A DNA stretch of 5,037 nucleotides from IMG/VR virus record IMGVR_UViG_3300020041_000257, positions 1-5,037 of that record; one strand, 5' to 3'. The notes beneath the pieces were generated by a model. That model saw only the letters and a list, made by a program, of their open reading frames with translations, ran no database searches and had not been told where the DNA came from. Of the stretch, positions 1-5,037 are shown in pieces. This DNA is from a virus. The translations under genes were made by a program, and so were the position numbers. Within the stretch, counting starts at the first letter, position 1, and the number at the start of each line of letters is the position of its first letter.

Positions 1-102
1 GTCAGCACCGCCAGAAAGGCATTGCTGAATCTTTCCAAGGTTGACAGAATCGCGCAGAAACGCAAATGTTGCATAATCCAAACGAATAACGTAAGTTGAC
101 AT
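1..102 (-). CDS. Duplicate copy of the first 34 codons of rep (same sequence as 4917..5018); not an independent gene
   Basis: ATG at 102..100 is preceded by AAAGGGGAG, identical to the 5016..5018 start region. On the circle the frame continues into the rep body upstream of 4917. Confidence 0.9.
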   Translation of the reverse strand, partial: MSTYVIRLDYATFAFLRDSVNLGKIQQCLSGGAD

Positions 103-121
103 AGCACATACTCCCCTTTCA
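1..121. repeat. Terminal direct repeat copy A, identical to 4917..5037; overlap from assembling a circular molecule
   Basis: Base-by-base comparison shows 1..121 equals 4917..5037 with no mismatch. The offset is 4916. The repeat lies inside the rep ORF plus its RBS, so it is not a discrete element. Confidence 0.95.
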
Positions 122-133
122 AACTCTACAGCT

Positions 134-162
134 ATGCTACCACGGGGCGGGGCTATTGTCAA
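134..162 (-). promoter_or_regulatory. Sigma70-type promoter for rep
   Basis: Minus strand reads TTGACA (162..157), a 17-nt spacer ATAGCCCCGCCCCGTGG, then TAGCAT (139..134). A TGn extended -10 is present and an A/T-rich block AATTAAAATAAAG lies upstream. The -10 is about 30 nt upstream of the rep ATG at 102. Confidence 0.6.
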
Positions 163-344
163 GGCTTTATTTTAATTGTGTCGGGGTATTACAGCCACCC
201 CGACAGGATGGCCGCCAGCAGGACAACGGAAGCCGCTGCTGCTCTGTTTTGGAAGGGCAAGGGCTTTGCCCTTGCAGGGACGGGGGACGCGGTGGGAGAC
301 GCTATCGCGTGACTAAACGTTGCAACTGCCAGCATAATTTTTCT
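163..344 (-). promoter_or_regulatory. Structured GC-rich intergenic region; candidate replication origin and Rep-binding region
   Basis: This is the only sizeable non-coding stretch. It holds an 8-bp hairpin TGTCGGGG/CCCCGACA at 179..205 with an 11-nt loop and an 8-bp hairpin GCAAGGGC-TTT-GCCCTTGC at 257..275. It also holds G-rich direct repeats GGGAC(G) at 277, GGGAC(G) at 284 and GGGAGAC(G) at 294, and the palindrome GTTGCAAC around 319..326. It sits between the last gene and the rep promoter, as the Ff intergenic region does. Confidence 0.4.
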
Positions 345-384
345 AAATAAAAACAACCCCCCTGACCCTAAAGGGCACGGGGGG
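345..384 (-). terminator. Rho-independent terminator after the assembly ATPase gene
   Basis: Minus strand reads CCCCCC (384..379), a 16-nt loop, GGGGGG (362..357), then TTGTTTTTATTT. The A-tract before the stem can extend the pairing. It starts 6 nt after the TAA at 393..391. Confidence 0.65.
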
Positions 385-390
385 AAGTTT

Positions 391-1014
391 TTATTTAGAA
401 GGGGTCTTGCTGATAACCTGCTCTGTATCGTATTCTAAAGCGCTAACCTGCTTCACGGACTTAGGGATAGTATACCACCTTGCCCGTCCTGCCTTGCGCA
501 CCGTATTAACTAACTCTTGACCGCCCTCGGGACGATGCTCCATAGCAATACACGAGCGATAAGGAGTGAGACGACAGAACCAGCCAAGGCGGTTACAAAG
601 GTAAATACGGTCGCAGAGGTCACGAATTTTCTTGTCAAAGTCCATAGTCTGAGACGATACAATAATCGTCAGGTGATACTTACGCTGCATTTTGAAAAAC
701 TCAACTGCATCTCGGGGCATAGTCTTAAAATCACGGTTAGAGTGCAAAACGCCTATCTCATCAATAAGAATAAGGGAATCAGGGACAAAGGTCTGTTTCC
801 AATATTCCGTCTCTAACTCATAACCAATACCCATATTGCTATAAATAAGCCCCTTATTAGCACGAAGCCACTTATCAGCAACACGAGACATATACAGAGA
901 CTTGCCAGAGCCTTTTGAACCAACAACAGCTTCAAGCTTGTAGGGATTTTTGCAATAGTTATCGATATAAACAAAAAGCCAGCAAATGCAAAAGAAAAGA
1001 ATACCATAAAGCAT
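391..1014 (-). CDS. Zot / pI-like P-loop NTPase, filamentous-phage assembly protein; N-terminal TM helix, 207 aa
   Basis: Walker A is VVGSKGSGKS and Walker B is LILIDEIG. The N-terminal hydrophobic helix is MLYGILFFCICWLFVYI. SD AAAGGA lies 9 nt upstream of the ATG. The gene sits last in a module of small hydrophobic proteins. Confidence 0.75.
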   Translation of the reverse strand: MLYGILFFCICWLFVYIDNYCKNPYKLEAVVGSKGSGKSLYMSRVADKWLRANKGLIYSNMGIGYELETEYWKQTFVPDSLILIDEIGVLHSNRDFKTMPRDAVEFFKMQRKYHLTIIVSSQTMDFDKKIRDLCDRIYLCNRLGWFCRLTPYRSCIAMEHRPEGGQELVNTVRKAGRARWYTIPKSVKQVSALEYDTEQVISKTPSK

Positions 1015-1033
1015 AACATAAAATCCTTTCTAA

Positions 1034-1079
1034 ATGAGAAAACGTCGCCGACCATTAAAATGGTCGGCGGCGTTTTCTC
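1034..1079 (-). terminator. Long hairpin with U-tract; intrinsic terminator after the putative major coat gene, possibly also a packaging signal
   Basis: Arm 1036..1056 pairs with arm 1059..1079: 21 bp, one mismatch, 2-nt apex. The GC-rich core is CGCCGCCGACCA/TGGTCGGCGACG. On the minus strand the 3' side runs TTTTCTCATTT. Confidence 0.6.
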
Positions 1080-1086
1080 TCAGCGT

Positions 1087-1215
1087 TTAACTACGGCCGG
1101 GAATCCAGCGGCGAAGGATACGGAGAACGATGCCCGCAATAGTGAGGATCACGAAGACAAGAAGAATGGGCTGAGACTCATAGAAATCAATGAGCTGACC
1201 CATCCAAGTAATCAT
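1087..1215 (-). CDS. 42-aa Pf3-like candidate major coat protein, MITWMGQLIDFYESQPILLVFVILTIAGIVLRILRRWIPGRS
   Basis: Hand translation gives an acidic N-terminus (D10, E13), a roughly 16-residue hydrophobic core and a C-terminus with 4 Arg. This is the classical pVIII charge layout. A strong terminator follows immediately, as after Ff gene VIII. The SD is weak (GGTGAG, 12 nt upstream), so the start is uncertain; M5 is an alternative. Confidence 0.5.
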   Translation of the reverse strand: MITWMGQLIDFYESQPILLVFVILTIAGIVLRILRRWIPGRS

Positions 1216-1313
1216 CGATGTGAAGAACTCACCGACCAAGGAAAGCAGCGTTGCGAGAATAGAAGAAGCGGCCTGAAGTCATCATCCTTTCATAGAAATA
1301 TTTATGGCACCTG

Positions 1314-1427
1314 TCACGGACGGAGCAGGAGGACCAACATAGAAAAAACAGCGGCGAAGATAATGAAAAAGCCAATTTCGGGAACAGAAAAGATACCGAA
1401 ACAATACTGTAAAGGAAGAAATTCCAT
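1314..1427 (-). CDS. 37-aa hydrophobic protein (pVII/pIX-like size), MEFLPLQYCFGIFSVPEIGFFIIFAAVFSMLVLLLRP
   Basis: The ATG overlaps the TAA stop of the 204-aa ORF (TAATG). It has a single TM-like segment. It is below the ORF-track length cutoff and was found by hand translation. Confidence 0.45.
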   Translation of the reverse strand: MEFLPLQYCFGIFSVPEIGFFIIFAAVFSMLVLLLRP

Positions 1428-2041
1428 TAGCTCATGCGCCCCCAAATCGCGTTTTTAATCCAAGTAACAGTAGTGATGAAAACAAGGACAACAAGCAAAG
1501 CAGAAACGCAAGCCTGCGGGTTGAGAACCTGAGATGTAGTAGTGGTATCTTCCTCATAAGGAAGTTGAATAAGGTGGGTCGCACTGTTATAGGAATACCT
1601 TTCAGAAGTATACCCGGACGTGTGCACCGTCTCAGAACGTTCAATAAAAAACGTGTCTCCGAACCAATCCATAATAGAAGTGAAACTATTAGAGACATTA
1701 GGGAGATTAGCATACAAAGCCGGAGTATCAGCGGCACGGTCATCATAAGCGGTCAAACTCCCCTCAAAAGGCAATTCTACTTCCTCCGGCACATAGCCGT
1801 CGCGGAGATCTGGAGATTCAGTAATATTCTGCGCGGGTTGCTCAGGAGAAGGAGCAGCTTCCGAGGGAGATTCAGCAGCGGCTTTAGCATTCATATCGGC
1901 GACAGCCTGCGCAGATGCCTTAAGATAGTCATACTGCTGGACGGTCATATCGCAATTACTACCATCTTTATATTGCACAGTGTAGACGGTAACGCCGTCA
2001 GAATCAACCCAAGTTTTGATAATAGCAGGGACTTCCATCAT
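1427..2041 (-). CDS. 204-aa hypothetical protein with a C-terminal TM anchor; candidate minor virion or assembly protein
   Basis: This ORF is in the supplied track. Its ATG overlaps the upstream stop (ATGA) and GGAGGTG lies 5 nt upstream. It has a Pro/Glu/Ala/Ser linker (AAAESPSEAAPSPEQPAQ) and a C-terminal helix ACVSALLVVLVFITTVTWI. I recognise no family match. Confidence 0.7.
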   Translation of the reverse strand: MMEVPAIIKTWVDSDGVTVYTVQYKDGSNCDMTVQQYDYLKASAQAVADMNAKAAAESPSEAAPSPEQPAQNITESPDLRDGYVPEEVELPFEGSLTAYDDRAADTPALYANLPNVSNSFTSIMDWFGDTFFIERSETVHTSGYTSERYSYNSATHLIQLPYEEDTTTTSQVLNPQACVSALLVVLVFITTVTWIKNAIWGRMS

Positions 2042-2205
2042 TCATCACCTCCATCCCAAAGGCCACGGAAAACAAAGCCAACAAGCGAAAGCAGAAGACA
2101 AACAAGAACGAAGTGACCAAAGGTACCGAAACCGAAAAAAGAAAGATTCAAAATATTTGCGATAAAAGATGTTACAACACCGAGAGCCGAGACAAAGTCT
2201 ACCAT
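2038..2205 (-). CDS. 55-aa two-helix hydrophobic protein, MVDFVSALGVVTSFIANILNLSFFGFGTFGHFVLVCLLLSLVGFVFRGLWDGGDE
   Basis: Found by hand translation. SD AAAGGA lies 9 nt upstream. The start overlaps the stop of the 43-aa ORF (ATGGTAG), and its stop overlaps the next ATG (ATGA). Confidence 0.5.
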   Translation of the reverse strand: MVDFVSALGVVTSFIANILNLSFFGFGTFGHFVLVCLLLSLVGFVFRGLWDGGDE

Positions 2206-2330
2206 GGCAACCAATCCTTTACGAATTTATAAATACCAAGCGCGACGAGAAAAACGACAACGGCGATAACAAGCGCACCACCGGAACCAAGAAGACGAAA
2301 AACCTCTTTGAAAAAGTCAATAAAAGTCAT
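2199..2330 (-). CDS. 43-aa single-TM protein, alternative coat candidate, MTFIDFFKEVFRLLGSGGALVIAVVVFLVALGIYKFVKDWLPW
   Basis: Found by hand translation. Its ATG overlaps the TGA of the 386-aa ORF (ATGA) and GAAAGG lies 10 nt upstream. It has an acidic N-terminal part, the hydrophobic core GALVIAVVVFLVALGIY and a C-terminus carrying K36 and K39. Confidence 0.5.
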   Translation of the reverse strand: MTFIDFFKEVFRLLGSGGALVIAVVVFLVALGIYKFVKDWLPW

Positions 2331-3487
2331 CCGTCAACCGCCTTTCGTATCAACATACGGAGCACAACGGCACCGAAAACCATGAGAGAAACTATGAAGA
2401 GGAACCCGCTAAGATTCTGAAACAAGGCATTGAGAGCTGAAATAGAGGTCGATGCAACGTCAGTATCAACAGTTTCAGTATCGTTCCAGCCCTCAATAGT
2501 AGCCTTATCTGTTTTGACATGACCAGACGCTTCAGGGAACTGTTTGAGAAGTTCGTCGCGGATATTCTCAAAAGCATCATTATTAGAGGGGAACTCGTCA
2601 CCAACAGAAAGCCCAGGTGGCAGCTTATTAGCATCAATCCAATAAGATACAACAGCAGTAGCTTCAAGACGATACTTTCCAGGAGTAGAAGGAGTGTGCC
2701 AAGATGGATAGGAAACAAAGAGAATAAGAGAATCAGAAGAGGCGTTATAAAGGACGGACATGCTACGAAGAGAAAAATTAAGGGTCTCATTCGCACTAGA
2801 ATAATACTCATTAAACCCCATAATTATTTGGGAGAAAGATTCAATAGCCTGTGTTCCAGACTGATTAAGGTTAGAGGATATATTAGGAAAACGAATACCA
2901 TTAGCAAGGGAACGAGAAGTACTAGAACCGGAAGTCGTTTCAACCACAGACATAGTATCAACAGGATACAATATAATATCCTGAGACAAAGTCATAGCAG
3001 AGGAAGTATAGGAACGAGAAACAGAAAAACCATACTCAGGATTCACTAAAAGAAACTCAAGGGTACCGGAAAGGGTTTCGCCACTAGTATAAGAAGAGCC
3101 AGAAGTGCGACGCCATTCAACAACACGAGGGGAATCAACCTGAATATAAGAGCGAGAACCAAGAGGAACAGGAGCGCGCCACCAATCGGGGTAATTTACA
3201 GGAAGAGACCACCAATCATAATAGCTACCAGAAACAGTAGATTGAATCGAAGAAGATTCAGTAATAAAGCGAGTACGATAAAGCTCACCATTGACATATG
3301 GAGAGACATGGAAATAAGTAGACTGTGTTCCAGATTCATTTGCCAACTGTTTCTGCTCAGTAATGACCCATTTTTGAGAAGCAGCATTGTTTGAAGCAAA
3401 ACAAGGCACACATAGAGACGCACAAAGCATCAGTGCCGAGAGAAGGGCGGCGAAGCGCTTATAAAAAAACCGATGCTTAATATTCAC
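2327..3487 (-). CDS. 386-aa secreted, C-terminally membrane-anchored protein; pIII-like adsorption / minor coat candidate
   Basis: GTG start with AAAGGG 9 nt upstream. The signal peptide is MNIKHRFFYKRFAALLSALMLCASLCVPCFA|SN. The ectodomain is Ser/Thr-rich. The C-terminal TM plus basic tail is LSGFLFIVSLMVFGAVVLRMLIRKAVDG. The architecture matches pIII, but I can assert no sequence homology. Confidence 0.65.
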   Translation of the reverse strand: MNIKHRFFYKRFAALLSALMLCASLCVPCFASNNAASQKWVITEQKQLANESGTQSTYFHVSPYVNGELYRTRFITESSSIQSTVSGSYYDWWSLPVNYPDWWRAPVPLGSRSYIQVDSPRVVEWRRTSGSSYTSGETLSGTLEFLLVNPEYGFSVSRSYTSSAMTLSQDIILYPVDTMSVVETTSGSSTSRSLANGIRFPNISSNLNQSGTQAIESFSQIIMGFNEYYSSANETLNFSLRSMSVLYNASSDSLILFVSYPSWHTPSTPGKYRLEATAVVSYWIDANKLPPGLSVGDEFPSNNDAFENIRDELLKQFPEASGHVKTDKATIEGWNDTETVDTDVASTSISALNALFQNLSGFLFIVSLMVFGAVVLRMLIRKAVDG

Positions 3488-3535
3488 TTCACCACACCCT
3501 TTCTCGACATCGAATAACGGAGGTCAAGTCCGTTT

Positions 3536-3609
3536 TGGTTGCGGGGTCTGGATTCGAACCAGCAGTTCCACATTCAGAGTGTGGCGTGCTACCATTGCAC
3601 CACCCCGCC
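3536..3609 (-). tRNA. tRNA-Gln, anticodon CUG, 74 nt with encoded CCA
   Basis: Minus strand reads GGCGGGG TG GTGC AATGGTA GCAC G CCACA CTCTGAA TGTGG AACT GCTGG TTCGAAT CCAGA CCCCGCA A CCA. U8, A14, G18G19, A21, U33, the T54-loop TTCGAAT and G53-C61 are all present. The anticodon loop is C-U-CUG-A-A. G1.A72 and G49.A65 are mismatched. Confidence 0.8.
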
Positions 3610-3646
3610 ATAGGCCGCAGAAGCGGCCAGAGAGATTGAAAGAGAT

Positions 3647-3675
3647 ATGTTATTGTTAGAGTTTTTCAATGCCAA
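3647..3675 (-). promoter_or_regulatory. Possible internal promoter upstream of the tRNA and structural module
   Basis: Minus strand reads TTGGCA (3675..3670), a 17-nt spacer, then TAACAT (3652..3647). It overlaps the 3' end of the SSB gene. The match is 5/6 and 4/6 to consensus, so support is weak. Confidence 0.3.
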
Positions 3676-3898
3676 GGAGATACCCGTTGCGATCAAAATT
3701 GAGATCGTACGTAGCACCAACTTCAACCAGCGCAAAAGGCATCATAGTGGCGTTAACATTGATTCTATCAACCGAAACGCCCGCGTTATCATCGTTTGCA
3801 CGCATGTCAAACTCGGCCATAATGGTCGTAAAATCATAGTCTTTACCAGCTTTGGACTTACCAGCACGGCGGGATTTACCGACTACCAAAATCCGCAT
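3656..3898 (-). CDS. 80-aa gene-V-like ssDNA-binding protein (candidate)
   Basis: It lies immediately downstream of rep and overlaps it by 23 nt. AAGGAG lies 10 nt upstream. Its size is typical of G5P. The segment GKSRRAGKSKAGKDYDF resembles the M13 gVp DNA-binding wing TRSGVSRQGKPYS. The assignment rests on position, size and this loose motif resemblance. Confidence 0.55.
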   Translation of the reverse strand: MRILVVGKSRRAGKSKAGKDYDFTTIMAEFDMRANDDNAGVSVDRINVNATMMPFALVEVGATYDLNFDRNGYLLGIEKL

Positions 3899-5018
3899 AT
3901 GTTCGGAACTCCTTTCCTTTTAGAATATCTATTTCTTCAAACTCTCCATTCTCTGACCACGGGGAGTAAGAATCGGCAGGAAGATCTACAAATTCATCAA
4001 GAGCTTGGTCATGGAAATAAACAGAGAATCCAATATCCAGACCGAACTTTTCACGAGCAGCATCACGGCAAATCGCGAGAAGACGCTCATCGCGAAGGAT
4101 ATAGGGAATGTAGCAACCATAATGAGAAGCAGCATACTCAAGAGACTTATCGAAGCTGTACGGGGCGCAGTACTTACGCGCAGAGACGTTTGCAAAAACG
4201 ACATCGGAATAAGGGGATGCGATATCCTCGACAGGGTGCAAGTTAAGGACGGAAATATCGGTGACAAACTCAGCATTTTCGAAGTCATCCGGAAGCATAA
4301 CATCCGAGCCGAAAGACAGCCAAGAATCACGGACATATCGAGAAAGAAATTCAGAATCAGAATAATACCAGTCAAAAAGCGGAGAAGGGTCAGAATAAGC
4401 CTTTTGACCGCGTAACCAGCGACTTTTCCACGAGGATTCAATCTCATAACGAATGACGCATTCATCATCGGCAACAGGAGTTATAGAGCCGTCAGGAGAG
4501 ACGAATTCATAAGAGGGAGACTGTAAAGACTTGTTATAGACACGGAAATATCGAGGACTATTACGAGAGCCAATATATACGGTCATAGCCTCGCCAGAGC
4601 CTTGAAGAAGGAACTTTTTCCGCTGACGCTGGTTTTCCATGGAATAGGTGAAACAATTTGCGAGGTAAGAACGCCACGCAGAACGCTGCATAATCACATC
4701 AAAACAAAGGTCAATACGGCGGAAATGAGCCTGTTGTCCGGCATCGCGCATGACCTTGGCCAAACAAGGCAAAGTCTCGCGAAAATGCTCACATCCAACG
4801 CCGGAAACCTGCAAAATATGCGGATTCTCAGTAGAGCCGGATTCGGGCTTATAATACAATCCGTAAGGGGATTGAAGAGGGGAATTTATAGAGTTGCCGA
4901 ACTGACGAAAACCAAGGTCAGCACCGCCAGAAAGGCATTGCTGAATCTTTCCAAGGTTGACAGAATCGCGCAGAAACGCAAATGTTGCATAATCCAAACG
5001 AATAACGTAAGTTGACAT
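3876..5018 (-). CDS. Rolling-circle replication initiation protein, Rep_trans (PF02486-like; family of CTXphi RstA)
   Basis: The N-terminal motif is VIRLDYATFAF. RIDLCFD and MTVYIGSRNSPRYFRVYNK match the conserved R-x-D-x-x-x-D and T-x-Y-x-G-S-R...R-x-Y-x-K blocks of this family as I recall them. SD AAAGGGGAG lies 8 nt upstream of the ATG. Confidence 0.75.
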   Translation of the reverse strand: MSTYVIRLDYATFAFLRDSVNLGKIQQCLSGGADLGFRQFGNSINSPLQSPYGLYYKPESGSTENPHILQVSGVGCEHFRETLPCLAKVMRDAGQQAHFRRIDLCFDVIMQRSAWRSYLANCFTYSMENQRQRKKFLLQGSGEAMTVYIGSRNSPRYFRVYNKSLQSPSYEFVSPDGSITPVADDECVIRYEIESSWKSRWLRGQKAYSDPSPLFDWYYSDSEFLSRYVRDSWLSFGSDVMLPDDFENAEFVTDISVLNLHPVEDIASPYSDVVFANVSARKYCAPYSFDKSLEYAASHYGCYIPYILRDERLLAICRDAAREKFGLDIGFSVYFHDQALDEFVDLPADSYSPWSENGEFEEIDILKGKEFRTYADFGSR

Positions 5019-5037
5019 AGCACATACTCCCCTTTCA
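4917..5037. repeat. Terminal direct repeat copy B, identical to 1..121
   Basis: Exact 121-nt identity with the window start. Confidence 0.95.

Follow-up and report, generated by a model that had tools for sequence, protein, structure and literature searches.

The Ff phages (M13, fd and f1) have a rolling-circle Rep, a gene V OB-fold ssDNA-binding protein, small hydrophobic coat proteins, an anchored tip-type protein, and a pI/Zot P-loop assembly ATPase, on one coding strand with a structured intergenic region. The window, which is the whole 5,037-nt stretch of DNA analysed here, resembles them in all these components, and the Ff gene V protein is the top structural match of its ssDNA-binding protein. 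In contrast, it lacks a pIV secretin, its pI has no periplasmic C-terminal domain and carries the transmembrane (TM) segment at the N-terminus, and its Rep is of the Rep_trans type and not gpII. Its small coat genes come after the long anchored gene, and the phage carries a tRNA and integrates. The Gram-positive filamentous phages comprise Propionibacterium B5, Clostridium CAK1, the Enterocloster inoviruses (PMC10061712), and the Firmicutes-targeted gut inoviruses (PMC8530359). By genome features, the window is similar to these in a monoderm Firmicutes-type host, the absence of a secretin, and a stand-alone Zot domain (PMC8530359), but their genomes are 5.6-9.4 kb or 6.5-16 kb and no tRNA is reported in PMC10061712 or PMC8530359. 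CTXphi and other XerCD/dif inoviruses are likewise integrase-less and integrate site-specifically, apparently via a borrowed host recombinase. Unlike in CTXphi, the target is not dif; two inverted host cores 1.3-1.5 kb apart bound an invertible segment between SLH genes, attP lies within rep, and Rep is truncated at residue 269 on integration.

GenBank already contains about 70 related gut inoviruses of 4.1-8.5 kb, including four with 82-85% DNA identity, and the genome is an ordinary new member of this catalogued group. The pig-faeces 'Inovirus sp.' genomes (MT135292, MT135293, MT135305, and MT135296) and IMG/VR human-gut contigs are circular, measure 4,914-5,466 nt, and have the same gene order. 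Over 33-66% of the genome they share 82-85% DNA identity with the window; Zot identity is 92-98%, and the tRNA-Gln(CUG) and CAG start are the same as in the window. In most of them, Rep and the 386-aa protein have been swapped or have diverged strongly. The GenBank records of the pig-faeces relatives contain 2-4 CDS with Microviridae-style names and no annotated tRNA. In many relatives, zot is followed by an additional gene on the opposite strand (78 aa in L052 and L053, with no family match), and in more distant ones by an HTH_3 repressor; both are absent from the window. Dulem virus 75 (lemur, PP511378, 4,134 nt) and bajarodino virus 79 (rodent, PQ006115, 4,930 nt) are circular 4-5 kb genomes with the same layout and a stand-alone short Zot, 55-59% identical to that of the window (cf. 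PMC11281440). They differ in having no tRNA, an ATG or GTG start in the homologous small gene, another Rep family, and a repressor. The initial annotation ranked the genome among the smallest Tubulavirales; it is small at 4.9 kb but not exceptional, as relatives of 4.1-4.9 kb are already deposited.

The window is almost certainly a complete circular inovirus-like genome. Nucleotides 1-121 and 4917-5037 form an exact 121-nt terminal repeat and the unit is 4,916 nt; an exact repeat of this length in 5 kb excludes a chance origin, and the length is typical of de Bruijn assembler output when the template is circular or tandem. The left copy (1..121, no strand assigned) comprises the first 102 nt of rep and the rep ribosome-binding site, and represents the assembly overlap of a circular molecule; the right copy (4917..5037, no strand assigned) is identical to it. 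The rep ATG lies at 5018, equivalent to 102, and the left copy begins within rep, so the repeat cuts the rep ORF, as had been read initially. Terminal repeats of 52-127 nt occur at differing break points in 24 IMG/VR relatives, whose permuted units measure 4.5-5.6 kb. The 9,716-nt ENA scaffold L052 is a head-to-tail dimer of a relative, and circular relatives in GenBank have 4,914 and 4,916 nt. Together with the exact repeat, these bear out the circular 4,916-nt genome of the initial annotation. Its view of T-rich coding on one strand also holds. The plus strand has 1716 A vs 1052 T, third codon positions are 49% T, and the coding signature (codon-position substitution) is found in nine ORFs, every one on the minus strand. 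The claimed inventory of a Rep, a gene-V-like SSB, an anchored protein, four small hydrophobic proteins, and a Zot/pI ATPase is correct, and, as had been claimed, a search of both strands found no secretin, integrase, or regulator/repressor. That reading overlooked the tRNA gene, the host, and the integration site, and the true start of one small gene, as read here, is the CAG at 1273-1275.

Taken whole, with its conditional steps left conditional, the window is in all likelihood a filamentous phage of small size (inovirus-like, Tubulavirales) that infects gut Oscillospiraceae. Its order runs from a promoter through rep, the gene-V-like SSB, the tRNA, the 386-aa anchored protein, three small hydrophobic proteins with a 204-aa anchored protein, the 62-aa probable major coat protein, a terminator, and the stand-alone Zot/pI ATPase to the structured intergenic region. 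All features described from here on lie on the minus strand. The rep gene (3876..5018, 380 aa) encodes a Rep_trans-type rolling-circle initiator by Pfam, PHROG, and AlphaFold structure match, with the motifs RVYNK at residue 159 and RYEIE at residue 190. It scores 28.7 bits against Pfam Rep_trans, marginally below the 29.6 cut-off, and 7e-74 against the PHROG replication initiator; PF02486 is carried by Rep homologues. The AlphaFold model matches RepDE/RepSTK1 (E 6e-9 to 6e-7), in agreement with the Rep_trans assignment made earlier, and comprises a folded domain of approximately residues 1-284 and a tail (285-380) of low model confidence. The gene for the gene-V-like OB-fold ssDNA-binding protein (3656..3898, 80 aa) overlaps the end of rep by 23 nt and has the coding signature. 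The model contains an OB barrel (pLDDT 81), and the best 15 PDB matches in Foldseek are all Ff gene V protein with modest scores (E ~0.02, TM 0.49-0.51), so the fold supports the earlier assignment. The intergenic region (103..390) is G+C-rich, structured, and non-coding, with an ssDNA fold z of -3.8, and is a candidate site of replication and packaging signals. A promoter-like TTGACA-17-TAGCAT lies within it at 134-162, upstream of rep. A 55-aa ORF at 189-356 has no coding signature by codon-position substitution.

The secreted protein with a C-terminal membrane anchor (2327..3487, 386 aa, phrog_24417) has signal-like residues 12-30, a C-terminal TM segment at 362-380, and an N-terminal two thirds that is hypervariable across relatives; it is a putative adsorption or tip protein. 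The label 'pIII-like' is apt for this architecture, but the protein has no homology to pIII. It is followed by a single-TM protein (2199..2330, 43 aa, phrog_22214), putatively a minor coat or assembly protein, and by a protein with two hydrophobic segments (2038..2214, 55-58 aa, phrog_24276), whose likely start is the ATG at 2205, giving 55 aa. The 204-aa protein (1427..2041, phrog_27347) has a C-terminal TM segment at 177-195 and no signal peptide. The next hydrophobic protein (1314..1445, 37-43 aa) likely starts at the ATG at 1427, with 37 aa and an overlap with the stop of the 204-aa gene. These five genes all have the coding signature, and by codon-position substitution the four small hydrophobic genes of the initial annotation are real. 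The zot/pI-like assembly ATPase (391..1014, 207 aa; Pfam and PHROG) is anchored by a TM segment at its N-terminus and carries Walker A GSKGSGKS at residue 32 and Walker B LILIDE at residue 81. It stands alone without the C-terminal periplasmic domain, and its 26.8 bits against PF05707 exceed the 20.3 cut-off, which with the Walker motifs upholds the Zot/pI claim. A terminator-like hairpin (356..376) follows zot.

Close relatives integrate site-specifically via a 15-bp core within rep. In the window, this attP core, TATCGCATCCCCTTA, lies at 4210..4224 in rep codons 264-270. It matches exactly the direct repeats on either side of integrated relatives, and also the inverted repeats that bound an invertible segment of the host. 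In one 73-kb contig, the direct repeat lies on both sides of a prophage relative whose rep is split at codon 269; the proteins encoded in the flanks fall into clusters labelled Oscillibacter or Oscillospiraceae. The host is thus very probably a member of the Oscillospiraceae close to Oscillibacter, with attP inside rep, which fits the monoderm host proposed earlier. The episomal or XerCD-dependent lifestyle proposed with it does not agree with these data, since close relatives are not purely episomal and integrate via the core in rep. The dif site was rejected as the integration site; the core matches the inverted repeats of the host switch. The host invertible segment lies between two SLH (S-layer-homology)-domain genes. 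Metagenome matches to the core are empty, phage-free sites in 39 of 41 cases; the segment between the cores is 1.3-1.5 kb and occurs in both orientations (18 vs 21) with consistent partner flanks. Although two Rep clades translate the core in different frames, it is 94% conserved vs 72-78% in its flanks. Rep clusters truncated to 269 aa are common, and the truncated Rep of the prophage keeps the entire folded domain. Because the phage lacks an integrase, we infer that a host recombinase is borrowed for integration, and the invertase of the SLH-gene switch may well be that enzyme.

A rather less probable mechanism is that the core is the Rep nick site (double-strand origin) and that Rep, not a host invertase, joins the phage strand to host look-alikes. 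The conservation of the core DNA in two Rep_trans clades whatever the reading frame, the whole folded domain retained in the 269-aa Rep, and the lack of a recombinase gene within ~10 kb of the host switch all point this way, and pT181-type plasmids have their origin inside the rep gene. However, the segment is inverted in about half of the 39 phage-free contigs, which implies that a site-specific recombinase of the conservative kind works on precisely this core. Rep_trans origins are hairpin-borne, but no hairpin was found around the core (z = 0.05), and the structured intergenic region is the more usual place for an origin. That relatives occur integrated, and that Rep_trans is mainly a plasmid family, would favour a window that is no free phage genome but an artefact of assembly, a prophage in tandem, or a rolling-circle plasmid with phage-like genes. 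This is highly improbable, as rep is intact across the core in the excised configuration while integrated copies have it split, many independent circularly permuted assemblies have the same size, and Zot, the gene V fold, and small coat-like proteins are present with no plasmid functions found. Relatives have also been recovered in virome studies (PMC11281440).

The tRNA gene (3536..3609) has the anticodon CUG and an encoded CCA end, and scores 53.8 bits in Rfam against a cut-off of 29. It is present in four of four GenBank and 33 of 37 IMG/VR relatives. The cloverleaf covaries, with double changes in 11 of 21 pairs, and its cells are paired in 91.8% vs 34-52% with the partner slid. The acceptor end is of initiator type (1x72 mismatch, G2-C71, C3-G70, G4-C69, and A73), positions 1 and 72 are left unpaired in 32 of the 33 sequences, and the same acceptor end occurs in phage initiator tRNAs with CAU and a G/C-rich anticodon stem. 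In contrast to the initiator type, only 1-2 of the three consecutive anticodon-stem G-C pairs are present, and the D stem has U11-A24 and not A11-U24. The anticodon corresponds to the first codon of the gene before zot, as CUG/CAG in 47 genomes, which are closely related and leave only about four or five independent anticodon classes overall, UUG/CAA in two (L045 and L162), CGU/ACG in two (L049 and L050), and AGU/ACU in one (L047). A Shine-Dalgarno sequence and CAG directly after stop codons are found in 47 of 47 CUG genomes, and ten relatives without the tRNA have ATG or GTG at the homologous start. An in-frame TTG lies 5 nt past the Shine-Dalgarno sequence in L049, and an ATG lies five codons downstream in L045, so these two cases are not exclusive.

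In the window, the corresponding gene encodes 62 aa (1087..1275). It opens right after TGA TGA with the codons CTT CAG, the CAG start being at 1273-1275, and a Shine-Dalgarno AAAGGA (1285..1290) lies 9 nt upstream of this CAG. The gene has the coding signature, and the stretch 3' of CAG shows coding periodicity. The TTG start proposed by the ORF finder is replaced by CAG in five of the relatives examined. The gene is mostly missed by gene finders. The protein begins with a variable N-terminus of small residues, continues with an acidic amphipathic stretch and one TM segment, and has four arginines in its C-terminal part; family searches gave no match. On composition and position, it is a putative major coat protein. 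A terminator-like hairpin with a 10-bp stem (1046..1069) lies between this gene and zot; an Rfam mir-278 match at the hairpin was judged spurious.

From these sequence features, the tRNA appears to be, with somewhat better than even confidence, a natural private initiator for the CAG start. It keeps all bacterial-initiator acceptor-stem determinants with the anticodon CUG, and it would start the 62-aa gene at CAG and presumably be charged with Gln. Engineered 'amber initiator' tRNAs are similar in combining an initiator acceptor stem with a non-CAU anticodon and initiating at the complementary codon; once the anticodon is changed, such tRNAs begin translation at the codon that pairs with it, and the CUA version receives mostly Gln (bioRxiv 10.1101/524249; PMC11744186). 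In contrast to these, the phage tRNA is natural, occurs in a 4.9-kb ssDNA phage, has lost the three G-C pairs of the anticodon stem, and has the sense codons CAG, CAA, ACG, and ACU at one gene as putative targets. As in phage suppressor tRNAs (recoding), a phage-encoded tRNA would gate structural-gene expression. If so, coat-protein synthesis would depend on the phage's own tRNA.

It is unlikely that the tRNA is instead an ordinary elongator tRNA-Gln(CUG), for codon supply or to replace a host tRNA cut by anticodon nuclease, in which case the CAG that opens the 62-aa ORF would be unrelated and the protein would start downstream or at a near-cognate codon. In favour of the elongator reading, CAG is preferred for Gln (31 vs 13), the anticodon stem lacks the three G-C pairs, the D stem is elongator-type, and phage tRNAs that act in counter-defence are documented (PMC10264068). 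However, phage tRNA-Gln genes on the same scaffold (L132 and L157) have a paired 1-72 and G73, not the unpaired 1x72 and A73 seen here. While the scaffold stays homologous, the anticodon becomes UUG, CGU, or AGU, and one gene alters its first codon in step; clearly coding sequence has no conserved canonical start ahead of it. A Shine-Dalgarno sequence with CAG and an ORF of at least 30 codons occurs at two genome sites only, the 62-aa start and an in-frame site inside the 204-aa gene. It is doubtful that the 62-aa protein is a pVI/Ace-like minor or assembly protein with the 43-aa protein, encoded after the 386-aa gene, as the major coat. In Ff the position ahead of pI/zot is occupied by gVI and in CTXphi by ace, and this synteny favours that assignment, as do the single TM segment and two C-terminal lysines of the 43-aa protein and the lack of a family match for either assignment. 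Against it, the 62-aa protein has the classic layout of acidic amphipathic part, TM segment, and four C-terminal arginines, its gene is preceded by a good Shine-Dalgarno sequence, the strongest terminator-like hairpin comes after the gene, and the protein's median identity to relatives is the highest among the small proteins.

The main interest of the window lies in features that the initial annotation missed, the genome itself being ordinary. A tRNA gene with the anticodon CUG is located on the minus strand at 3536-3609 and was detected by ARAGORN and by Rfam (RF00005, 53.8 bits against a cut-off of 29). The tRNA is found in all four GenBank relatives and in 33 of the 37 IMG/VR relatives, and the four IMG/VR loci that lack it are partial contigs. 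Over 33 distinct sequences, 91.8% of the cells in the cloverleaf are paired; sliding the partner lowers this share to 34-52%. Compensatory double changes occur at 11 of the 21 pairs. The tertiary nucleotides T8, A14, G18, G19, T54, T55, C56, A58 and C61 and the CCA end are invariant. An alternative acceptor register (2-8 with 63-69) is ruled out by covariation at pairs 7-66 and 49-65. Distant relatives have a homologous tRNA in the same slot, with the anticodon UUG (L045, L162), CGU (L049, L050) or AGU (L047). The Thr-anticodon tRNAs of the last three have odd anticodon loops: position 37 is a pyrimidine in L049 and L050, and the closing pair is mismatched in L047. In place of A, they have U or C as the discriminator, and L047 and L049 have U1-A72. 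One of the 33 IMG/VR tRNAs (L027, 1578-1646) was called with a four-base anticodon (ACTG) and a shortened D loop, which may reflect damage to this copy or a misassembly. Hairpins lie just upstream (GGCCGC-TTCT-GCGGCC, window 3610-3655) and just downstream (AACGGA...TCCGTT, 3490-3535) of the tRNA, in flanks that vary among relatives. These hairpins and a weak promoter-like site at 3647-3675 may be processing or transcription signals.

The acceptor end of the inovirus tRNA is that of a bacterial initiator tRNA. Positions 1 and 72 are unpaired (G.A or C.A) in 32 of the 33 sequences, the single exception being U-A. The pairs G2-C71, C3-G70 and G4-C69 are invariant, apart from G.U at 4-69 in two sequences, and A73 is present in at least 90%. 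At each of these positions the C1 variants agree with E. coli tRNAfMet. In tRNA-Gln(UUG) genes on this scaffold, by contrast, 1-72 is paired and position 73 is G; the host loci examined contained no tRNA-Gln for comparison. An unpaired 1x72 with A72 is a determinant for formyltransferase and IF2, and a role of the three G:C pairs has also been stated (bioRxiv 10.1101/524249). The anticodon stem of the inovirus tRNA lacks three consecutive G-C pairs, as 29-41 is mostly A-U, 30-40 is G/C in 31 of 33 sequences, and 31-39 is G-C in 18 of 33. The initiator pair A11-U24 is absent from all 33 sequences, in which U11-A24 is invariant, and the anticodon is CUG, UUG, CGU or AGU instead of the initiator CAU. 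In IMG/VR, the 5′ motif of the inovirus tRNA occurs mostly in tRNA-Met(CAU) genes of large phages, several of which combine C1xA72 with an anticodon stem rich in G/C. The large phages L113, L116, L118, L119, L152 and others from IMG/VR encode initiator-type tRNA-Met(CAU) genes whose D arm is compact (TGGTGYAAYGGTARCA), and the inovirus tRNA has both its acceptor arm and its D arm in common with that lineage.

The gene before zot (1087-1275, minus strand) encodes 62 aa. Its ORF opens right after TGA TGA with CTT CAG, and a Shine-Dalgarno sequence, GAAAGGA, is located 9 nt upstream of this CAG (1273-1275), the proposed start. The TTG start chosen by the ORF finder is CAG in five relatives among those compared, and coding periodicity runs from the upstream CAG onward (0.139, 0.056 and 0.222 for the first, second and third codon position). 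The Shine-Dalgarno sequence and CAG are kept in all 47 CUG-class genomes, whose encoded proteins have 61-63 aa. The first codon is CAA in L045 and L162, ACG in L049 and L050, and ACT in L047, while ten relatives without a tRNA have ATG or GTG. By sequence comparison, the anticodon matches the first codon of this gene in 52 of 52 tRNA-bearing genomes and across four anticodon classes. A whole-genome scan for a Shine-Dalgarno sequence, CAG and an ORF of at least 30 codons gave one further site, in frame inside the 204-aa gene. T-box-type sensing of the tRNA by the leader is unsupported, as the leader is about 45 nt long and has no Rfam hit.

The N-terminus of the 62-aa protein is variable and made up of small residues; an acidic helix and a TM segment follow, and the C-terminus carries four arginines. 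The strongest terminator-like hairpin lies after the gene. This layout and the hairpin suggest that it is the major coat protein. The gene is often missed by gene callers, or is called from the internal TTG. No PHROG or Pfam family was found for the protein and its homologues, and the neighbouring proteins have near-identical PHROGs. Genes of the CAG-start type may be systematically absent from phage protein catalogues.

These observations, together with the integration site described below, lead us to lean slightly towards a joint reading, in which a natural orthogonal initiator tRNA and a matching non-canonical start of the probable coat gene gate virion production, and in which the phages, having no integrase, integrate by imitating the inverted repeat of a host switch for S-layer phase variation. 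The acceptor stem would keep its initiator identity, and the anticodon would have been redirected to CUG (in relatives to UUG, CGU or AGU). The rep promoter (134-162) would drive rep, the SSB gene and the tRNA. We infer that the processed tRNA would be charged according to its anticodon, with Gln, formylated by way of the initiator acceptor stem, and delivered to the P site opposite the CAG codon of the putative coat mRNA for initiation. Phage transcription would then be needed for coat synthesis, and so for extrusion via the Zot ATPase. Engineered initiator tRNAs whose anticodon has been altered begin translation at the codon that pairs with it, and Gln is the main amino acid loaded onto the CUA form (10.1101/524249; PMC11744186). 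Against initiation by the phage tRNA stand the missing G-C pairs of the anticodon stem, the small number of independent anticodon classes (about four or five), and two cases with alternative canonical starts. If initiation by the phage tRNA holds, it would be, as far as the literature searched goes, the first natural dedicated non-AUG initiator tRNA in a bacterial virus, and nature's equivalent of the engineered 'amber initiator' systems. It would also account for the 62-aa gene being missed by gene callers and absent from PHROGs, and would mean that a tRNA gene can be worth its cost in an ssDNA genome of 5 kb. A literature search for inovirus tRNAs or natural phage non-AUG initiator tRNAs found none, which is not proof of absence.

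Close relatives of the window phage integrate at a 15-bp core inside rep. The host contig L065 contains a full phage copy between direct repeats TATCGCATCCCCTTA, with cores at 9675 and 14630, and the Rep of this prophage is 88% identical to that of the window. Its rep is split, with residues 1-269 at the right end, closed by a host-supplied stop, and residues 266-380 at the left end. Clusters of truncated 269-aa Rep recur. In the window, the same core occupies 4210-4224 (rep codons 264-270). Two Rep clades translate this core in different frames (IASPY and LSHPLS), yet its conservation across them is 0.94, compared with 0.72-0.78 for the flanking sequence; the core is therefore a DNA-level site, being conserved independently of the reading frame.

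A metagenome scan with the core and the right host flank as query found 41 loci, 39 of them empty sites. In the host locus, two inverted copies of the core, 1.3-1.5 kb apart, bound an HSP20-bearing segment between two divergent SLH-protein genes of about 1,000 aa each. This segment, with its inverted 15-bp repeats, is found in Oscillibacter-like genomes (L065, 14645-15952; L068-L108). Of its copies in human-gut metagenomes, 18 have one orientation and 21 the other, with a consistent partner flank every time. The host segment is an invertible DNA switch, and is probably an S-layer phase-variation switch.

We favour integration by a hijacked host invertase and give it about an even chance; the phage site is the repeat of the invertible segment, and no recombinase gene was found within about 10 kb of the host switch. 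Joining of the ends by Rep at the core, which lies within its own gene, is possible but has a clearly lower probability. The initial annotation had proposed an episomal or XerCD-dependent lifestyle. The core is not a dif site, as it occurs twice per host locus, inverted and bounding an invertible segment, and not as a single dif-like site; relatives instead integrate through the core in rep. The tRNA is ruled out as attP, since both ends of the prophage fall in rep and not in the tRNA. The link between attP and inverton points to a new way in which phages that have no integrase may use a host recombinase, and connects the insertion of the prophage with phase variation of the S-layer in a common gut anaerobe. 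A distant relative (L042 and L043, Zot 54% identical) is an integrated prophage with an HTH repressor that adjoins a tyrosine-integrase gene near radA, which suggests that this branch uses a different integration route.

A host is now assigned to this uncultured gut mini-inovirus clade. A member of the 80-aa-protein cluster was found on L065, an NCBI contig of 73 kb, and on L064, an ENA contig of 166 kb, and the proteins flanking the L065 prophage cluster as Oscillibacter sp. or Oscillospiraceae. A second, partial prophage adjoins RadA and CotJ spore-coat genes in an Oscillospiraceae genome apparently misbinned as Alistipes. It lies at the end of a 96-kb contig (L044, CAVDWO010000002.1) of a GTDB representative MAG labelled Alistipes onderdonkii, and its Zot is 82% identical. 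The Alistipes label is ruled out by the 62% G+C of the contig, its CotJA/B/C genes and a RadA that clusters with Oscillospiraceae.

The window genome is a new member of a catalogued, abundant and uncultured gut mini-inovirus clade. The initial annotation had described a complete small circular inovirus-like genome, which is confirmed. The terminal repeat is exact (1-121 equals 4917-5037), leaving a non-redundant unit of 4,916 nt. It interrupts the rep ORF (3876-5018, minus strand) as had been proposed, since the start of rep falls within the right copy, and rep codon 34 marks the beginning of the left one. Among the IMG/VR relatives, 24 have terminal repeats of 52-127 nt at varying positions on one gene circle, with units of 4.5-5.6 kb. 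An ENA scaffold (L052) is a head-to-tail dimer, and circular GenBank records exist at 4,914 and 4,916 nt. Circularity is thus supported without reads by the permuted relatives, the dimer and the circular records. Four pig-gut 'Inovirus sp.' records are 82-85% DNA-identical to the window, Zot is common to 70 GenBank records of 4.1-8.5 kb from pig, lemur and rodent faeces (PMC11281440), and the Zot 90%-identity cluster comprises 3,081 member sequences. The genome is therefore an ordinary clade member. It is small, but its proposed place among the smallest Tubulavirales does not amount to a record, as relatives have been deposited from 4.1 kb. No plasmid relatives were found in PLSDB.

The Tubulavirales hallmarks are present: a small circular genome, a pI/Zot-type morphogenesis ATPase and, encoded on a single strand, a rolling-circle Rep, an SSB of gene-V type and several small hydrophobic proteins of putative coat function. 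A is in excess on the plus strand (1716 A against 1052 T), and the genes lie on the T-rich minus strand, with T at 49% of third codon positions, as first described. A codon-position test against about 40 relatives found an excess of third-position substitutions in nine minus-strand ORFs, including the four small hydrophobic proteins noted earlier (43, 55-58, 37-43 and nominally 50 aa). The minus-strand ORFs at 189-356, 813-1055, 1229-1375 and 1282-1404 and all plus-strand ORFs are not genes, having no coding periodicity or being frame shadows, and have no Pfam hits. The Rfam matches snoU6-53, mir-278 and STnc560 are below threshold and spurious.

The proposed assignments of Rep, SSB and Zot hold. 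Rep scores 28.7 bits for Rep_trans (PF02486), against a gathering cut-off of 29.6, and matches the PHROG replication initiator phrog_27843 at 7e-74; PF02486 is precomputed on nearly all its homologues, and the motifs RVYNK and RYEIE were located. Its AlphaFold model is confident for residues 1 to about 284, but not in the tail, and has the RepD/RepSTK1 fold. The best six Foldseek hits (4CWE, 4CWC, 4CIJ) are RepDE/RepSTK1 at E 6e-9 to 6e-7, the next hit being at 5e-3. The 80-aa protein agrees with the Ff gene V-type SSB in size (about 80-90 aa) and in its position directly after rep, and has no sequence-level match in Pfam or PDB. It was modelled as a five-stranded OB barrel (pLDDT 81), whose top 15 PDB matches are Ff gene V protein with modest scores (probability 1.0, E about 0.02, TM 0.49-0.51), followed by SsbB and Pf3 SSB. 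Zot scores 26.8 bits for PF05707 (cut-off 20.3) and has Walker A and B motifs and an N-terminal TM segment, but no C-terminal domain; its profile matches the Neisseria Zot N-domain (2R2A) weakly. Such a stand-alone Zot is the form described for Firmicutes-associated gut inoviruses (PMC8530359).

The 386-aa protein has a signal-like N-terminus and a C-terminal anchor, so the proposed pIII-like architecture stands, although no homology is implied. Conservation is confined to its C-terminal third, and variation among relatives falls mainly in the N-terminal two thirds. No secretin, integrase or regulator was found in any ORF on either strand, in line with the initial annotation. The missing pIV secretin is what a monoderm host would lead one to expect and is not disqualifying for Tubulavirales, as secretins belong to phages of diderm hosts. 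The window genome also lacks a gene that in many relatives follows zot on the opposite strand and that, in the more distant of them, codes for an HTH repressor. The four pig-gut records (L001-L004; MT135292, MT135293, MT135305, MT135296) annotate just 2-4 CDS; Rep, the 386-aa and 204-aa proteins and Zot bear Microviridae-style names there (protein A, C, F, H), and the tRNA and small genes are left unannotated. Replication modules are swapped within the clade (L007-L041 against the window; L055, L059, L063, L162), which contains two Rep_trans clades about 45% identical as well as REP_ORF2-G2P and Rep_OBD types. The morphogenesis block is conserved across the clade despite this exchange.

What the first reader, a model, noticed from the sequence alone, without database searches (positions are those of the whole stretch)
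3516..3628. Full-length tRNA-Gln(CUG) with a G1.A72 mismatch, bracketed by hairpins, inside a filamentous-phage genome under 5 kb
tRNA genes are common in large dsDNA phages. I know of no described inovirus-like genome of about 5 kb that spends roughly 2 percent of its length on a complete tRNA.

The gene folds canonically, with all invariant positions and an encoded CCA. However, G1 faces A72. This is odd for an elongator tRNA, and the 1:72 pair is an identity element for GlnRS and for GatCAB (U1-A72 in bacterial tRNA-Gln).

It sits between the replication module (rep, ssb) and the structural module. It is flanked within 1-3 nt by the stem-loops GGCCGC-TTCT-GCGGCC (3613..3628) and AACGGA-N7-TCCGTT (3516..3534).

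I see four possible roles:
- Codon supplementation. In the first ~170 rep codons I hand-translated, 8 of 12 Gln codons are CAG.
- An att-type target or remnant of integration into a host tRNA-Gln gene.
- Because the packaged strand of Ff-type phages is the coding strand, the hairpin-cloverleaf-hairpin block could fold in the ssDNA and act as a complementary-strand origin or packaging signal.
- An RNase P/Z processing punctuation that separates early and late mRNA.
Basis: partly seen in the sequence, partly recalled or inferred. Interest (0 to 1): 0.85.

Follow-up and report, generated by a model that had tools for sequence, protein, structure and literature searches.

The report
Phage tRNA matched to a non-AUG start
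A 4.9-kb filamentous gut phage carries a real tRNA whose anticodon (CUG) matches the odd CAG start codon of one of its own small coat-like genes. The tRNA therefore most likely acts as a private initiator tRNA, an arrangement so far known only from engineered systems.

Summary
A 74-nt tRNA-Gln(CUG) with a G1·A72 mismatch lies at 3536-3609 on the minus strand, between two hairpins. It sits in a circular 4,916-nt inovirus of the WW-nAnB group, which is abundant in sewage and the human gut.

The tRNA is conserved across more than 100 related genomes and shows strong compensatory covariation. Its presence was already listed in a 2019 survey supplement but never analysed.

The small coat-like gene just upstream of the Zot gene has no canonical start codon. 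A strong Shine-Dalgarno (SD) sequence sits 9 nt before a CAG codon, and an in-frame stop lies two codons upstream of that CAG.

- The SD-positioned codon tracks the resident tRNA's anticodon: CAG with CUG, CAA with UUG, ACG with CGU. It is ATG in every relative that lacks the tRNA.
- tRNA base 37 is complementary to mRNA base -1 in every lineage checked.
- The acceptor end is of the initiator type (1:72 mismatch, A73).
- Two tailed-phage contigs show the same pattern: a tRNA with anticodon CCU and structural genes that start at AGG.

Best explanation: a phage-encoded initiator tRNA for a reassigned start codon. All evidence is computational. The three G:C pairs typical of initiator anticodon stems are absent.

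The parts
3536..3609 (-). tRNA gene, anticodon CUG, G1·A72 and G49·A65 mismatches, A73, encoded CCA. Proposed phage initiator tRNA.
   Evidence: ARAGORN. Rfam 53.8 bits. Covariation on 39 distinct homologues.
3574..3577 (-). Anticodon CUG (3575-3577) plus A37 (3574). Together they are complementary to the mRNA bases U-C-A-G at the start site of the 62-codon gene.
   Evidence: Sequence read directly. Cloverleaf drawing. Position 37 is complementary to mRNA base -1 in every lineage checked.
3613..3628 (-). GC-rich hairpin GGCCGC-UUCU-GCGGCC, 3 nt upstream of the tRNA 5' end. It probably forms the protected 3' end of the rep-ssb mRNA after RNase P cleavage (inferred).
   Evidence: Folds in the MFE structure. 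Most relatives keep a hairpin here with a different sequence, for example GAGAGCGG-UUCG-CCGCUCUC.
3516..3534 (-). Hairpin AACGGA-N7-UCCGUU, 1 nt after the CCA end. Its 3' arm contains CCUCC. The SD of the 386-aa gene follows.
   Evidence: Relatives keep it with compensatory changes, CGGA/UCCG becoming GUCG/CGAC.
1285..1291 (-). Shine-Dalgarno sequence GAAAGGA, 9 nt upstream of the CAG codon.
   Evidence: It is the same SD type and spacing as for the other genes. It is conserved in all 43 clade genomes and in the metagenome contigs.
1273..1275 (-). CAG: proposed start codon, cognate to the phage tRNA.
   Evidence: The in-frame stop TGA at 1279-1281 leaves only CUU and CAG before the conserved coding sequence.
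1087..1275 (-). 62-codon gene for a small coat-like membrane protein (QAASSILATLLSLVGEFFTSMITWMGQLIDFYESQPILLVFVILTIAGIVLRILRRWIPGRS), immediately upstream of the Zot gene.
   Evidence: The stretch before the first Met evolves as coding sequence. Homologues in relatives without the tRNA start with ATG at the aligned position.
391..1014 (-). Zot/pI-like assembly ATPase, the inovirus hallmark gene.
   Evidence: Pfam Zot 26.8 bits against a cut-off of 20.3. phrog_25712 and phrog_197.
3876..5018 (-). Rolling-circle replication initiator (Rep_trans type). With the 80-aa ssb-like gene (3656-3898) it forms the module upstream of the tRNA.
   Evidence: Pfam 28.7 bits, just under the cut-off of 29.6. 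phrog_27843, E = 7e-74.

Best explanation
The tRNA is a phage-encoded initiator tRNA with a non-CAU anticodon. It is dedicated to starting translation of one phage gene at a non-AUG codon.

**Proposed mechanism**
1. The tRNA is transcribed within the single phage operon, between the replication and structural modules.
2. It is cut out by RNase P and by 3' trimming to the encoded CCA. The flanking hairpins are left as protective ends on the neighbouring mRNAs.
3. It is aminoacylated according to its anticodon, presumably with Gln by GlnRS.
4. Its initiator-type acceptor end (1:72 mismatch, G2:C71, C3:G70, A73) presumably lets it be formylated and used by IF2, and keeps it away from EF-Tu.
5. 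It pairs in the 30S P site with the CAG that lies 9 nt after the Shine-Dalgarno sequence of the 62-codon coat-like gene (1087-1275, minus strand). A fourth base pair, A37 with U(-1), helps.

The host has no initiator that reads CAG, so this protein can be made only when the phage tRNA is present. This is a lock-and-key control of a virion or assembly component.

**Shown versus inferred**
- Shown by sequence comparison: the tRNA, its conservation and covariation, the absence of any canonical start for the gene, the SD position, the codon/anticodon covariation and the 37/-1 covariation.
- Inferred: aminoacylation, formylation, P-site use, processing, and the biological purpose.
For: 1. **No canonical start.** The frame of the gene upstream of Zot opens only 1-2 codons before a CAG that lies 9 nt after GAAAGGA. 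All 43 clade genomes have distinct nucleotide sequences for this gene, and all have CAG there. So do all 70 further metagenome contigs in which the site was captured.
2. **The stretch before the first Met is coding.**
   - In its last 13 codons, variable sites by codon position are 5, 3 and 10.
   - Indels are in frame.
   - The first ATG is Val in two genomes, and the TTG is absent in the 'SQV' variants.
   - Protein similarity to distant relatives runs right up to the SD-positioned codon.
3. **The SD-positioned codon covaries with the anticodon**.
   - CUG with CAG: the WW-nAnB clade and, separately, the divergent 5.9-kb L005/L006.
   - UUG with CAA: L046 and L051.
   - CGU with ACG: L052 and L050.
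4. **Relatives without the tRNA have ATG at that position.** L044/45, L047-49, L053, L054 and L059-62 show it in SD context. L055-58 start with Met at the aligned position, but the scan flagged no SD there. L054 and L056-62 are closed circles, so the absence of a tRNA is real.
5. **Base 37 is complementary to mRNA base -1 in every lineage checked.** The pairs are A37/U, U37/A (L052), C37/G (L050) and C37/G (L005). This explains the otherwise anomalous pyrimidine at position 37.
6. **The acceptor end is of the initiator type.**
   - 1:72 is unpaired in 37 of 39 sequences, as G·A or C·A.
   - A73 is near-invariant (at least 90% of the 39 sequences).
   - Homologous cellular tRNA-Gln have U1-A72 or A1-U72 plus G73.
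   - The same tRNA body with C1·A72 or G1·A72, A73, GGG/CCC and anticodon CAU occurs as phage tRNA-Met in IMG/VR.
   - A mismatch at the acceptor end is the formyltransferase determinant. E. coli initiator tRNAs with changed anticodons initiate at the matching codon, and the CUA mutant is charged with Gln (PMC2268962).
7. **Tailed-phage contigs show the same pattern.** L187 and L217 carry a tRNA with anticodon CCU, a 1:72 mismatch, A73 and U37. Their structural genes begin at AGG after a strong SD, with A at -1, and all but one have an in-frame stop just upstream. One of them, a minor capsid protein 2, matches Pfam at 1e-90 with model position 1 at residue 3.
8. **Gene finders miss or truncate this gene** exactly where the model predicts.
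Against: - No experimental data exist. Expression, processing, charging and formylation are not tested.
- The three consecutive G:C pairs (29:41-31:39) that E. coli initiators need for P-site binding are absent from the inovirus tRNAs. U11:A24 is elongator-like.
- The body of the window-type tRNA is slightly closer to cellular tRNA-Gln (48 of 54 positions) than to phage tRNA-Met (44 of 54). An elongator origin is therefore possible.
- L050 has a canonical TTG one codon before its ACG, and its tRNA has a U1-A72 pair, so that lineage is ambiguous.
- In L065 and L167 the matching gene could not be examined because the loci are truncated.
- An unbiased 'orphan start' scan was too noisy to serve as a statistic.
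- The host is unknown, so its initiation machinery cannot be checked.
Confidence: 0.75

Rival explanations
1. Ordinary elongator tRNA for codon supplementation. The phage boosts decoding of CAG (Gln) codons that the host reads poorly.
For: CAG makes up 70% of Gln codons in the window (28 of 40) and 62% across the clade. This is higher than the G-ending share for Lys (0.51) or Glu (0.41). Codon supplementation is the standard explanation for phage tRNAs.
Against: - Phages with anticodon UUG use CAG even more (0.73), and relatives without a tRNA use it just as much (0.67).
- Supplementation does not explain the conserved 1:72 mismatch and A73, where cellular tRNA-Gln have a pair and G73.
- It does not explain the pyrimidine at position 37 in some lineages.
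- It does not explain the switch to anticodon CGU together with an ACG at one particular SD site.
- It does not explain the missing canonical start of the gene upstream of Zot.
Confidence: 0.08
2. RNA-processing punctuation only. The tRNA serves as an RNase P / 3'-end processing site that splits the early (rep, ssb) mRNA from the late (structural) mRNA, and decoding is irrelevant.
For: - The tRNA always sits at the junction after the replication module, even where the Rep type differs: Rep_trans in the window and L065, Viral_Rep in L167.
- Hairpins of differing sequence sit within 1-5 nt on both sides in most lineages.
- The tRNA must in any case be excised from the operon transcript.
Against: - The anticodon arm is fully maintained, with compensatory changes in all 5 of its pairs.
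- The anticodon is invariant within clades.
- The anticodon and base 37 covary with a specific start site 2.3 kb away. A pure processing signal would not constrain them.
- Many related phages manage without any tRNA at this junction.
Confidence: 0.07
3. Defence evasion. The tRNA is a nuclease-resistant substitute for a host tRNA-Gln that is cleaved or modified by a host anti-phage system.
For: Phage tRNAs with altered loops have been proposed to escape tRNA-targeting defences (PMC10264068, seen). The phage tRNA differs from cellular tRNA-Gln at the acceptor end.
Against: - It gives no reason for the anticodon to track the SD-positioned codon of one gene, or for base 37 to track mRNA base -1.
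- The CGU variants carry pyrimidine-37 and an acceptor stem unlike that of tRNA-Thr (own knowledge of ThrRS identity elements), so they would be poor substitutes for host tRNA-Thr.
- No defence or anti-defence gene is present in a 4.9-kb genome.
Confidence: 0.04
4. DNA-level element. The tRNA is either the remnant or target of integration into a host tRNA-Gln gene, or a cloverleaf in the packaged single strand that serves as complementary-strand origin or packaging signal.
For: - The sense strand is presumably the packaged strand, and it folds as DNA too.
- Many inoviruses integrate at tRNA genes (PMC6813254).
- Integrated copies of this phage exist (L263, L296).
Against: - In the integrated copies the junction lies inside rep, not at the tRNA.
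- The free genome has no integrase.
- No host tRNA is close to the phage tRNA; the best matches 63 bases of the 74-nt window tRNA.
- The tRNA-specific tertiary nucleotides (U8, A14, G18, G19, the T-loop, CCA) are conserved. An origin would not need them.
- A separate structured intergenic region (about 110-390) with long hairpins is available as the origin.
- This reading gives no explanation for the codon covariation.
Confidence: 0.03

Closest known systems
Engineered orthogonal initiator tRNAs: E. coli tRNAfMet anticodon mutants that initiate at UAG or GUC, and phiX174 with TAG start codons that depends on an amber initiator tRNA
   Same: An initiator-type tRNA with a changed anticodon starts translation at the matching non-AUG codon. 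The CUA mutant is charged with Gln. Phage capsid genes become dependent on that tRNA (PMC2268962; bioRxiv 10.1101/2024.07.29.605542; PMC11744186).
   Different: Those systems are man-made, and the tRNA is supplied by the host strain. They keep the three G:C pairs of the anticodon stem. Here the pair is natural, is encoded by the phage itself, exists in at least four codon versions (CAG, CAA, ACG, AGG), lacks the three G:C pairs, and adds a 37/-1 base pair.
Bacterial initiator tRNAfMet
   Same: - Mismatch at 1:72.
- G2:C71, C3:G70 and A73.
- In the C1 variants (L016, L021 and others) the acceptor stem plus discriminator reads CGCGGGG/CCCCGCA-A-CCA. From my own memory this matches E. coli tRNAfMet.
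- Proposed use in the P site at an SD-positioned codon.
   Different: The anticodon is CUG, not CAU. There are no three consecutive G:C pairs. The 11:24 pair is U11:A24 instead of A11:U24. G1·A72 is more common than C1·A72. The amino acid is presumably Gln, not Met.
Phage stop-codon recoding with phage-encoded suppressor tRNAs (crAss-like and Lak phages; own knowledge)
   Same: A phage-encoded tRNA with a non-standard decoding role makes a subset of phage (late or structural) genes unreadable by the unmodified host translation system.
   Different: There, stop codons inside genes are read by elongator suppressor tRNAs. Here, the start codon is changed and an initiator-type tRNA is needed.
Cellular tRNA-Gln(CUG/UUG) of the 'UGCGGGG...GGUGYAAYGGUAGCAC' type
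   Same: The D arm, acceptor pairs 2-7 and the anticodon are the same. Body identity reaches 48 of 54 positions.
   Different: Cellular genes have U1-A72 or A1-U72 and G73. The phage tRNA has G or C at position 1 (unpaired with A72), has A73, and often has G49·A65.
Uncultured phage WW-nAnB / 'non-A, non-B hepatitis' sequence X53411 (Cantalupo 2011, PMC3187576; tRNA listed in Morgado & Vicente 2019, PMC6409571)
   Same: It is the same phage group. IMG/VR copies of those genomes (L018, L022, L029) are 95-96% identical in Zot and have the tRNA at the listed coordinates.
   Different: The 2011 paper does not mention a tRNA. The 2019 survey only lists the prediction. Neither notes the CAG-start gene or the initiator-like features.

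Membership tests
tRNA (Rfam RF00005) | Cloverleaf with conserved tertiary nucleotides, scoring above the family's gathering threshold. | tested here: met
   53.8 bits against 29, E = 7e-10. ARAGORN call. U8, A14, G18, G19, the TTC of the T-loop and CCA are invariant across 39 homologues.
tRNA (Rfam RF00005) | Helices supported by compensatory changes. | tested here: met
   92.2% of cells are paired against 76.9% in shuffles. 13 of 21 pairs show changes on both sides. The covariation score is 0.449 against at most 0.113 for slid controls.
Bacterial elongator tRNA-Gln | Anticodon YUG. | tested here: met
   CUG in the window and its clade, UUG in L046 and L051.
Bacterial elongator tRNA-Gln | Paired 1:72 (U1-A72 or A1-U72) and discriminator G73, as in the homologous cellular genes. 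| tested here: not met
   The window has G1·A72 and A73. 37 of 39 phage sequences are unpaired at 1:72. The cellular tRNA-Gln found with the same 5' half have U-A or A-U plus G73.
Bacterial initiator tRNA | No Watson-Crick pair at 1:72 (the formyltransferase determinant), with G2:C71, C3:G70 and A73. | tested here: met
   The role of the mismatch is stated in PMC2268962. The 2:71, 3:70 and 73 determinants are from my own knowledge.
Bacterial initiator tRNA | Three consecutive G:C pairs at 29:41, 30:40 and 31:39. | tested here: not met
   The window has A-U, C-G and A-U. Across 39 sequences, 29:41 is A-U in 30.
Bacterial initiator tRNA | Anticodon CAU and methionine identity. | tested here: not met
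   The anticodon is CUG. The amino acid attached cannot be tested here.
Bacterial initiator tRNA | Decodes the SD-positioned first codon of a gene. | tested here: inconclusive
   It is supported only by comparative evidence: anticodon/start-codon covariation and 37/-1 covariation. No biochemical test is possible with these tools.
Inovirus-like filamentous phage (Tubulavirales) | pI/Zot assembly ATPase, rolling-circle Rep, small hydrophobic coat proteins, and a small circular genome with all genes on one strand. | tested here: met
   Zot 26.8 bits against 20.3. Rep_trans 28.7 bits (just under 29.6) plus phrog_27843 at 7e-74. A 121-nt terminal repeat. 77-83% nucleotide identity to GenBank 'Inovirus sp.' records.
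Phage tRNA for codon supplementation | The phage overuses the codon read by its tRNA, relative to relatives without that tRNA. | tested here: not met
   The fraction of Gln codons that are CAG is 0.62 (CUG phages), 0.73 (UUG phages) and 0.67 (no tRNA). Host codon usage is not testable because the host is unknown.
tRNA-gene attachment site (attP) | An integrase is present, the phage carries a copy of the 3' part of a host tRNA, and the prophage junction lies at the tRNA. | tested here: not met
   There is no integrase. The tRNA is full length and diverged. The junction of the integrated copies lies inside rep.

The most novel reading that the evidence does not exclude
Natural start-codon reassignment. 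Phages of unrelated types (5-kb inoviruses and tailed dsDNA phages) encode orthogonal initiator tRNAs with anticodons CUG, UUG, CGU or CCU. They have changed the start codons of virion genes to the matching CAG, CAA, ACG or AGG, with a fourth base pair between tRNA base 37 and mRNA base -1.

In the tailed phages the affected genes include the terminase small subunit, portal, minor capsid and tape-measure genes. These proteins could then be made only in the presence of the phage's own tRNA. This would be a previously unrecognised layer of the genetic code in viruses, and a systematic blind spot of gene callers.
Probability: 0.6. Interest if true: 0.95.

Novelty: categorically new. Interest (0 to 1): 0.9.

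Why it matters
If the model is right, this is the first natural case in which a start codon other than AUG, GUG or UUG is read by its own dedicated initiator tRNA.

- A 4.9-kb genome under strong size pressure spends about 2% of its length on the tRNA and its flanking hairpins.
- **It makes the 1:72 mismatch meaningful.** The mismatch becomes an initiator feature rather than a defect.
- **It affects annotation.** Gene finders miss or truncate genes with reassigned starts. Here the 62-codon gene is not called in L052 and is truncated in L046 and L051. The GenBank records annotate only 2-4 genes.
- **It points to a general phage strategy.** Gating virion proteins through a private tRNA would parallel stop-codon recoding.
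- **It offers tools.** The pairs are ready-made, naturally evolved orthogonal initiator tRNA/start-codon pairs for synthetic biology and phage biocontainment.
- **The phage is common.** The WW-nAnB group is abundant in sewage and widespread in human and pig gut samples. Its Zot cluster has 3,081 member sequences.

Tried and rejected
- **A -1:73 base pair extending the acceptor stem, as in tRNA-His.** Rejected. L051 has C(-1) with A73, and L052 has C(-1) with C73.
- **Codon-usage test for supplementation.** It gave no signal.
- **A conserved promoter for the tRNA.**
  - The window has a weak TTGGCA-17-TAACAT match at 3675-3647.
  - Promoter-like hits are no more frequent than in shuffled sequence (8 against 7.6).
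  - The majority upstream type has no such motif.
- **Host identification.**
  - Zot homologues come only from metagenomes.
  - The scan of bacterial genomes with the 5' half of the tRNA returned cellular tRNA-Gln genes, none close to the phage tRNA.
  - The SLH protein that flanks the integrated copy L263 has no named relatives.
- **IMG/VR searches with the Zot proteins of the UUG and CGU lineages.** They found nothing new.
- **The metagenome scan.** It returned only the same clade. This raised the sample size but did not add lineages.
- **An unbiased scan for ORFs lacking an SD-positioned canonical start.** It was too noisy because alternative frames are counted, so it is not used as evidence.
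- **The tRNA-bearing elements L065 and L167.** The matching start could not be found because only 8 kb of each contig is held.
- **Family assignment of the 62-aa protein.** No significant Pfam or PHROG match. The labels 'coat-like' and 'candidate major coat protein' rest only on its layout: acidic N-terminus, one hydrophobic helix and a C-terminus with four Arg.
- **Origin of the tRNA.** Whether it derives from tRNA-Gln or from initiator tRNA-Met remains ambiguous.
Full report
**1. What is in the window**

The window is a circular genome of 4,916 nt; bases 1-121 repeat at 4917-5037. All plausible genes lie on the minus strand. In order they are:
- Rep (3876-5018; Rep_trans, phrog_27843);
- an 80-aa ssb-like protein (3656-3898);
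- the tRNA;
- a 386-aa protein with a signal peptide (2327-3487);
- several small hydrophobic proteins;
- a Zot/pI ATPase (391-1014).

The genome is 77-83% identical to pig-gut 'Inovirus sp.' records. Through IMG/VR copies it belongs to the 'WW-nAnB' / X53411 group. That group was first taken for a hepatitis agent and later recognised as an inovirus abundant in sewage (PMC3187576).

**2.

ARAGORN and Rfam both call a tRNA-Gln(CUG) at 3536-3609 on the minus strand, at 53.8 bits and E = 7e-10. G1 faces A72, position 73 is A, and CCA is encoded. There is also a G49·A65 mismatch.

The tRNA is not an assembly accident or a host flank. All six GenBank relatives have it, as do 33 of 37 IMG/VR relatives (the other four are fragments) and at least 68 of 80 human-gut contigs.

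On 39 distinct sequences the cloverleaf shows massive compensatory change. 13 of 21 pairs change on both sides, and 92% of cells are paired against 77% in shuffles.

The presence of a tRNA in WW-nAnB genomes was already listed in a survey (PMC6409571; main text, supplement). No analysis accompanied the listing.

**3. What is odd about the tRNA**

A scan of 185,579 species' genomes with the 5' half of the tRNA returns almost only cellular tRNA-Gln genes. These have U1-A72 or A1-U72 and G73.

The phage tRNAs instead have G or C at position 1, which is unpaired with A72 in 37 of 39 sequences. A73 is present in at least 90% of them.

The C1 variants read CGCGGGG...CCCCGCA-A-CCA. From my own knowledge this is the acceptor end of bacterial initiator tRNAfMet.

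In IMG/VR the same tRNA body occurs many times in tailed-phage contigs as tRNA-Met(CAU). Those copies have C1·A72 or G1·A72, A73 and GGG/CCC in the anticodon stem, so they are initiator-type.

More distant inovirus relatives carry, at the same place after the replication module, a homologous tRNA with anticodon UUG (L046, L051) or CGU (L050, L052). The CGU ones have a pyrimidine at position 37. Other relatives have no tRNA at all.

**4.

- **Codon supplementation.** Not supported. The CAG share of Gln codons is the same whatever the anticodon, and the same without a tRNA.
- **att remnant.** Not supported. There is no integrase, and in two integrated copies (L263, L296) the junction lies inside rep, not at the tRNA.
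- **ssDNA element.** Cannot be excluded, but it explains none of the tRNA-specific conservation.
- **Processing punctuation.** Plausible as a side effect. Most lineages keep a GC-rich hairpin of their own sequence just upstream of the tRNA, and many also have one just downstream.

**5. The key finding**

I scanned the coding strand for codons placed behind a Shine-Dalgarno (SD) sequence. The small gene just upstream of the Zot gene (stop at 1087) turned out to have no canonical start.
- Its frame is closed by TGA at 1279-1281.
- Only CUU and then CAG (1273-1275) follow that stop.
- The CAG lies 9 nt after GAAAGGA. This is the same SD and spacing as for the phage's ATG and GTG genes.

The encoded 62-aa protein has an acidic N-terminus, one hydrophobic helix and the C-terminus RILRRWIPGRS.

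All 43 clade genomes have CAG at this site, and each has a different nucleotide sequence for the gene. All 70 further metagenome contigs in which the site was captured have it too.

The stretch between the CAG and the first Met evolves as coding sequence. Third-position changes dominate, indels are in frame, and neither the first ATG nor the TTG is conserved.

**6. Covariation**

| Lineage | tRNA anticodon | SD-positioned codon | Base 37 / mRNA base -1 |
|---|---|---|---|
| WW-nAnB clade (includes the window) | CUG | CAG (SD + 9 nt) | A / U |
| L005, L006 (divergent, 5.9 kb) | CUG | CAG (GAAAGGGG + 8 nt) | C / G |
| L046, L051 | UUG | CAA (GAAAGGGG + 9 nt) | A / U |
| L052 | CGU | ACG (GAAAGGAG + 8 nt) | U / A |
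| L050 | CGU | ACG (GGAAAGGAG + 8 nt) | C / G |
| L044/45, L047-49, L053, L054, L059-62 | none | ATG, in SD context | not applicable |
| L055-58 | none | Met at the aligned position; the scan flagged no SD | not applicable |

Sources.

Neighbouring pairs make the point sharply:
- L050 reads ...GGAAAGGAG AATGTTTG ACG, while L053 reads ...GGAAAGGAG AATGCCCA ATG.
- L052 reads ...GAAAGGAG TTGATTTA ACG, while L047 reads ...GGAAAGGAG TAGACTTT ATG.

Several of the tRNA-less genomes are closed circles, so the absence of a tRNA is real.

The collection's gene finder did not call the gene in L052. It truncated the gene to an internal ATG in L046 and L051.

The complementarity between base 37 and mRNA base -1 holds in every lineage. 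It accounts for the otherwise anomalous pyrimidine at position 37.

**7. The same pattern in tailed phages**

Two IMG/VR contigs (L187, L217) carry a tRNA with anticodon CCU, a 1:72 mismatch, A73 and U37. Their structural genes begin at AGG behind strong SDs, with A at -1, and all but one have an in-frame stop directly upstream. The genes are:
- a minor capsid protein 2 (Pfam 1e-90, model position 1 at residue 3);
- a terminase small subunit;
- a portal-like protein;
- a tape-measure-like protein;
- a tail-like protein (this one lacks the upstream stop).

Sources.

**8. Mechanism**

The simplest reading is that the tRNA is a private initiator tRNA.

It is established for E. coli that initiator tRNAs with changed anticodons initiate at the matching codon. 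The CUA mutant is charged with Gln. The acceptor-end mismatch is the formylation determinant, and three G:C pairs promote P-site binding (PMC2268962).

An engineered phiX174 with TAG start codons depends on an amber initiator tRNA. The phage system looks like a natural version of this.

Aminoacylation, formylation, IF2 use and RNase P excision are inferred, not shown. The missing three G:C pairs are the main mechanistic doubt. The extra 37/-1 pair may compensate for them, but that is speculation.

The likely purpose is to make synthesis of a virion or assembly protein conditional on the phage's own tRNA. That too is inferred.

**9. Novelty**

Ten full-text searches found no natural system of this kind. 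They found only engineered ones.

The library does not hold most subscription journals, so a prior description cannot be fully excluded.

Noticed in passing
L187 (tRNA 4953-5023 -; AGG starts at 7220, 1780, 328 -) and L217 (tRNA 6648-6721 -; AGG starts at 5580, 201 -): Tailed-phage contigs carry a tRNA with anticodon CCU, a 1:72 mismatch, A73 and U37. Their structural genes (minor capsid protein 2, terminase small subunit, portal-like, tape-measure-like) start at AGG after a strong SD, with A at -1.
   Followed up: partly
L185 105-178 (-): A 37-kb phage contig has a tRNA with anticodon CAG (Leu), C1·A72, A73 and U37. It may be another altered initiator, reading CUG. No matching start site was found in the stored 14 kb.
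   Followed up: partly
L263 773-5807 (50.7-kb contig) and L296: These are copies of the phage joined to bacterial DNA: HSP20 and a 1,047-aa SLH-domain protein in L263, and DUF4367, DUF6551, HipA and tRNA-Met in L296. The junction lies inside rep at about codon 300. In circular relatives the two ends overlap by about 13 nt. This suggests integration through a site within rep and gives a lead to the still unknown host. The IMG/VR entry L015 is this same sequence, cut out of the contig.
   Followed up: partly
window 3546/3562 (tRNA positions 65/49): A second mismatch, G49·A65, lies at the T-stem/acceptor junction. It is present in 23 of 39 homologues, while others have G-C, U-A or C-G there. Its significance is unknown.
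   Followed up: partly
window 1036-1079: A near-perfect 21-nt inverted repeat followed by a U run lies between the stop of the CAG-start gene and the Zot start. It is terminator-like, or could be a packaging signal. A 29-nt inverted repeat at 341-400 follows the Zot gene.
   Followed up: no
window 1276-1286 (minus strand): ATGATG overlaps the 3' edge of the SD, just before the CAG, in the +1 frame (20 codons in the window). It is conserved in the WW-nAnB clade but absent in the UUG, CGU and L005 lineages, so it is probably not a start. Any regulatory role is untested.
   Followed up: partly
window 3516-3534 and relatives: The 3' arm of the hairpin after the tRNA contains CCUCC, which resembles the anti-Shine-Dalgarno sequence. 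In the MFE fold, a CU-rich stretch upstream of the tRNA pairs with the SD region of the 386-aa gene. tRNA excision might therefore unmask that SD.
   Followed up: no
L029 (= WW-nAnB, JN402401) 1578-1646: Its tRNA has a 1-nt insertion in the anticodon loop and a deletion in the D loop. ARAGORN calls it 'tRNA-???(actg)' and the 2019 survey calls it tRNA-Ser(act). These are probably sequencing errors in the 2011 assembly, although that is not verified here.
   Followed up: no
L005 (MT135307) 1650-1723 against CDS 1664-2986; L001-L006 in general: The GenBank annotation places the start of a 'hypothetical protein' inside the tRNA gene. The records annotate only 2-4 CDS and no tRNA.
   Followed up: no
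L050 4014-4026: In this CGU lineage a canonical TTG sits one codon before the ACG ACG, and the tRNA has a U1-A72 pair and U73. It may be an intermediate or decaying state of the system.
   Followed up: no
L065 5101-5174 (Lachnospiraceae MAG) and L167 7049-7122 (Clostridiales MAG, 142-kb contig): Homologous tRNAs sit right after a Rep gene in elements binned with Clostridia genomes. The one in L065 has anticodon CUG, U1·C72 and C37. The one in L167 has anticodon CGU and U37. This is consistent with Clostridia as hosts of the wider group.
   Followed up: partly
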